From the IMG/VR virus record IMGVR_UViG_3300044627_003356: a stretch of 64,000 bases of DNA; one strand, given 5' to 3'. A program made the position numbers and the translations under genes. This document shows, one piece after another, positions 1 through 64,000 of the stretch. How positions within the stretch are numbered: position 1 is the first letter of the stretch; every line of letters starts with the position of its first letter. The notes under the pieces were generated by a model. That model saw only the letters and a list, made by a program, of their open reading frames with translations, had not been told where the DNA came from and made no database searches. This DNA comes from a virus.

Positions 1-86
1 ATACACCGCCTCTTGTGCTGAAATGGCGGTCACTTCTTCATATTGAGTATGAACCGAATCATCCACAAATTCTACGAGGTAATAAT

Positions 87-269
87 TCATTCTTCGTTTT
101 CCTCGCCACCAACATAAACTTCTTTATAAATTATTTTGATGGTTTCATCTGGATGCTCATCAGCACAATACTCTCTCACTTCTTGAACTTCATAAAAGCT
201 CACATGGATGGTACGACCTGATTCAAATTCAACCATGTATACACTTTCAAAATCTGAATCATAACTCAT
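87..269 (-). CDS. hypothetical protein
   Basis: 60-aa ORF in tightly packed minus-strand run, overlaps next ORF by 4 nt. Confidence 0.7.
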   Translation of the reverse strand: MSYDSDFESVYMVEFESGRTIHVSFYEVQEVREYCADEHPDETIKIIYKEVYVGGEENEE

Positions 270-715
270 GCTGTTTCCTTTTCTTTACAGAACTCCACAA
301 ATTCAGGCAGTGAACCAGAGAAAATAACTTCACTATCATAATCACTACTCATACCAAACATATTGCAACCACAATAATACACTTCAATTTTGAATTCACC
401 ATCAACATTCAAAATATGATATTCGTAATCCTGTCCACATGATTGTTGAACAACAGGATGAATATAAAATCCACCAGATGATTGTTTGAAATTTGCAATC
501 ATCTGTGCAGCCAAACAACCCATGCCATTGAAGAATTTCTCATTGGCACCAAGGCGTAAGCCATTGGTCATTGTACCGCTCGATAGAAACTCTGCCAACT
601 CAGCACCATGGCCTGTTGGATAACCATCGTATTGGCGGTACATATTGACAATACGCTCTGCGGCCTCACCACTCTTGGATTCTTCATATACAAATGTTAA
701 ACTTCTGGTGCCCAT
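266..715 (-). CDS. conserved phage hypothetical protein (MGTRS...YRQYDGYP family)
   Basis: 149-aa ORF; N-terminal MGTRSLT and DGYP motif typical of a widespread early phage protein. Confidence 0.75.
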   Translation of the reverse strand: MGTRSLTFVYEESKSGEAAERIVNMYRQYDGYPTGHGAELAEFLSSGTMTNGLRLGANEKFFNGMGCLAAQMIANFKQSSGGFYIHPVVQQSCGQDYEYHILNVDGEFKIEVYYCGCNMFGMSSDYDSEVIFSGSLPEFVEFCKEKETA

Positions 716-717
716 AA

Positions 718-909
718 TTAAACTCCACTCAAATTAGTATTATAACGCTCTTCATAAATTTTGATAATTGTATCGTCAGTCAATTCACGCAAATTATCAG
801 TCAACAAATCTTTGGTAAGGTCAATCAATTCAGCTTTTTTTAGCTTTTTCATTTGAACCATGCCATCTTCTACCAACTCACTAATCAATCTGTTAATCAC
901 TCTACTCAT
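718..909 (-). CDS. hypothetical protein
   Basis: 63-aa ORF with GGAG RBS upstream. Confidence 0.7.
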   Translation of the reverse strand: MSRVINRLISELVEDGMVQMKKLKKAELIDLTKDLLTDNLRELTDDTIIKIYEERYNTNLSGV

Positions 910-1070
910 ATAATCTCCAAAAAATAAGGTTTGGTTTACATTATCTCAGTTGAAACCAAAAAACTATCAGCCGCTGTTTTGGCTTTTTAAAGTCTGCCAC
1001 GGATATTCCTCCAGTAAGACCAAGCAATGTGATTTTCCTACACATTACTACGCACATCGGATTAAACTAG

Positions 1071-1388
1071 TTACACCGTATGCGATTTTTTATACTCAAC
1101 ACCACGCAAAAATGCCTCACGCTCAATACGAAGCTCACGGACAGTCCGTGCATCACGCTCATACACATCAAACGCTTTTGCATCACGCTTACGGGTAGAA
1201 CTTTGATTAAAGCTTGGTCGTGGACCACGGAACATTACAAAATACTTGGTGAAATCAATAAATTGCTTGATTTGTTCATAATTGTCAATTGGCACAGCTT
1301 TGTAAACTGACCGAAAACCAATTGGTGAAAGATGATTAGCAAATATAGATTGCATAATATCTTCTTTCTGTTGATAATTTAGTTTCAT
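1071..1388 (-). CDS. hypothetical protein
   Basis: 105-aa ORF in operon-like run. Confidence 0.7.
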   Translation of the reverse strand: MKLNYQQKEDIMQSIFANHLSPIGFRSVYKAVPIDNYEQIKQFIDFTKYFVMFRGPRPSFNQSSTRKRDAKAFDVYERDARTVRELRIEREAFLRGVEYKKSHTV

Positions 1389-1588
1389 ACAGTTTCCTTT
1401 TCTACTGGTGTAAACATTTTACGAGCATCATTCATAAACACACGGCACGCCGTATTTTCATCAGGCCAAAAATGGTCACATTTACCATCCACCTGATACT
1501 TGTCATATTCTTGTAAAATTTCCAAAATACCTGTACCACGATGTTTGGCCATTTCTTGAACAATATTACACGCTCTACTAATATCCAT
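1385..1588 (-). CDS. hypothetical protein
   Basis: 67-aa ORF, GAGG RBS, 4-nt overlap with downstream gene. Confidence 0.7.
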   Translation of the reverse strand: MDISRACNIVQEMAKHRGTGILEILQEYDKYQVDGKCDHFWPDENTACRVFMNDARKMFTPVEKETV

Positions 1589-1589
1589 A

Positions 1590-1874
1590 TTAACCTCTAC
1601 TCAAATTAATTACACGAAAATCAAATTCCATAAAACTCGTTTGATGTGGAACAAATACAATCTTTCCTACACGATTACGAGGATTAGGTTTAGTTTCGTA
1701 TTTCTTAAACTTATCAACTGTCACCGTGACCTTGTAAGAATTAAAACCAGATTCATTACAATTGGCCTGTTCTACAACACCTTCAATAAAAGCATCATCA
1801 CGACCTGCACATGGCTTAAAATCATATGCACGGATAATATCACCAACTTTTGCAACATTTTCAAATTTCAACAT
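1590..1874 (-). CDS. hypothetical protein
   Basis: 94-aa ORF, AGGAG RBS, directly downstream of predicted promoter. Confidence 0.75.
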   Translation of the reverse strand: MLKFENVAKVGDIIRAYDFKPCAGRDDAFIEGVVEQANCNESGFNSYKVTVTVDKFKKYETKPNPRNRVGKIVFVPHQTSFMEFDFRVINLSRG

Positions 1875-1902
1875 AATATCTCCTAATCAATCAATACAAA
1901 CC

Positions 1903-1930
1903 ATTATACAGGTATTGGACTATACCACAA
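1903..1930 (-). promoter_or_regulatory. sigma70-like early promoter
   Basis: TTGTGG-16nt-TATAAT on minus strand. Confidence 0.55.
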
Positions 1931-1978
1931 CCAACATGGCATACTCCGATAACAATACTTGGCCAATTTTTATCAAAG

Positions 1979-1996
1979 TGTTGTATCAAAACAACG
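1979..1996. promoter_or_regulatory. palindromic box TGTTG-N8-CAAC(A/G)
   Basis: TGTTGtatcaaaaCAACG; same motif at 5442, 10580, 13813, 14758. Confidence 0.5.
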
Positions 1997-2195
1997 CACC
2001 GGCCAGATATATGGACAATAATACGGAATTCACTAAAATAATACAATTTTCTCTTATTCTATATCCCCATATTATCCATAATACGCATCCTATATTGAAT
2101 GCGTAGATATTATAAGGATATAGATTGGCGGCTGTCAATACTGCACCAATTAAGGTAATAATTGTTGCCGACCATTTTAAGATACTGTTTGACAC
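1986..2195 (-). CDS. small membrane protein
   Basis: 69 aa with three hydrophobic segments. Confidence 0.7.
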   Translation of the reverse strand: MSNSILKWSATIITLIGAVLTAANLYPYNIYAFNIGCVLWIIWGYRIRENCIILVNSVLLSIYLAGALF

Positions 2196-2332
2196 TTATG
2201 CGCCCTATTCTTTTTAATAGAATAACCATTTAGTAAAACCCACTCCACATACGCCTCAACAATTAGTGGTGTATCTGGCGTTTTCTGTTGTAATGCCTTT
2301 AATTCTTTAATTGTAAATTCCCATCTATTCAT
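2177..2332 (-). CDS. hypothetical protein
   Basis: start moved to MNRWEF ATG at 2332. Confidence 0.5.
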   Translation of the reverse strand: MNRWEFTIKELKALQQKTPDTPLIVEAYVEWVLLNGYSIKKNRAHKCQTVS

Positions 2333-2576
2333 TATGTTTACCTTCATATATTTCAATAAATTCATCACCACAATATACATCATATCCATTGCTAAGCAAA
2401 GACATCATTGTGGCCGCTGTTGATTCTTTAGATAAACCAACACCTAAAGTCTTTTCCCACTCTCTGACGACATCATACCATGTTGTATTGTTTTCCCAAC
2501 AGTCATAATGGGTATACTCAATTGGTTCCAAATCATCAGGTTGTATTGTATATAACATTCCCATAATATTATTCAA
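2325..2576 (-). CDS. hypothetical protein
   Basis: acidic 83-aa ORF in run. Confidence 0.6.
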   Translation of the reverse strand: MNNIMGMLYTIQPDDLEPIEYTHYDCWENNTTWYDVVREWEKTLGVGLSKESTAATMMSLLSNGYDVYCGDEFIEIYEGKHNE

Positions 2577-2735
2577 TTTCCACTATATTAAAAACACTAG
2601 ATTCCAAATCAATTTCTTTCCATGTGGTAAAATCTAAATCACCGCCGTCAAATTGATTGTGAATATTCTTTATTGATTCTGCTTCAACCTCTGCTTCATA
2701 ATAGATTGTCGAGGCAATCGTTACTTTAAATTTAT

Positions 2736-2942
2736 TCACACGGCCTCCTTAAACCAAGCATTCCAAAGCTCACGCTCATTCATTTCCTGCACCAATTGTT
2801 CTTCGGTGTAGTTTTCGTAGCCTTTAAAACCAGTATACAAAATTTCTGCCAATACTGATAAATCATTTTGATTGGCATCAGCCATAATACTATCAATATC
2901 ATTATCAACCAACATTTCAATCATTTCACGGCGTCTACTCAT
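2736..2942 (-). CDS. hypothetical protein
   Basis: start moved to MSRRREM ATG at 2942, coupled to upstream gene. Confidence 0.65.
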   Translation of the reverse strand: MSRRREMIEMLVDNDIDSIMADANQNDLSVLAEILYTGFKGYENYTEEQLVQEMNERELWNAWFKEAV

Positions 2943-3465
2943 CTTCGTTCTCCTCTTCCCATTCACGCATTGATTCGGTGATACCATACATTTCATTCAA
3001 GGCTTCAGGCAGATATTCTTCCGCTTCATCAGCATTCATGCCAGAATAATCGTAGCATTCATCCGAACCTTCATACATTCCAGCAAAACCCATACCAGGT
3101 TCATGATAGTAGGCCCTAACATCAAAGCCTAATTCTTCCAACTTTGCATATGCCTCAATTGGAGGACCCCATGGACTATCAAAAGCACCAACTAATACGC
3201 CATTCTCATTGATTTCAGAACCATATGGCGAGATATCCCACTTGGTACCCCAATTATTCACACACCACGAATACCAGTCAGAAGCACCGTATTTCTCCAC
3301 CAATGCTTCATTGGTTTCACTTGGTGATGTGGTATCTTTCAATTCAACAGGCAATGGAATAAATTCATTCAAAAATGTGCCATCAGCAAATGCTTTGGCT
3401 GCCCGTTCTACCATTGCTTTATCTTCGTGATAAAGCTCAATATTATTATTACACCAATTTGGCAT
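2935..3465 (-). CDS. DUF1281/YubB ferredoxin-like domain protein
   Basis: MPNWCNN start, WYxWCVNNWGTKW and FDSPWGPP motifs. Confidence 0.8.
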   Translation of the reverse strand: MPNWCNNNIELYHEDKAMVERAAKAFADGTFLNEFIPLPVELKDTTSPSETNEALVEKYGASDWYSWCVNNWGTKWDISPYGSEINENGVLVGAFDSPWGPPIEAYAKLEELGFDVRAYYHEPGMGFAGMYEGSDECYDYSGMNADEAEEYLPEALNEMYGITESMREWEEENEDE

Positions 3466-3562
3466 AGTTTAATACTCCTTAATTACATAATAAATTAAAA
3501 AACTTGATGCTACCATATACAACAAAATACATATGTTTATTGCTACTAACATAATTCTCCCT

Positions 3563-3591
3563 ATTATAAAGGATTCTACCAAAAATGTCAA
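3563..3591 (-). promoter_or_regulatory. sigma70-like early promoter
   Basis: TTGACA-17nt-TATAAT perfect consensus. Confidence 0.8.
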
Positions 3592-3602
3592 GAACCCTTT
3601 AT

Positions 3603-3629
3603 AATAGCTGACCAAATTGGTCAACTATT
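3603..3629. promoter_or_regulatory. palindromic operator-like site
   Basis: AATAGcTGACCAAaTTGGTCAaCTATT imperfect inverted repeat just upstream of the -35. Confidence 0.5.
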
Positions 3630-3634
3630 GTGGA

Positions 3635-3922
3635 TTAATCACACAGATTAACCGAACAACCTAAGCGCAACTGGCGCCTTACTACATCCACACCAAGTAT
3701 GGTATCGGCATTTGACCATCTTAATGCACCATAACCACTTTGATTGGTGCCAAGACGACCAGATTTCTCCCATGCTTCACAGATTGCTCTGCATACCGCT
3801 GGTGTCAATTCACCATCATATGAAATGTCCACCGAATCTTCCCAAGTATCTTGGTATGAATGCATGCGATGGGTGCCTTCAATTTGCTTCCTAGTGCTCA
3901 CTAACAATTTACCACCGAACAT
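3635..3922 (-). CDS. hypothetical protein
   Basis: 95-aa ORF, GGAGG RBS. Confidence 0.7.
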   Translation of the reverse strand: MFGGKLLVSTRKQIEGTHRMHSYQDTWEDSVDISYDGELTPAVCRAICEAWEKSGRLGTNQSGYGALRWSNADTILGVDVVRRQLRLGCSVNLCD

Positions 3923-3923
3923 A

Positions 3924-4103
3924 CTACGCCTCCAATGTTAATTCTTCAATTTCAACAGATTCCATTTCAAAATTCATAATCTGCTCTTCTACCGTTTTAC
4001 TAAAATTTACGGCTTTATCATAATCAGAAAAGGCACGAAGATTTAACCATTCCCATCCAACAAGGTCAATAAATTGACCAGATTTCACAACATATACATT
4101 CAT
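3924..4103 (-). CDS. hypothetical protein (59 aa, not in ORF track)
   Basis: hand-translated MNVYVVKSGQF...EELTLEA; GGAG RBS. Confidence 0.6.
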   Translation of the reverse strand: MNVYVVKSGQFIDLVGWEWLNLRAFSDYDKAVNFSKTVEEQIMNFEMESVEIEELTLEA

Positions 4104-4188
4104 AATAATACTCCAATTAATAATAATACTAAACCAATACTAAACCGAGTTAATAACAGTTTATCCAAATAAGTCATTTCAAGCATAA

Positions 4189-4332
4189 TCACTCTTTATA
4201 ATCGGTATAACACTCAATGGCCGCTCTAACCAATTTAATATCAACACCGAGCTTTTTAGCGATTTGCTTTTCGGTCATACCATCTTGGTATAACTCTATG
4301 ATTTCTTCATAGGTTCTTTTCATATAACTCAT
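4189..4332 (-). CDS. small helix-turn-helix DNA-binding protein (47 aa, not in ORF track)
   Basis: hand-translated MSYMKRTYEEIIELYQDGMTEKQIAKKLGVDIKLVRAAIECYTDYKE; GAGG RBS; HTH pattern. Confidence 0.6.
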   Translation of the reverse strand: MSYMKRTYEEIIELYQDGMTEKQIAKKLGVDIKLVRAAIECYTDYKE

Positions 4333-4353
4333 ACTACCTCTTTTTTAATAATC

Positions 4354-4388
4354 TTACTAATAACCACTCATAGAATGGTTACTATAAA
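4354..4388 (-). repeat. conserved intergenic 12-bp triloop hairpin, copy 1
   Basis: UAGUAACCAUUC-UAU-GAGUGGUUAUUA; homologous to 5879-5913. Confidence 0.65.
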
Positions 4389-4389
4389 A

Positions 4390-4581
4390 CTACGGTGTAA
4401 TAAATTCTTTAGTTAATACTGATACAATTTTTTCCAATGATACATGGCGCCTTCTTTCCAATTTCTTTTCATTATACAATGATAACGCTTTATTATAATT
4501 GGATATTGATTTAATATCATTACAACCAAACTTAGGTTCGTACCAACTAACCTCATATCTAACATTTTTAAATGTTTTCAT
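4390..4581 (-). CDS. hypothetical protein
   Basis: 63-aa ORF coupled to upstream gene. Confidence 0.6.
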   Translation of the reverse strand: MKTFKNVRYEVSWYEPKFGCNDIKSISNYNKALSLYNEKKLERRRHVSLEKIVSVLTKEFITP

Positions 4582-4582
4582 A

Positions 4583-5359
4583 TTATGCCGCCTTATCTAA
4601 TTTGATAGTGAACGAATAATTTCCAACTGGATATTTCACGAAACCGCTCGTATCCTTCTTGGCCTTACCTTTGGCATATAGACCAACCACACAACCTTTA
4701 GGATCAAGAAAGCGTAGGTCGCTATCGTCACCATTGAATACGGATAGATTGTGATTAAAGAATTTCTTAGGCATTGCAGTACCTTTCTTGATACCAAACA
4801 CCACAGCAATATTCAATCCTTCTTCTACCGCACGCTTACAATCCATATAATTGCCATCCGCCATAGAAAAGGTCAAATGGTAATTGTCAATGTCAGCAAC
4901 CTTACGACCAATCACCTTGGTATAGTCATAGAATTGGATATCAGGGAAAGCTGCAAAGATGTTAGTAAAGACTTCACCATTACGCACAACCTCATACTTT
5001 TCCCATGATAAATCAGAGGTGCCATTCAATCTAAACACCGGTACTAAACCTAACCGATTAGACTGCTTGATACCTAATTCAATATCTTTAACTAAATCAA
5101 CCATGAATTCCGAACGGTTATCATAGAATTGCTTAGTCTTACGGATACGAGCTTGCTGAATAACATTAGTGGACTCACCACGCTTAAACATACCACCACG
5201 ACCTGCCAGATTAAGGCAAGAAGCAATACAACCAACCGTTGCCTTAGGACAGGTATTATGTCCAGATAATGAAGCAGGCGCAAGATGCAAAATGTAGGTA
5301 TTGTAACCTTGTGCCAAACCTTTCAAAATCTTAGGATTGCCAGTAGATAATAATTTCAT
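4583..5359 (-). CDS. GP88-family protein (radical-SAM-like Cys cluster)
   Basis: CPxAxxGCxxxCL, FRLNGTSD, FYDYTK, GDxSDLRFLD motifs. Confidence 0.8.
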   Translation of the reverse strand: MKLLSTGNPKILKGLAQGYNTYILHLAPASLSGHNTCPKATVGCIASCLNLAGRGGMFKRGESTNVIQQARIRKTKQFYDNRSEFMVDLVKDIELGIKQSNRLGLVPVFRLNGTSDLSWEKYEVVRNGEVFTNIFAAFPDIQFYDYTKVIGRKVADIDNYHLTFSMADGNYMDCKRAVEEGLNIAVVFGIKKGTAMPKKFFNHNLSVFNGDDSDLRFLDPKGCVVGLYAKGKAKKDTSGFVKYPVGNYSFTIKLDKAA

Positions 5360-5397
5360 AATATAATTTCCTAATCAAATAATTCAATAATACCACC

Positions 5398-5426
5398 ATT
5401 ATACAGAAAATGGTAGAGTAAATCAA
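5398..5426 (-). promoter_or_regulatory. sigma70-like early promoter
   Basis: TTGATT-17nt-TATAAT. Confidence 0.65.
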
Positions 5427-5441
5427 TATAAATCCGCAATA

Positions 5442-5459
5442 TGTTGCTACAAAACAACA
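5442..5459. promoter_or_regulatory. palindromic box TGTTG-N8-CAACA
   Basis: TGTTGctacaaaaCAACA, 15 nt upstream of the -35. Confidence 0.6.
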
Positions 5460-5652
5460 CACAAAACCTCTTATATAACCAAAAGTAATATAGAAAGTGG
5501 GATAAAGTGTGAAAAAGTGGGATTATCGTGGATTGTGTCGCTGCATAGAGTACCATTGCGGCTCTTAGTCTGTTTCCACGATTCTCCTACTGTTTCCTAC
5601 CATTTCCTGAGTATCCTAGAGCATATCTAAGCTATTCAGAGAATAATAGAGC

Positions 5653-5862
5653 TTATTCACAGCTCTGTAAGTCTGTATAGATTACCTGTCCACCACTACG
5701 CTTTACTATAGCTATCTCATTACAGCGGCGGGTTTCTATTTGATACCATGTAGGTTTATCTACTGTAATATCCACATTAACTGTAAGCCCTAAATCTGCT
5801 TGAAGCATAGCTAATAGTGTTTTTTTATCTGCTAGTGGTAATTCTCTAATATTATCTAACAT
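5653..5862 (-). CDS. hypothetical protein
   Basis: 69-aa ORF, AGGA RBS. Confidence 0.6.
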   Translation of the reverse strand: MLDNIRELPLADKKTLLAMLQADLGLTVNVDITVDKPTWYQIETRRCNEIAIVKRSGGQVIYTDLQSCE

Positions 5863-5878
5863 AATTTTCCTAATAAAT

Positions 5879-5913
5879 TTACTAATGACACCTCAGCGAA
5901 GCATCATTATAAA
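5879..5913 (-). repeat. conserved intergenic 12-bp triloop hairpin, copy 2
   Basis: UAAUGAUGCUUC-GCU-GAGGUGUCAUUA; homologous to 4354-4388. Confidence 0.65.
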
Positions 5914-5920
5914 TTCACTA

Positions 5921-6196
5921 TTAAGCGAAAGTGGTAGTGGTAACCTTACCAGGTTTGCGATTAGCTTTAACTGCTTTAACACCGACAGGATTGCGGAGTG
6001 CTTCGAGCTTTGCTTCTAGTTTAGCGATGCGTTCCGCCTTGCGGGCTTCACGCTCTACACGTTTAGCGGCGCTAGCTAGCTGCTTACTGGTACGGTTGGA
6101 GGCGATATCTTCCTTAATCATTTCCTTAATGGATTTGACTAGTGAGCGCTTCTGAGCAACCGGTAAATTCTGGATGGTGTCAATATATGAAAACAT
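5921..6196 (-). CDS. basic coiled-coil hypothetical protein
   Basis: 91 aa, K/R/A-rich, follows promoter. Confidence 0.75.
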   Translation of the reverse strand: MFSYIDTIQNLPVAQKRSLVKSIKEMIKEDIASNRTSKQLASAAKRVEREARKAERIAKLEAKLEALRNPVGVKAVKANRKPGKVTTTTFA

Positions 6197-6229
6197 TTTA
6201 AAACCTTTCTTTTCTGAGTTAATGAGATA

Positions 6230-6257
6230 ATTATACAGGTATTCTGGTATCCGTCAA
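6230..6257 (-). promoter_or_regulatory. sigma70-like early promoter
   Basis: TTGACG-16nt-TATAAT. Confidence 0.7.
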
Positions 6258-6614
6258 GCGTTATTTTTGCATGCGGTAAGTGGTTGATCCGGTTATGGAT
6301 AATACTTGACCGGACTACTGGAGAATTGGTCGGGGTTCACGAGGACGCTCGAAAACGCTTAGAGGTGGTACGGCTCGGAGGGTTGTGTGGCAGCTTTGGG
6401 CGCCGTGTGGGGATTGAGTGGGATACTGTATGGGAGTGGTGATAGAGTCTTACGGATACTGCTTCGGAGTGCTTCGGGACTGCTATACAGCGCCTTGCCT
6501 GGTCTTGCTTGGAGGGCAGCTATGAAAACGACTATATGGTGTAAGGGCGGGAGGGCCATAGTATAGTGATAAGCTAAAAAAGCTCCACCAGGTCAAACTC
6601 TTTTTCTCGAATTT

Positions 6615-6857
6615 TTATTTTCTGGGGCTTCCACTAGGTTTTCGTTTTTTCTGGAATTTTTTCCTAGGAGGTTTCTGAGTTTCTTTGAATTCCAGAAAGG
6701 TCATCTGTCGTTCACCTTCTGGTACCGTCTTGACATAGGCACGATACCTATCATTCAGTTGTATGGTTTTATTGGTCTTATACCATGAGGCCTTACTGGC
6801 TTCTCTGGATACTTCATTGTCTGACTTTGCACCAGATCCTTGATAATTTCTACCCAT
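6615..6857 (-). CDS. basic hypothetical protein
   Basis: 80-aa ORF with K/R-rich tail. Confidence 0.65.
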   Translation of the reverse strand: MGRNYQGSGAKSDNEVSREASKASWYKTNKTIQLNDRYRAYVKTVPEGERQMTFLEFKETQKPPRKKFQKKRKPSGSPRK

Positions 6858-7047
6858 GATTCAAATTCTCCATATTTTTTTTCTGGTCCCGTTCCTTGAT
6901 CCAGACCAATGCTGCATCGAGGTCCATCCACGGAGATTCCTCTTTGGTTGTTTCGTGATACCATTGATATTCTCTAGTACCGACTGACCACTTATTATTA
7001 TCGTGGTCCCACCGTGCGGTCTGAGAGTTTCTCTTATTCAGTATCAT
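6850..7047 (-). CDS. hypothetical protein
   Basis: 65-aa Trp-rich ORF overlapping neighbours. Confidence 0.65.
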   Translation of the reverse strand: MILNKRNSQTARWDHDNNKWSVGTREYQWYHETTKEESPWMDLDAALVWIKERDQKKNMENLNHG

Positions 7048-7316
7048 TGATTCTCAGATTTTTTTTCGTGGAGCCGGTTGCCAATTTTAGCGAGCTCATC
7101 AGCAAGTAATCGGACCTTAATACTTTCTTCGGGGTCCTCTATGGTTCTCGAAAGTTTATGGAGTTTGATAATAGTACCACTTATATCGGGAGGTCTACAG
7201 GTACAGTTTCTCCCTTGGTTACAATAACCAGTACAGGAGTATTCAGACGTAAAAAAATTTTTCAGGAGGTTCCAGAGATACCAGAAGCGTTCTCTATACA
7301 GTTTAACGGGATCCAT
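7044..7316 (-). CDS. hypothetical protein with Cys cluster
   Basis: CTGYCNQGRNCTC motif. Confidence 0.65.
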   Translation of the reverse strand: MDPVKLYRERFWYLWNLLKNFFTSEYSCTGYCNQGRNCTCRPPDISGTIIKLHKLSRTIEDPEESIKVRLLADELAKIGNRLHEKKSENQ

Positions 7317-7434
7317 AGATTTGTTTCTCCAGTTCTTGTATTCGTTCCAATAGTTTCAGAACATCTTGGATTGGTACCCATTTACCAGATACATCAGTTG
7401 TTATATTCATATTGTATGAAAGTCCTTTCTTATA

Positions 7435-7908
7435 TTAAACTATTTCCATCCATGTGTGGTCACCCATATACTTTACCTGTGTCTGATATTCATAATCTTC
7501 AGGTACACCACTAGTCCAATCGTTTGGGCCATTCTGTGTGAGGAGTATGTGTTGTTTTCTTTTATCCCATACTAACCAATAGATATGTCCCATTACTGGT
7601 GAAAACTGGTACACAGCAGCATGAACAGCATCCGTGACATTTAATCTGCGTTTAATATCGTCAGCCTGTTTTTGTAATACAGAGACCAGTTCCATGATTC
7701 TATCGTATTCCTGCTGGGCATACATCCTAGCATGGTTAATCATTAAGTCTTTTTGTTGAGTTACAGGTACCAGTTCAAATTTAACTGCGCCTGCCTCTGT
7801 GGGATATTCTGATATGTTTCTGTTAAGGAAAGGTACCAGAGTTCCACCTATCTCGGCATCGAAACTGTGTCGGCCTTTGGCAGTATTCGATTTCTTATTT
7901 TCTTCCAT
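7435..7908 (-). CDS. DUF2452-like protein
   Basis: coiled coil followed by FxPxxGxxYWL, LxxxGPxDW and DHTW motifs. Confidence 0.65.
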   Translation of the reverse strand: MEENKKSNTAKGRHSFDAEIGGTLVPFLNRNISEYPTEAGAVKFELVPVTQQKDLMINHARMYAQQEYDRIMELVSVLQKQADDIKRRLNVTDAVHAAVYQFSPVMGHIYWLVWDKRKQHILLTQNGPNDWTSGVPEDYEYQTQVKYMGDHTWMEIV

Positions 7909-7911
7909 GCT

Positions 7912-8067
7912 TCATATGGATATCTCTGGTCGGTCAAAGACGAAGCAAATACCACAAAGAGTGAATAATCGGAATCCTTTGGGAGTGATTTCGTTATAGT
8001 ACCAGAATTTTGGTTTGAACCAGAGTGATGTATCGGTCCAATATTGGAATATGTGTAGTAGTTTCAT
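7912..8067 (-). CDS. hypothetical protein (51 aa)
   Basis: hand-translated MKLLHIFQYWTD...EISI. Confidence 0.45.
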   Translation of the reverse strand: MKLLHIFQYWTDTSLWFKPKFWYYNEITPKGFRLFTLCGICFVFDRPEISI

Positions 8068-8204
8068 TTAGTGTGGCTCAGCGGCTTCTGAGAATGGTTA
8101 TTGGAACCTTTCGGAAGCGCTGGCCCGGATGCGGCGGAAACGCAGAGGAATACGAGAGGTACTAGGAGTGGTTTCGCCATAATATGGTGATGCGTTTCGC
8201 TGGT

Positions 8205-8375
8205 TTACTTCGTTATATTATACCAGAGGTTTTTGTAAGTTTCAATGAGGTCCAACCATAGAGCAAGAATGGTTCGGATTGGATGTTCGATAAGGGTGGC
8301 AATAGCAATCAGAGTTGCTGGTACTGCCACAAGTACGGTGATGAGTATTCCAAATATACCAAAAAATGTAATCAT
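8205..8375 (-). CDS. small membrane protein (56 aa)
   Basis: hand-translated MITFFGIFGILITVLVAVPATLIAIA...; overlaps upstream stop. Confidence 0.55.
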   Translation of the reverse strand: MITFFGIFGILITVLVAVPATLIAIATLIEHPIRTILALWLDLIETYKNLWYNITK

Positions 8376-8620
8376 GTTCTTAAAAAGTCAATAATGCCTT
8401 GTGCTGTGTTAGAGTGGCGAGTTTTAAAGGAACGGTATTCTTCTAGTTCTTTTTCTAGTTCAAGGATCCGTTTGCGGAGTAAAGAGTTCTGTTCTTCTGC
8501 GCTGGGTAAATCTAGTTTCAGTTGAGTATTCGGTATGACACCTTCGTAACCAGGATGATACGGTGCTTCGTCTACAATCTTTTGTGCTGATTGCCTATCT
8601 TCACTGGTGAAAGTGGTCAT
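8372..8620 (-). CDS. hypothetical coiled-coil protein
   Basis: start moved to MTTFTS with AAGGAG RBS. Confidence 0.7.
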   Translation of the reverse strand: MTTFTSEDRQSAQKIVDEAPYHPGYEGVIPNTQLKLDLPSAEEQNSLLRKRILELEKELEEYRSFKTRHSNTAQGIIDFLRT

Positions 8621-8630
8621 GTCTATCTCC

Positions 8631-9209
8631 TTAAAGTTTCCACACCCATTGGTAACCAGTATATATTCTTTCTTTGCCAATCAAATCCATAAATTCTTTT
8701 ACATAACCACCTTTACCAACGGTGTCAAAGTTATCATCAACACAAATCATGGTGCCTTCTCTGAGGCATGGCATAATAGCGGTCAGTTCAAAGATGTGGT
8801 GTAATGAGGATGGATGTGGATTGTCCATATCAAAGTCAAACGAATCCAAATACAGTAAATCAATCTTACGATTCTGTGCTACCCATATTTTAGAATGATT
8901 GTATAAAAACTTTACAGAATCGGAACAAGTCAGATTGGCTTTCTTGGCCGTAGCGGCTGCAAATCGAACATTCTCAGAATTAATATCTACCGAATAGAAT
9001 TCACCACCATGATAATCAACAAAGGTATCAAAGATGGTGGTAGACATACCATCACCTTCAAAATTGTTTTCTTGTCGAGCACAACCAGTTTCTACAATCA
9101 GTGGTTCATGGATTGGCATGACATGATTGAGCATCAAAGCAAAAGACGGCGCCCGTTTAGTTGTTTTGTTAACGAGGTCCGTCAGGTGTTGTATTTGTTC
9201 TTCGGTCAT
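8631..9209 (-). CDS. class I SAM-dependent methyltransferase
   Basis: IVETG motif I, YSVDI, IDLLYLDS, ICVDD motifs. Confidence 0.8.
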   Translation of the reverse strand: MTEEQIQHLTDLVNKTTKRAPSFALMLNHVMPIHEPLIVETGCARQENNFEGDGMSTTIFDTFVDYHGGEFYSVDINSENVRFAAATAKKANLTCSDSVKFLYNHSKIWVAQNRKIDLLYLDSFDFDMDNPHPSSLHHIFELTAIMPCLREGTMICVDDNFDTVGKGGYVKEFMDLIGKERIYTGYQWVWKL

Positions 9210-9264
9210 AATGTATAGGTGTGAAAGGTGTATGCTACCAAGATAATAGAAATAATAACTAGTA

Positions 9265-9651
9265 TTACTGTGAGCGTTGTTTCCATAATTCCTCGCAAAT
9301 TGATTTTTTGTCAGCTAACGATAAACAATCTTCCATAAACTCTTTTTGTTCTTTACTTATCTGTGTCACAACAGGTTGCACAGGTTCAGGTTTTACTTCT
9401 ACTTTTGGTGGTGGCGTTTCATCAATCACCACAGGCGGTGCAGTTTTGGCAATTACACTTAGAGGTTCAGGTGTGCCTTCTGACCGTGAGAATACAAAGA
9501 TAATCACAAGCGCAAAGAAACCTGCCAACAAAAATTTCCAATACATTACACAGATAATACCAATACCAATGGCAATTATCGAAAAGATGATAATTGTTTC
9601 TAGTCGACCTTGTGTGATGCCTAAGGTCGATAGAATTGTATTATAGTCCAT
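9265..9651 (-). CDS. membrane protein with Pro-rich linker
   Basis: two N-terminal TM segments, C-terminal Cys pair. Confidence 0.75.
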   Translation of the reverse strand: MDYNTILSTLGITQGRLETIIIFSIIAIGIGIICVMYWKFLLAGFFALVIIFVFSRSEGTPEPLSVIAKTAPPVVIDETPPPKVEVKPEPVQPVVTQISKEQKEFMEDCLSLADKKSICEELWKQRSQ

Positions 9652-9653
9652 GA

Positions 9654-9899
9654 TTAAGATTTTTTACGTTTAGGGTCACAATGAACATTAATTGGTACTA
9701 ATACTTTACCATGAGGAGTAGTTTGTGTAACATACTCAACATAAGGTTTCATATCAGCATCTTCACATTCACCGACACCACGAATTACATCACGGCGTTC
9801 CATCTTTTCTACCTTTTCTGCACCAGCCACAGTCGGTGGGTTTGATGCACAAGCCGGTAGTAATAACAACGGTAATAACATAATAAGATACTTCTTCAC
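9654..9899 (-). CDS. putative lipoprotein
   Basis: signal peptide with lipobox LPAC. Confidence 0.7.
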   Translation of the reverse strand: MKKYLIMLLPLLLLPACASNPPTVAGAEKVEKMERRDVIRGVGECEDADMKPYVEYVTQTTPHGKVLVPINVHCDPKRKKS

Positions 9900-9953
9900 T
9901 TTAAATCTCCATTAATAAACATAATTAAAATATTATACTACAGGTGAATATAA

Positions 9954-10289
9954 TTAGCAACCAGTCCATCTAATTGTACCATATTCTTTTCGTATAACAT
10001 TACCACGAGGAAAGTTTTTAGCTGGTGCTTTCCAACTTGCCGCTTTCCATATATCACCAGTATTCAAGTCGATGAATGAATGGCAACTTCTTTGTTTCAA
10101 GGACGAACCACTATCGTACCAATGAAAGATTCTGACATACTTATTACCAGCTTCAAAGCCAGTAGTAAAACCTAAATCATTTTTGTATTCACACCTATTA
10201 CTATAAAATTGATAGTTGCTCTCAATGTATCTTTGGTATTCTTCAATATGTGGAAGAAGTTTTAAAAGTTTTTCACCTGATTTCGTCAT
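9954..10289 (-). CDS. conserved phage hypothetical protein
   Basis: GxKYxRI...HSFID..TGDIWKAASWKAPAK motif common in T4-like phages. Confidence 0.75.
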   Translation of the reverse strand: MTKSGEKLLKLLPHIEEYQRYIESNYQFYSNRCEYKNDLGFTTGFEAGNKYVRIFHWYDSGSSLKQRSCHSFIDLNTGDIWKAASWKAPAKNFPRGNVIRKEYGTIRWTGC

Positions 10290-10291
10290 AA

Positions 10292-10519
10292 TTAATCCTC
10301 AAATTGCCAACCTTCTGATTCTAACTGAGCACGACCAGCTGGCGTGGCTTTCATTTTATCCATGTGGTCATGTAATGAATTTATTTCGTGTTTCAACCAT
10401 TCAAGATTATACCATTGTTCGGTTGTATGATAACGAGGACGGAAATTAAAAATTGCTTTGTGGAAATCGGAATAATATCCTTGTAATTCTGCCACACTCA
10501 TGTTATCAAATTCACTCAC
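10292..10519 (-). CDS. hypothetical protein
   Basis: YSDFHK..FRPR motif; follows promoter. Confidence 0.7.
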   Translation of the reverse strand: MSEFDNMSVAELQGYYSDFHKAIFNFRPRYHTTEQWYNLEWLKHEINSLHDHMDKMKATPAGRAQLESEGWQFED

Positions 10520-10545
10520 TCAATTCATCTCCATAATTTAATACC

Positions 10546-10573
10546 ATTATAACACAACCAAGGATGGTGTCAA
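10546..10573 (-). promoter_or_regulatory. sigma70-like early promoter
   Basis: TTGACA-16nt-TATAAT. Confidence 0.75.
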
Positions 10574-10579
10574 CCAAGG

Positions 10580-10597
10580 TGTTGTTTTTTAGCAACA
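10580..10597. promoter_or_regulatory. palindromic box TGTTG-N8-CAACA
   Basis: TGTTGttttttagCAACA, 6 nt upstream of the -35. Confidence 0.65.
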
Positions 10598-10697
10598 CTA
10601 CTTACCACCTAGTGCCTGTATCAATTCGGTAATCAATTTTCTGGCCATAGAATCTGCCGTTGTCCAACACCTAATTCTTTTCAAATTGGTAACTAAA

Positions 10698-10979
10698 TCA
10701 TTCTGTGTCATAAATGCTTGACCAAATCTTTAGTTTTTCTTTTTTGTAATGTCTTGCTGCATTGATGGCGGTATCTGATAATACACATTGTTCTGTCAAA
10801 ATGTCAATCATCGCCAATACTTGGCCAACTTCCATTTGCAGTTCTTCTAATGTAGTTCCTGATTCTTCGGTTGGCCACCTAGATTCTGTACCAAAACGAA
10901 ATACTTTAGATGCAGCTTGGATTACTTCAGCACATTCTTCTTGTAATATTAATAGTGCCTCTTTTTGTTTCTCATTCAT
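10698..10979 (-). CDS. MazG-like nucleotide pyrophosphohydrolase
   Basis: ILQEECAEVIQAASKVFRFG and LxxEVGQV motifs. Confidence 0.75.
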   Translation of the reverse strand: MNEKQKEALLILQEECAEVIQAASKVFRFGTESRWPTEESGTTLEELQMEVGQVLAMIDILTEQCVLSDTAINAARHYKKEKLKIWSSIYDTE

Positions 10980-11238
10980 TATTATCTTCTTCAATAAACT
11001 TAATCACAGGCATATATTCTTCCACTTTTTTAAGTGCTTCCAATTTCGTGGCAGCAATTACTTTGCAAGTATATAAACCATCTTTCATACTAATCGTAAA
11101 TGGAACAACTCCATTTATAAACCATTCTTCTTTCACATAACACTTGATGTGCCATTCTCTGGCATTAAGGCATCGTTTAATCATTTCATCAGCGATCCTT
11201 TTAGGATCAAAATCATCCGCTTCAATAATATTAGACAT
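10972..11238 (-). CDS. hypothetical protein
   Basis: 88-aa ORF in coupled run. Confidence 0.7.
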   Translation of the reverse strand: MSNIIEADDFDPKRIADEMIKRCLNAREWHIKCYVKEEWFINGVVPFTISMKDGLYTCKVIAATKLEALKKVEEYMPVIKFIEEDNNE

Positions 11239-11434
11239 TTTCGTTCAATAATTGTTGGTTACGACCTTCGTTTAAAAATACTTCAACCATATGTTTAGCA
11301 TCAACTAATGTTTCTAATACATTCATCTTTCTATACAAACGGTCACCAATATACAACTCAACAACATAACAATGGTCATTATGAAAAATGTTGGCCTTTC
11401 TGTCAGGCCCATATTGTGTATGTAATAATTTCAT
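11231..11434 (-). CDS. hypothetical protein
   Basis: 67-aa ORF in coupled run. Confidence 0.65.
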   Translation of the reverse strand: MKLLHTQYGPDRKANIFHNDHCYVVELYIGDRLYRKMNVLETLVDAKHMVEVFLNEGRNQQLLNENV

Positions 11435-11628
11435 TCATTTTCTCCAAAAGCATATTTCATAGCATCCGCTTCTGCTTCTTCTTCGGTGTTATAAAATTCG
11501 GTTTTAAATAAATCGGACTCTTTAAAAAAATCCACAATATATGGTGCCATAATACACGATGCCACAAATAATATGTCGGCATGGCGGTGTCCTTGGGCAC
11601 CAAAAAAGGATACTAATTGTTCTATCAT
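11431..11628 (-). CDS. hypothetical protein
   Basis: 65-aa ORF in coupled run. Confidence 0.65.
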   Translation of the reverse strand: MIEQLVSFFGAQGHRHADILFVASCIMAPYIVDFFKESDLFKTEFYNTEEEAEADAMKYAFGENE

Positions 11629-13742
11629 GCTATCATTCCTATAAATCGGTTGAGAACAACACGGTTAGCGACACGACCACCAGCATACTTACTAAACGCA
11701 GATACTAGACCACGGGTGGTGGCATTTTCTTTTACTTCAAAAGTATTATCTTCTTCTGTATCTAATGCTTCAGAACGGAGAACATAATACTCATCAAAGC
11801 CAGCCGTAGTAACAACAGCAAATTTAGTTTTACGGAATGAAGCCTTGATTGTATCGTAATTTGCGGTGCGTGGATAGAATTCATAAATCTTACGACCAAA
11901 TTCACGACCAGAGATTACATAAAAACCTAACACATTACAATTGGTGCGAGCTTTCAATAACTTGACATATGCACCAGTATGACTAGCACAATTATATATG
12001 TTATCAACAATTTCTTGGTGCTTAGTCAATGGGTCACGAATAATCAAACCAAAATCTCTAATACCATAGTCTTTACCAATCCTGTGTAATTTGCCTTCTG
12101 TATTCTGGTCATAAGTCTGACGGAGTGAATGGCCTTCACCATCAGTTAAAAACACAGAATTTACAACTTGCAATTTGTATTGTTTCTGAAATGCGGGAAT
12201 AATTTCCATAGCGGCAATAACTGCTTCATTCAATGGTGTACCACCCATCGACATAAAGGTAGGAGTGTATCTCTGATGATTGGCCATGAATGTTAAAATC
12301 TTGGCCGCTTTGGTAAATTCACCAGCCGACATTTTGCTTGATAGCAGATTCATCAGGTAGAAAGGGTTACTTGCAATATCGCCTTTCTTTGGTGTAATTT
12401 CATACTGGTGTGCATTAAACGATTCTGGTGAAGCGAAAGCATACACATCATATGGAATGTTTACTTTCTTACAGAACATTACCAAACTGATTAATTGCTT
12501 CATGGTGTTTGCAAGATGGTCGTGCATTGAACCAGACCAGTCTAAGAACATAACAAGACCATGTGATTTACCATTCGGCACTACCGATATCTTTTTAAAG
12601 ATATCATCATTGAATTGATAAGAGAAAATCTTCTTCATATCAAGGTCGCCAGTTTTGGCCGTAGATGCACGTTTTAACTGGTCGGCATTTTTACGCAATT
12701 CAAATTCTTTAACAAGATAAGAAACCACCTTGCTCGTATCACGGCGCAGTTTATTATACTGACCATTTTCTGCTTTGTCAAAATTTAATGACCAGCGAGA
12801 ATATTCATCTTCAATTTTTGCATACAAAACCTTGTATGATAGAATACCTTTCTTCATATCAAATTTTGGAATGTTACCATACATATAATTGCTTGCATTT
12901 TCAGCAAACAACTTTTTCTCATTTTGTTTAAATGCTTCATCGGTGAAAGCACGAACATTATCTTGTTCTATTTCTTTATGGTTGAATCGGTCATCATTAC
13001 CAATAATTTCAGTATCTTCATCTTCACCATCGTCATAATCATCAGAAGCCTGTTTTGATCCAGATTCGGTTTCTTCGCCTTCTTCAGTTTCGTCACCAAA
13101 GTCATCGTCCCATTCGTTTGCAAAATCTTCACCATCATCACCATCCTCATAATCTTCGGAATCTGGCATATTGGCTTTACGCTCTTCTTCTTTTTGTTTC
13201 ATAAAAGCGAGAACTTTTTGAGCCACAACTAAAACATCATCATAACTTTCGGTAGATTCAATCTCATTGAGTAAATTTCTTTCTTCGGCATCAAAACGAA
13301 TACCGAGCATCGCACCACCTTTGCTGTGCATATTCACTCGGTCAACAAAATTCAATTCGTTTAAATCGACACCATTAGTGCCAAAGAAATTCTTTTGAGT
13401 TAATTCAACATATGCTTTTGTGAAAGATGAACGGAGGCCAGGATATTTGTATTTGACTTTCTTTTCAATACGAACATCTTCAATAACATTGGAAATGGAT
13501 TGTGGGATCTTTAAATCTCTGGCACGGAGAAGGCCAGATTCAGGAGTATAAAGTGCATGGCCAACTTCATGACCAACAAAAAGGTCATAAAGGTAACCAG
13601 AAATATTCTTATCTAATACAGGAATTGTCAAAACACGATTTTTGACATCAAAGCAAGCAGTAGGAACATTACGCTGTTCTACTACTAAGTTCTCGGTAGC
13701 CATCAATTTGGCTAAAAGTGATTTGGATTCAAGTAATTGCAT
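11625..13742 (-). CDS. metallopeptidase-like/VWA domain protein (CobT-like partner of MoxR ATPases)
   Basis: HEVGH zinc motif, acidic linker, MIDAS DWSGS, GGTPL, FLTDGE. Confidence 0.85.
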   Translation of the reverse strand: MQLLESKSLLAKLMATENLVVEQRNVPTACFDVKNRVLTIPVLDKNISGYLYDLFVGHEVGHALYTPESGLLRARDLKIPQSISNVIEDVRIEKKVKYKYPGLRSSFTKAYVELTQKNFFGTNGVDLNELNFVDRVNMHSKGGAMLGIRFDAEERNLLNEIESTESYDDVLVVAQKVLAFMKQKEEERKANMPDSEDYEDGDDGEDFANEWDDDFGDETEEGEETESGSKQASDDYDDGEDEDTEIIGNDDRFNHKEIEQDNVRAFTDEAFKQNEKKLFAENASNYMYGNIPKFDMKKGILSYKVLYAKIEDEYSRWSLNFDKAENGQYNKLRRDTSKVVSYLVKEFELRKNADQLKRASTAKTGDLDMKKIFSYQFNDDIFKKISVVPNGKSHGLVMFLDWSGSMHDHLANTMKQLISLVMFCKKVNIPYDVYAFASPESFNAHQYEITPKKGDIASNPFYLMNLLSSKMSAGEFTKAAKILTFMANHQRYTPTFMSMGGTPLNEAVIAAMEIIPAFQKQYKLQVVNSVFLTDGEGHSLRQTYDQNTEGKLHRIGKDYGIRDFGLIIRDPLTKHQEIVDNIYNCASHTGAYVKLLKARTNCNVLGFYVISGREFGRKIYEFYPRTANYDTIKASFRKTKFAVVTTAGFDEYYVLRSEALDTEEDNTFEVKENATTRGLVSAFSKYAGGRVANRVVLNRFIGMIA

Positions 13743-13768
13743 ATAAGCTCCTAACGATTAATATAACA

Positions 13769-13796
13769 ATTATACAGGAATCCTATATTCCGTCAA
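13769..13796 (-). promoter_or_regulatory. sigma70-like promoter
   Basis: TTGACG-16nt-TATAAT. Confidence 0.7.
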
Positions 13797-13812
13797 GCAT
13801 TTTCTTAGAAAG

Positions 13813-13830
13813 TGTTGTTTTTTAGCAACA
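13813..13830. promoter_or_regulatory. palindromic box TGTTG-N8-CAACA
   Basis: TGTTGttttttagCAACA, identical to the 10580 copy. Confidence 0.65.
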
Positions 13831-13985
13831 CCAGTGATTATTGATACATTTCCTTCATCTTTTGGTAGTCGGAAAGGTCTTTTTCGTGTTGAGATAGTAT
13901 TGCCCACTTGCGAGTTACGATATCCAAGCGTTTCCAAGCAGGAATTTCTTCATCATCTGCTCGTGCCGCTTCAAAAAATAGCATA

Positions 13986-14171
13986 TTATTTGACATTTTT
14001 CAAATCTTTCTCAAAAAAGTTGTGTTCAATCGCTGATGCAAGCTCATCGGCAAGCTTCGGATTGAATTTTACGAGAAAATAAGCAACATCTTCAGCAGGA
14101 ATATGCCTTAGATTGAATATAATCTCATCCATACCTCTATGTATTTGTGTTTCTTCCCATTGTGTTAACAT
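13986..14171 (-). CDS. hypothetical protein
   Basis: 61-aa ORF. Confidence 0.65.
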   Translation of the reverse strand: MLTQWEETQIHRGMDEIIFNLRHIPAEDVAYFLVKFNPKLADELASAIEHNFFEKDLKNVK

Positions 14172-14177
14172 AATTTC

Positions 14178-14348
14178 TCACATTTCATAATATTGTTCAA
14201 TTACAACGACATTTTTGCCTCGTTGTTTGGCTTTTCCTAGTGCCACCATGGATTGTAACTCAATTTGTTGTTCTTGGCAAGATAAGGATTCAAAATATTC
14301 CTGAAAATCGTACCACTCATCATCTGTCCAACCTTTTGGTGCTGACAT
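14178..14348 (-). CDS. hypothetical protein (56 aa)
   Basis: hand-translated MSAPKGWTDDEW...YYEM; GAGGAG RBS. Confidence 0.55.
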   Translation of the reverse strand: MSAPKGWTDDEWYDFQEYFESLSCQEQQIELQSMVALGKAKQRGKNVVVIEQYYEM

Positions 14349-14349
14349 A

Positions 14350-14694
14350 TCATCTCCTCATACTTGAAATTTCTTTGGCTTCAGTATCCGTGAATACCGG
14401 AACAGCATTAGACTTGTGCATTGTGCCAATGCCTTTCATTTTATCGCCAGTATAAGAATATTCCGTTTTTTTAACGCAAGGTATAAAACCTGTGTCAACG
14501 GATGCGTAATGGGGAGTTTCCCTGCCAGCAGGAATTCTAGGAGATGGTACAGATTTGGAAATAGTCGTGGACTTGGCATATTTGCAAATCCGTGGTATTT
14601 CTGAAATTGATTTTAACCAATCTTCGTGACGTTGTTTCACTAATTTTGGAACTTTGCGTTTTTTAGACTTCGGAATGTAACCGTATATAATCAT
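14350..14694 (-). CDS. conserved T4-like hypothetical protein
   Basis: YTG..GIGTMHKSNAVPV motif. Confidence 0.75.
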   Translation of the reverse strand: MIIYGYIPKSKKRKVPKLVKQRHEDWLKSISEIPRICKYAKSTTISKSVPSPRIPAGRETPHYASVDTGFIPCVKKTEYSYTGDKMKGIGTMHKSNAVPVFTDTEAKEISSMRR

Positions 14695-14721
14695 AATGTA
14701 ATCTCCCACTCGGAAATTACA

Positions 14722-14775
14722 AGTATACTACAGTTTAAGGAGAATGTCAAGAGATAGTGTTGTTTTTAAGACACA
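14722..14775 (-). promoter_or_regulatory. sigma70-like promoter with degenerate TGTTG-N8 box
   Basis: TTGACA-17nt-TATACT at 14722-14750; TGTTGtttttaagACACA at 14758-14775. Confidence 0.65.
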
Positions 14776-14883
14776 CATACCAGTACCTATGGTACCAAAG
14801 CTTTATTTCGAAAGCGGACACCGATACTTATGCTAAAAAAATTAAAAAATAGTGGAAATAATAAAATTTCTTATAATATGAAA

Positions 14884-15069
14884 TTAAAACCTGGTTGGCC
14901 AATCTTCCTTCTCAACCAATTTATGAGAATCTTCATATTCGTAATTTTTTAACTTCTTTACTTCTCCGTGTTCATCACGGCGTTTCTTACTGTGTAGAAC
15001 ATTTCTTGCGTAATCGTAATCATCAGAGTAATCTTTGTTTTTACGAAATTTACCTACAAATTTTGTCAC
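14884..15069 (-). CDS. hypothetical protein
   Basis: charged 61-aa ORF, GAGAGG RBS. Confidence 0.6.
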   Translation of the reverse strand: MTKFVGKFRKNKDYSDDYDYARNVLHSKKRRDEHGEVKKLKNYEYEDSHKLVEKEDWPTRF

Positions 15070-15078
15070 TTACCTCTC

Positions 15079-15450
15079 CTATTTCATCGTTTCAAAAGTT
15101 ATGCCTCTAATTTTAGTTTCGGGCATATTATGCATATCCATATTTGACACATAGGTAATGTCGGAATGTGGATAACAAATTTTTACTATTTTAAGTAGTT
15201 GGCAGACTGTACCATCAGAATCATTGAATGAGAATACTTCACCAACACATCTTATATTTTCAACAATCTCTCGGCGAGTATTGTAATTGTGAGTAAACCC
15301 ACCAAGAGCATAGACCATCCACCAATCTGAATGAACTCCTACGACCAACCAATCACCTTTTCTCCTGCACCGTTGGAGAAAGCGTAAATCGTTAGAATCT
15401 AACGGATCGAATTCACCAACTGTTACGATAATTCGTTCTTTGTCGTGCAT
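15079..15450 (-). CDS. cytidylyltransferase-like protein (RfaE2/TagD-like, degenerate HxGH)
   Basis: GEFDPL, LVVGVHSD motifs; HxGH replaced by DSND. Confidence 0.7.
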   Translation of the reverse strand: MHDKERIIVTVGEFDPLDSNDLRFLQRCRRKGDWLVVGVHSDWWMVYALGGFTHNYNTRREIVENIRCVGEVFSFNDSDGTVCQLLKIVKICYPHSDITYVSNMDMHNMPETKIRGITFETMK

Positions 15451-15873
15451 TTAGGGTAAAAGATTAGGGAACGCCTCTTTAACAAAATTATATGTCAAAC
15501 CTTTCACGCCTTGGTCTTTTTTGAAGATACCAATAATAACTTCAGCTTCACGAGGTTCTATTGATTCTAAAAGTTGAATTAATAGTTCGTTTTGTTTTCT
15601 TGGAGATAATTTTTCAGCTTCAGGATGTCCTTCTTGGAAAAGATACAACTTTCTAATTTCGGTGGAAAGTTGGCATCGAGATATTCCTGGTTTTGTATCA
15701 GGAGTTTTATAATTCTCTGGCATTTCTTTAATTTTCCATTTACACTCTGGATGAAATGTGAATTGTAACACATCTACCAAGGTCTTTGATAGATTTTTTT
15801 CAATTACTAACATTCGTTCTTTTTTAGTGGTTACAGCTTCAAATTCATCAAATACTTCATAGATATTTTTCAT
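15451..15873 (-). CDS. conserved T4-like hypothetical protein (usual rnh neighbour)
   Basis: FxxLLExIxPxEA-like motif, AFPNLL end. Confidence 0.75.
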   Translation of the reverse strand: MKNIYEVFDEFEAVTTKKERMLVIEKNLSKTLVDVLQFTFHPECKWKIKEMPENYKTPDTKPGISRCQLSTEIRKLYLFQEGHPEAEKLSPRKQNELLIQLLESIEPREAEVIIGIFKKDQGVKGLTYNFVKEAFPNLLP

Positions 15874-16721
15874 TAAAATTCCTCAATAACGTCCATTAAA
15901 TTCTTTAGTTTGTTTTCAATAAAATAATTTAACAGTTTTTGGCGAGATGCCGGTTTTGCTTCATTATATGTATTTATAATTTTTTCTTTGATATCGGTCG
16001 GTATTAAAGACAGGTCAATAAGTGTGGCATTTCTGGAATAGTTGGCTTTATCAGTTTCACTATAGTCAACCACATCTTCTTTAAGATACTTATCCAATAC
16101 ACTCTTGGTAATAGGTTTCTGTCGTAAGTCACGGACAAAGCAATCAGATGGTGAGAACATATTTGGAATACCGTCACCTTTATCACCACGAATAATCTTC
16201 TCTTTCAATTCTAAAGATGGATTATCAGATTTAACAAATTTCTTTTGTGCCGGATTATATTGTTTTACATTGCTGCCATAATATTGTAATTGTAAAAAAT
16301 CTCCATCGCTTGATAGAATTAAAATCTTCTCATGAGCCGAATAAATTGGTACAAGTGTACCAATGATATCATCCGCTTCAGCACCTTCAACATCAATCAC
16401 TTTGTATGGAAAGTTTTCACGCAGTTCAGATTTAAATTTGGCTAACATATCAAAAATCATATGCCAATCTAAATCAGACTTTTCTCTGGTCTTTTTACGA
16501 CCAGCTTTATAGAATGGGAAAAATTCTTTGCGCCAATATTTACGATTATCACAACATAATACAACATCACCATAATCTTTACGGAAATTACGAATGTGCA
16601 TACGGAGAATATTCAGAATCATGTGGCGAACCAGACCTTCGTCTAGTTTAACACCTTTTTGACTGGATATCTGTGCCATGAGGCCAGACAATAATACTTG
16701 ATTTAAATCAACGAGAATCAT
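15873..16721 (-). CDS. rnh: T4-like RNase H (5'-3' exonuclease)
   Basis: MILVDLNQ, YWRK..YK, EADDIIG, SSDGDFLQL, GDKGDGIPN motifs. Confidence 0.95.
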   Translation of the reverse strand: MILVDLNQVLLSGLMAQISSQKGVKLDEGLVRHMILNILRMHIRNFRKDYGDVVLCCDNRKYWRKEFFPFYKAGRKKTREKSDLDWHMIFDMLAKFKSELRENFPYKVIDVEGAEADDIIGTLVPIYSAHEKILILSSDGDFLQLQYYGSNVKQYNPAQKKFVKSDNPSLELKEKIIRGDKGDGIPNMFSPSDCFVRDLRQKPITKSVLDKYLKEDVVDYSETDKANYSRNATLIDLSLIPTDIKEKIINTYNEAKPASRQKLLNYFIENKLKNLMDVIEEF

Positions 16722-16758
16722 AACAAACTTTCAACAGTTTCAAAACTACATTATACTA

Positions 16759-17103
16759 TTATTTCTTCATCATGGCAAGCAGTTTATCCATGAGTTTATG
16801 TGACGTGGTAGTCTTTCTAGCAACTATGCCATAAAATCCACTTGGTATTAATCCTGAAATATATTCTAGAGGACAGGTGAGAATGGCTTCAAAGTTATCA
16901 ACATCATCATATTCTTCCGAATTTTCTTGACTATCACGAAATAGAACAATGTGATATAGTTTGCCTAAAGTATTACCACCAACATCTTCACCGGGGTTCG
17001 CATATTCGGATCCCATAATATTGATTTTGCCTTCCTCATCTCCTGATAGAAATGTGATAAAATCAAATTTGTCTTTTTTTAGTGGTTGTAGAAAGTCCAG
17101 CAT
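16759..17103 (-). CDS. hypothetical protein
   Basis: 114-aa acidic ORF. Confidence 0.7.
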   Translation of the reverse strand: MLDFLQPLKKDKFDFITFLSGDEEGKINIMGSEYANPGEDVGGNTLGKLYHIVLFRDSQENSEEYDDVDNFEAILTCPLEYISGLIPSGFYGIVARKTTTSHKLMDKLLAMMKK

Positions 17104-17509
17104 CTTTTTCCTTTATGTGAGTTTTTCTTACTCTAACCATAATCCATGTGTTGTAATATTCATCGCTTTCCAAAACTCCTCTGGTAAACTGTTCTTTTGC
17201 TTCCAAATAAGAACATTGACCTTTAGAGTGGCATAAATGAAGAATCTCACGGACAAAGTTATCGTGTCCGTATTGTAACACATCTTGTGTTAAGATGTCA
17301 CTACTTCCATAGTAAGTTTGCCAATTTGAACTGGCTTTGTACCGTTTCTTTTTACCTTTGACTTGTTTGGTTTTGGCAGAATAAAATAATTTCTTGCCTA
17401 TGTATTTTTTACCATTTGTCAGATTAGTTATCTGATACACGAACCCGTAATTATTACCAATCAAGTCTTCCGTAAAATCTTTACCATCATATTGCCAGTT
17501 TAGTCCCAT
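17063..17509 (-). CDS. GIY-YIG endonuclease, EndoII/DenA-like
   Basis: GFVY-x-ITN...YIGKK, YYGSS, YYN motifs; single short domain. Confidence 0.8.
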   Translation of the reverse strand: MGLNWQYDGKDFTEDLIGNNYGFVYQITNLTNGKKYIGKKLFYSAKTKQVKGKKKRYKASSNWQTYYGSSDILTQDVLQYGHDNFVREILHLCHSKGQCSYLEAKEQFTRGVLESDEYYNTWIMVRVRKTHIKEKDAGLSTTTKKRQI

Positions 17510-17688
17510 TCCTTAGTATCCAAATCATCGTCATCATCCTCTATATAGTCCTCGGACAATTCTTCGATTTGTTCACCACAGAATGGGCAATGTTCTGGTA
17601 ATTCTTGTGACACCATTTCTTCCATGAAAGAAACATTGTAGGTTGATTCACAACTCAGGCATTCGCCTGATAATGATTTGTTTGTCAT
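17500..17688 (-). CDS. zinc-ribbon protein
   Basis: CxxC...CPFCG with acidic tail. Confidence 0.75.
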   Translation of the reverse strand: MTNKSLSGECLSCESTYNVSFMEEMVSQELPEHCPFCGEQIEELSEDYIEDDDDDLDTKEWD

Positions 17689-17697
17689 TTAAACTCC

Positions 17698-18684
17698 TTA
17701 ATGAGCCCAAACTTCACCCCAATTTCCTGACAAAGCTCCTTTTGCATAATCAGTTGCTCTATTCTCAAAGAAATTAGTATGTGTTGGTGCGTTAATCATT
17801 TCTTCTACCCATGGTAGAGGATTCTTTTTCACTTTAAACACACCTTTAAGACCCAAAGAGATTAGGCGGCGGTCTGCAATATAACGAATATACTTCTTAA
17901 CATCTTCTGAAGATAAACCTTCCATTTGATTTACGCCAAATGCTAGGTCAATAAACTTATCTTCTAGTTGTACCATTCTTTCAGCAATGGTATAAATTTT
18001 TCCTTTTAGTTCATCATTCCAAATTTCACGATTTTCTTCTATGTATGTTCTAAACAATTTAATCATAGATTCTGCGTGTTGTGTTTCATCAACAATCGAC
18101 CATGTGATAATCTGTCCCATACCTTTCATTTTACCATGACGAGCAAAATTCAACAACATAATGAATGAACTGAATAGTTGCATACCTTCGGTAAAGGCTG
18201 AGAACACGGCAATATGTGTTGCGGTATTCTCTCTGGTGGTATTCTTACTGGAGATATCCATCACATAGTCATGTTTCTCTCTCATGGCTTCATACTCTAG
18301 GAACTCATTGTAAGTGGTTTCAGGTAGACCTAGTGTTTCAATCAGGTGTGAGTAGGCGGCAATATGTAACGCTTCTCTGGCAGCGAATCCTGTAAGCATC
18401 ATACGAACTTCAGGTTGTGGAAAGTATGGTAGATAGTTCTTAACATAACCACCAGCCACATCAATATCACCTTGTGTAAAGAAACGGAAGATTTGTGTTA
18501 GAAATGTTTTTTCTTCTTTGGATAATTTCTTCTTCCAATCCTTTACATCTTCAGCCATAGGAACTTCGGTATGTAACCAATGAGATTGTTCATGTTTTAA
18601 CCAAGCATCATAAGCCCAAGGATAATTAAAGGGTTTGAAATAGTTGCGTTCTTCCGATAGATTTGATTCTACTTTTTTTATCAT
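17698..18684 (-). CDS. nrdB: ribonucleotide reductase class Ia beta subunit
   Basis: EALHIAAY, EG..LFSSF, DETQH iron ligands; NFFENRATDY. Confidence 0.97.
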   Translation of the reverse strand: MIKKVESNLSEERNYFKPFNYPWAYDAWLKHEQSHWLHTEVPMAEDVKDWKKKLSKEEKTFLTQIFRFFTQGDIDVAGGYVKNYLPYFPQPEVRMMLTGFAAREALHIAAYSHLIETLGLPETTYNEFLEYEAMREKHDYVMDISSKNTTRENTATHIAVFSAFTEGMQLFSSFIMLLNFARHGKMKGMGQIITWSIVDETQHAESMIKLFRTYIEENREIWNDELKGKIYTIAERMVQLEDKFIDLAFGVNQMEGLSSEDVKKYIRYIADRRLISLGLKGVFKVKKNPLPWVEEMINAPTHTNFFENRATDYAKGALSGNWGEVWAH

Positions 18685-18702
18685 TATTGTTTTCCTTTAA
18701 AA

Positions 18703-20493
18703 TTAACCTTCGCAAGCCAAACATTCGTTGCCTTGTGCAATAGCACTCATATCTAATTCTTTAATCACTTCTCTTTCAATTTTTCTGGCAACTTTGTCTG
18801 CTTTACCAATCTTTTCAGAACGACAATAGTATAGAGTTTTCAATCCTTTTTTCCATGCAAGAAAATGACAGGCATGGAGATACTTCAAATTAACATCTGG
18901 TCTAAAGAATAAATTAAGTGATTGTGCTTGGTCAATATACTGTTGTCTATCAGCAGCCAATTCAATCACCCATCGTTGGTCAATTTCCATTGATGTTTTA
19001 AATACATCTTTATCATGTTCAGACATCCATTCTAAATGTTGAACAGAACCATCATTTGCAATAATAGAGGACCAAACATCATTATACCAATCTTCTGGTT
19101 TATCATGTGATAGTTTGATAATCAATTCGTCCAACCAACGATTTTTATTTAAGAAAGAACCCGATAAAGTATCTTGACGGTAAGCATTTGCACGGTAAGG
19201 TTCAATAGAAGGACTAGTATTGCCCATAATAATGGAAGAAGAAGCATTGGGAGCAATAGCCATGAGATGACTAAAACGGTTACCAGTACCACTTGCATCT
19301 GGAGCTTCGCCTCTTTCCATACCCAATTGTTTGTTAGCTTCATTTAATCCCTTTCTGATACTACTAAAGATTCTGTTGTTGGCTACTTTTGCCATAACTC
19401 CCTCAAAAGCAATTCCGTTACGCTGAAGATAAGCATGGAACCCCAAAGCACCGATGCCAATGGAACGCTCTCTTTCAGCGGAGTATCTAGCACGAGCGAT
19501 AGCATCAGGAGCATTAGCAATAAAGAAACTAAGCACATTATCGAGCATTTCAGCAACATCTTTAAGAAAGAGAGGTTCGTTTTTCCACTCATCGTATGTT
19601 TCCAAGTTTAAAGAAGATAAACAACATACAGCAGTTCTTTCTTCGTTTGTTGGTAGAATAATTTCAGAACATAGATTTGATTGGTGTACCTTCAAACCTT
19701 TATCTTTTAACCATTGTGGCAAATGATTGTTACTTGTATCAATGTAATGAATGTATGGTTCGCCTGTCATCATACGAAGCTCTAGAATTTTCTGCCAGAG
19801 TTCTTTTGCTGATACAACTTCACGCACTTCACCGGAATGTGGATCTTTTAATTCCCAATCATCTTTTGCTTCAGGATCCAACATACACGTTTCAATGATT
19901 TGCATGAAGTCATCGGTGATGTTGATACCATGATGTAGATTTAAACAACGAACATTAGGATCGCCTGTCGGCTTCCGCATCTCTAAGAAAGAGATAATGT
20001 CTGGATGAGAAATACTGAGGTAAGCAGCATAACTGCCCCTGCGAGTACGACCTTGCCGGTATGCCAAAGAACTGGCGTCATAGATTTTGAGGTGAGGCAT
20101 GACACCAGTAGATTTATCGTCTGCTGAACGAATACCAAAGCCAATGCCAACACCACCCCCGAGCATAGAAAGCCAATTAGTTTCTGATAGGTTATCAACT
20201 AGTCCCTCCGCAGTATCTTCAATATAATTAAGGAAGCATGATATAGGCATACCACGCTTACTACGACCAAAAGAAAGAATGGGAGTAGAATAACTGAGCC
20301 AATGTTTACTGCTGTAGTCGTATAATCTCTGTGCGTGTTCCGGATTGGAACTAAACGATTTTGATACAAATGCGAATCTGTGTTGTGGGGATTCTTCATC
20401 TTCCTTCATGTAACTTTCTTTAAGTCTTTTAATTCCAAGTTCATCGAATAATTTATCTTTTTCTAAATCTATCTTGATACCTAGGTATTCCAT
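18703..20493 (-). CDS. nrdA: ribonucleotide reductase class Ia alpha subunit (no ATP cone)
   Basis: SNLCSEI, APNASSS, KTLYY, C-terminal CxxC. Confidence 0.97.
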   Translation of the reverse strand: MEYLGIKIDLEKDKLFDELGIKRLKESYMKEDEESPQHRFAFVSKSFSSNPEHAQRLYDYSSKHWLSYSTPILSFGRSKRGMPISCFLNYIEDTAEGLVDNLSETNWLSMLGGGVGIGFGIRSADDKSTGVMPHLKIYDASSLAYRQGRTRRGSYAAYLSISHPDIISFLEMRKPTGDPNVRCLNLHHGINITDDFMQIIETCMLDPEAKDDWELKDPHSGEVREVVSAKELWQKILELRMMTGEPYIHYIDTSNNHLPQWLKDKGLKVHQSNLCSEIILPTNEERTAVCCLSSLNLETYDEWKNEPLFLKDVAEMLDNVLSFFIANAPDAIARARYSAERERSIGIGALGFHAYLQRNGIAFEGVMAKVANNRIFSSIRKGLNEANKQLGMERGEAPDASGTGNRFSHLMAIAPNASSSIIMGNTSPSIEPYRANAYRQDTLSGSFLNKNRWLDELIIKLSHDKPEDWYNDVWSSIIANDGSVQHLEWMSEHDKDVFKTSMEIDQRWVIELAADRQQYIDQAQSLNLFFRPDVNLKYLHACHFLAWKKGLKTLYYCRSEKIGKADKVARKIEREVIKELDMSAIAQGNECLACEG

Positions 20494-20510
20494 GTATTCG
20501 CCTTGCTTTG

Positions 20511-21155
20511 TTATTGTGTTATAAATTCTTGAATCATCGGGAAAACCGGTTCAATTGCTTTAGCACAAGCCAATGCAATTTCACGATGTTCCTTTTGGGT
20601 ACCTTTTTCACTTCGTAGTTGTATATAGTGAACCCAAGACCTCAGAGTTCCATTCATATACAACCTTGAAACTGTAATGCCTTCAGGCAATACTGCTCGT
20701 GCCTGTTCTTTTGCAATACCGTGTTCAATAGCCCAACGATATGCTCTCTCTGCTGCTACGATAACATAATCTTGTTGTGTTTCCCAATTTAATTTCAAAC
20801 CAACATTATCCGTTTCAATACTATTTTGTCGATTCTTTTCATCTTGCAGTCTTGCTTCTTTAAATTCAAAGCCCAAATCTGCTACTGCATATCTTTGAGA
20901 AAACTCTTGGAATGAAAAGGAACGATGTCGTAATATTTGCCTTGCTATATCTCTTGTAGTTTCAATTTCTAAACATATATTCACCATTTCAAGTGGCGAC
21001 CAATGTTGATGCTTAATTAAATAACGGACCAACTTTTCAGCTGTGTCGTTACTATTTTGATTTGATGGATTTGAAACTCTAGCAGCATATGCAACTTGCT
21101 CTAATAAATTTTTACCATCTGTTCCTTGTGTGTATGATATTAATTTTACATTCAT
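20511..21155 (-). CDS. thyX: FAD-dependent thymidylate synthase
   Basis: HWSPLE and RHRSFSFQEFSQRY signature. Confidence 0.97.
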   Translation of the reverse strand: MNVKLISYTQGTDGKNLLEQVAYAARVSNPSNQNSNDTAEKLVRYLIKHQHWSPLEMVNICLEIETTRDIARQILRHRSFSFQEFSQRYAVADLGFEFKEARLQDEKNRQNSIETDNVGLKLNWETQQDYVIVAAERAYRWAIEHGIAKEQARAVLPEGITVSRLYMNGTLRSWVHYIQLRSEKGTQKEHREIALACAKAIEPVFPMIQEFITQ

Positions 21156-21158
21156 AAC

Positions 21159-22172
21159 TTAAACCTTCTTCCAATTCACCAATTCTGCTTTTGCTCTTAA
21201 ATTAACAAATGTATATTTACTTATGATATCTTGAATTTCATCTGGTGAGAACCCATCTAGTATCATATCATTAATGTCTTTAGATTCAATCATTTCTGGC
21301 CAAATCACTACTTGATAATGTTTTTCTATCGCTTCATCAATTTTTTTAACTATCTCTTTATTACGGGGTTCATTATCAAACACCAATGTAACTTTGGACT
21401 TATCGTATATCGACATGATTGATTCCAAGTTACTGTCTGCGGTAGCCACAGCATTGTCTAGGAACATACTGTCAATAGGACCTTCCACCACATATATCAT
21501 CTTCTCCTCGTCTATCCTATCAAGTCCAAAGAACTTGTGGTTATCTTCGTGAAGTTTGATAGTGATGTATCTTAGTTTAGATTCACCTAGTGCTCTCCCT
21601 TGAACAGCGACCAAGTTCTTTTCTTTATCATAAAACGGTATGACGAGCCGATTGTCTTTCTCTTTAAGGTTTGTGTTCTCAATCCCAAGACTTTGTATGA
21701 AGGCTGCGAAATCTTCCGCATAGTATAGTTGCGAGAAAAAGTCCTTCGGAATCCGTCTTTGCTGAACATAGACTTTAGCAAAATGCGCTTCTGGTAAAGA
21801 GTCGATAGATGGAAGATCCAATGACTTTTTGAATGTCGGTTTCTCCGTTTTGAATTCTTCAAATTCTGGAGTTTTATGGTCGCTTTTGTTGTTATCACCA
21901 TTTTTATATCTTTCTAAAGCATATTCTTTTATAAGTGTTGGGTCAACTTTGTCCAAAAAGTTATAAAATGAAGTTGAAGCACCACAGTTATGACACATAT
22001 AAAAGTAGTCATTCTTTTTGCGATAAACATAACCACGAGATTTGGTTTTATTTTTCTGTGAGTCGCCACAGAGCGGACACCTAAAATTATAAAGGTCTTC
22101 CTTCTTTTGGGTAAACCTTTGTAATTTTGGCGAAATGCGGAGCAGAAAAGCTCTGTCAATAAAAACACTCAT
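21159..22172 (-). CDS. gp61: T4-like DNA primase
   Basis: CPLCGDS/CHNC zinc finger, VEGPIDS, KDINDM TOPRIM motifs. Confidence 0.95.
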   Translation of the reverse strand: MSVFIDRAFLLRISPKLQRFTQKKEDLYNFRCPLCGDSQKNKTKSRGYVYRKKNDYFYMCHNCGASTSFYNFLDKVDPTLIKEYALERYKNGDNNKSDHKTPEFEEFKTEKPTFKKSLDLPSIDSLPEAHFAKVYVQQRRIPKDFFSQLYYAEDFAAFIQSLGIENTNLKEKDNRLVIPFYDKEKNLVAVQGRALGESKLRYITIKLHEDNHKFFGLDRIDEEKMIYVVEGPIDSMFLDNAVATADSNLESIMSIYDKSKVTLVFDNEPRNKEIVKKIDEAIEKHYQVVIWPEMIESKDINDMILDGFSPDEIQDIISKYTFVNLRAKAELVNWKKV

Positions 22173-22197
22173 AATATATTTAATCTAAATTGTAATA

Positions 22198-22620
22198 CTA
22201 TTTAAGGAATTTGCTTATTGTATCAGGATTTACATGAGAAATCAACCATGAGATAGCAATAATACCACCGGCAACCATCCACTTCCATTTGAGTAAAGCA
22301 TCCAAAGCATCTTTCTCTTGTTTGTTATGTTCACTCATATCTTTACGGAGAGATTTGAATTCATCCATAATTTCTTTGTTTGAAGATTCCATCTTATCCA
22401 AAACGGTATCTATTCGCTGATGAATTTCTTTGATATCGGTTTCCGTTTCTAATCTTCGTTTGTCCATGTCCGTATATACCTTTGCAATATGGCGGTCGTG
22501 TTGGTCCACCAGTTTTTCTATAATCTGGTCCATTTTATTACAAAGTGCAGATAAAGTCAATACTTGTGTTTTTAAAACACCAATATCCACTTTAATGTCG
22601 GTATCGTCAAACTCTGCCAT
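22198..22620 (-). CDS. coiled-coil protein with C-terminal TM helix (possible holin-associated)
   Basis: long heptad region then WKWMVAGGIIAISWLI. Confidence 0.65.
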   Translation of the reverse strand: MAEFDDTDIKVDIGVLKTQVLTLSALCNKMDQIIEKLVDQHDRHIAKVYTDMDKRRLETETDIKEIHQRIDTVLDKMESSNKEIMDEFKSLRKDMSEHNKQEKDALDALLKWKWMVAGGIIAISWLISHVNPDTISKFLK

Positions 22621-22812
22621 TTATTTCTTTTCTGGTACTTTTGTGCCTTCTAATTTCTTATGCACTTTTATTTCTTTACAAACTTCTTTTTCTTTACCAG
22701 TTTTTTGGTCTTTCTGCACCACGCAAGCCTTTTTAGTTTCAGCTGCATATGCAACTTGATAACCAACAGCAGACCAAATAACGAGATTGAGTGCAATTAA
22801 AAACTTTTTCAT
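22621..22812 (-). CDS. small secreted protein
   Basis: signal peptide ending AYA, Cys pair. Confidence 0.7.
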   Translation of the reverse strand: MKKFLIALNLVIWSAVGYQVAYAAETKKACVVQKDQKTGKEKEVCKEIKVHKKLEGTKVPEKK

Positions 22813-23033
22813 TTCTGTTCTTCCTTTTTAGCAAATTTTTCTGAGGCAGTAAATCCTAATCCCGCAATCACCAAGTATATCATTGAATCAAATAATGATG
22901 TGGTTACTTTATAACCATGTATGTCAGCAATAAAACCATAAACACACACAATAAACGCCAATAATGTAATAACCCTCTTACTACTAACAGAGCCATTAAC
23001 ACCATCAGATAACATACTATTTAACCAATTCAT
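22809..23033 (-). CDS. small two-TM membrane protein (holin-like)
   Basis: start moved to MNWLNS; SSKR then two TM helices and charged tail. Confidence 0.65.
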   Translation of the reverse strand: MNWLNSMLSDGVNGSVSSKRVITLLAFIVCVYGFIADIHGYKVTTSLFDSMIYLVIAGLGFTASEKFAKKEEQK

Positions 23034-23034
23034 T

Positions 23035-23559
23035 TCATAACTCTGGTTGTGGTGGTTGAACAGGTGCTGGTTTACCACCAAATCCCGTTACAACTCCCGG
23101 TGTAAATGGTGATGCTGTTGGTGTTGCGGTAAATTGATTTGTGTTGCCACCAAACGAACCAGTAAACTGTGATGTATTTCCACCAAAGCTTGTTGATGAA
23201 CTTGGTGTAGATGGTGTGGTTGGTGCAGGCGATACTGTTGTTGGTCTATTAGCCAATTCTAATGCTCTTTTTTGTGCATCCTTATCACCACCAGCCAACA
23301 TGATACCTGACAATGTACCAGTCAAGAATGTGGCGATAGGTACAATCAACTCAAAGAACTTTTGGTCGATTGGAGAAATAGCGTTGAGTGGTTGTGTTAC
23401 AAAAATTAAAGAATACAACACAACGAATACAATACCAAACAATGTGAGTGTCAAACAAATACCAATGAAAAACTTCAGTCGAGCCATCAACTGCTCTTCT
23501 GTATACATGAAATCTGTTTCTGGTTGTTTTTGTTCTTTGTTAAATAAATTCATTTGCAA
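23035..23559 (-). CDS. membrane protein with low-complexity tail
   Basis: two TM helices; repeated SFGGNTxQFT. Confidence 0.75.
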   Translation of the reverse strand: MQMNLFNKEQKQPETDFMYTEEQLMARLKFFIGICLTLTLFGIVFVVLYSLIFVTQPLNAISPIDQKFFELIVPIATFLTGTLSGIMLAGGDKDAQKRALELANRPTTVSPAPTTPSTPSSSTSFGGNTSQFTGSFGGNTNQFTATPTASPFTPGVVTGFGGKPAPVQPPQPEL

Positions 23560-23825
23560 TTCGCTCCGGTTACTGTTGGTGTTGGTGTTTTTTGTGCGAG
23601 TGACTTATCTCCAGCAGGACCAACTCTTGGATCATTTTGACCTTTAAAAATATGTTCCGGACAAGTTCTAGTTACATCACACCATGGTAATTTACATATA
23701 TCTTTATCCCAATTTGCTGGATCTTGGCATGGATATCGAAATCTATCACCACTAAAATAAGCCAACGTTAAGGGCAATAATAATATAAACAAAATCCACT
23801 TTAATAACTTCTTATCATTCATCAA
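23550..23825 (-). CDS. small exported Cys-rich protein
   Basis: N-terminal TM/signal; FRYPCQDPANW..C..PWC...TC. Confidence 0.7.
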   Translation of the reverse strand: MMNDKKLLKWILFILLLPLTLAYFSGDRFRYPCQDPANWDKDICKLPWCDVTRTCPEHIFKGQNDPRVGPAGDKSLAQKTPTPTVTGANCK

Positions 23826-24448
23826 TGAACTCCCAATACATGAAGTGCGTGTTCATAATGTTTAATTCTATCTTCAAGTCCAATGGTACCACCATTAATA
23901 CGCTTTGTTAATGTGAGAATGTCGCCTTTATCAGCCCATTGGTTTAGATTGTTTGTTTCCCAGAACCAACAAGCAGATTGTGCTGCACCTTCAAATGTTT
24001 GTAAATATTCAGATGCTTCTTCAACAGGTACTTCAATTGAGGCAGCAAACCAAGAATAGTTCTCTTTGCCTGTCAATTGAATTAGGCCACGACCACAATA
24101 TCTGAAACCATCACCAGAAGCTTCATCACCATTACCCATACGATTAGCATAGATACGATTTGCAATTGCTTCTTGTTTATTTGGTTTGTTTGCATACTCA
24201 TTGGCCAATTCATCTGTTGGAAAATACTTGGCAAAGAGTTTACGCAAAGTCGGCGCACGATAATTTAAATTCTCTTTGAGAAATACAAAATTACCGGATT
24301 CGTGAGCGCATTGTGCTATGAAGGCAGCAATGCGTTGAGGTGTATTGATACCATAATCGGGTAACAATTGTGACAATGCATTGTGCCATTGGTCAATGTA
24401 TGGATTCTTTGGAAGCAATTGCTTCAGTTGATCTTTTGTCAGTTCCAT
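23822..24448 (-). CDS. glycoside hydrolase family 19 endolysin
   Basis: FIAQCAHES, ENLNY, GRGLIQLTG, TKRINGG motifs. Confidence 0.92.
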   Translation of the reverse strand: MELTKDQLKQLLPKNPYIDQWHNALSQLLPDYGINTPQRIAAFIAQCAHESGNFVFLKENLNYRAPTLRKLFAKYFPTDELANEYANKPNKQEAIANRIYANRMGNGDEASGDGFRYCGRGLIQLTGKENYSWFAASIEVPVEEASEYLQTFEGAAQSACWFWETNNLNQWADKGDILTLTKRINGGTIGLEDRIKHYEHALHVLGVH

Positions 24449-24561
24449 TATTTCTTGATCATTCCTAAAATTTTAGCTTTAATTGCTTTAGCCCAAAAAG
24501 GTTCTGGAAAATGCCAACCTACAAATGCGCCAACTAAAACCCAAAAAAGTGTATCTACCAT
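24448..24561 (-). CDS. small membrane peptide (37 aa)
   Basis: hand-translated MVDTLFWVLVGAFVGWHFPEPFWAK...; GGGG RBS. Confidence 0.6.
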   Translation of the reverse strand: MVDTLFWVLVGAFVGWHFPEPFWAKAIKAKILGMIKK

Positions 24562-24573
24562 TTTTTATTCCCC

Positions 24574-24780
24574 TTATGCCATTAAAGAAGCTGCACTAAT
24601 AGCAGCGTTGATGATTAAATTTAATTGCTCTTTTAATGCCAATCCTTCAGCATCGTCAGCAATACCTTCCATAATATTAATGCCTTTCAGCAATTCGACA
24701 TATTCTTCTTTACTAACTAATCCATCGGCCAACATTTTATTGTATTCAATGATGTAAGCATTTAATTGTTCTGGTGTCAT
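24574..24780 (-). CDS. hypothetical protein
   Basis: 68-aa ORF coupled to upstream lipoprotein gene. Confidence 0.7.
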   Translation of the reverse strand: MTPEQLNAYIIEYNKMLADGLVSKEEYVELLKGINIMEGIADDAEGLALKEQLNLIINAAISAASLMA

Positions 24781-25181
24781 CTTGGTTTGCTCCCTAGTAC
24801 ATGTTGAATTGTATCAGCTGATTTAACAATCTGTTGTAGTTTTGCTTTACAAAAAATTGGTGAAATCTTTTCTGCTTTGTTAAAATAATCTCTTGTATCT
24901 TTTGTCAATGTCAATAACTTGGTTGACATATTATCCGTATCTTTATTTCTTGGTATATGAGATGTAAAATTCTTAAATTCTAAAGTTTTAATATACAAAT
25001 CATTTACCTGTGCAACAACTAATAATTGATTGCCACAATTTTCTTCGGCAACTTGTGCTTTTGTTTTAATATCATTAACAATGAAGTATTCGTTAGTGTC
25101 ATACTTGGCCATAAAGTAGGCATCAAATAAAGTACAACCACTTAACAATACAACAAAGGCCAATGGTATTAATTTTTTCAT
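24777..25181 (-). CDS. lipoprotein
   Basis: lipobox LSGC after signal peptide. Confidence 0.8.
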   Translation of the reverse strand: MKKLIPLAFVVLLSGCTLFDAYFMAKYDTNEYFIVNDIKTKAQVAEENCGNQLLVVAQVNDLYIKTLEFKNFTSHIPRNKDTDNMSTKLLTLTKDTRDYFNKAEKISPIFCKAKLQQIVKSADTIQHVLGSKPR

Positions 25182-25615
25182 TAATTACACCATGATTGCT
25201 TTGCATCACCAAAGTATTCACGAGCAAAACCATTTTGAATTAGACCTGTGCGTAATGATTGTCCATCTAAAATGATGTCACCTAAGACACGGCCACCAAA
25301 TTTATCCCAGCTATACAACACAACTTGACGCTTGGTAGATTTTGCAATGGCGGCTTTTGTAAATTCAGTAGCGGCCTTGCCACGGGTATCTTCGGAAGGA
25401 CATTGAGCTCTGTGTCCTTTTTCTGGAGTATCCACACCGAATATTCTAACGGCAAGTTCGGGTTTAAGTGGTGCTGGTAAAAAGGGAGCCGCTATGACCA
25501 CAGTATCGCCATCAATCATGCGGACAATCTGTGCATCATAGGTTACACCTTGCGGAGTTTTTTGTGCCATCACCAACATTGGCATTGCAAGTAATACAAG
25601 TAGTAGTTTTTTCAT
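25181..25615 (-). CDS. exported thermonuclease (SNase family)
   Basis: signal peptide; IDGDT, RIFGVDTPE, DKFGGRVLG motifs. Confidence 0.9.
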   Translation of the reverse strand: MKKLLLVLLAMPMLVMAQKTPQGVTYDAQIVRMIDGDTVVIAAPFLPAPLKPELAVRIFGVDTPEKGHRAQCPSEDTRGKAATEFTKAAIAKSTKRQVVLYSWDKFGGRVLGDIILDGQSLRTGLIQNGFAREYFGDAKQSWCN

Positions 25616-25905
25616 TTTACACTATCAAATATTTGTTTCTGTTGTTTATACCATAACTGCCATGCGTTATATCTATCTTGTAACTCATAATACAGTCCGT
25701 AATTCTCATTAGCATTTTGTAACAGGTCTGCTAATGTCTTTTTATCTTCACTTAGAGGCTTTAGAACCGGAGCGGGCTCCATTAGCACTTGAGGAGCCTC
25801 TGGAAATTTTTGGCTCAACGGCACGGTTGTAGAGCATCCAAGCATCATCAGACAACTCACACTTAGAATTAATAGCTTCTCTCTTTGCTTCAATATCCCT
25901 AGCAT
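25612..25905 (-). CDS. o-spanin (Rz1-like lipoprotein); exact start uncertain
   Basis: lipobox MLGC, Pro-rich mature N-terminus, overlaps 3' end of i-spanin in another frame. Confidence 0.75.
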   Translation of the reverse strand: MLGILKQREKLLILSVSCLMMLGCSTTVPLSQKFPEAPQVLMEPAPVLKPLSEDKKTLADLLQNANENYGLYYELQDRYNAWQLWYKQQKQIFDSVK

Positions 25906-26242
25906 TTCTATTCACCTTCTCTTTAATCAACTCTTTATTTTTACTAACTTCATTTGCCAACTTTTCATTGACCTTTGCAGATTTAATTTCTGCTTCTTTT
26001 ATCTTTGCTTGCATTTCGGCTATTCTAGCACGATATGACATTTCTGTGGCATATCCTCCTTCAAAGAATACACCAATCACTAATAATACTATACCCAATT
26101 GTCTGCCAACCAAAGCGTATGGTTGAACCATAGGTATAAATCTAACAAATGATCCTATAAATGTTAATACAAGTCCAAGAATGACTAGACCATGTATTGC
26201 CCATTGTAAAATCCAATCAGGAATGAATGACAAGAACCACAT
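25748..26242 (-). CDS. i-spanin (Rz-like)
   Basis: N-terminal TM helices, periplasmic coiled coil, overlapping lipoprotein gene. Confidence 0.75.
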   Translation of the reverse strand: MWFLSFIPDWILQWAIHGLVILGLVLTFIGSFVRFIPMVQPYALVGRQLGIVLLVIGVFFEGGYATEMSYRARIAEMQAKIKEAEIKSAKVNEKLANEVSKNKELIKEKVNRNARDIEAKREAINSKCELSDDAWMLYNRAVEPKISRGSSSANGARSGSKASK

Positions 26243-26243
26243 A

Positions 26244-26789
26244 TTAAGCCTTTGGAGGTTTTCTCCTGATGGACATCATAACAGGACTCTTTCTTTTCCT
26301 TCTATTAACAGCACTAGCACTAATGGGATCGGTAGACGTTGCAACACCAGTTACATTCGTTGGTCCTGATGAACCACCTATTGCACCATCTTCATCTATA
26401 ACTCTCATTGACCATTCTTCTTCACCTTCTAAAACTGGAATATCAATTTCTTCAGGTACACAATTAGGTACCATACGGTCACCTTTTTTCTTCATACCTC
26501 TGGCAACATAACCTCTCCAACAGGCTTCAAAAACGTTTTCAGTTTTTACATTAATTGGTGCACCACGGCGTTCTGGATTAGGATCTTCTCTACGCTTTCT
26601 ACGAGCAGCTGAAGCACGGGCATCTTTACCAATGGCGTGTGCTTTGGCTTGAGGTAAACACTTTGGTTTGCCTTCGCCTGGTTCTCTCGCACAATCACCT
26701 TTGATATTACCTTTAGTGTCCATGCGAACCCACTTTTGCTTAAACCATTGGCGTAAATCTTCACCAAGGTATTCTTTAAAAGATTGCAT
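26244..26789 (-). CDS. putative internal head protein, modular
   Basis: start MQSFKEYLGE resembles T4 capsid-targeting sequence; LRQWFKQKW, KPKCLP and CWRGY...VPNCVP modules. Confidence 0.7.
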   Translation of the reverse strand: MQSFKEYLGEDLRQWFKQKWVRMDTKGNIKGDCAREPGEGKPKCLPQAKAHAIGKDARASAARRKRREDPNPERRGAPINVKTENVFEACWRGYVARGMKKKGDRMVPNCVPEEIDIPVLEGEEEWSMRVIDEDGAIGGSSGPTNVTGVATSTDPISASAVNRRKRKSPVMMSIRRKPPKA

Positions 26790-27109
26790 TAGCAGTTCCA
26801 CTTTCTTAAAGCTTTATTGATACGGCTATCTGGATCATTTGCTGTCTTAGCAGAGGTTAATCGTTTCTTCATGCCACCCATACGAGCACAAAATGATTTT
26901 CTACGATTGGCTGATTTAGAACCTGGTTTTAGTTTAGACGGCTTTGTTGTGACAGCCATAGATAATTTGGAACCTGGATTTTCTCTACGATAAGAGGCAA
27001 TACCTTTACGATTCAGTCCACCCTCTGGATCTTTACCTGCAGAACGTTGCCATGCTGGAGATTTTTCATCCAAGTATTCTTCGGTTACAAACTGTTTGAA
27101 TGTTTTCAT
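26789..27109 (-). CDS. putative internal head protein (DUF6321-like)
   Basis: MKTFKQFVTE N-terminus; GGLNxKG, RRKSFCARM, WNC motifs. Confidence 0.75.
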   Translation of the reverse strand: MKTFKQFVTEEYLDEKSPAWQRSAGKDPEGGLNRKGIASYRRENPGSKLSMAVTTKPSKLKPGSKSANRRKSFCARMGGMKKRLTSAKTANDPDSRINKALRKWNC

Positions 27110-27492
27110 ATTTGCCTCAATATCTCTGCGACATTAACATCTATTTGTATTTCTACGACCGAAATGTTTTTACCTCTAATACCGTAAACCATTTCTGGTA
27201 CAATGTTCAAATATGACAAGAAAGTTTTGAGTATATCATAATCTCTCTCGTCTATCTTATAGAATAATATTCTAGCCGTTGCTTCAGGACCAAAAACATT
27301 ATTCAATAAAATAATATGATTTAATATTAATCTCTCTTTAAGAGATTTAGTAATTTTATATCTACGAAACAAACGCTTCAAATATTTTGTTCGTTTAATA
27401 TCGCTCTCAAATTCAGACATAATACAATGTGGTGCATCGTAGCACTTTACCGCATATATCAAAAAATTATCATCATTTAAATCATCAATCAT
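27106..27492 (-). CDS. conserved T4-like hypothetical protein
   Basis: YDxPxC, LKERLILNHIIxLxNVFG motifs. Confidence 0.8.
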   Translation of the reverse strand: MIDDLNDDNFLIYAVKCYDAPHCIMSEFESDIKRTKYLKRLFRRYKITKSLKERLILNHIILLNNVFGPEATARILFYKIDERDYDILKTFLSYLNIVPEMVYGIRGKNISVVEIQIDVNVAEILRQI

Positions 27493-27496
27493 TATA

Positions 27497-27955
27497 TCAT
27501 TCTTCTTCTATGTCTGGTTCCTCTGAAGAAAGATAATCATCTAACTCATTTTCATCAGATATCATCGCTTCAACATCATAGTAACCATTATCATTCATTT
27601 CATAAGAAAAATAAAAATAATGTTGAACTTCATCCAAATTATTCATCTTCTCTACTGTGCCATTTAATTCGGCACCCGAGCGAGCACCGAATTGATCTAT
27701 ATGCACAATTTCTTCACCCATATCCAAATCGTGAAATATTACTTTAGGGAGAGTTATGCCAAATAAAACTAAAACTTTACTTACACGATTCCATGCTGAA
27801 TATGGATTTATATTGTTTCCTGCTACAGCTAATGCTAGGTTGTGATTCAACTCTTGGCGGGTTGTCTTGTCCGCCAAGTTTGAACCACTCTTTTCAATGT
27901 GTGCGATAGGAAATGAATCATGTCCTTCTGCAACAAATTGCTTAAATCCTAACAT
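27497..27955 (-). CDS. putative head-associated protein
   Basis: MLGFKQFVAE capsid-targeting-like start. Confidence 0.65.
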   Translation of the reverse strand: MLGFKQFVAEGHDSFPIAHIEKSGSNLADKTTRQELNHNLALAVAGNNINPYSAWNRVSKVLVLFGITLPKVIFHDLDMGEEIVHIDQFGARSGAELNGTVEKMNNLDEVQHYFYFSYEMNDNGYYDVEAMISDENELDDYLSSEEPDIEEE

Positions 27956-28638
27956 TAGGCAACCACATCAAGCTTAGCAGGTGTAGAAGTTACTGCTGTA
28001 GCCTCTGTACCTGTTGCGTTGATTACTACACGGTAGTAGTTGTCGTCAGCATCAGTAAATGTAGGAATAACTACCAATGCGGCTGTTGTTCCACCCGTGT
28101 ATGTTGTATTTGCGGGTGTTGCATTGACTACGTTTACATATGAACCACCAATTGTTGCAGAACGCTGCCATTGGAATGTCAACGGAGCTGCTGTGTTACC
28201 TTCGGTGATACTTGCTGTTACACGGAATGTAGCAGTATTACCAACTGTCAAGTTAGCAGTATTGCTGCCTGGTTGTGAACTAATAGTAATTGTTGCATCA
28301 GGATAGATTGGGCTGGTATTGTCTGTGATAATGCCGGTAGCAATCAAAACTTCTTGTTGCACACGACCTGCACGACCACCAGATCCAACGGTGCGTAGCA
28401 CCCATCCACTATGAGCCACTTCATCATTAACATCAGCTTCAAAGGCGTCAACAGCAAATAAACCAATAGTTTCATCAGTAGTATAAACATCTGGTGTTGT
28501 ATTTTGGTATAATAATGCTACGTTGGCCGCTGTTGGAGCAGAAGCGTTAATTTTTGTATCTGTTGCGTTTATAATTGTCGAATTTACAGCCCAATACGGT
28601 GCGTTGGCTGCATTATCGTTATTTCCCCATGATGGCAT
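27955..28638 (-). CDS. virion structural protein with C-terminal Ig-like domain
   Basis: MPSWGNND, HSGWV..GRxxxEVL; ISSQP...FQWQ...YYRVVI Ig pattern. Confidence 0.75.
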   Translation of the reverse strand: MPSWGNNDNAANAPYWAVNSTIINATDTKINASAPTAANVALLYQNTTPDVYTTDETIGLFAVDAFEADVNDEVAHSGWVLRTVGSGGRAGRVQQEVLIATGIITDNTSPIYPDATITISSQPGSNTANLTVGNTATFRVTASITEGNTAAPLTFQWQRSATIGGSYVNVVNATPANTTYTGGTTAALVVIPTFTDADDNYYRVVINATGTEATAVTSTPAKLDVVA

Positions 28639-28668
28639 TTTATTCTCCTTAAATAGCCTTGTTTGTGT

Positions 28669-30375
28669 TTATTTATCTGTTTTTTTATTACTGATTTTAT
28701 TATCAGGTCTTACTGGTTTTCTCATTACTGGATCAATTTCCAAAGTATCTCTGGTTTGACCTGTTAATGTTGTTCCACCTTTTAAAATCATAGCAGCTTG
28801 AGCCTCATCGTCACCATAAACCTCTTGTTTTTCAGTTTTTGGTTTCTTGCCATATGTCGCTACTGATTTATCTTCTTTTTCATGGTCATATAAATCTTCT
28901 TTGACCATCTTGTGTTTTCTGTATAATGACTTAATCATACGAGCTGATTTAGACATTTCTTTTCTTTTAGAATAAGTTGGTTCTCTATCATCAGCCTGTG
29001 TCCCCATATCAAAGGCTGTCTGTGTTGCAGCCTGAGTATCTTGGAACACATCTTCTTTCATCTTCATTTCATCTTTTCTTTTACCAAAAGTAGAACCAAC
29101 TGATTCAGATGTTGGTTTATAACCAGTCTGACGGTCTATTGAACGGTCAATACTAGCAGAAACTTTTTTAATCCTTGCATTGCGAGGTTTTGTAGAGGTT
29201 TCTCCTGGTTTCTTATTTGCATATGAAAAGTCAGTTAAACGTTTCTTATGATAAGACTTGACAGTAGACATCTTCAACTCATCAATCTGTTCTACTTCTT
29301 CTTTAACGGTAGTGTGTCGTTCTACTTTTGTTAGTCGGCAACCTTCTTTACATTTTTCGTTTGCTTGACGGATTGCATCTTCATCATCTTTTGCAACTAA
29401 CAAATTCATTCCTGTCCACTCACCTGTTTTTGGATCTTCATAATGTGCAGCGTGTGTATGAGAATCATTTTTTTCGGTGATATCAATTTCTTCGTTAACA
29501 GATTTCCAACCGCCACCCATTGCTTTGTATTTTTTGGAAGCCCAACCATTGGCATATGCAGAAGGATAAACAGCAAATTTAGATTTAGCAGCTGCTTTGG
29601 CACGAGCCCATTTTTCTGGACTTGTTGGTACATTCTTCTCTATAATCTGCTCTACTTCTTCTTTCATCTTCATTTCATCTTTTCTTTTACCAAAAGTAGA
29701 ATGAACCAGTTTGTCTAACTTCTTATGAAATTTAGTTTCAGTTTCTTTACTGACACCAGATTCCTCTTTATTGAGTTGTTTCTCTAAACGGTCAATAGAA
29801 CCTTTCATATCTTCTTTACCTGCAGCATGACGAGCTTTCATTGCTCGTTCAATATCATCATGTTTTCTTGCTCTTTCGGCTGCAGCTTGACGAAACTTAT
29901 CTAAAGCAGTACCTTGAATTGTTTTTGCCTCAGAGAATGACCGTTTAGCCATAATCTTAGCTAACTTACTCATGGCCTTTTTACGAGGTTCAGCACGCTT
30001 TGGATCTTTACTAGTTGTTTTAAAAACATAAGATGCCAAAGTTTCAGGAGCTAACTCATCAATTTGCTCAACTTCTTCGGTTTGTGCTCGTTGTTGTTTC
30101 ATTTTATCCGCAACAGTAGTTGAAACAAAATTGATTGGGTCATCAAACTGGTGGTCACGCCTCCATTTATGAAACTCTGAAGATTTTGCATGAGATATTT
30201 TTGTATCTTTACTAACAAACTCTGGATTAATGCCACGAGATTTAAGATAAGCGTGTAATTCACCTCTCTCACTCTCGGTGATGCCTGCACGAACAGACCA
30301 TGGTTCATTTGGATCGGTGCCAAAAGTGGGTTTCTTATCACCCCTAACAATTAGTTTTAATTTCTTTGCGTCCAT
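28669..30375 (-). CDS. modular internal head polyprotein
   Basis: repeated EEVEQI(D/I)E linkers between short unrelated modules; internal 45-bp direct repeat. Confidence 0.7.
   Translation of the reverse strand: MDAKKLKLIVRGDKKPTFGTDPNEPWSVRAGITESERGELHAYLKSRGINPEFVSKDTKISHAKSSEFHKWRRDHQFDDPINFVSTTVADKMKQQRAQTEEVEQIDELAPETLASYVFKTTSKDPKRAEPRKKAMSKLAKIMAKRSFSEAKTIQGTALDKFRQAAAERARKHDDIERAMKARHAAGKEDMKGSIDRLEKQLNKEESGVSKETETKFHKKLDKLVHSTFGKRKDEMKMKEEVEQIIEKNVPTSPEKWARAKAAAKSKFAVYPSAYANGWASKKYKAMGGGWKSVNEEIDITEKNDSHTHAAHYEDPKTGEWTGMNLLVAKDDEDAIRQANEKCKEGCRLTKVERHTTVKEEVEQIDELKMSTVKSYHKKRLTDFSYANKKPGETSTKPRNARIKKVSASIDRSIDRQTGYKPTSESVGSTFGKRKDEMKMKEDVFQDTQAATQTAFDMGTQADDREPTYSKRKEMSKSARMIKSLYRKHKMVKEDLYDHEKEDKSVATYGKKPKTEKQEVYGDDEAQAAMILKGGTTLTGQTRDTLEIDPVMRKPVRPDNKISNKKTDK
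29051..29095. repeat. 45-bp perfect direct repeat, copy 1
   Basis: tcttctttcatcttcatttcatcttttcttttaccaaaagtagaa. Confidence 0.85.
29657..29701. repeat. 45-bp perfect direct repeat, copy 2
   Basis: identical to 29051-29095; encodes STFGKRKDEMKMKE. Confidence 0.85.
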
Positions 30376-30384
30376 GTTTTTACC

Positions 30385-32013
30385 TTAGCCGTTATTTCCT
30401 GGAGCTTTACCCAACATCTCTGTTTTGATTCGTTTCATTGCAGCACGAGCCAAATCTCTAGCACGGGACATTGGCGTATGTTTTGCACCTGACTTATCTG
30501 TTACCGTTGAACCAATTTTCTTATATGGTCCTTCAAAAGGTGGTTGGTCAGCATTGGTTACAAAAGGAACTGTATCAGACTCAGGTCCTTTACCTTCTGA
30601 AACCCCACGAGCTTTGGCCAAGTTTTCCTTTGAAGAAATAGAATCTTTACTTCCGGCTTTAACATCAGCAACAGTCAAAGGTTTGTCACCACGAGCCTTT
30701 CTAATGAAAGCTGGAATATCAGACCTTTTTACTTCTTCTTTCATTGGACCTCCACGAAATTTTACTTTTGTGGATCTACCATTTGAATTGGGACCAACAT
30801 CATCGGATTGTGATGTTACTTCTTGACCTTTTAGTGTATCTTTGGTGCGAACTCTAGGATCAATTTCTTCTTGAACATTTGCAGCTTGCATAAACTTTGC
30901 ACGGTCAAATCTTGGATTTTGACGATGAAAAATTTCAGCGTGATGTGTAGCCAATTCTTTACGTTTATCATGGTTATCATGTGTTTTAATTAAATCTGCA
31001 ACCATTTGAAAGTCTTTACGAGATACAGCCTCATCAAGTTCTTCTTTCATAGCTTGTTTAGTAGCAGTAGCATACATTACAGATTTAGCATCTTTTCCAT
31101 AACGCTGTCTAAAACCAGCAAAGCCTTTTTTCATAGACTTAACAACTTCTTCACGCTTTTTCATTTCTGGCTCTGTCAATGAACGCTCTCCAATGGTGAC
31201 TTTTGCGTAACCGTTTAACTCATCCATTACAACTTCAACTTCTTGTGCATCCTCTTTATTTAATTTTGCTTTAGCCTGTTTGATACCAGCAGTTCTTTTT
31301 TTTGCTAATTGATACATATCATTTGCAGTTTTACCATCACCACCTTGACGAGCTGAATCCCGCACTTCTTTAGATGCCCTTAATTCTGGCTTAGCTTTAT
31401 TAACATAAGACTTCAAAGCATCAGGACTCAATTCATCTAACTGTTCTGATTCTTCTTTTCGGAGAATTTTAAAGTCTTGAGCGTCAATCTTGTTATTTTT
31501 ATTCTTATCAATCTTATGTTGATTACCTTTGAGAGCCTCAATCAGTTTATCTTTAAACTCGGTATCTTCTTTCATTTTTTTATCAGCAACTGCCTTTTTC
31601 ATTGGCTCTTTCTTGTCACCGTCTTTGTCCATATCCAAGAAGTCTGGCTTGGCAGCTTCATCATATTGACCTTTGGTTTTCATGTAATCTTCTTTGTCTT
31701 TTTGCATCAAATCTTTAGACTTAGGACCTTTGAGTGTGTCAATTTCTTTTTTAACTTGGTCACGGCGTGCTTTAGCGGAATTACCATAGGAAGAACCGTA
31801 AACTCTCATGCCAGTTGCAGTAGGTACTTTTTCTGCTTCGTCCAATTCACTTTCTTCTTCATGCATTTTCTCTACGTGCTTGCTGACTTCACCATCTTTA
31901 CCGTGCAGTCTTTTTTCATGTTTTTTTACTTCATCTTTACATGAATCTTCTTTTTCTGTAATTTTTTTTACAGCTTCAGCAACGGAATTCATCTTTAACT
32001 TATTAACGAACAT
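30385..32013 (-). CDS. modular internal head polyprotein
   Basis: EESELDE, EESEQLDE, EELDE linkers; EF-hand-like DMDKDGD and DKNKNNKID modules. Confidence 0.7.
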   Translation of the reverse strand: MFVNKLKMNSVAEAVKKITEKEDSCKDEVKKHEKRLHGKDGEVSKHVEKMHEEESELDEAEKVPTATGMRVYGSSYGNSAKARRDQVKKEIDTLKGPKSKDLMQKDKEDYMKTKGQYDEAAKPDFLDMDKDGDKKEPMKKAVADKKMKEDTEFKDKLIEALKGNQHKIDKNKNNKIDAQDFKILRKEESEQLDELSPDALKSYVNKAKPELRASKEVRDSARQGGDGKTANDMYQLAKKRTAGIKQAKAKLNKEDAQEVEVVMDELNGYAKVTIGERSLTEPEMKKREEVVKSMKKGFAGFRQRYGKDAKSVMYATATKQAMKEELDEAVSRKDFQMVADLIKTHDNHDKRKELATHHAEIFHRQNPRFDRAKFMQAANVQEEIDPRVRTKDTLKGQEVTSQSDDVGPNSNGRSTKVKFRGGPMKEEVKRSDIPAFIRKARGDKPLTVADVKAGSKDSISSKENLAKARGVSEGKGPESDTVPFVTNADQPPFEGPYKKIGSTVTDKSGAKHTPMSRARDLARAAMKRIKTEMLGKAPGNNG

Positions 32014-32014
32014 T

Positions 32015-33811
32015 TTATTTCTCCTGTTTGTTCTTCTTTTTAATTTTTATTTGTGTACCAATATTTCGTTCCGCATCTTTATAGGACTGCATCGGTTCAA
32101 AGTTAGTAGCGCCATTCAAAACACCCCCCACACCCATATCGGATATAGATGGGTCATTTTGAAAGCCTTTATACTCTTTAATTGTTTTTCTAAAACTACT
32201 AAATTCTTTTTGTTCTCTATATGTTACATCGCCTAGACCGGACATGGGATATACTGTTCCCTGCTGGCGTGTATCAAATTCTGGCCCCACACCTGTGGTG
32301 TTCCGTATTCTTTGACTTACGGTTGGTGCATCTACTATTCGCTTCTTCTTTACTTTTTCTTTGTCTTTGGAGAAGTTGGTTTCTTTTGGTTCCGGGTTGA
32401 CGGTGAGCGTTGGCTGTTGGGCTTCGCTGTACGTTTTGAAGATGTAGGTTTTTTGTCGCTTGCCAGCGTTGTATCTGATGTCATCGGATTGAGGCTCGTT
32501 TGCTCTGTTGTCGGGGGACAAACTGTCGAGTCCGGCTGCTCGGAGTTCTGGATTGGTTTTAATCTTAACAAATTTATTAGTGTTTTGAACATTTTTTTCT
32601 TCCTTCACTAGGTTATTACCTATATTTAACTTACCACGTTTTTCTAACCAAGACAAGGAGATATCTCCATACATCTTGTTTTCTATGAATTCATTGATAT
32701 TTAGGTAAGTTTTTGTTATATCTTCCTCAATGGATTCAATTGAACCTGTATTATCTATCTGCATGAAATTATCAAAAGATTCGGCAAAAAGTTGTTTGTT
32801 TTTCTGAGCTTGTGACCACTTGTCATACCGGATGGATTCAACCATCATACGAGATAATTTGGTATTTCTTTCTTGACTGACTTCATTGGTGGTGTTTACA
32901 AATACCATCATAGTAGAATAACCTAAGTCTTCCAATTCTTCTTTGATGTAATGTATTTTATCAAAACTATCTGCTGGTCCATTAATAATCAAAGGTCCAC
33001 GATTACGAATAGACTCTCTGCGGAAATCACTAGTTTTTTCAGATAGTTTTTGTTTATCCGCAAGGTAATCATAGGCTTGGTTGGCATTGAGTTCAACGGC
33101 ACGAGCTTCTGGTATGGATTCACGAATGATGATATCTTTACCAGAACCAGGTCCACCAGTCACAAAAATTGCTTTGAACACACCACGGTTAATGTTTTCA
33201 TGTATTCCCATACCTTTACGAGTATCATGGTACAGTTCTTTTGCGTGGTTATCCGCAACGTGCTCTGGTACACCTTTTTTGAATTCTTTGTAATTACCTG
33301 AAGCTGCATGACTACGCATCTTGGTGCCAGACATACCCTCAGAACCTTCAGCATCTGGATCACGATGGCCAGCAGAATGAACAGTAATTTTTTTGAAATC
33401 ATAATGACCATGTTTACCTTTTACACCATTGTATTTGTGTAAAGAATCTTTGAATTCTTTAACACGGTCAGAACCAACAACCACATGAAGATGAGTTACA
33501 CCTTGTTTGTGTAATTCGGATGCATGATGAAAGATAGATGGATGTTCCTTTGAAGATGATTTTAAATTAGTACCCGGTGCGTATCTTTTTAAGTGTTTAA
33601 CTTTAGATTCACCAGACAACGGATTCTTCTTAGAATCTTGTGAATGAGATACCACAACAGTATGTCCTGCATTGTTTTTATCTGCAACTTCTTTAACTTT
33701 GTGAATTAACTTTAAGTGGCCTGTGGTTGGAGGATTCATGCGACCAAAAGTCATCACATGATGTTTCTGTGATGATTCAGCTTCTTGAACTATCTCTAAA
33801 AATGATTTCAT
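32015..33811 (-). CDS. His-rich cytidylyltransferase-fold domain fused to P-loop kinase
   Basis: FGRMNPPTTGH, VVGSDR, SGTKMR NTase motifs; GGPGSGKD Walker A; MKSFLEIVQE start. Confidence 0.85.
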   Translation of the reverse strand: MKSFLEIVQEAESSQKHHVMTFGRMNPPTTGHLKLIHKVKEVADKNNAGHTVVVSHSQDSKKNPLSGESKVKHLKRYAPGTNLKSSSKEHPSIFHHASELHKQGVTHLHVVVGSDRVKEFKDSLHKYNGVKGKHGHYDFKKITVHSAGHRDPDAEGSEGMSGTKMRSHAASGNYKEFKKGVPEHVADNHAKELYHDTRKGMGIHENINRGVFKAIFVTGGPGSGKDIIIRESIPEARAVELNANQAYDYLADKQKLSEKTSDFRRESIRNRGPLIINGPADSFDKIHYIKEELEDLGYSTMMVFVNTTNEVSQERNTKLSRMMVESIRYDKWSQAQKNKQLFAESFDNFMQIDNTGSIESIEEDITKTYLNINEFIENKMYGDISLSWLEKRGKLNIGNNLVKEEKNVQNTNKFVKIKTNPELRAAGLDSLSPDNRANEPQSDDIRYNAGKRQKTYIFKTYSEAQQPTLTVNPEPKETNFSKDKEKVKKKRIVDAPTVSQRIRNTTGVGPEFDTRQQGTVYPMSGLGDVTYREQKEFSSFRKTIKEYKGFQNDPSISDMGVGGVLNGATNFEPMQSYKDAERNIGTQIKIKKKNKQEK

Positions 33812-34786
33812 TTAATCTCTATGGCCTAATGTTTTTTTAAATTTATGTAAATCATCATCTTTATCCAAATCAATGTGACTTTTGTTTAAACCTTTTACAC
33901 CATCTGGATGAAAAGCAACAGTTCTTGCCGATTTGTTACCTTTTTGTTTTTCTCTGATACGCCACTTACCTTTACCAGAAATGGAAGGAAGTCCATGGCC
34001 AGTTTCGTCTTTCTCACCAACTTTATATGTTCCGTGGCCACCAACTTGTAAAACATGAACATGATGGTCTTTTAAATAACCTTCAGCTGGGTGTAAATTT
34101 GGATGTTTAATTTCAATAGTCTTTGCTCTTCCTGAACTAGTTGATTGTTCTTTTTCTGGATCAGGATGATGTTTGTTCATATGATTAAGTATGCCAGACT
34201 TTTCTATATGTTTAGCATATTCTGGCCTTTTTGCTTTTTGTGAATCTTTAATGTGCCAACCTTTATCTTTACTGTGATGAATTGTTAATTGACCCATAGC
34301 CGCTGTAGTGCCATTTTTCGTTTCACCATTAAGTAGATGGCCAGAAACAGTACCTGCATGAAACTTACCTTTTTTTTTATTTTCAACTGCAAAATCGGTA
34401 CCACTTGAAGAACCGGCACCAGATAGGTGTTCCGGCATAATCTTGTGGTGTTTCATTCTTTCAACAAATTTTGATTCGTATTCATGGCCTTTATTTTTAG
34501 GAGCTTCACCCGGTTTATGTAATTTTGAAATAGGAATTACATGATGATTACCGGTTTCATCTTCTGCATGAACATGAATTTTTCCATTAATGTGTTCAGC
34601 TTTATGAAGTTTTACAGATGAACCTGCAGGAATATCATCATGCTCTTTGGCCAAAACATGAGTGTGTTTATCGGATCCAATGTGTGGATCGATATATCTT
34701 TTTTGATGGTCCTCTCCGGTTTTACCGGAAGCAGTTAAAGTACCACGACCTTGTTCTTCAATTAAAAAACCCTTAAAGCTTTTCAT
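33812..34786 (-). CDS. His-rich protein, possible PD-(D/E)XK nuclease fold
   Basis: MKSFKGFLIE start; GHEYE...TDF...GETK pattern. Confidence 0.6.
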   Translation of the reverse strand: MKSFKGFLIEEQGRGTLTASGKTGEDHQKRYIDPHIGSDKHTHVLAKEHDDIPAGSSVKLHKAEHINGKIHVHAEDETGNHHVIPISKLHKPGEAPKNKGHEYESKFVERMKHHKIMPEHLSGAGSSSGTDFAVENKKKGKFHAGTVSGHLLNGETKNGTTAAMGQLTIHHSKDKGWHIKDSQKAKRPEYAKHIEKSGILNHMNKHHPDPEKEQSTSSGRAKTIEIKHPNLHPAEGYLKDHHVHVLQVGGHGTYKVGEKDETGHGLPSISGKGKWRIREKQKGNKSARTVAFHPDGVKGLNKSHIDLDKDDDLHKFKKTLGHRD

Positions 34787-35973
34787 TTCCTAACCTTTAA
34801 CAAATTTTGTTTAGCAAACTCAGCACGATTAACCAATTTGGTTGGTTGATTATCGTGATGAACTACGAAACCTTCAGGCTTGGACTTTTTACCTTCGATG
34901 TGATGTTGGTAATGTCCTTCATGTGTTTCTAGTGATTTAACCAAAGCATTTTTGGCTTGGTGTAAATGATGATGCATAGATAACAAATTTCCATAATGTG
35001 ATTTGTGTTTTTCTACATGAGAAATTTGTGATGCACCTTCTTTAGTCTTTTCAGATTTAGACTTCTCAGTAGAAACTTTTGCGGCCAATTTTGCATGAGC
35101 ATTCTGTAGATGTTCTTTAAATCCTTTAACACTTGGCACTTCGTCATGTCTTACTGTTTTGTTTATGTATGTTGATAGGTGGCCAGCTTCTCCACTATGT
35201 TTTGGATGAACGACATCATACATTTTGTGACTATGTGTGTCATGGATTTCTTTGGCTGCAGCCATATGTTTCTGGAAATGTTTTTCATTCTCAGCTGAAT
35301 GTTTAATTTTACTGGTGTCGTGTTCTGCACCATGAATATGGACATCTGGATGTTCTTTGAACTTACTCATGTCTACATGGGGTGTATTATGCTTTAAGTC
35401 GTGGCTGTATTGTGTATGAACCACAACACCAACCTTAGACTTTTTTACTTTCTCTGCTTCTTTACCTTTGGCAGTATAAGTGATTGTGTTTGGAGTAAAA
35501 GAAACATCACCTTTTGCTTCTACAATATATCCTTCATGTAAATGTTTTGTGTCAGCATGATGCATCAGGTCACCCTGAAATACACCTTCTTTTGGTGTTA
35601 CTTTTGGTAAATGTTTTAATGCGTGTTTGAGTGTCTTTGCCAGACCAGGAGCATGGCCATGATTTTTATCAATGTCGGCTTCTGTATGGTTGATTTTTGG
35701 ATTTTTATTAAATGCTGATTTGGTTGCAACAAAGAATTTATTATTCTTAGGATGGTGGCCAAAAACGATTGATGGAGAACCATCATATTTCATTGTTAAG
35801 TTGGTGCTCTTGTGGCCACCAGTCATATGTTCATGAGCCTTCATCAAAGCTGCATGAGCGTGTTCAAAACCTGCGTGGCCATGCATTAATGGCCTATCTT
35901 CCGCATGATGAATGTGTTTAAGTTCAGAACCCTGTTCAGATTCTTCCGTTAAGAATGACTTAAATGATAACAT
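34783..35973 (-). CDS. His-rich DUF6267-like protein with ligase-type nucleotidyltransferase motifs
   Basis: MLSFKSFLTE start; KYDG (motif I), QGD, PEGFVV (IV), KLVNR (V). Confidence 0.75.
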   Translation of the reverse strand: MLSFKSFLTEESEQGSELKHIHHAEDRPLMHGHAGFEHAHAALMKAHEHMTGGHKSTNLTMKYDGSPSIVFGHHPKNNKFFVATKSAFNKNPKINHTEADIDKNHGHAPGLAKTLKHALKHLPKVTPKEGVFQGDLMHHADTKHLHEGYIVEAKGDVSFTPNTITYTAKGKEAEKVKKSKVGVVVHTQYSHDLKHNTPHVDMSKFKEHPDVHIHGAEHDTSKIKHSAENEKHFQKHMAAAKEIHDTHSHKMYDVVHPKHSGEAGHLSTYINKTVRHDEVPSVKGFKEHLQNAHAKLAAKVSTEKSKSEKTKEGASQISHVEKHKSHYGNLLSMHHHLHQAKNALVKSLETHEGHYQHHIEGKKSKPEGFVVHHDNQPTKLVNRAEFAKQNLLKVRK

Positions 35974-36019
35974 TGAATTTCCTTACTAGATATGCAACAC
36001 ACTTTGGTTGCCGGTCGCT

Positions 36020-36027
36020 TATTTATA
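36020..36027 (-). promoter_or_regulatory. T4-type late promoter
   Basis: TATAAATA about 46 nt upstream of the 35973 start. Confidence 0.75.
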
Positions 36028-36110
36028 CAACTTCTCAACCTTTATGGTACAAACTTTTTCCAACGATTAAATTATTGGGTTAGATATATACGATCCAAAA
36101 TTGTTGGATT

Positions 36111-36824
36111 TTAGTTCCATTTGGTACCTTCAAAGTCCAGCCAGTAGGTCGTCATTTTTCCTTTACCCTCCATCAAATAAAATGGTAAAGTGTGGACTAA
36201 TCCCCTACTGGATCCGTAATATATCAGGTCTTTAGGTCCCCTGTCAAGAGCCCATGCAAAGTGACTAGAGCCAGTATCACCACCTACAAAAATTTCGGCT
36301 GTGGTAATGTGGTAATAATTCTGAACGAAATTGGTAGAATACCGCCAGCCTTCAAATGGGCAAGCTTCGGTAGGTTCACCTTTTTTACAGATTACTTTTT
36401 CATAATCTTTATATTCTTCGGTAGAATATTTGGCAATAATCTGTTCATATACATTCTTTGGCCAATTGCGCCATTGATTGTATGGGGCATCAAATAATGG
36501 AAATACAGCAATCTTTTTTTCCATTGGTGCATTGTTTGGTATTTTTACCAAGTCACCGGATATATCTCTGAAATCCCAAACATTAACTTTTCTCCAAGGC
36601 AATGATTGTTCACCTGGTTCTGTTGAAAAATAGTTAGTCATCTTCAACATTATCTCATAGAATGTTTGACAATGTGTGTCGGAGCTAACATTTCCAGGTT
36701 TCAAATGAAACTGAATCATTGGGTCATTGTTGATTTTTCGTATGTGTTCTAATACATTAGCAACACCAATCATATCACCATTTCGGATAGTACCAAAGGT
36801 TCCTGGTTCAATATTAATAATCAT
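36111..36824 (-). CDS. GT9/heptosyltransferase-like glycosyltransferase
   Basis: GDMIG N-terminal motif and FVGGDTGSSHFA motif. Confidence 0.65.
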   Translation of the reverse strand: MIINIEPGTFGTIRNGDMIGVANVLEHIRKINNDPMIQFHLKPGNVSSDTHCQTFYEIMLKMTNYFSTEPGEQSLPWRKVNVWDFRDISGDLVKIPNNAPMEKKIAVFPLFDAPYNQWRNWPKNVYEQIIAKYSTEEYKDYEKVICKKGEPTEACPFEGWRYSTNFVQNYYHITTAEIFVGGDTGSSHFAWALDRGPKDLIYYGSSRGLVHTLPFYLMEGKGKMTTYWLDFEGTKWN

Positions 36825-37561
36825 AATAATTTTTGTAGTTCATTTGCGTGAACCAATTTTCCTTTGCGATTGAGATAGAAATGTTTTTCAAATACTTTAT
36901 TGATATCTTTTCCATCGTCCCATGATACATTATCACCTACACGAAACTCTGGTTTCCAATCTTCTGCTTTCCAAACACAATATAGCGAAACATTACAGAG
37001 GTCGGCTAACATACCAACACCAGTAAAGTTGGTGATAAAAGGTTTTTTTAGATTTTTAATGATGTAAACATTTTCTAACATTGGTCGGTTGAAATCAATA
37101 AATTCACAATCTTTTAAATGTGATAATACATGAGTTTCTCTACGAGTATCAATATTGCCAATCGACCATCTATCACCAACATAATATGTATCTTTCACAA
37201 CAATATCATACTCTGGTGTTTTTACTGTGAAATCATCATCAACTCTAAATGTCATCTTATGATTATCTTTCATAAAGTTCTCATAACGACAAGTTTCAAT
37301 TGGACGATTCGGATCACTTTTATCTTCTCTGGTTGGCCAACTACTCATTGGTATTGCACCCATAAAGAATATGTCAGCATCAAATTCAACGCTACTGAAG
37401 ATGTCTTGATACACTAAGAGTTCTTTTAGTCCTTTGAACTTCTTCATTTCATGTTTAATAATTAAATCAAACTTACCATACGACTTACTGATGCCAGAAA
37501 GAACAGGTAAACCATTCAAAAAGTCGCCTAAGTTGGCAGTTCCATTAAGATATATTTTCAT
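36821..37561 (-). CDS. GT9-like glycosyltransferase
   Basis: NLGDFLNGLP and FITNFTGVGMLA motifs. Confidence 0.6.
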   Translation of the reverse strand: MKIYLNGTANLGDFLNGLPVLSGISKSYGKFDLIIKHEMKKFKGLKELLVYQDIFSSVEFDADIFFMGAIPMSSWPTREDKSDPNRPIETCRYENFMKDNHKMTFRVDDDFTVKTPEYDIVVKDTYYVGDRWSIGNIDTRRETHVLSHLKDCEFIDFNRPMLENVYIIKNLKKPFITNFTGVGMLADLCNVSLYCVWKAEDWKPEFRVGDNVSWDDGKDINKVFEKHFYLNRKGKLVHANELQKLL

Positions 37562-38352
37562 TCATTAAATTCCTTAAAAGCAACAAACCAGTCATTACTA
37601 GAAACTTTGTGTAGTTCAAACAATTCTGGTTTCTGTAGATATGACATCAACAGTAATGTCTGGTCATCATCTATTAAATTATTTTTAATTAACTCACCAA
37701 CATTATGGTGAACTAATTGTTCCAATATGGGCCACATATCTTTACCTGCAACAATACATGGTCCAGTAACATGAACATCATTGTTGAAAATTACATCTTC
37801 AATATATATTCCTTCTTGCCAATCTTTTAAATTAAAGAAATGAATTTTATCTTTATCAAAAGGATATTGCCATTTCTTTACATTATTACGAGTAGATTCT
37901 TCACGGCAATAACCAAAATCTAACCAAGCAACCAAATCTGTTTTTATTAAGTTTGTTTGCATGGCTTTCGTAACGAAAGAAGATTTTAGTAAATTGACGA
38001 GAACGTAGTCAGCATTCCAATATTCTGGATTTTTTACTTGAATGGGATTTATTTTGGCTTGATATTGTGGGTCTTTTTGTACCTTAGTAATTTCTTCTCT
38101 AAGTTTTTCAAAACTATTAGGAAAATCAATCGCTAGAATTTCTGTTGGTCTATCTTGTCTTATGAACTTTATATCATTTATAAATTCTTTTGATGTAAAG
38201 ACGACCATTGGGTTGTCAAGTTTGGCCATATGACTAAACCTGTCAAAATAAGTTTTATTGGTTCTGTGTAGATAATGGGGCAAACCTTTATCTGGTGTCC
38301 AATCACCACGACCAATGTCAAAGAAAGCGGTAACTATTGTAATGTCATTCAT
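37558..38352 (-). CDS. HtrL/WlaTC-family glycosyltransferase
   Basis: TIVTAFFDIGR, WLDFG, DDDQ motifs. Confidence 0.85.
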   Translation of the reverse strand: MNDITIVTAFFDIGRGDWTPDKGLPHYLHRTNKTYFDRFSHMAKLDNPMVVFTSKEFINDIKFIRQDRPTEILAIDFPNSFEKLREEITKVQKDPQYQAKINPIQVKNPEYWNADYVLVNLLKSSFVTKAMQTNLIKTDLVAWLDFGYCREESTRNNVKKWQYPFDKDKIHFFNLKDWQEGIYIEDVIFNNDVHVTGPCIVAGKDMWPILEQLVHHNVGELIKNNLIDDDQTLLLMSYLQKPELFELHKVSSNDWFVAFKEFNE

Positions 38353-38918
38353 ATTTTTCTTGCTACAAATAAAATACTATTATACTCTTTTTTTGTATTA
38401 ATGTCAAGTGTTGCATATTGAAAATCTGAGGTTAACTTTTTACTATACTCTATACCATAAGATATATTTTCCACATCTTCAATAATTAAAACACCACTTC
38501 GGTTTAATTTATTTACATATAAATCTAAAAACTGTAAATGACTTTCTTTTGTGTGTGGGCCGTCATCAATAATTATATCAAAATTTGGCAATGCATTTAC
38601 CAAATCAGGATTATAACCACTCGCTTCATACAATTTTATTCTATTATTGCCTGCGGTAGAACTTTTACATCGTTTAAATCTTGCATCTTGGCCACTATCA
38701 ACACCATATATTGTTGCATGAGGAAAATAATCTGACCATAATAACAAACTACCACCAGAAGCACAACCAATTTCTAAAATATTAATTTGTTTGTTTTTAT
38801 ATTTCTCAAATTCAAAGGTATAGAATTTACTTATATATTCATGACTAGGATGTTCTTTGTCTGTGTCCAAATACCTAGGCCGATTTTCTTCATACTGTGT
38901 TAAAAGTGAGTACATCAT
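38349..38918 (-). CDS. class I SAM-dependent methyltransferase
   Basis: TDK, ILEIG, FDIIIDDGPH, GVLIIED. Confidence 0.85.
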   Translation of the reverse strand: MMYSLLTQYEENRPRYLDTDKEHPSHEYISKFYTFEFEKYKNKQINILEIGCASGGSLLLWSDYFPHATIYGVDSGQDARFKRCKSSTAGNNRIKLYEASGYNPDLVNALPNFDIIIDDGPHTKESHLQFLDLYVNKLNRSGVLIIEDVENISYGIEYSKKLTSDFQYATLDINTKKEYNSILFVARKI

Positions 38919-39648
38919 TATTCTCCGGCCAATAATATTTTTTATAATTATTGATTATTTCAATATGTTCTGGTTGTTCTTCCACAAACTTATCAAAATT
39001 AAATCCTTTTTGGTGATGGTGTGTATCTGTCAAATACGGATTAACACTATAATCTTTTCCACACAACATATAGTAAACTACCATGTAACAATCCATGAAA
39101 CCTAGTGGATTATATTGTTGTTGAAAAGTATTGTGATTCTTTTTAAACCAATCAATTACTCGGTCATAATTTTCTAAAAAGGTAGAAACTTTAAAAATTG
39201 AACCTCCACCACAACCATATTGATTCGTCAAAGGTCGTTTACCAGAGAACTCTGTAATGCTATCAATGATGTTGTCGGGAATAATATTACCAACTTTAAT
39301 ATTCCATCCGGCCATTTCCCAATCATCTTTCACAGTAATAGGAGATTTTTTAATCCAAACATCATCTTCAACCATCATTATATGAGATGTGTAAGTCTGT
39401 TCACAGGCAAATTTAAATCTTTCAAACCAAACCAATACCTTTTCTAAATTATAACTTGGATAACCAAGTTTATCTTCAAAGTATTGATAACGACAATTAA
39501 ATTTTTGCGCAATATCAGATAAATCATCTGCACAATCTGAACCTAAAAAATAGTAATCAAAATGATGTTTACGGATATTCTCTACAATTTTTTCGGTTGA
39601 TACTTTTTTACCAGCAGAAGCCAAATGAAGAAATGATATAGAAGCCAT
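38890..39648 (-). CDS. putative glycosyltransferase (GT-A fold)
   Basis: MVEDDVW DxD-like motif; cluster context. Confidence 0.6.
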   Translation of the reverse strand: MASISFLHLASAGKKVSTEKIVENIRKHHFDYYFLGSDCADDLSDIAQKFNCRYQYFEDKLGYPSYNLEKVLVWFERFKFACEQTYTSHIMMVEDDVWIKKSPITVKDDWEMAGWNIKVGNIIPDNIIDSITEFSGKRPLTNQYGCGGGSIFKVSTFLENYDRVIDWFKKNHNTFQQQYNPLGFMDCYMVVYYMLCGKDYSVNPYLTDTHHHQKGFNFDKFVEEQPEHIEIINNYKKYYWPENNDVLTFNTV

Positions 39649-40649
39649 TACATTAATCTTTCAGACCAAGTTTTAGGAGTTTTATCGGTAATAATTTCTA
39701 ACGGATAAGCATAGTCAAATGGTTTAGGACCTTTTGCTTTAATATAATCAACTGTTTCTTGTATAGATTGTTGTAATGTTGTTTTGGTTTCATAGTTCAA
39801 TAACCAACGAGCCTTATCGGCAGAGCAATCTGCGTGTTTCACCTCTCTTGGCCTATCTGGCATATGAATTGCCTCACCGGTGAAACCTGTTGCATCTGCT
39901 ACTAATTTGGAAAGTTCTTTAATTGTAACTGTGCCATCATCAGGCCCAATATTAATAATCTGACTGACAACTTTAGGATCAAGTGCCATTTTTTCTAAAG
40001 AACCAACACAGTCATCAACATAAGAGAAACAACGGGTTTGTTGACCATCACCATAAATGATTGCAGGCAGGCCACGCAGATTACGATTAATCATAATGCT
40101 CATTACATTGCGGAATGGGTCATCATACTTTTGACGGGGACCAACAATATTGTGTGGCACAGCAATGTTCCATTCCATGCCGTGAGTTTCACAAAGAATC
40201 TTTAATACATCTTCACCAGCAACTTTAGCAACACCATATGGGTCAACTGGTTGTGGTGTCATATCTTCGGTGAAAGGATGGGGTTGATTACCATATCGTG
40301 CCATTGAAGTGCAATATACAAATCGTTTTACTTTATTTTGAATGGCTGCTGAGATTGTTGCAACAGAAGCCTCAAAAATATTTTTGGTAATAAAACTAGG
40401 ACTGAATACAGAAAGACCTTCATGTGCTGTGGCGGCAGTATGAATGACAACATCACATCCTTCCATAACGTAAGTCATTTTTTCTATATCGCAACAATCC
40501 ACAACATATAGTGTTGCTTTCTTAGGCACATTATCACGATAACCACCAATCAAAGTGTCGTTACCTACAACTTTATGGCCAAGTTCTAACATTCGATCAG
40601 CCAAATGACTGCCAAGAAAACCGGCTATTCCTGTAATAAAAATTTTCAT
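39648..40649 (-). CDS. NAD-dependent nucleotide-sugar epimerase/dehydratase
   Basis: ITGIAGFLGS Rossmann motif, YGVAK catalytic motif, GDGQQTRCF. Confidence 0.92.
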   Translation of the reverse strand: MKIFITGIAGFLGSHLADRMLELGHKVVGNDTLIGGYRDNVPKKATLYVVDCCDIEKMTYVMEGCDVVIHTAATAHEGLSVFSPSFITKNIFEASVATISAAIQNKVKRFVYCTSMARYGNQPHPFTEDMTPQPVDPYGVAKVAGEDVLKILCETHGMEWNIAVPHNIVGPRQKYDDPFRNVMSIMINRNLRGLPAIIYGDGQQTRCFSYVDDCVGSLEKMALDPKVVSQIINIGPDDGTVTIKELSKLVADATGFTGEAIHMPDRPREVKHADCSADKARWLLNYETKTTLQQSIQETVDYIKAKGPKPFDYAYPLEIITDKTPKTWSERLM

Positions 40650-41176
40650 ATTAATCTTTTTAAAATGGTTAATCCATTATTATTAGTTCTGCGTTCAACT
40701 AATTGCCACTCGGGATGAGAATCAATGAATTCTTGAACTGCTGGCCAAATACCTTTGCCACCAAATTCACCTTGGTCGGCAAATAATGTAGTATCGTGAA
40801 ATAAAAGATATTTACGAACTTTACCTGCGTGCAATTCTAATTCTTTTTGTACCTGTTCATAGATATGTAGACTATCCACCAGCATCAAATCGGTTTCTGC
40901 AATTTTAACTTTACGGGTATCATCAACATGAAGTGTTACATTACGGCCAGCATTTCTGGCTTCTTCAAAAAACTCACAAATACCTGGTAGAGGCATAAAT
41001 TCATAACTGTGTAGTTCAATATCGTGGCGTAGAAATGCACGAGTGCTTTGAGCCCAACCCACACCCAATTCTGTAACATGAGTGCATTGTGATGTCAGTT
41101 CAGATAATGTTGGTAAATGTTCGTGTATGTCCGTATCCCTCACACAGGCATCTTGATATTCTTTTTCAAAGTCCAT
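40646..41176 (-). CDS. class I SAM-dependent methyltransferase
   Basis: TELGV, LVDSLH, FHDT, NNGL motifs. Confidence 0.8.
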   Translation of the reverse strand: MDFEKEYQDACVRDTDIHEHLPTLSELTSQCTHVTELGVGWAQSTRAFLRHDIELHSYEFMPLPGICEFFEEARNAGRNVTLHVDDTRKVKIAETDLMLVDSLHIYEQVQKELELHAGKVRKYLLFHDTTLFADQGEFGGKGIWPAVQEFIDSHPEWQLVERRTNNNGLTILKRLI

Positions 41177-42024
41177 TATTTTGTCCTAAAAGTAATAAGT
41201 TCTTCTTGTTGATATTTTTGTTTGATGTGTTCTTTCCATGCAGGCACACGGTCATATTGATGCACGATTGCGAATGTTCTGCCTAATGATGTCTTAACAA
41301 TACCATCTTCAAACTTTGGTTCTGATTCTAACAGATGTGGCCTAAACGATTCAATTTTAGATGGGTCAACTGTTGTGCCAGCCTGACAAGCCCAACCATC
41401 TAATTGTTTGGCAAAGTAAGTTACATCTTTAAATGGTTGTGTTTGAATCAGAACATTATAGACCGCTTGGTCACAAATAGGAATAGGTCGGTTGATTGCA
41501 TTGAACAAAATGTTGAACATCATATCTTTTACATATTCAGACACACCACCGATTGTTCCTACATTGTATATCTCATTATTTTTAAATAATTCATGAACAT
41601 AAGGTCCATAGGCTTGCATGAGATTCTCATTACCCCATGGTTCGTCTTTGTATCTCATGCCTTCTGAACCGGCAACCAATTTTTTACCTTTGAGATTTAA
41701 TTCTAACCAAGTGATTGGATTTGTTTGAAAATAAACATCTTTAACATCTGTAGTCACCACATGATTATAATTCTGCCAAGTGTTTTTGAGAAAGTCGTAG
41801 ATGGTAAGAAAGCGAGCCACATGAACTGGTGCTTTAATATCATGCATCTTAATGATGATGAAATTTCGTTTGATTAATTCACCAATAGTTTCTTGTGAGG
41901 CATCACCCACAACCATGGCTTTATCGCCAGTAAAACCACATTCATCAATTGATTCAACCCAAGGTTTTAATTGATTGTAATTATAGTTTGTAAATGCACC
42001 GATTATTAGGCTTTTTTGCGCCAT
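41176..42024 (-). CDS. putative glycosyltransferase
   Basis: TDVKDVYFQ, NVGTIGG, DQAVYN, HQYDR motifs. Confidence 0.75.
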   Translation of the reverse strand: MAQKSLIIGAFTNYNYNQLKPWVESIDECGFTGDKAMVVGDASQETIGELIKRNFIIIKMHDIKAPVHVARFLTIYDFLKNTWQNYNHVVTTDVKDVYFQTNPITWLELNLKGKKLVAGSEGMRYKDEPWGNENLMQAYGPYVHELFKNNEIYNVGTIGGVSEYVKDMMFNILFNAINRPIPICDQAVYNVLIQTQPFKDVTYFAKQLDGWACQAGTTVDPSKIESFRPHLLESEPKFEDGIVKTSLGRTFAIVHQYDRVPAWKEHIKQKYQQEELITFRTK

Positions 42025-42719
42025 GGGTATTCTCCATTATATTTTTCATTCATTACTTTATTACCATTTTCAAAGAATTCTGCTGTGACAGAACCTTTAC
42101 CACCATCTACTCTATAACAGGTTGTATATTCACCTGTGCAATAGAATTTGGGAAAGTGTTTTGTGATTGCTTGTAAAAATACTCTATCTTGTCCCCAACC
42201 ACCATGCCAAACACTTGCAATTTTATTTGCTACTTCTGTTTTAATGAAGTAACAATTAGTATCTATATGATGAACCCCATGATATGTTGGCCAAATACCT
42301 AACGATTCACAGTCATCAAAGGAAACAAACTTACCTGCTTTATTATAAACTTGTCGTAAAGAATAACACCAATCTAAACTTCGTGTATTGATGGTTTTAA
42401 TACAATTTTCAACATGAGACCGATATAACCAATTGTCTTGGTCGAGATAGGCAACATATTGTGTATTGACTAGGTGTGTAAAAGCAGCATAGATACGGTG
42501 ACCATAAAATCCATTGGCACCGACATTGATTGGTAAAGCACAGATATGAACTCTCACATCATCTACAGCTGAACCCAATGCCTCTAATGTTTTGTCCATG
42601 TGTTCAACACCATCAACGACAACATAACATTCAGTAGGATAACTTTGGTTTAAAACGGATTCAACGGCAGTTTTTATCTCTGGCGAACCAGTAGTTGGTA
42701 TAATCACAGTAGCGGACAT
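42006..42719 (-). CDS. glycosyltransferase family 2
   Basis: VIIPT, SVLNQ, VVVDG, YLDQD motifs. Confidence 0.85.
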   Translation of the reverse strand: MSATVIIPTTGSPEIKTAVESVLNQSYPTECYVVVDGVEHMDKTLEALGSAVDDVRVHICALPINVGANGFYGHRIYAAFTHLVNTQYVAYLDQDNWLYRSHVENCIKTINTRSLDWCYSLRQVYNKAGKFVSFDDCESLGIWPTYHGVHHIDTNCYFIKTEVANKIASVWHGGWGQDRVFLQAITKHFPKFYCTGEYTTCYRVDGGKGSVTAEFFENGNKVMNEKYNGEYPWRKKA

Positions 42720-42722
42720 AAT

Positions 42723-43004
42723 TTAATCTCTAGTTAATTTCAATATTCTTTCAATTTGTTTTTCAATAATCGGTTTACGATTAGGCCAATATATGTATTC
42801 TTTCTCTCCAGTAGAATGTAATTTCTGAAGAAAAGGAATAATCATCTTTTCTACTTCAGCCAAACGAGTTTTATAATCGTCTGCTGTTTCGGCTGTCTTA
42901 TTAACGACAGCATTATATTCTGCTTCCGATACGGCAGAGAAACCAAAGTCATCTTCAACATTGGCATATTCTTTCATTACTCGGTCAAAGTCTACTAATC
43001 CCAT
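42723..43004 (-). CDS. conserved hypothetical protein
   Basis: DFGFSAV and YIYWPNR motifs. Confidence 0.75.
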   Translation of the reverse strand: MGLVDFDRVMKEYANVEDDFGFSAVSEAEYNAVVNKTAETADDYKTRLAEVEKMIIPFLQKLHSTGEKEYIYWPNRKPIIEKQIERILKLTRD

Positions 43005-43013
43005 ATTTTAACC

Positions 43014-44168
43014 TTAATATAATTTTCCAAAAGGACCAAATCCTTTACCACGTTTTTCAGCTAAAAAGAATAGGTCAGTTATAAAACCTTCTAGTTTTTT
43101 CTTAGGAAGAGCAACTAGTTCATCTAAAAATTTCATCTGCATCAATTTTGAATTTGCTGTACCATAATTATTTTCATCCATCATCATCTTTAAAATGTTT
43201 TCTGAGAATACTTTATCAGAATCAATTTGAGTTTCAACATTATTCTTTATTGAATTGAACATATCTTTATACTTTTTATCTTCTGTATTAAACTCAACAG
43301 TAGAAGATGGAAATTTATGCCAGTCATTTACAAAATCAATTTTATATTTTTTAGCTGCTTTCTCAACCAATTCTACTGGTGCTTTTCCTATTTGAGCGGA
43401 TCCTCCCGGCTCTTGAAATTCAAATATTAAATTGCCTGGTCGATAAGTTCTACCAGAAGTTCTAATAGTTAATGTATAATTGACTTTTTCTTTAGAATAT
43501 ACAACAATAAAAGAAATCCTAGTATCATTTGCTTTGAATGTGCCATCTTCTCTTAATTTTAAATCACATTTTATATTGTTTATAGTAAAATTTGGATTTT
43601 TACCGCTAACAAATAAAACACCATCTTTAATGTTTACTTCTTGATACCGAGCTTCAGGTACTCTTTTATCAACTAGTTTTAAAGATATTCCAACAACTTT
43701 TCTTTCTTTAAAAAGTGTTCTTAATGTAGCATTTAATTTTTCAATGTCATTACTATTTTCAACAGATTCTTTGATAATCTTAACAACTTCTCTTTCGTTT
43801 TGAATACACCAAACGTCAGCTGGATCCCAAGCGTCTTTTTTATTGATGCCATATTTTTGGTTCACTAATTTAGAAACGAAATCCATGAATCCTTCTTTGA
43901 CACTAAATTCTTTAAATTTAGCATCAGAGAACTCATCTAAAAATCTTTTTTGTTGTTTATAGAAACTATTAACCCATTCCAATGTAACAAAAGGATAAAG
44001 GCCTTTTTTGGAATTTGTTCCAATAATTTCTTTTTTAAATTTGGCATCATTTAAAATATCTTCTGCATTTTTGTATCGTTTATTATAATTTAAAGCTTGG
44101 TCAAAAATCCATGCAGAAGTTTTTTCTTGCATTTCTGTTAATTCTGTTGCTGTTGGTTTTGTGGCCAT
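43014..44168 (-). CDS. putative PD-(D/E)XK endonuclease-like protein
   Basis: early QE, WDPADVW and GISLK pattern; very AT-rich. Confidence 0.55.
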   Translation of the reverse strand: MATKPTATELTEMQEKTSAWIFDQALNYNKRYKNAEDILNDAKFKKEIIGTNSKKGLYPFVTLEWVNSFYKQQKRFLDEFSDAKFKEFSVKEGFMDFVSKLVNQKYGINKKDAWDPADVWCIQNEREVVKIIKESVENSNDIEKLNATLRTLFKERKVVGISLKLVDKRVPEARYQEVNIKDGVLFVSGKNPNFTINNIKCDLKLREDGTFKANDTRISFIVVYSKEKVNYTLTIRTSGRTYRPGNLIFEFQEPGGSAQIGKAPVELVEKAAKKYKIDFVNDWHKFPSSTVEFNTEDKKYKDMFNSIKNNVETQIDSDKVFSENILKMMMDENNYGTANSKLMQMKFLDELVALPKKKLEGFITDLFFLAEKRGKGFGPFGKLY

Positions 44169-44169
44169 T

Positions 44170-45279
44170 TTACCTAATGATTTGAATTTCTTTACCTGAA
44201 GTCCAGATTTCTAATTCTGTTCTTAATCTACCCTCAGATTTGAGAGTTTCGTATCTATTTATAGCTTTGCTCCGCCACCATTCAATGACATTGGATAACT
44301 CATGTTTCTCATAATTTTCACCAGGTAAAAGTTTATCTGTTTTACAATTCATATAATCAACAGTATTCTTAAATCCATAATCAGAAATATAATATCGTTT
44401 TTTTTCTGTCAACTTTTTGGCATTCTGAATCGTTAAAGAGAAATCATCTCCTTCAGGTGTTCCTTTTAATGCTGCTTTGGTGAGAGCAATAATTTTAGTA
44501 AATGTCCTGAGTTTTCTACTAGTTGTTGAAGTATCTCCACCCAACAAATCTCCAGTTATATCTTCCACATACTTTTTCAAATCTATATATCTTTGGCCGT
44601 GCATCATTGGTACAATATCAGATTCGGTCAAACCTTTAAAACGAATATATGGTTTCATACCATCATATTGTGATACTGATTTGGTACTTCCATATAAACT
44701 GGTAGTTTCAAATAAACAGATATTCATATCATATTTTTTATTACAGATTTCTCTTACAGTATGACTGGTACAAATGGCTGATAGAAGTTTACCGCCTAGG
44801 TAATTAAAACCAAATGGTTGAGATGGTACAATTACGAAACCCATAACACAAGCTGTATTGAACCGCTTGGCAGTATCTTCATTTTGAATCCAAACTTGTC
44901 CTAGGTAGTCGTTACGAGGTTTCATATAGATGACTGGTGAACCTAAACGAATGAATCCTAGAATCTTTCCTGAGTTTCTTTCTTTGACTGCCAATTGAAT
45001 ATTCTTACCAACTGGTGCTTTATTAATGTGTGAACTGGTAATGGCAAGTAATGGTTCCCAAACATCATTTGGTATTTCACATACTTCAATATCCATATCT
45101 TTTGGGTGCATTGTGAAATCGGAGAACAAATCATCTTCAATTGGAAATAAAGAAGATGGCATATCAGCCACATTCTTTAGTTTCTCATCACGCATGTATT
45201 CTTCGGTACTTCCAATGTTACTAAAGTAATCATGAAAGGCCTTAGCACAATACAAACCATTTTCTCTGGAGATTATCAT
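44170..45279 (-). CDS. DUF4338/DruA-like protein
   Basis: GFIRLGSP, PFGFNYLGGKLL, ETTSLYG, SQY motifs. Confidence 0.7.
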   Translation of the reverse strand: MIISRENGLYCAKAFHDYFSNIGSTEEYMRDEKLKNVADMPSSLFPIEDDLFSDFTMHPKDMDIEVCEIPNDVWEPLLAITSSHINKAPVGKNIQLAVKERNSGKILGFIRLGSPVIYMKPRNDYLGQVWIQNEDTAKRFNTACVMGFVIVPSQPFGFNYLGGKLLSAICTSHTVREICNKKYDMNICLFETTSLYGSTKSVSQYDGMKPYIRFKGLTESDIVPMMHGQRYIDLKKYVEDITGDLLGGDTSTTSRKLRTFTKIIALTKAALKGTPEGDDFSLTIQNAKKLTEKKRYYISDYGFKNTVDYMNCKTDKLLPGENYEKHELSNVIEWWRSKAINRYETLKSEGRLRTELEIWTSGKEIQIIR

Positions 45280-46667
45280 ACTTTAAATCCACTAAATGAT
45301 TTCTTTTGTTTTTCTTCTCTTGTACCAAATGTGTTTAGTGGCTTATCATGGCCAGCATCTGCGATACCCATCTGTGCAGCCTGCTCAACATCATATAATT
45401 TCATTTTGGCTCTATCAACACCAAGAGTAAATCGTTTATGAAATGTTGGATCATTATATCGATTCTTCAATTGTTTAACCATGATTTGACCAAGTTCTTC
45501 TAGTTCTTCAGAAGAAATTAAAGCAAACATCAAGTCTGCGGTGGCGGGAAGTCCGAACGACTCGCTCGTGTCCTCAAGTCCCGGATCACTGGAAGTAAAT
45601 CCTGAACGGGTAGTTTGTGTAGCAGATACAATAGGAACATTATACTCAACAGCAAGGCCTCGTAGTTCTTCTGCAATTGCTTTAACGTAGGTGTAGGAAT
45701 TAATATTCGCACCAGCTTTAATACGAGCAGAACAACAAATATTGAGATAGTCAACGAATATAATGTCAGGTACAAAAGACCTCTTGAGATTAAGTTCATT
45801 TAATAGTGTCCTAAAATGAATGGTTGATGCTGAAGCGGTTGGATATTCTTTGATAATAAGTTTGCCTGTGGTCTTTTCACGAACACGAGAAACTTTCTTA
45901 TCATACATATCTTTTGGTAGTTCAATCAAATCATCAATAGTAACATTCAACAGATTGGCATCGATTCGTTCTGCAATCTTTTCTTCACTCATTTCCAAAG
46001 TGATGTAAAGAACATTTTTACCTTGAACCATACACGAAGCAGCCACATGACACATAAAAAGAGATTTACCAACACCAGTCCCCGCCAAAGCAATATTGAG
46101 TGTTTTAGCTGGTAAACCACCTTTGGTGATTTTGTTGAAGTAGTCGAGGTCGAATGGGATTCGTTCTTCTTTTCTGTGATAGAATTCATATCGAGCATCC
46201 GAGTCCTGTAAATAATCGTGACCTACTGAGTTATCAAATGAAACGGCTAAGGCGTCTGATAATATCTTGGGAATCTGGCCCTTATCATGAGTTTTATCTT
46301 TGCCATCGAGAATTGAAATAGACCCCAATACTGCGTTGTAGATGGCTTTCTCTTGACAGAATTGTTCGGTTTTGTCAACAAGCCATTGAACCTCGGTTTC
46401 TGTAGACTTAATCTTCTCAATCTCTGATAGATAATTTTCGCATCTCTGAACTTCATCAGCTGTGAGATTTCTCTTTTCTTTGACGGCAATACTAAGTGCT
46501 TCAATCGTTGCCGTGTTATTGTAAGTCTCCGTGAATGATGTAATTTCATTAAATAAAGTTCTCTCTACACTATCACTAAAATATTCCGTCTTTAAAAATG
46601 GTAAAACTTTCCGTAGAAAGTCCTCATTATAAATCAGGTTTTTTAATATCGTCTGTTCCAGTTTCAT
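45276..46667 (-). CDS. gp41: T4-like replicative helicase
   Basis: AGTGVGKS Walker A, LEMSEE, VDYLN, SESFGLP, KQLKNRY. Confidence 0.97.
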   Translation of the reverse strand: MKLEQTILKNLIYNEDFLRKVLPFLKTEYFSDSVERTLFNEITSFTETYNNTATIEALSIAVKEKRNLTADEVQRCENYLSEIEKIKSTETEVQWLVDKTEQFCQEKAIYNAVLGSISILDGKDKTHDKGQIPKILSDALAVSFDNSVGHDYLQDSDARYEFYHRKEERIPFDLDYFNKITKGGLPAKTLNIALAGTGVGKSLFMCHVAASCMVQGKNVLYITLEMSEEKIAERIDANLLNVTIDDLIELPKDMYDKKVSRVREKTTGKLIIKEYPTASASTIHFRTLLNELNLKRSFVPDIIFVDYLNICCSARIKAGANINSYTYVKAIAEELRGLAVEYNVPIVSATQTTRSGFTSSDPGLEDTSESFGLPATADLMFALISSEELEELGQIMVKQLKNRYNDPTFHKRFTLGVDRAKMKLYDVEQAAQMGIADAGHDKPLNTFGTREEKQKKSFSGFKV

Positions 46668-46947
46668 CCACTATTTCCTGCTCAATATTATTTGACATCA
46701 ATTCAACAAGTAAATCACCTAGGTAATTTTTAAACTTGTCATCTTTTTCCAAATTCTTGGGTTTATCTACTGTAGATTCTAACACATCATAAGCAAAAAG
46801 TAAATACATTTGTTCATTTTCTTCTTTGAACTTTACCTTACCATATTTGAATACGGTATCTTTATATGGTCCTTGTAAGAACCTTATGTGTACCGCTGTT
46901 GAATCATCTTTAGGATAAATGAAACAATAATCTGTACCTTCAATCAT
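46627..46947 (-). CDS. conserved hypothetical protein (gp40 position)
   Basis: 106-aa ORF between uvsX and gp41. Confidence 0.65.
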   Translation of the reverse strand: MIEGTDYCFIYPKDDSTAVHIRFLQGPYKDTVFKYGKVKFKEENEQMYLLFAYDVLESTVDKPKNLEKDDKFKNYLGDLLVELMSNNIEQEIVDETGTDDIKKPDL

Positions 46948-47107
46948 ATAGAGACCTTAAAGATATTGATGATTCGAGATCCTCAGAACGGCCTTTATCT
47001 TCTTTTCTAGTAATCACTACACAAGACCCGTCCCAATCAGATTGTCCTCGGCCTTCCCAATGTTCTGGACCATCGTGATTTATTTTTTTGTATTGATTAT
47101 CAATCAT
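46940..47107 (-). CDS. hypothetical protein (55 aa)
   Basis: hand-translated MIDNQYKK...SLYD; GAGG RBS; overlaps both neighbours. Confidence 0.45.
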   Translation of the reverse strand: MIDNQYKKINHDGPEHWEGRGQSDWDGSCVVITRKEDKGRSEDLESSISLRSLYD

Positions 47108-47342
47108 TATTCACCTCAAATCTTTTTTCTTGTATGGTCTTTTCTTTCCATACTTTTCTAGGGTTACCACACATTACACATTCAGGATTACCACAGTCCA
47201 TTGCATGGTGTTTGGCAAATTTGTGTGGTTCATCTACCGGCATACCATGTGATTTGGCAATTTTAGTTTGTTTCTTAATTTGATTTTGAGTTTTTTGAAT
47301 ACGCTTAGAATGTTTTAATTTAGCATCTTCATTACTCATCAT
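47100..47342 (-). CDS. basic hypothetical protein with Cys cluster
   Basis: DCGNPECVMCGNPR motif. Confidence 0.7.
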   Translation of the reverse strand: MMSNEDAKLKHSKRIQKTQNQIKKQTKIAKSHGMPVDEPHKFAKHHAMDCGNPECVMCGNPRKVWKEKTIQEKRFEVNND

Positions 47343-48408
47343 CTACTCCGTTCGTTGTCTCCACTTCAAATGCTTGGTCAACATCTCCTTGCATAATATT
47401 ACCTGAAGCAATTTGGTAAGTGTTCTGCACAAAATCTTGGAAGGATTTTTGTTTGAGAATTGGTAACCAAAAATCTGATGATTCGGTTTCTTTAATGCGG
47501 TATTTTTTATCTTCTATAACACCATCGGCGTCCACTTTGCTGTACCAACCATTGGACGGCTTAACAACATGACCCGATTCAAGAGCAAGGTCAAGTAACC
47601 CACTCCACTTACTAATGCCACCATCGTGACGAACCGTAACAGGAATTTTAGACTTTTCTTTAACATATCGGGATTTCTCTACATTAATAATGAAGTTGTA
47701 ACCAACAACCTCAGTACCTTCTTTTTCTTGCTGGCGTCCAATAATAAAGATATTATCAGCAGAATAGTATGAACCCGTTCCACCACCAACGATTGCTTTA
47801 GGGAACATACCAATTTCCATGTAGGTATGATTTACTACAATCATTGGAATATCTTTAAGATTTAAATGAGGAGTTATCATTCTGAATAATGATTTCACTT
47901 GTTTTGCTCTTGACATATCGGCAACAGACTTTTCTGCCAAGGCATCTTCAACTTCTTTCTTTGAAGCCAAATTACCAATCGAATCAATAATAATAATTAA
48001 CTTATCATTACGTTCTAATTGGGTTAATTGTTGCATAACATCAAACTTTAATTGTTCAATATCAGTAAGAGGTGTATGTAGAACTCTACTGGTATCAATA
48101 CCAAAGCTGTCAAAATAAGACTGAGGAGTGCCAAACTCCGAATCATAGAATAGTAACGCTGCATCTTCATATTTGTCCAAATAACTTTTTGCCATCAATA
48201 ACGAAAAGGCGGTCTTAAAGTGTTTTGATGGACCTGCCCACATTGTAAGACCGGGTGTTAAACCACCATCTAATTTACCGGACAACGCCACATTAATAAT
48301 GGGAACTGCCGTTGGTATCATATCTTTGTCAGTAAAGAACTTTGATTTAGAAAGAATTGCTGATTCTTTAATACTACTGTTCTTTTTAATTTTATCTAAT
48401 ATACTCAT
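47332..48408 (-). CDS. uvsX: RecA-like recombinase
   Basis: AGPSKHFKT, YDSEFG, DSIGNL, VGGGTG. Confidence 0.97.
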   Translation of the reverse strand: MSILDKIKKNSSIKESAILSKSKFFTDKDMIPTAVPIINVALSGKLDGGLTPGLTMWAGPSKHFKTAFSLLMAKSYLDKYEDAALLFYDSEFGTPQSYFDSFGIDTSRVLHTPLTDIEQLKFDVMQQLTQLERNDKLIIIIDSIGNLASKKEVEDALAEKSVADMSRAKQVKSLFRMITPHLNLKDIPMIVVNHTYMEIGMFPKAIVGGGTGSYYSADNIFIIGRQQEKEGTEVVGYNFIINVEKSRYVKEKSKIPVTVRHDGGISKWSGLLDLALESGHVVKPSNGWYSKVDADGVIEDKKYRIKETESSDFWLPILKQKSFQDFVQNTYQIASGNIMQGDVDQAFEVETTNGVDDE

Positions 48409-48419
48409 AATTCACCTTT

Positions 48420-49340
48420 TTAAAAGTCACCACCATCTAATCTTTTTTCTTTAAAAGCAAGTTCTGCTTTCTCATCATATTTACTTATGCGATCCGCCTC
48501 ACGCCTCGGAAAGCCCTTCTTTTTATTTTTAGGTGCCTCATCCTCCTCGATTGCAACCAAGTTCTCTTTGGGGATTTCAACCGTATTACTCGGCGATTCT
48601 TTAACTGGCGAAACTGTTTTTCGCCTCTGCTTAGTAGGCCTAGGTACCGAAATGGGAAGTGAACTCTTGCTTCCATATTTTTCCTTGTAAGATATGTTTC
48701 CTGCTATCAATAATAACACAGCTAGAGGGTCAAATACAAGCATAATCATGAAGATTACCAGTCTTACAGCCTTATCTAAGGCACCGTCACCACTACCAAA
48801 GAATATGTCTGCCACATATTTGATTGGACCAACATCTGCCACTAATTTATTTTCTTCTTTAAGAAGTGGTAACTTTTTCTTGTTGATTTCGGCCAATTCT
48901 TTTTGTGTTGTTTGAATCTGTCTATCAATTTGAACAGAAGCAGTTTCAGGATTACCGGCACGCTTGAGTAAATATTCTAGTCGTTGTTCGGCAATCTTCT
49001 GTTGTGAATTGAGTGTTTTGAGTTCGGCAGTATTTGCACCAGCATCTAATGTAGAATCAATATGTGATTTGGCCAAGAAACCAAAAATACCCATTGAAGT
49101 AATAAACATTAAGATGACAACGGCAGCCGTCAAGTATGACTTCAATAAAATATTAGTTTTCTGCCAATTATTATATAGCCATGATGCAGTAATTAATTTG
49201 GCAAATTCAAGTGTTGAACCCATAATAACAACTGGCCAAAATGCGCCAGAGAATATGAGTGCAAGACCAATAACTGAATAATAAGCAGCAGTACCAGATA
49301 ATAAGAATGCCGCTAAGAATGTTAATATGATTAGTATCAT
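48420..49340 (-). CDS. multi-pass membrane protein with coiled coil
   Basis: AYYSVIGL, TSMGIFGFL, VGPIKY, FDPLAV motifs; start moved to 49340. Confidence 0.75.
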   Translation of the reverse strand: MILIILTFLAAFLLSGTAAYYSVIGLALIFSGAFWPVVIMGSTLEFAKLITASWLYNNWQKTNILLKSYLTAAVVILMFITSMGIFGFLAKSHIDSTLDAGANTAELKTLNSQQKIAEQRLEYLLKRAGNPETASVQIDRQIQTTQKELAEINKKKLPLLKEENKLVADVGPIKYVADIFFGSGDGALDKAVRLVIFMIMLVFDPLAVLLLIAGNISYKEKYGSKSSLPISVPRPTKQRRKTVSPVKESPSNTVEIPKENLVAIEEDEAPKNKKKGFPRREADRISKYDEKAELAFKEKRLDGGDF

Positions 49341-51877
49341 GAGAAGAAATCCTCTATTGAACTTGTTTTTTCTGTTTTCCAGCCCATACAATCCAGAATA
49401 ACTTTAATTGGTTCTAAGAATGCCTTATCAAATTGCATATCATAATCAATATACTCTTGCAATTCGAATTCTTTTGGTAAACGAGATGGATACGAAATGA
49501 CCGTATCTTTAAATGGATTAGGCATCTTTAGGTAAGTAAACTTAACCTTTTCACCTTCTTGAATGAGTTGATATTTCTTGGTTAGATTCTTTTGTTTTAG
49601 ATTGTGATTATAAAGAATGGCACCTTTAACATGAATTGGTGTTCCTTTTTTATACAATGTTAATGCATCAGAATAGGTATTTAGGCCATTAAGACCACGA
49701 GGAAAAGAGATTTCTTCTACAGGTAATGTTTTGAATTCTTTTCTAAAATCTTCAATAAATTTATATACATCTTCCTGTGTACCATTTACCATTAACTGAA
49801 TGGCTTCTTTCATTCTCTCACGGATGGCAGATGGTGTCGATGATTTAATCATTTCAAGACCCATGACTTTCATCTGTGGTTCTTTATATTGAACACCTTC
49901 ATTATTATACACATTCAGAATGTATCGTTTCTTGGCAGTCCAGATGCCTTTGTTGGATAGACCTTCTCGTTTCATTTCCATTTTTTGCTGATAGGCGTGA
50001 ACATACTCAGCCAGTTCTTTATATGACTTATCGATATATGGTTGAATCTTTTCTTCACAGATTTTATCCATGAGAGAGATTACCTTCTGTTTGTCTGATG
50101 TGTCTTTAATAAATTTATTGACGAGCTCGCCCATGCGCAAATAGATTGAATCAGTATCAGAAGCAATTACATAATCCTTATCTTTTGTATCAAGTATCTT
50201 GTTCATCCAAAGGTTAATTTTATTTTCAATCCAACGAATACTTAATTGGCCAGCAGTAGTGACGCCAAGAGCCATCCGCAAATCGTAGAAACGGAAATAC
50301 TGAGAACCCAAAGCACCGTAAGCAGAATTAAGGGAAACTTTCTTTGCCAATTGTATGTTGTTGTATTTGGCGATTCGTTTTTCAATTTCATATTTCTTCG
50401 AGCTATCCGTTTCATTTTCATACTCCTGTTTTGCTTGTAACATCAATTTCTTAAACTTACTTCTGTCTGTATACATTTCTTCCATCATCTTAGGCAAGAA
50501 CCCCCGAATATCGGTACGAAAGAATTGGCCATTAGGTGTTAGTGTTGCACCTTCTAACTGTGATGTGTTGATTTCTTTTCTTAACATTCTATCAACAGAA
50601 ACACCTTGTTCAAGTATCTCACGCATTGCATCAGTATAATTCTCTGGTTCAATAAGAGTTTCTGGTGAAATATTATATTGCATCATCAAATGTGGATACA
50701 GAGAGTTTAAGTCAAATGAGGCAACCCAATCATGTAAACCAACTTGCGGTATTTTAACATAGGCACCTTCAAATGCTGCATCTTTATCTTTGACCACTCG
50801 TGGTGGAACAATAATATTTTTCTCACGCAAGTAAGAATAAGTCATCGCATCCCACATACGAGTTTGTGCAAAAATATCTTCATAGTTGGATTTTGTATCG
50901 TAGGCCAGAGTTACACCTAGTTCCAACAGTTTTAATTTTTCTTCAAGTCGAACAATCAACTCAACGTCTTTAATGTTATACTCAATAAACTTTTGATAGT
51001 TTAAACGATACAAGGCATGTAGATTATCATATTCATCATAGGCAATCTTACCTTCACCCAATTCAACCTGTGCAATGTTATCTAAACGATATGATTCTTG
51101 TGACTTACCGCCTGGTGCATACCATTTGTACAGTTCAATATAATCGAGTGCTGCGACACCAACAATGTCATAAGCAATTAGTTCACGGCCATTGATTCGT
51201 GTTTTTCTTTCGGTAAGATATTTCCAAGGAGATAAGGTTTTGGTTTCATCTTCACCTAGAATTTTGCGGAAACGATTGATGATGTATGGTACGTCAAAGA
51301 ACTTGGTGTTCCAACCAGTAAGAATATCAGGACATACTTTTGTCCAGAGTGCCATGAATTGTTTACATAAAGAATATTCATCTTTACACTTCACATAAAC
51401 TTCTTCACCTTGCGTGACATAATCACCACAACCAAACACATAAGTTTTGCCGTTAAGATACTTAATTGCAATTGCTGTGATAGGTTCGTTTGCTTCATAT
51501 GGATCAGGAAAGCCATTTTCTGAACCGACCTCGATATCGATTACAGCAATTAAGACCTTATCTTGGTCATAGTCAACCATGCCTTGGTGTTGATCGGCAA
51601 TAAAGGCATATTCAAATCGTGTTTGGCCATAGACCTTAGAGGCACCAGACACACCATCGAATTGCTTGATGTAATCTCTTGCCTCTTTAGTTGTACCAAA
51701 TACTTTTTGATCTAGATAATCACCAGTAAGTGTGGTGAAATTAGTAACTCGTTTGGATGGTAGAAAAAGAGAAGGAGAATATTCAATTCTCTGTTTTACT
51801 CTTTTGCCATCCTGAATGCCTCGATAAAGTATATTACTACCGAAACATTGAACATTAGTATAGAATGATGAACTCAA
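49337..51877 (-). CDS. gp43: family B DNA polymerase
   Basis: DIE exonuclease, FDLNSLYP, KVSLNSAYG, DTDS motifs; uninterrupted. Confidence 0.98.
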   Translation of the reverse strand: MSSSFYTNVQCFGSNILYRGIQDGKRVKQRIEYSPSLFLPSKRVTNFTTLTGDYLDQKVFGTTKEARDYIKQFDGVSGASKVYGQTRFEYAFIADQHQGMVDYDQDKVLIAVIDIEVGSENGFPDPYEANEPITAIAIKYLNGKTYVFGCGDYVTQGEEVYVKCKDEYSLCKQFMALWTKVCPDILTGWNTKFFDVPYIINRFRKILGEDETKTLSPWKYLTERKTRINGRELIAYDIVGVAALDYIELYKWYAPGGKSQESYRLDNIAQVELGEGKIAYDEYDNLHALYRLNYQKFIEYNIKDVELIVRLEEKLKLLELGVTLAYDTKSNYEDIFAQTRMWDAMTYSYLREKNIIVPPRVVKDKDAAFEGAYVKIPQVGLHDWVASFDLNSLYPHLMMQYNISPETLIEPENYTDAMREILEQGVSVDRMLRKEINTSQLEGATLTPNGQFFRTDIRGFLPKMMEEMYTDRSKFKKLMLQAKQEYENETDSSKKYEIEKRIAKYNNIQLAKKVSLNSAYGALGSQYFRFYDLRMALGVTTAGQLSIRWIENKINLWMNKILDTKDKDYVIASDTDSIYLRMGELVNKFIKDTSDKQKVISLMDKICEEKIQPYIDKSYKELAEYVHAYQQKMEMKREGLSNKGIWTAKKRYILNVYNNEGVQYKEPQMKVMGLEMIKSSTPSAIRERMKEAIQLMVNGTQEDVYKFIEDFRKEFKTLPVEEISFPRGLNGLNTYSDALTLYKKGTPIHVKGAILYNHNLKQKNLTKKYQLIQEGEKVKFTYLKMPNPFKDTVISYPSRLPKEFELQEYIDYDMQFDKAFLEPIKVILDCMGWKTEKTSSIEDFFS

Positions 51878-51878
51878 T

Positions 51879-52190
51879 TTAGCCTGTAATTAATTGTTTT
51901 GTTGGAGGAAGAACGATACCAGAACCGAAAATTTGATTGTAGTTCGTGATAAAATCTTCCGCAGGAACATAGGAGTATACTACATTCTTCTTGGCTAAGG
52001 CAACCACCGCACCTGATTTTTGTTCGGCATGAATGGGAAATGGTGCGAATCCGACACTTGGTTTACCATCAGGACCACGAACCACAGCGATACCAACAGG
52101 ATTGGTTATCACAAATTCAGTTTCGGATTCAGACTCAATTTCTCCAAGAACATCTTCACCAGTTATTAGTTTAAGTGCTAAAATTTTCAT
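51879..52190 (-). CDS. conserved T4-like Sm-like hypothetical protein
   Basis: KLITGEDVLG start, YNQIFGSGIV end; start moved to 52190. Confidence 0.75.
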   Translation of the reverse strand: MKILALKLITGEDVLGEIESESETEFVITNPVGIAVVRGPDGKPSVGFAPFPIHAEQKSGAVVALAKKNVVYSYVPAEDFITNYNQIFGSGIVLPPTKQLITG

Positions 52191-52246
52191 AGTTATTATC
52201 TCCAGAGCGAATATATTTAAAAGTTGTTTAATGCACATCAAATTAG

Positions 52247-52254
52247 TATAAATA
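52247..52254 (+). promoter_or_regulatory. T4-type late promoter for the plus-strand island
   Basis: TATAAATA 70 nt upstream of the 52325 ATG. Confidence 0.65.
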
Positions 52255-52288
52255 AGTATGTATTGAAACTTATATTGATGATTTACTG

Positions 52289-52317
52289 ATTATATAACAA
52301 TAACCAACGATTGTCAA
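52289..52317 (-). promoter_or_regulatory. sigma70-like promoter for replication genes
   Basis: TTGACA-17nt-TATAAT. Confidence 0.8.
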
Positions 52318-52324
52318 TATAAAA

Positions 52325-52603
52325 ATGGACTTTTTTAAGATTGTTGCCGAATTAGGTTTCCCAATAGCCGCTGCGTTTGCTGCAGGTTATTTTGTGTTCC
52401 TAACTTTAAAATTTATTCTGGCCGGTGTTACCGGTTCTGTCAAAAGTTTAAGTGGTATTATTACCGCCTTAGACAATCGTGTTAAAACAATGAACCATGA
52501 TGTTATCAGAATTGATACTCTAATGTCAAGCGCTATGGGTGTCAAACCTGATATCGACCGTATTGCTCGTGCAGACGGCAAGAACGATGCTAGGAGAGAT
52601 TGA
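52325..52603 (+). CDS. small membrane protein (GFPI motif), paralog A
   Basis: single TM then coiled coil; similar to 53000-53278. Confidence 0.8.
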   Translation: MDFFKIVAELGFPIAAAFAAGYFVFLTLKFILAGVTGSVKSLSGIITALDNRVKTMNHDVIRIDTLMSSAMGVKPDIDRIARADGKNDARRD

Positions 52604-52764
52604 TGCCCGCTTATCTTGAATTAGACGATTTGGAAGATTTGGTTATTCACTTCCATGACGTTGCCAGAATGATAGAACGTGAAATAGGTACTGGTGAATT
52701 GACGAAAGACATTAGAAGTTGTGGTGACCGATTAAAAGAATTACTCAAAGAAAGAATAGAGTAG
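52603..52764 (+). CDS. hypothetical protein (53 aa)
   Basis: hand-translated MPAYLELDDLEDLVIHFHDVAR...; AGGAG RBS, TGATG coupling. Confidence 0.6.
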   Translation: MPAYLELDDLEDLVIHFHDVARMIEREIGTGELTKDIRSCGDRLKELLKERIE

Positions 52765-52956
52765 TTGATGTATGTTGATGGTTACCTACTTTTAGTAATT
52801 TATTTGATTGCGGTGTTAGCGGCAGCAATTAGTGTATACGCTTTATGGACTTTAAAAGAAGTTGAAGAACAGTTAAAGAAAAAAGATAAACCTAATAAAC
52901 CTAATAACGCTTGGGATCATTATCACAATACTGCAAATCAAAAAAAAACATTCTAA
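52765..52956 (+). CDS. small membrane protein
   Basis: N-terminal hydrophobic helix. Confidence 0.55.
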   Translation: MMYVDGYLLLVIYLIAVLAAAISVYALWTLKEVEEQLKKKDKPNKPNNAWDHYHNTANQKKTF

Positions 52957-52999
52957 AGATAAAGCAAAAGGTTATTTCGATAACCTATAAGGAAATATT

Positions 53000-53278
53000 A
53001 TGGATTTAGTAGAAATAGTTAACAAATATGGTTTTCCAATTGTTGCAGCTGGCGGCATGGGATACTTCATTTATTATGTGTGGACTTGGGTAACAAAAGA
53101 AATTAAACCTGTATTGAGTGAAGCAAGTTCGGTATTAATTGCTTTGATTGACCGTGTCAGGATGTTAGATAATGATTTGATAAGATTGAATCAGAAAATT
53201 AACATCGTATTAATGATGCGAGAAATTAAAGAAGATGAAAAACACAAAAAAGATTCTAGTAACCCTCCTACTGATTAG
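53000..53278 (+). CDS. small membrane protein (GFPI motif), paralog B
   Basis: GFPIVAAGGMGYF and DRVRMLDNDLIRL resemble paralog A. Confidence 0.8.
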   Translation: MDLVEIVNKYGFPIVAAGGMGYFIYYVWTWVTKEIKPVLSEASSVLIALIDRVRMLDNDLIRLNQKINIVLMMREIKEDEKHKKDSSNPPTD

Positions 53279-53681
53279 TTCAAATTTATACGCAGCTGAG
53301 TTAATCCACCAATTTAATTCTCCATCCTTTAGTGGTATTGGTTATTCCAACCATGTTATAACCATTGAGCAATTAGAATCTCAACGCAAACAAAAAATAA
53401 GAGATGAAGCTAAATCGGCAGCTGATGCAGCTGAACGGGCAGCAAAAAATACCAATTTAGCTAAATTTTTAAATAATGTGGAATCTCGCATTTACGCACA
53501 ACTATCAAAACAGTTGGCCGACCAAATGTTTGCCGAAGGTGGTGCAACACAAGGAACAATGGATTTTCAAGGCACACAAATGTCTTGGGTTAACCTTGGT
53601 TCGGAAGTTCAACTAACAATTACTAATCCTGATGGCACACAAACAATAGTAACAGTACCTATTGGAACATTTGGTTTCTAA
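53235..53681 (+). CDS. csgF: curli assembly protein CsgF
   Basis: signal peptide, mature ELIHQFNSPSFSG (CsgF FxNPxFGG-like), ESRIYAQLS. Confidence 0.85.
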   Translation: MKNTKKILVTLLLISSNLYAAELIHQFNSPSFSGIGYSNHVITIEQLESQRKQKIRDEAKSAADAAERAAKNTNLAKFLNNVESRIYAQLSKQLADQMFAEGGATQGTMDFQGTQMSWVNLGSEVQLTITNPDGTQTIVTVPIGTFGF

Positions 53682-54464
53682 ATGAAAAAAACACTTATAG
53701 TTTTAACCATTTTATTTTTAACAGGCTGTGCTCAATTGCATATGCACTTTGCACAAGAAGAACCTGTGGAATTAAAACCAAAAGAAAATTTAATAACCAA
53801 ATTACCAAAGTTGGATGGTCCACCAATTACTATTGCAGTATATGGTTTCTTAGATAAAACAGGACAAAAGAAACCTGGTGATAAAATCGCATTGTTCTCT
53901 AGTGCCGTCACTCAAGGTGCAGAAGTATTCTTAATTAAATCATTACACGATTCACGAAATTGGTTTAAAGTGGTTGAACGAGTTGGTTTGGATAATTTAA
54001 TTAAAGAACGACAGTTAATACGCAACCAAAGAGAAGTCTATGAAGGCAAAAATGCTACGCCATTGAAACCAATGACGGTTGCTGGAGTAATTATTGATGG
54101 TGGTATTATTGGTTATGATAGTAATATACGAAGTGGAGGTAATGGTGCTCGATTTCTTGGTATTGGTGGTTCACAACAATATCGAGTTGATGAAGTAGTT
54201 ATCTCTCTTAGGTTGATTAGTGTTAATACCGGAGAAATATTAATGACAAATGCCGTGTCAAAAACAATTTTTAGTACGGCACACAATGTGGGTGTTTTTC
54301 GTTTTGTTGACCAAGGAACGAAATCGCTTGAATTGGAAAGTGGTAATGCTTTGAATGAACCCACAACATATGCAGTTCGAGTAGCAATAGAACAAGCTGT
54401 GTATGACATGATAATTAATGGAGAAAAAAAAGGTCTTTGGAAATTTAAACAAGAGGAAAAATAA
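53682..54464 (+). CDS. csgG: curli secretion channel lipoprotein CsgG
   Basis: lipobox LTGC; AVYGFLDKTGQ, FSSAVTQG, VERVGLDNLIKERQLIR, GGIIGYD. Confidence 0.95.
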   Translation: MKKTLIVLTILFLTGCAQLHMHFAQEEPVELKPKENLITKLPKLDGPPITIAVYGFLDKTGQKKPGDKIALFSSAVTQGAEVFLIKSLHDSRNWFKVVERVGLDNLIKERQLIRNQREVYEGKNATPLKPMTVAGVIIDGGIIGYDSNIRSGGNGARFLGIGGSQQYRVDEVVISLRLISVNTGEILMTNAVSKTIFSTAHNVGVFRFVDQGTKSLELESGNALNEPTTYAVRVAIEQAVYDMIINGEKKGLWKFKQEEK

Positions 54465-54466
54465 AA

Positions 54467-55060
54467 ATGAAACTTAAAGCAATTGCTCTAATTATGGCGA
54501 TTCTTGGGTTTAATTATGCTGTAGCAAATGATGTTTATGTTGAACAAGTTGGTAGTAGTTCAACCGTAACAATTACACAAGAAGGTACAGGTAACCAAGC
54601 TGGAAACTCAACCGATTCACTTTATATTGGCTCTGGATCCAATGTCGTTACAATTGACCAAATAGGTGACAGTAACATTTTAGCCATGGTTGTTAATGGC
54701 GCTTCGGCCGATGTAACAGTTAACACCACGGGTAGTGGTAATCAACAAACGATTGATTGTGGTACAACTAGCTCTGCTGGATGTTCTGGTAGCACAATCA
54801 CGCAAATTGTTGACGGTGATGATAACACCATTACACAAAGCTTAGGTGCAGGTGCAAATCACACCAGTAACATTACAGTAACAGGTAGTGATAATGCAGT
54901 AACACATACCAGCACCGCAACTGGTACAACATCAATGAACGCAACGATTACTGGTAGCACAAATACTGTTGGTGTTACACAATCTGGAATGACTACACAA
55001 AATGTTACGATTAACTCAACTGGTAATAGCAACACTATTACTGTTAACCAGTCAAACTAA
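54467..55060 (+). CDS. curlin-repeat secreted protein (CsgA/B-like)
   Basis: signal peptide; repeated N-x5-Q-x-G-x2-N units; Q/N/G/S/T-rich. Confidence 0.8.
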   Translation: MKLKAIALIMAILGFNYAVANDVYVEQVGSSSTVTITQEGTGNQAGNSTDSLYIGSGSNVVTIDQIGDSNILAMVVNGASADVTVNTTGSGNQQTIDCGTTSSAGCSGSTITQIVDGDDNTITQSLGAGANHTSNITVTGSDNAVTHTSTATGTTSMNATITGSTNTVGVTQSGMTTQNVTINSTGNSNTITVNQSN

Positions 55061-56087
55061 TTTTGCAGCTGTAGGCAAAGTTACGGAACAATCTGGTCCA
55101 ACAGAAATAGTTCGCAATAAAAAATCAATACCTAGTGTGATAAACACTGGTGTTGAAATGAATGATACAATAGTGACAGCGAAAGCGAAAGCCAAGCTGA
55201 CTTTTCAGGACAACACGACAGTCAATATTACCGAACAATCAAAATTGGTAATAGATGACTTCGTGTATGATCCGAATAAGGGCACAGGAAAACTGGCAGT
55301 TAAGGTTGCCCTTGGTACTGCACGATATACTTCAGGTCAAATAGCTAAGAATAGTCCACAATCAGTAAGTGTTCAAACACCAACTGCTACGGTTGCAGTT
55401 CGTGGTACAGACTTTTCAATGACCGTAGATGAATTGGGTCGGTCTCTAATTATGTTATTGCCATCATGCGACAAAGATAAAAAGAAATGCGTTACTGGTG
55501 CCATCGCAGTTAAAAATGATGCAGGTGAAGTTTTTATGAATGAAGCATACCAAACTACTTTAGTTATTTCAACAAGTATATCACCATCGGCACCTGTTAT
55601 AGTTAACATAGACCAAGCCAACATTAATAATCTTTTGATTATATCTCCACCAAAAGAAGTCAAAGAAACTTATGTTGAATCTAAAACGGCTTTAGATGTA
55701 AACTTCTTGTCCTTAGACCTTTTAAAATTTACTGGTTTAGATGAAAATCAACTAGAAAACTTTAAAGAGCTGGACATGAATTTATTGGACATTGATTTAT
55801 TAGGCAATCTTTTGGATGCTGAAAATGCGGCGCTTGCTGCGAACCAAGAGGTATTATCGGTTGAAACAAAACTATTACCAGGATACAATGCGGCTTCTGG
55901 TGCTCGATACTTTCTTAACGATGACCAATCCAAAATAAGTTATTGTAAATATGGTGGTAGTCACACCGCTTGTGTTATTGCATCGGCAGACGAAAGTAAA
56001 ACTTTATCATTTAATCAAGATGGTTCACCACTAATACAAAACATCAATAAAGGTGGAGATTCAAATATCACCATAATACAAAGATGA
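55002..56087 (+). CDS. periplasmic FecR-domain protein
   Basis: signal peptide; DTIVT, LTFQDNT, SKLVID, TPTATVAVRGTDF motifs. Confidence 0.9.
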   Translation: MLRLTQLVIATLLLLTSQTNFAAVGKVTEQSGPTEIVRNKKSIPSVINTGVEMNDTIVTAKAKAKLTFQDNTTVNITEQSKLVIDDFVYDPNKGTGKLAVKVALGTARYTSGQIAKNSPQSVSVQTPTATVAVRGTDFSMTVDELGRSLIMLLPSCDKDKKKCVTGAIAVKNDAGEVFMNEAYQTTLVISTSISPSAPVIVNIDQANINNLLIISPPKEVKETYVESKTALDVNFLSLDLLKFTGLDENQLENFKELDMNLLDIDLLGNLLDAENAALAANQEVLSVETKLLPGYNAASGARYFLNDDQSKISYCKYGGSHTACVIASADESKTLSFNQDGSPLIQNINKGGDSNITIIQR

Positions 56088-57268
56088 AAAAATTATTTTT
56101 GTTTCTAATGATGATATGCAGTATTGCTCGAGCAGATATTTTAGACTTGAAGGTTAGTACCGCACAGATATTTGATGTGCAATGGTATATTTCAGGTAAT
56201 ACATTGTATGCCAGTGGTTTCAATTATATTTACGCTTCTGTGAATTATGCAACACAGACTACTAGTGCGGCCCGTTGGACTGCGGCTCAAACAACAGACG
56301 CTGGTGCTAACGGCCGTTATATAGGATTCTTCAACAGCACAACCAATCCTGGCACTTACGGTATGGCCGTGTTCAATAGTAATGGCACCAGATACAAAAC
56401 TATCAACAACACCGGATCGTTTAGAGCGTTGGCCAACGGCGCCATCTTTTATAACGGTAACGGTATGTGGGGTACATTAATAACTACGGGACAAGGTTAT
56501 AACTACGGGCAAAGCGGATCGTGGGCAGTGACGCAGAGCAATCCAACTAACACACAATTGCAAGCTTATGTTCCTCCAAGTTCAACACCTTTATCTGCTG
56601 GCCAAACCGCAGCACCTCCAGCGCCAACATATTCAGCCACAATAACAACAGAACAACAAAATAAAATTAATGAGGCACGAGCAAGACAAACATATAAGAA
56701 TGAAATTAATATTGACCAAATAGGACATTACAATAATATTGATGTTATACAATCTGGATATTATCATTTAATCGATATTAATGTTAATGGTGATACAAAT
56801 CTAATTGATGTTGCACAATACGGAATCAAAAACTATGCCAAAGTTCAAACAACAAATGGCAATAATAATTCAGTAAATATATTTCAACACAATACAGGCG
56901 GCGCTCAGGTACTTGGTCATTTCTCGGAAACATTAATTTCTGGAAGTAATAATACAGTAACTTTAAATCAAACGGGTGATGGAGAAAAAAGAAATTTTAC
57001 TAATGTAAGTGGTAATTTAAATACCATTAATCATTTACAAAATGGCACCGGTACAAAATACTCTGACATAAAAGCCACTGGAAACGGCCATACGATCACA
57101 CTAGACCAAAAAGACGGTGGTGCTCACGCAGCTCGGATTGAAGTAACAAATAATGGCGGAGCTTCTACTGTAAACGTATCTCAACAAGGCAATACCAATC
57201 AAACTTATTCTGTTCAACAACTTTGTGCTACCGTAAGTGGATGTTCAGTCGGTATTCAACAGCAATAA
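56084..57268 (+). CDS. secreted protein: N-terminal globular domain plus C-terminal curlin repeats
   Basis: signal peptide, Pro-rich linker, NEINIDQIG..NNIDVIQSG repeats, terminal Cys pair. Confidence 0.8.
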   Translation: MKKLFLFLMMICSIARADILDLKVSTAQIFDVQWYISGNTLYASGFNYIYASVNYATQTTSAARWTAAQTTDAGANGRYIGFFNSTTNPGTYGMAVFNSNGTRYKTINNTGSFRALANGAIFYNGNGMWGTLITTGQGYNYGQSGSWAVTQSNPTNTQLQAYVPPSSTPLSAGQTAAPPAPTYSATITTEQQNKINEARARQTYKNEINIDQIGHYNNIDVIQSGYYHLIDINVNGDTNLIDVAQYGIKNYAKVQTTNGNNNSVNIFQHNTGGAQVLGHFSETLISGSNNTVTLNQTGDGEKRNFTNVSGNLNTINHLQNGTGTKYSDIKATGNGHTITLDQKDGGAHAARIEVTNNGGASTVNVSQQGNTNQTYSVQQLCATVSGCSVGIQQQ

Positions 57269-57278
57269 ATAATTTACT

Positions 57279-59285
57279 ATGAAAAAAATATTATTCTCTC
57301 CATGGACGGCCGTAATCACATTGTTGGTATTACTTGCAATCCGGATTGCAGACCCTATGTTTTTGGAATCTGTTCGACTTCGTTATTTTGACCAATTAAT
57401 AACCTCAAAGGAGACAACTGTATCTCAACAGGTACACGTTGTAAACATAGATGACGAAACTATTCGACAAAAAGGACAATTCCCGTTCCCTCGTAGAGAA
57501 TATTCCAAACTTATTACTGATGTTTATGCTCGTGGTGCTGGGCTGGTTGTCTTTAATATCTATATGCCTGAGTCTGACCGTTTTGGCCAAGATTTGGATT
57601 TAGCACAAACTTTTAAAAAATATCCTGTTGTATTACCACAAACAGGAACAAATGATAATTTAAAATCAAAATATCCACCATTCAGGCCAGGTGTTTCTGT
57701 GATTGGTGGTGAAGATGTAGGAATAAAATATGAAAACATTGAACCCAATATACAACCATTCAATTCAACTGCTGCTGGTATTGGTATTGTTAACACCTTA
57801 CCAGAACTTGATGGCGTTACCAGACGAGTTCCTATGGTCGTCAGCTCACAACAAAAGTTGTATCCGAGCATTAGTCTTGAAACATTGCGGGTCGCAAGTG
57901 GAGACCCAAGCTTCCAAGTCAAAGTCACCGAATACGGAATCGAAGCCGTCAGAATTCCAAAATTTGGTAAAATTACAACAGACAACGTGGGTCGAATTTG
58001 GGTTGACTGGTCAACAAAACCAATTCAACATAGTGCCAACAACTTACCCAATGATTTCAAAGGAGGAATCGCCATCATCGGTGTTACCGCAAAAGGTCTT
58101 AACAACCCTGTCGGAACATCTATGGGGGCAGTCTATCCACATTATTTACAAGCAGCTGTATTAGATACTGTAATTTCAGGTACTAATATATCTCGAACAG
58201 ATTATGCTGACGGTGCAGAAATATTATATACATTTATTGCTTGCCTATTAGCTCTTTTCTTTACGAGATATACACATGGATACATTGCACCAATCACGAT
58301 TGCCGTATTTACTTACTTTGGCACCAAGCAATTATTTTTGGGACACCAGTACCTTTTTGATGCTGTATTTCCTATACTCACCATTACGCTTTGCTACGCT
58401 CATGGATACACAGTCAAATTTTTGTCCGAGCTCAAACAAAAGCTCCAAATCAAAAAACAATTTGGAACATATTTGTCTCCAGCACTAGTAGAAAAATTGC
58501 AGAAGAATCCAGAACTGTTAGTTCTTGGTGGAGAATCAAGAGAACTTTCTATTATGTTTACGGATGTTCGTGGATTTACAACAATTTCCGAACACTATGG
58601 TAAAGATGTTCAAGGTCTTACTAAGATTATGAATCGATACATGACTGCAATGACAGCAAAGATTATAGAGAACAATGGAACATTAGACAAATATATTGGT
58701 GATGCTCAAATGGCATTTTGGAACGCACCTGTAGATGAAACCAATCATGCTAAGATGGCAGTTAAAACTGCATTACAGATGATGAATAGTTTGGATGAAT
58801 TCAATAGAGAAATTGAACAAGAAGGTATTCCTGCTTTTGGTATGGGTTTAGGTATCAATACAGGCACCGTTGTTGTTGGTAATATGGGTTCAAGTCAACG
58901 ATTTGATTATACTTGCCTTGGTGATTCGGTTAATTTGGCATCAAGACTTGAAGGACAAAGTAAACCCTATGGTGTTAAAATTATTCTTGGACCACTCACA
59001 GCTGAACAAGTAAAGGATGAATATCCTGTTGTTGAATTGGATTGTATTGCAGTTAAAGGTAAAAAAGAAGGAGTTAAAATATACACTTTAGCTCCAGATA
59101 ATGAACTACACCAACAATGGTTGAATTTATATTATCGTGGTCAATGGAACAAAGCATTGCTATTAATAGAACAACTAATTAATGTTACTCCGGAATTACA
59201 ACATTATTATGAAAACATGTCAGAAAGATTAAAAGAAGGAGTACCTTCTAATTGGGACGGCACATATCGAGCTACGAATAAATGA
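57279..59285 (+). CDS. CHASE2-domain class III adenylate cyclase
   Basis: VNIDD, GQFPFPR, DGVTRR CHASE2 motifs; three TM helices; FTDVRGFT, DKYIGDA, YTCLGDSVNLASRLE, VKGK. Confidence 0.95.
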   Translation: MKKILFSPWTAVITLLVLLAIRIADPMFLESVRLRYFDQLITSKETTVSQQVHVVNIDDETIRQKGQFPFPRREYSKLITDVYARGAGLVVFNIYMPESDRFGQDLDLAQTFKKYPVVLPQTGTNDNLKSKYPPFRPGVSVIGGEDVGIKYENIEPNIQPFNSTAAGIGIVNTLPELDGVTRRVPMVVSSQQKLYPSISLETLRVASGDPSFQVKVTEYGIEAVRIPKFGKITTDNVGRIWVDWSTKPIQHSANNLPNDFKGGIAIIGVTAKGLNNPVGTSMGAVYPHYLQAAVLDTVISGTNISRTDYADGAEILYTFIACLLALFFTRYTHGYIAPITIAVFTYFGTKQLFLGHQYLFDAVFPILTITLCYAHGYTVKFLSELKQKLQIKKQFGTYLSPALVEKLQKNPELLVLGGESRELSIMFTDVRGFTTISEHYGKDVQGLTKIMNRYMTAMTAKIIENNGTLDKYIGDAQMAFWNAPVDETNHAKMAVKTALQMMNSLDEFNREIEQEGIPAFGMGLGINTGTVVVGNMGSSQRFDYTCLGDSVNLASRLEGQSKPYGVKIILGPLTAEQVKDEYPVVELDCIAVKGKKEGVKIYTLAPDNELHQQWLNLYYRGQWNKALLLIEQLINVTPELQHYYENMSERLKEGVPSNWDGTYRATNK

Positions 59286-59986
59286 ACATTATACTTTACA
59301 CACTCATAGTAACACACATAACAATTATATCAGTAACGCTATATCTACATCGTAGTCAAACACATCGTGGAGTTACATTTAATCCTGTAGTAAATCATTT
59401 TTTTAGATTTTGGTTATGGATGACTACTGCAATGGTTACCAAGCAATGGGTAGCAATACACCGTAAACACCATCAGTATAGTGATGTAGAAGGAGACCCA
59501 CATAGTCCTAAATTATTTGGCATTAAAAATATATTATTTCGTGGAGTTTATTATTACTATGTTACGGCCAAAGATGCGAGAATGACATTATCTTATGGTA
59601 AAGGAACACCAGAGGATTGGATAGAGAAAAATATATATTCAAAATATAACTATGCCGGTGTTTGTTTGATGTTGATAATCAATGTCGTATTATTTGGATG
59701 GATTGGTCCTATAATTTGGTTGATTCAAATGTTATGGATTCCATTTTGGGCAGCTGGTGTTATCAACGGAATAGGACATTGGTTTGGGTATCGTAACGGA
59801 ACAACTAGAGATAATTCTCACAACATACTTCCAATAGGCATTTGGATTGGTGGAGAAGAATTACATAACAATCATCATTTGGATCCAGCAAATCCAAAAT
59901 TGAGTAAGAAGTGGTTTGAATTTGATGCTGGTTGGTTCTACATTAAAGTATTAGAAAAACTCAAACTAGCAAAACTTAAGCATTAA
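59282..59986 (+). CDS. membrane fatty acid (acyl-CoA/lipid) desaturase
   Basis: His boxes HRSQTH, HRKHH, HNNHH; DPHSP; GEELHNNHH. Confidence 0.92.
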
Positions 59987-60299
59987 AAGAAGAACCGCAA
60001 CCACAGGTAGATTTGGCATTTGGGTTACTAATAACAAACTGTGAATTGAATTTTTCTTCTTTATAATCCAATGTTGCGCCTTGTAGATATTGTGAAGAAA
60101 TTATATCAACGACCACTTTGATGCCTTCATTTTCAATCACAAAATCATCTTCATTAATTTCTTCATCAAAAGTAAATCCATATTGATAACCAGAGCAACC
60201 GCCGCCTTGCACAAACATTCTTAAAGCTCCATTTGGTAGTTTTTCTTCAACCAACAAATCACGAACTTTATTAATTGCACTACTGGTTATTTGAATCAT
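59976..60299 (-). CDS. erpA: A-type Fe-S cluster carrier (ErpA/IscA family)
   Basis: GGGCSG and CGCGSSF motifs. Confidence 0.9.
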
Positions 60300-60450
60300 T
60301 TTGTTGTTCTATCCGTTTAAATTCTTCATCTTCTGCAATAGCATCATCAATTTCTTTTGGTTCAGGTGGTTCAACACCAGTGCATGAACCCTTATTTATG
60401 AACCACAACTCCATGGCTTGTTGACGATACTTTTCTAAATCGGATGTCAT
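60280..60450 (-). CDS. hypothetical protein (56 aa)
   Basis: hand-translated [16 protein letters not shown]...; GAGG RBS. Confidence 0.55.
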
Positions 60451-60569
60451 CGGCCTCTACCCACCTTTCGCATTACAGTCATCTTAGGAACAAATGTTTG
60501 TTTTGGTTTTGGTGTAGGTGGAGTTTTTGTTTTAGGTAATGTTATTGCTGGCTTTTTTGGTTCAGTCAT
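60447..60569 (-). CDS. small basic Pro/Lys-rich peptide (40 aa)
   Basis: MTEPKKPAITLPK...RKVGRGR; AAGGAG RBS. Confidence 0.55.
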   Translation of the reverse strand: MTEPKKPAITLPKTKTPPTPKPKQTFVPKMTVMRKVGRGR

Positions 60570-60582
60570 AATATCTCCTTGT

Positions 60583-60657
60583 TGGTTGCGGGGGAAGGAA
60601 TCGAACCTACGGCCCCTGGATTATGAGTCCAATGCTCTACCTCTGAGCTACCCCGCT
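60583..60657 (-). tRNA. tRNA-Met(CAT) with A1:A72 mismatch
   Basis: cloverleaf, CTCATAA anticodon loop, TTCGA T-loop, encoded CCA. Confidence 0.85.
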
Positions 60658-60744
60658 TCAGTATATATGTTGAAAACTAAAATGACTTTTTTATATCTTG
60701 AAATCGTAGGAAAAAATTTCGGAGGCTCCGACTGGCCAACCTTT

Positions 60745-60981
60745 TTAGTAAATAAAGATAACTTCGTTGATGGGAACAATATAATTTTCATCTTCAATTT
60801 TTACTGCTCTGTTCCAATTTAATAATACTTCATCATCGACTGAAACTTCATCAACTTTAGGACCAAGAGAAACAACTTTTGCACGGTCTGGTGCTTCAGT
60901 ATGTTTCAATATGATACCCGATTCGGTTTGTTTTTCTGCAGCAATTCGTGTTACGATAATGTTATCTCTTAACGGTTTCAT
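60745..60981 (-). CDS. groES: GroES-like co-chaperonin
   Basis: MKPLRDNIIV, TESGII, VVSLGP. Confidence 0.85.
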   Translation of the reverse strand: MKPLRDNIIVTRIAAEKQTESGIILKHTEAPDRAKVVSLGPKVDEVSVDDEVLLNWNRAVKIEDENYIVPINEVIFIY

Positions 60982-60997
60982 AATTTATTCTTTATAG

Positions 60998-61071
60998 TGG
61001 TGCCTCTTGATAGAATCGAACTAACAATTCAAGATTACAAATCTAGCGTTATACGATTTAACTAAAGAGGC
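60998..61071 (-). tRNA. tRNA-Thr(TGT)
   Basis: GCCTCTT/AAGAGGC acceptor, loop TTTGTAA, TTCGA, CCA. Confidence 0.85.
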
Positions 61072-61235
61072 CGAGAGGTTAGTGTTGTAATGCGTTTTTG
61101 AATTTTGGCTTTATCTTTTGGTCTGCTAGACTTTTCCAACATATCATTAAGTTGTTTGAGATTGAGAGTTCCTAATCTTGGCTTACCGTTTTTGGTTAAC
61201 ATAGGATTTTTCTTTTTTGATTTCGAAACTGCCAT
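61062..61235 (-). CDS. basic hypothetical protein (57 aa)
   Basis: hand-translated MAVSKSKKKNPMLTKNGKPRLG...; AAGGA RBS; stop lies inside the tRNA-Thr 5' end. Confidence 0.6.
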   Translation of the reverse strand: MAVSKSKKKNPMLTKNGKPRLGTLNLKQLNDMLEKSSRPKDKAKIQKRITTLTSRPL

Positions 61236-61253
61236 GATATAGTCCTTAAAAAT

Positions 61254-61321
61254 TGGAGCGGTGCCACTGCTATGCTCAGGTAATACAAGAGGGTATCTTA
61301 TATCGTGCTATCACTCACCGC
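61254..61321 (-). ncRNA. non-canonical tRNA-like RNA with Gly acceptor identity
   Basis: GCGGTG/CACCGC stem + U-CCA; three internal hairpins; no TTC T-loop; own promoter. Confidence 0.6.
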
Positions 61322-61329
61322 ATGAAACA

Positions 61330-61358
61330 AGTATAACATTATATAGGCTGATTGTCAA
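61330..61358 (-). promoter_or_regulatory. sigma70-like promoter
   Basis: TTGACA-17nt-TATACT ending 8 nt before the tRNA-like RNA. Confidence 0.7.
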
Positions 61359-61878
61359 TAGTTATTTGTGGTATATTTTTCCATCCTAAAGGTTCTGTTT
61401 CAATTTTTGTATCTGGATTACTGACGCCTTCAAATACTTGCCAAAGTTTTTCTTTAATAGCAAATTTGGTAAATAAACCGGCTTCATATCCGTATGCTTC
61501 TATTTCCCAAGGTTGGATCCAATAATCAACCGTATCAGAATCAACCCTTTCACCTTTCCAACGAGTCAATTTCTCATTGGTTTCACCATAAACATATTGT
61601 TTAATGTGAACAAATTCATGTGCCAAAGTTTTGAGAATATCATAAGCACCAATACCGGGATGAAGTTCTATTTCAAATTCTCTAGGTTTGCCACTATCAT
61701 TATAATCTTCTACAGAGGCGTATCCGTAAGCATCTAAAGCTTTATTAAATTTTACTCTAACAAATATATTATCTAGCATTTTTTCTGATAACAGTTCTTT
61801 AGCGTAAAACTGTGCGGCCCGTTTTACAAACGGCCTAAAGCGTTTTTTATCGGGACATCCAACTATACTGAGTTGCAT
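61339..61878 (-). CDS. putative zinc metallopeptidase
   Basis: TLAHEFVHIKQ (HExxH) and PWEIEA; start moved to MQLSIV with AGGAG RBS. Confidence 0.8.
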   Translation of the reverse strand: MQLSIVGCPDKKRFRPFVKRAAQFYAKELLSEKMLDNIFVRVKFNKALDAYGYASVEDYNDSGKPREFEIELHPGIGAYDILKTLAHEFVHIKQYVYGETNEKLTRWKGERVDSDTVDYWIQPWEIEAYGYEAGLFTKFAIKEKLWQVFEGVSNPDTKIETEPLGWKNIPQITIDNQPI

Positions 61879-61932
61879 CTGAGGTTTCTCCTGTAAAAAC
61901 CAATTAACACTTCTCAAATATTTAGGTACTAT

Positions 61933-62379
61933 CTACTTTTCACCAGGTGAAATTTGTTCTACTAAAATACCACAATGATTTAAGAAGTCTATGCCGATGG
62001 TATCTCGATACGAATTACGGTAATATACCTTTTTAATACCAGCGGTATAGACTTGTTTTGCACAATGAATACACGGTGCATGGGTCAGGAACATGGTGGA
62101 ACCATCTCCAGATTCACTACTCTTGGCCAGTTTAGCGATGGCATTAGCTTCTGCATGGATCACTTCATCCTTGGTTTTGGTGGTAGTTCCCCCATCTTCT
62201 AGGTATTCTACCACTTCCTCACATTCGTTGGTCCAGCCAGCTGGCATACCATTATAACCGATAGATATAATTCGGTCATCTTTTACTACAATGGCACCGA
62301 CCTGTAGTCGTTTTGCAGATGACAATTTAGCAAATCGGTCTGCAACATCCATGTAAGCGTCAATAAATTTTTGTTTCAT
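61933..62379 (-). CDS. cd: dCMP deaminase
   Basis: GYNG, HAEANA, PCIHC; start moved to MKQKF. Confidence 0.92.
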   Translation of the reverse strand: MKQKFIDAYMDVADRFAKLSSAKRLQVGAIVVKDDRIISIGYNGMPAGWTNECEEVVEYLEDGGTTTKTKDEVIHAEANAIAKLAKSSESGDGSTMFLTHAPCIHCAKQVYTAGIKKVYYRNSYRDTIGIDFLNHCGILVEQISPGEK

Positions 62380-62390
62380 AATTATAAATT

Positions 62391-62467
62391 TGGTGGGCCT
62401 TGTAGGACTCGAACCTACGACCAAAGGATTATGAGTCCTCTGCTCTAACCAACTGAGCTAAAGGCCC
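62391..62467 (-). tRNA. tRNA-Ile2(CAT, lysidine type; Met not excluded)
   Basis: GGGCCTT/AAGGCCC acceptor, CTCATAA loop, TTCGAG, ACCA. Confidence 0.85.
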
Positions 62468-62472
62468 AAGTT

Positions 62473-62658
62473 ACCATAATTGAGAATACTGTTGTGTGTT
62501 TAAGATGGCTTTAAAAACCCATCTCCTAGACTTCACGCTTTCATTCTACTTTTGGGATAGTAGAACATCTCCGGATAATGGATGCGGTATTGCTAGGATG
62601 GTTAATCTCCCTAACAGTTGGGATTCCTATTTCTTTCGCTCACATTCTCAATTATGGT
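62473..62658 (-). ncRNA. candidate structured non-coding RNA
   Basis: perfect 15-bp terminal inverted repeat enclosing several hairpins; strand inferred from context. Confidence 0.55.
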
Positions 62659-62664
62659 TGCTGG

Positions 62665-62835
62665 TTACCAACTTCCGTCATCAAACCAAACACGAATTGT
62701 GATTGGTAAAAGTTCTAATATAAAAGCATCTTGTTCCCATGCTTCATTTGTTTTGAAGTATGCACAATGTAATCTCCAATGAAACGGATTTAATTTCAAA
62801 GTAATATTGCAACCTGAATATTTTAACCAGTTCAT
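62665..62835 (-). CDS. hypothetical protein (56 aa)
   Basis: hand-translated MNWLKYSGCNITLKLNPFHW...DDGSW; ATGA overlap. Confidence 0.6.
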   Translation of the reverse strand: MNWLKYSGCNITLKLNPFHWRLHCAYFKTNEAWEQDAFILELLPITIRVWFDDGSW

Positions 62836-63062
62836 TTTAAGATTTCTGCCGTGAGTTCTGGAATGTTGAATTGACTACGAATATATTTGTCTTTTAACAT
62901 TTCTGGAATAATTGTATGTGGCTCTTCTAAAAGAAAAGGACACGGTCCGTTCCATTTATTAGTAATCAAAAATGTTTTAAATATCTCTATATCTTTTTTA
63001 CTTTTTGGATTAAATTTTCTTTTTTGGTTTTGCACCAATTGATGGTTTGTAAGAATAGTCAT
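62832..63062 (-). CDS. hypothetical protein
   Basis: FNP...W..CPFLLE motif. Confidence 0.7.
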   Translation of the reverse strand: MTILTNHQLVQNQKRKFNPKSKKDIEIFKTFLITNKWNGPCPFLLEEPHTIIPEMLKDKYIRSQFNIPELTAEILK

Positions 63063-63283
63063 TTCACATACTCCACATTATCTTTACGAAGATAATGAAC
63101 CATTTGATATTCATCATTGAATGATTTCACCACAGGAATAAAAGTAATGCCCTCAATCTCTTTGGTTTCCCAATTTGAATAGGTGTAATAGATATCCGAG
63201 TTCATTTTTGAACGAACTTTTTTGAGGATGGCTTTACCACCAGTGGTACTGGCAATATAACCTGGTCTTAGATTTTTTTTCAT
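63059..63283 (-). CDS. hypothetical protein
   Basis: ORF downstream of consensus promoter. Confidence 0.65.
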   Translation of the reverse strand: MKKNLRPGYIASTTGGKAILKKVRSKMNSDIYYTYSNWETKEIEGITFIPVVKSFNDEYQMVHYLRKDNVEYVK

Positions 63284-63289
63284 GATATG

Positions 63290-63318
63290 ATTATAACTCA
63301 AAAATAGGGGGTTGTCAA
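63290..63318 (-). promoter_or_regulatory. sigma70 consensus promoter
   Basis: TTGACA-17nt-TATAAT. Confidence 0.8.
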
Positions 63319-63329
63319 GAACCCCCTAT
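63299..63329 (-). terminator. rho-independent terminator
   Basis: ATAGGGGGTT/AACCCCCTAT stem followed by a T tract on the minus strand. Confidence 0.75.
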
Positions 63330-63333
63330 ATTA

Positions 63334-63396
63334 TTACCGACTTTTTGGATAATTCAACTGTTCCCATTCCTCATCGGTTACGGGCCACCAGTTCAT
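63334..63396 (-). CDS. 20-aa micropeptide
   Basis: MNWWPVTDEEWEQLNYPKSR; ATG overlaps the sHSP stop (TAATG). Confidence 0.45.
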   Translation of the reverse strand: MNWWPVTDEEWEQLNYPKSR

Positions 63397-63857
63397 TATT
63401 GACTCTTTTCTTTAATGGCAATCTTTTTAATGGTATCTTGAGTCTGCACAAGATTTTCTAACCAAACTTTTAACATACCATTTACCATTTCTGCCTGGTC
63501 AATTTCAATCTTGTCAGCCAATGTAAATGAACGTGTAAAGTTGCGGTTAGCGATTCCTTTAAAGAGGAAATTTTCTTCTTCTTTAAGTTCATCTTCTTTT
63601 GCAGAGCCTTTAATAACCAATTTATTACCTTCAAGAGTTACTTCAATATCAGACTTGGCAAAACCAGCAACTGCCAATTCAATGACGTACTTGTTCTTGC
63701 TTACTTGTTTGATATTGTATGGGGGATACGATGGTACATTCTTTGCAATATTTTTGGTTACTTCTTCAATGTCTTTGAAAAAGTTATCGTAACCAACGGT
63801 GAATGGATCCAACGTTTTATGAAAGTCAAATAGACTTGGTAATAGACTTGTAGTCAT
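63396..63857 (-). CDS. small heat shock protein (Hsp20/IbpA-like)
   Basis: YPPYNI, ELAVAGF, GIANRNFTRSF, NGML motifs. Confidence 0.95.
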   Translation of the reverse strand: MTTSLLPSLFDFHKTLDPFTVGYDNFFKDIEEVTKNIAKNVPSYPPYNIKQVSKNKYVIELAVAGFAKSDIEVTLEGNKLVIKGSAKEDELKEEENFLFKGIANRNFTRSFTLADKIEIDQAEMVNGMLKVWLENLVQTQDTIKKIAIKEKSQ

Positions 63858-63865
63858 GTGTAGTG

Positions 63866-63917
63866 CTCCTTAGTTAAGCGAGTTAATCAAAAATTGCGGT
63901 CTCATTGAGCCCCGCAC
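63866..63917 (-). promoter_or_regulatory. ROSE-like RNA thermometer in sHSP leader
   Basis: CUC(G)CUU pairs with SD AAGGAG with bulged G; upstream GC-rich hairpin. Confidence 0.6.
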
Positions 63918-63921
63918 CATT

Positions 63922-63950
63922 AGTATACTATTATTTATACAACTTGTCAA
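63922..63950 (-). promoter_or_regulatory. sigma70 promoter with embedded late promoter
   Basis: TTGACA-17nt-TATACT; TATAAATA at 63932-63939 within the spacer. Confidence 0.7.
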
Positions 63951-64000
63951 TAGTCCTGTGTTTTCTTACCAATATTATATTTTGGTACTAATTGCCAGTC

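Follow-up and report, generated by a model that had tools for sequence, protein, structure and literature searches.

A further copy of the viral curli-type secretion module, with FecR-domain and CHASE2 adenylate cyclase genes, in a divergent T4-like marine myophage

The plus-strand block at positions 52247–59986 of the window (the whole 64,000-nt stretch of DNA analyzed here) of a marine T4-like phage encodes a curli-type pore, fibre subunits, a FecR-domain protein and a membrane adenylate cyclase. It is a further copy of the viral type VIII secretion (curli) module known from SAR11 and OM43 phages, and its carrier is a divergent T4-like marine myophage. The explanation that we prefer, and consider somewhat better than an even bet, is a viral curli module in which curlin fibres are exported and a FecR–CHASE2 pair controls cAMP; the signaling chain is what we infer from the evidence below.

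The module is not new: descriptions of it in pelagiphages date from 2020–2022. Wittmers et al. 2022 (PMC9599517) reported the arrangement CsgF–CsgG–CsgA/B–FecR–(CsgA/B)–cyclase in podo- and myo-pelagiphages, together with its expression and phylogeny, and in HTVC008M and Melnitz the module is fully annotated with the same gene order. An earlier note on this DNA took the aquatic myophages with csgF/csgG to be without recognized curlin subunits; in fact, curlins, FecR and cyclase had already been recognized there, so that the module is characterized as a matter of description, not of experiment (PMC9599517; Melnitz GenBank annotation). Like the published modules (Zhao 2013 for HTVC008M; PMC7029224; PMC9004378; PMC9599517), the present copy consists of two small membrane proteins, CsgF, CsgG, a curlin, FecR, a curlin and a cyclase, and it shares with Melnitz and HTVC008M a T4-like genomic setting between replication and structural genes. 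However, its proteins are only 30–66% identical to theirs, and it has two extra small open reading frames (ORFs) and a coupled desaturase. No nucleotide-level match to this copy was present in the phage database searched. The labels in the published papers also differ from ours, as the small proteins are called histidine kinases there and FecR an iron regulator.

The ORF list and translations place all genes of the block on the plus strand at the coordinates that the earlier note had given. They form the sole plus-strand block in the window, the remainder being a chain of minus-strand genes, and from csgF onward they are tightly packed, with neighboring genes overlapping or separated by at most 10 nt. 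The domain assignments made in the earlier note are all borne out (two paralogous 92-aa membrane proteins, CsgF, CsgG, two curlin-repeat proteins, FecR, a CHASE2-cyclase and a desaturase). In the HMM search for CsgG, CsgF, Curlin_rpt, FecR, CHASE2 and Guanylate_cyc, every Pfam match was above the curated cut-off against which it was judged.

As noted previously, the block is preceded by a T4-type late-promoter-like motif, TATAAATA (52247–52254, plus strand, as read from the sequence), 71 nt upstream of the first ATG. The motif occurs 5 times in the window against 7.9 occurrences expected by chance, i.e. not above chance. Among 81 related loci, many of which are close relatives, 29 have TATAAATA and 58 have ATAAATA in the 200 nt preceding the gene for the first small membrane protein; the chance rate per stretch of this length is a few percent by a rough estimate from base composition.

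The first genes of the block code for two small single-pass membrane proteins of 92 aa each (52325–52603 and 53000–53278), which match phrog_18771 (E = 5e-35 and 1e-36, respectively) and are paralogues (32% identity, E = 9e-15). The first, as seen from hydropathy, has an N-terminal hydrophobic helix with a GFPI motif, followed by a helical tail; the 3′ end of the second gene overlaps the csgF start. These proteins are the best-conserved parts of the block, reaching up to 99% identity among related loci. The published label 'histidine kinase' is not supported, as the proteins, at 92 aa, contain neither HisKA nor HATPase_c and show no kinase domain in Pfam (E up to 5) or NCBIfam. In the ESM-Atlas, the named clusters closest to the second protein are YvrJ and Holin_BhlA, whose scores of 0.84–0.86 fall short of the value from which the tool treats a match as more than a lead; in Pfam, the small membrane proteins have no match to the YvrJ or BhlA families. 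Two ORFs between the paralogues were absent from the earlier note. One is a small acidic ORF of 54 aa (52600–52764, plus strand) without a Pfam match and with relatives at few loci (37–53% identity in L015, L067, L086, L089, L094 and L101); the other is a putatively coding ORF of 63 aa (52765–52956, plus strand), hydrophobic by hydropathy and without a homologue in related loci.

The secretion apparatus itself is represented by CsgF and CsgG. The CsgF homologue (53235–53681), which has a signal peptide with a hydrophobic leader at the N-terminus, covers positions 4–132 of the 132 in the PF10614 profile (E = 6e-17; 62.4 bits vs a cut-off of 25.8); phmmer found no match to solved CsgF chains. 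CsgG (53682–54464), an outer-membrane lipoprotein pore with the lipobox LTGC, matches PF03783 (E = 5e-52; 176.8 bits vs 20.8), and its alignment with solved E. coli CsgG (E = 1.6e-49) spans the full length, lipobox Cys included. Of the three positions that form the constriction in E. coli, the loop preserves the Phe ring and differs at Tyr and Asn. Among the block ORFs there is no Pfam or NCBIfam match to the CsgE gate, the CsgC chaperone or the CsgD regulator, and published viral and alphaproteobacterial modules are likewise without them (PMC9599517). The block resembles the curli system of E. coli and Salmonella (csgBAC–csgDEFG) in its CsgG lipoprotein pore, CsgF and secreted curlin-repeat subunits. 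Unlike that system, it is without CsgE, CsgC and CsgD, its fibre subunits exceed the enterobacterial ones in length and have diverged strongly, one of them bears a non-curlin head, and a FecR protein and a cyclase are encoded within the operon. Classical curli operons have neither FecR nor cyclase (PMC9599517).

Both curlin-repeat proteins have signal-peptide-like N-termini. The first (fibre subunit 1, 197 aa, 54467–55060) scores 29.1 bits with Pfam Curlin_rpt (cut-off 20.7), contains Gly/Asn/Gln/Ser/Thr-rich repeats according to a repeat scan and has weak CsgA/CsgB matches in NCBIfam. It is found at nearly all related loci and is a core member of the module. The second (394 aa, 56084–57268; Curlin_rpt 37.8 bits) is homologous to the first (hhalign 99.9%). 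Its signal peptide is followed by a head of ~170 residues, a PAPTYS linker and a C-terminal curlin-type solenoid with two conserved Cys; in the structure model, residues 200–394 (the solenoid) mostly have pLDDT >80, and the head is unmodelled. Across relatives curlin 2 is optional and modular, with PA14 heads and possibly F5/8-type-C heads, and it is predicted to carry swappable lectin-like heads.

The gene at 55002–56087 codes for a secreted FecR-domain protein (Pfam FecR, E = 6e-12). A signal peptide, a FecR/PupR-type beta domain (approximately residues 25–210), an acidic, Leu-rich disordered linker of ~90 residues and a small C-terminal beta domain follow one another along the chain. In the AlphaFold model (mean pLDDT 75), residues 52–210 match the PupR cell-surface signaling domain 6ovk (Z = 15.2 over 135 residues). 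The C-terminal domain ends in a curlin-like ITIxQ motif and bears a weak resemblance to curlin 1 (hhalign probability 36%, E = 4e-4); the protein may have a curlin-like tail. It contains neither an anti-sigma domain nor a transmembrane helix, the FecR domain following directly on a cleavable-type leader, and Pfam reveals no ECF sigma factor or TonB-dependent transducer in the block. A role as an iron regulator, proposed in the pelagiphage papers, is therefore unsupported. What the block has in common with FecA–FecR–FecI is the FecR-type periplasmic beta domain of PupR fold and, putatively, an outer-membrane component that talks to it. In contrast to that system, the anti-sigma domain, the membrane anchor, the ECF sigma factor and the TonB-dependent transducer are missing, and the predicted output is a nucleotide cyclase.

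That output is encoded by the receptor adenylate cyclase gene (57279–59285), which matches Pfam CHASE2 (E = 8e-36, residues 14–324) and Guanylate_cyc (E = 7e-22). The protein is laid out as an N-terminal TM helix, a periplasmic CHASE2 domain, a TM bundle and a cytoplasmic class III cyclase domain; hydropathy places hydrophobic segments at approximately residues 3–30 and 310–328, and inspection by eye adds a further one ahead of residue 385. The class III catalytic and ATP-specifying residues are present, namely the two metal-binding Asp (D429 and D475), the adenine-specifying Lys with Thr/Asp (K471 and T545) and the transition-state Asn and Arg (N552 and R556). D429, K471, D475 and R556 are invariant among the 93 relatives that align there, in which position 545 is T (79), D (12) or S (2) and position 552 is N (81) or S (12). 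Among solved structures, active class III cyclases come closest to it, and in the alignment with Cya2 (2w01) a Lys of the phage protein stands opposite a Glu. Judged by these residues, the protein is a class III adenylate cyclase with an intact catalytic and ATP-specifying set. Five related phage genomes yielded no cNMP-binding protein or cAMP receptor, and three small, incomplete Pelagibacter assemblies contain no cNMP-binding domains.

The last gene of the block (59282–59986) encodes a DesA-family fatty-acid desaturase (Pfam FA_desaturase; NCBIfam DesA family, E = 1e-117). The gene shares its first 4 nt with the end of the cyclase gene and is therefore co-transcribed here; in this copy, translational coupling to the cyclase is predicted. 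Nevertheless, the desaturase does not belong to the system in which the earlier note had included it: it is absent from the Melnitz and HTVC008M modules, and only few relatives have it within 10 kb of the module, at other positions and on either strand.

The claim that the whole block is one system thus needs to be narrowed: the curli, FecR and cyclase genes form a conserved linked set, with the desaturase outside it and curlin 2 optional. In the synteny survey, the curli and FecR/cyclase genes occur together in nearly every judgeable related viral locus despite rearranged order and orientation. All five partners are present in 52 of the 55 cyclase-seeded viral loci having at least 6 kb upstream, and all four partners in each of the 22 CsgG-seeded ones. 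Linkage is kept through inversions and transposed sub-blocks, and the module has been inherited jointly over hundreds of viral contigs. FecR always stands directly after curlin 1, and between both curlin genes wherever curlin 2 is present; the FecR and CHASE2 genes, separated by curlin 2 in this window, are directly adjacent in many relatives. At some loci (L055, L068 and L082) the cyclase is inverted relative to the csg–FecR block. The module-linked cyclases form one clade, separate from other bacterial FecR-adjacent CHASE2 cyclases (SH-aLRT 99). FecR of the viral type at full length, including the additional linker and tail, turned up only alongside a type VIII secretion system (T8SS), and just one of 401 sampled alphaproteobacterial genomes, the module-carrying one, has it. 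In Caulobacteraceae, one chromosomal contig has csgF, csgG, two curlin genes, FecR and the CHASE2 cyclase in the same order, with housekeeping genes around them; the small membrane proteins are missing and everything else is kept.

FecR-domain and CHASE2 genes are also a genuine bacterial pairing, in agreement with the earlier note. FecR homologues adjoin full-length CHASE2 cyclases in ~25 of 67 bacterial loci, and pairs have been reported in Burkholderia (the BiofilmReg operon, PMC5192318) and S. meliloti (cyaD1–smc02177, PMC5498481). As in the phage block, a secreted FecR-domain gene lies beside a CHASE2 receptor gene, with class III cyclase output in S. meliloti and in the ~25 loci. Moreover, experiments in S. 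meliloti have established that an outer-membrane protein, NsrA, signals to the CHASE2 cyclases CyaD/CyaK (PMC7529298), an arrangement like the one proposed here. The differences are that bacterial loci have TPR proteins or LysM–FecR fusions and no T8SS, whereas an acidic linker and a C-terminal beta domain are extra parts of the viral FecR. Since the bacterial FecR–CHASE2 cyclase loci examined encode TPR proteins, and none has a T8SS within 10 kb, the curli and FecR–cyclase halves can work apart.

According to the preferred explanation, the phage would install CsgG–CsgF in the host outer membrane late in infection. The curlins would be exported and polymerize as surface fibres, to which curlin 2 would add a variable lectin-like head. 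Gene neighborhood, as in the bacterial FecR–CHASE2 pairs, suggests that the periplasmic FecR-domain protein may be a partner or ligand-presenting subunit for CHASE2, and the state of secretion or of the fibres, or an envelope cue, would then set cAMP synthesis in the infected cell. Effects on aggregation, superinfection or lysis timing, which the earlier note had raised, would be hypothetical consequences. In favor of the preferred explanation we count the domain assignments and topology, the conserved late-promoter motif, the linkage, the intact cyclase residues, the closeness of the cyclase to active class III enzymes, the PupR-like fold behind a signal peptide, the gene orders in Caulobacteraceae and in Melnitz/HTVC008M, the bacterial FecR–CHASE2 pairs, S. 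meliloti signaling and the published expression of the viral module genes in metatranscriptomes (PMC9599517). Counted against it are the Melnitz-infected cultures, in which no fibres or clumping were observed (PMC9004378), the lack of CsgE and CsgC in the block, the failure to find a cAMP receptor in five related phage genomes or cNMP-binding domains in the three Pelagibacter assemblies, the T8SS-free bacterial pairs and some published podovirus modules from which the cyclase is absent (PMC9599517).

The unclumped Melnitz cultures would suit a lysis-timing device, proposed for Melnitz from structural modelling and synteny (PMC9004378). Here the CsgG–CsgF pore, perhaps with the YvrJ/BhlA-like small proteins, would be a gated secretin/pinholin-like channel whose opening is timed by cyclase and FecR, with the curlins as plugs or accessories. 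The late-promoter motif, the strong conservation of the small membrane proteins (up to 99% identity) and their nearest named clusters point the same way, but the atlas scores amount to a lead only, an outer-membrane pore does not depolarize the inner membrane, and the otherwise complete Caulobacteraceae copy is missing the small proteins. Surface display also fits better than a plug with signal-peptide curlins that are retained (curlin 1 nearly always, curlin 2 commonly) and have diversifying lectin-like heads, and we regard lysis timing as unlikely. Still more doubtful is an uptake or sensing channel, hypothesized in PMC7029224 and PMC9599517, in which CsgG would be an open outer-membrane pore importing iron chelates or cofactors and FecR an iron-type sensor. 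The missing CsgE gate and the two changed constriction positions of CsgG are compatible with it. However, FecR-type iron signaling is defined by cytoplasmic anti-sigma and transmembrane parts, which the FecR protein here lacks, and the block has no TonB-dependent transducer or ECF sigma factor; bacterial homologues of the FecR protein pair with CHASE2 sensors, not iron transporters, and CsgF and the curlins would be left without a role.

It might also be argued that two unrelated cassettes, curli and FecR–CHASE2 cyclase, merely travel together with no functional coupling. Their separate existence in bacteria (no T8SS within 10 kb of FecR–CHASE2 cyclase loci, no FecR or cyclase in classical curli operons), the three loci with an inverted cyclase and the cyclase-less podovirus modules (PMC9599517) speak for this reading. 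Yet FecR is fixed directly behind curlin 1, and between the curlins where curlin 2 exists; co-occurrence is near-total when seeded from either side; the module-linked cyclases are a clade of their own; the viral-type full-length FecR was seen only together with a T8SS; and its tail is weakly curlin-repeat-like by hhalign. We consider this reading improbable.

Relative to the earlier papers, the analysis removes support from the 'histidine kinase' label and adds a possible curlin-like tail on FecR and putative swappable lectin-like heads on curlin 2. It further adds CHASE2 as the sensor domain of the viral cyclase, and FecR together with CHASE2 as a bacterial sensor pair.

The window is a segment of a T4-like marine myophage, and its flanks, which encode a family B DNA polymerase, UvsX, a DnaB-type helicase, dCMP deaminase, Cpn10, HSP20 and tRNAs, lie entirely on the minus strand. 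The sole run of plus-strand genes is the block at 52.3-60.0 kb. Auxiliary minus-strand genes flanking it code for an IscA/HesB-type Fe-S assembly protein (59976-60299), Cpn10 (60745-60981), dCMP deaminase (61933-62424) and the HSP20 small heat-shock protein (63396-63857); two tRNA-Met genes and one tRNA-Thr gene lie beside the block (60583-62467). A profile search of the block bore out all domain calls of the earlier note, with Pfam matches above curated cut-offs for CsgF, CsgG, two Curlin_rpt proteins, FecR, CHASE2 plus a class III cyclase domain, and desaturase. Reading of the N-termini and hydropathy indicated signal peptides in CsgF, both curlins and the FecR protein (55002-56087), and a TM-CHASE2-TM bundle-cyclase topology in the last large protein (57279-59285). 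CsgG is a lipoprotein, its LTGC lipobox aligning with that of E. coli. A phmmer comparison of CsgF with solved structures matched no CsgF chain.

The gene order of the block is also found in the cultured phages HTVC008M and Melnitz, and the Melnitz record annotates CsgF, CsgG, curlin repeat, FecR, curlin repeat and cyclase in full. A 'curli operon' was reported by Zaragoza-Solas 2020 (PMC7029224), and Buchholz 2022, after modelling CsgGF, suggested a part in lysis (PMC9004378). In podo- and myo-pelagiphages, the full cluster with its CsgA/B-like fibres, FecR and adenylate cyclase was set out by Wittmers 2022, who also covered its global distribution, metatranscriptomic expression and alphaproteobacterial affinity (PMC9599517). 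According to published work, the module occurs at every ocean virome station examined; we found no experimental characterization of the viral module in the literature. The claim of a new system was therefore not sustained, as the module had already been described in pelagiphages and Melnitz, and its recognition here is a rediscovery. The proteins of the block are only 30-66% identical to those of HTVC008M and Melnitz. At the nucleotide level, comparing the block by megablast with 50,697 phage records gave no match; its relatives are detectable at the protein level only. The block is a divergent further copy of the known viral module.

At least 550 relatives of the cyclase are present in IMG/VR. 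The loci that we scored, by tblastn and with HMMs made from viral homologues, comprised 80 seeded with the cyclase and 31 seeded with CsgG. Of the 55 cyclase loci that extend 6 kb or more upstream, 52 contained the small membrane protein, CsgF, CsgG, curlin 1 and FecR, and all 22 CsgG loci having enough downstream DNA contained CsgF, curlin 1, FecR and the cyclase. The three exceptions, which look like cyclase-only viral loci (L029, L046 and L070), were set aside as uninformative: their sequence stops about 1 kb (<1.3 kb) past the cyclase and, since the csg block lies downstream of the cyclase in some genomes, they cannot show its absence. Gene order is variable, with the small-protein pair downstream on the other strand in some loci and the csg-FecR block inverted relative to the cyclase in others. 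Linkage that outlasts rearrangement speaks for a function. The interpretation in the earlier note is partly supported, in that the curli, FecR and cyclase genes form a linked core; curlin 2 (56084-57268) is optional, and the desaturase (59282-59986) falls outside the conserved set.

Several viral loci show further features. One lineage carries a 671-aa ORF without a Pfam family between csgF and csgG (L008:3078-5093), and an insert ORF of ~670 aa at this position is shared by L005, L020, L026, L027, L084 and L091-L093. About 10 viral loci (L029:7055-7798, L036:6414-7160, L046, L047, L037, L041, L061, L063, L070 and L079) have a Metallophos (calcineurin-like phosphoesterase) gene beside the cyclase; the product of this gene is a candidate cAMP phosphodiesterase partner. 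Tblastn revealed no such gene in the window. The closest CsgG relatives of the window reside on viral contigs of 236-344 kb (L085, L087, L089, L090, L094 and L111; L087 is 99% complete by CheckV), so the module is present in jumbo-sized relatives too.

The motif TATAAATA occurs at 52247, with the first ATG of the block 71 nt downstream. Its count within the window is not above chance. Of 81 related loci, 29 have it upstream of the homologous first gene, and 58 have the 7-mer there, these being raw counts over 200-nt stretches with many of the loci close relatives. This recurrence makes late expression of the block plausible. The same intergenic region contains, on the minus strand, a perfect sigma-70 consensus (TTGACA-17 nt-TATAAT, 12/12; 52289-52317) pointing toward a 120-aa gene, the DNA polymerase and replication genes. 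Together, the two elements suggest a divergent early/late promoter pair.

The two 92-aa proteins heading the block are paralogues belonging to a phage-only family (phrog_18771). Neither Pfam nor NCBIfam revealed a kinase domain in them, and their published 'histidine kinase' label is, as we report here, unsupported. Among named language-model clusters, those closest to them are YvrJ and BhlA-type holin-like proteins, with scores that serve as a lead only. As for the cyclase, none of the 93 aligned relatives departs from D429, K471, D475 and R556, and most keep T545 and N552; these residues predict an active, ATP-specific enzyme.

Published papers on the viral module read FecR as an iron regulator and make no mention of CHASE2. 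The FecR protein of the block has neither an anti-sigma nor a membrane part, and the FecR fold of its predicted model matches the PupR signalling domain (Z 15.2). Bacterial FecR homologues adjoin full-length CHASE2 cyclases in ~25 of 67 loci, in agreement with FecR and CHASE2 pairs reported in Burkholderia (PMC5192318) and S. meliloti (PMC5498481); in S. meliloti, CHASE2 cyclases receive a signal from an outer-membrane protein (PMC7529298). We therefore read the two as a known bacterial sensor pair instead of an iron regulator, which is new for this module. The bacterial FecR-CHASE2 cyclase loci examined mostly have TPR proteins alongside and in no case T8SS. Weak 'curlin 2' HMM matches beside bacterial FecR genes proved to be PA14 domains, caught through the PA14 heads in the HMM. 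A protein homologue search seeded with FecR brought up nothing beyond close viral and metagenomic relatives, and hence no bacterial context. In viral FecR, an acidic disordered linker is followed by a C-terminal beta domain with a terminal ITIxQ; this domain aligns weakly with the last repeats of curlin 1 (probability 36%, E 4e-4). A Foldseek match of the FecR model to the 'cell surface anchoring domain' 5ix9 was rejected, as it maps to the N-terminal FecR region (Z 6.9) and not to the C-terminal domain.

Curlin 2 is modular: swappable heads are joined through a PAPTYS linker to a conserved curlin solenoid that has two Cys. These are PA14 in several relatives and possibly F5/8-type-C in others; in the window copy the fold is unassigned. 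The head of L036:5008-6225 is PA14 by Pfam, and those of L059, L015, L074 and L045 align with it; the head of L066:7663-8898 is of another kind, perhaps F5/8-type-C to judge by eye and by a weak atlas match. Such variety suggests that a surface-binding function is under diversifying selection. In the predicted model of the window copy the head has a pLDDT of ~30, its atlas structural rows all fall below TM 0.5, and Foldseek of the curlin-2 model gave generic beta-helix rows without a significant PDB match.

The whole module is also found in a bacterial chromosome, a further new observation. A Caulobacteraceae chromosomal contig (L120), with housekeeping genes on its flanks, encodes, in this order, Metallophos (5785-6645, upstream of csgF), CsgF, CsgG, two curlins, FecR and the CHASE2 cyclase; FecR is of the full-length viral type and the small membrane proteins are absent. 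Among 401 sampled alphaproteobacterial genomes, this carrier is the only one with full-length FecR. In the cyclase tree, the cyclases linked to the module group into a single clade that excludes the other bacterial CHASE2 cyclases adjacent to FecR. The Caulobacteraceae pair has long branches and is placed in a polytomy within the viral clade, a position compatible with either direction of transfer. Contigs binned into Flavobacteriaceae, Pelagibacter, Rhodobacteraceae, Pirellulales and Luteolibacter MAGs (L114-L118, L121-L125) bear the complete viral-type module, small membrane proteins included; they are probably mis-binned phage contigs.

In the best-supported reading, a CsgG-CsgF pore would be installed late in infection, curlin fibres, some with lectin-like heads, would be exported through it, and the FecR-CHASE2 pair would couple a cue from the envelope or the fibres to cAMP; from fibre formation onward, this is what we infer. 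Five related phage genomes yielded no cNMP-binding protein, and three small, incomplete Pelagibacter assemblies of candidate hosts showed no cNMP-binding domains. The pore might instead time lysis, as has been proposed for Melnitz, which we consider unlikely; its use as an uptake channel seems less likely still. That the block comprises two uncoupled cassettes, a reading favoured by the T8SS-free bacterial FecR loci but opposed by the persistent viral linkage, is about as unlikely as a lysis timer.

In a further reading, the FecR protein might be a trans-envelope tether turning surface fibre assembly, load or attachment directly into cAMP within the infected cell, a new hypothesis that we regard as quite doubtful but that is open to test. 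The C-terminal ~60 residues would form curlin-like strands joining or capping the extracellular fibre or docking at CsgG-CsgF. The acidic, disordered linker of ~90 residues would pass through the CsgG channel, and the folded N-terminal FecR domain would remain periplasmic, on the CHASE2 domain. If true, the system would act as a secretion-coupled mechanosensor or occupancy sensor, one that occurs in bacteria as well, though rarely (Caulobacteraceae). The phages carrying the module infect some of the ocean's most abundant bacteria; if the module turns infected cells sticky or shifts their second-messenger state, aggregation, carbon export and phage transmission would be affected.
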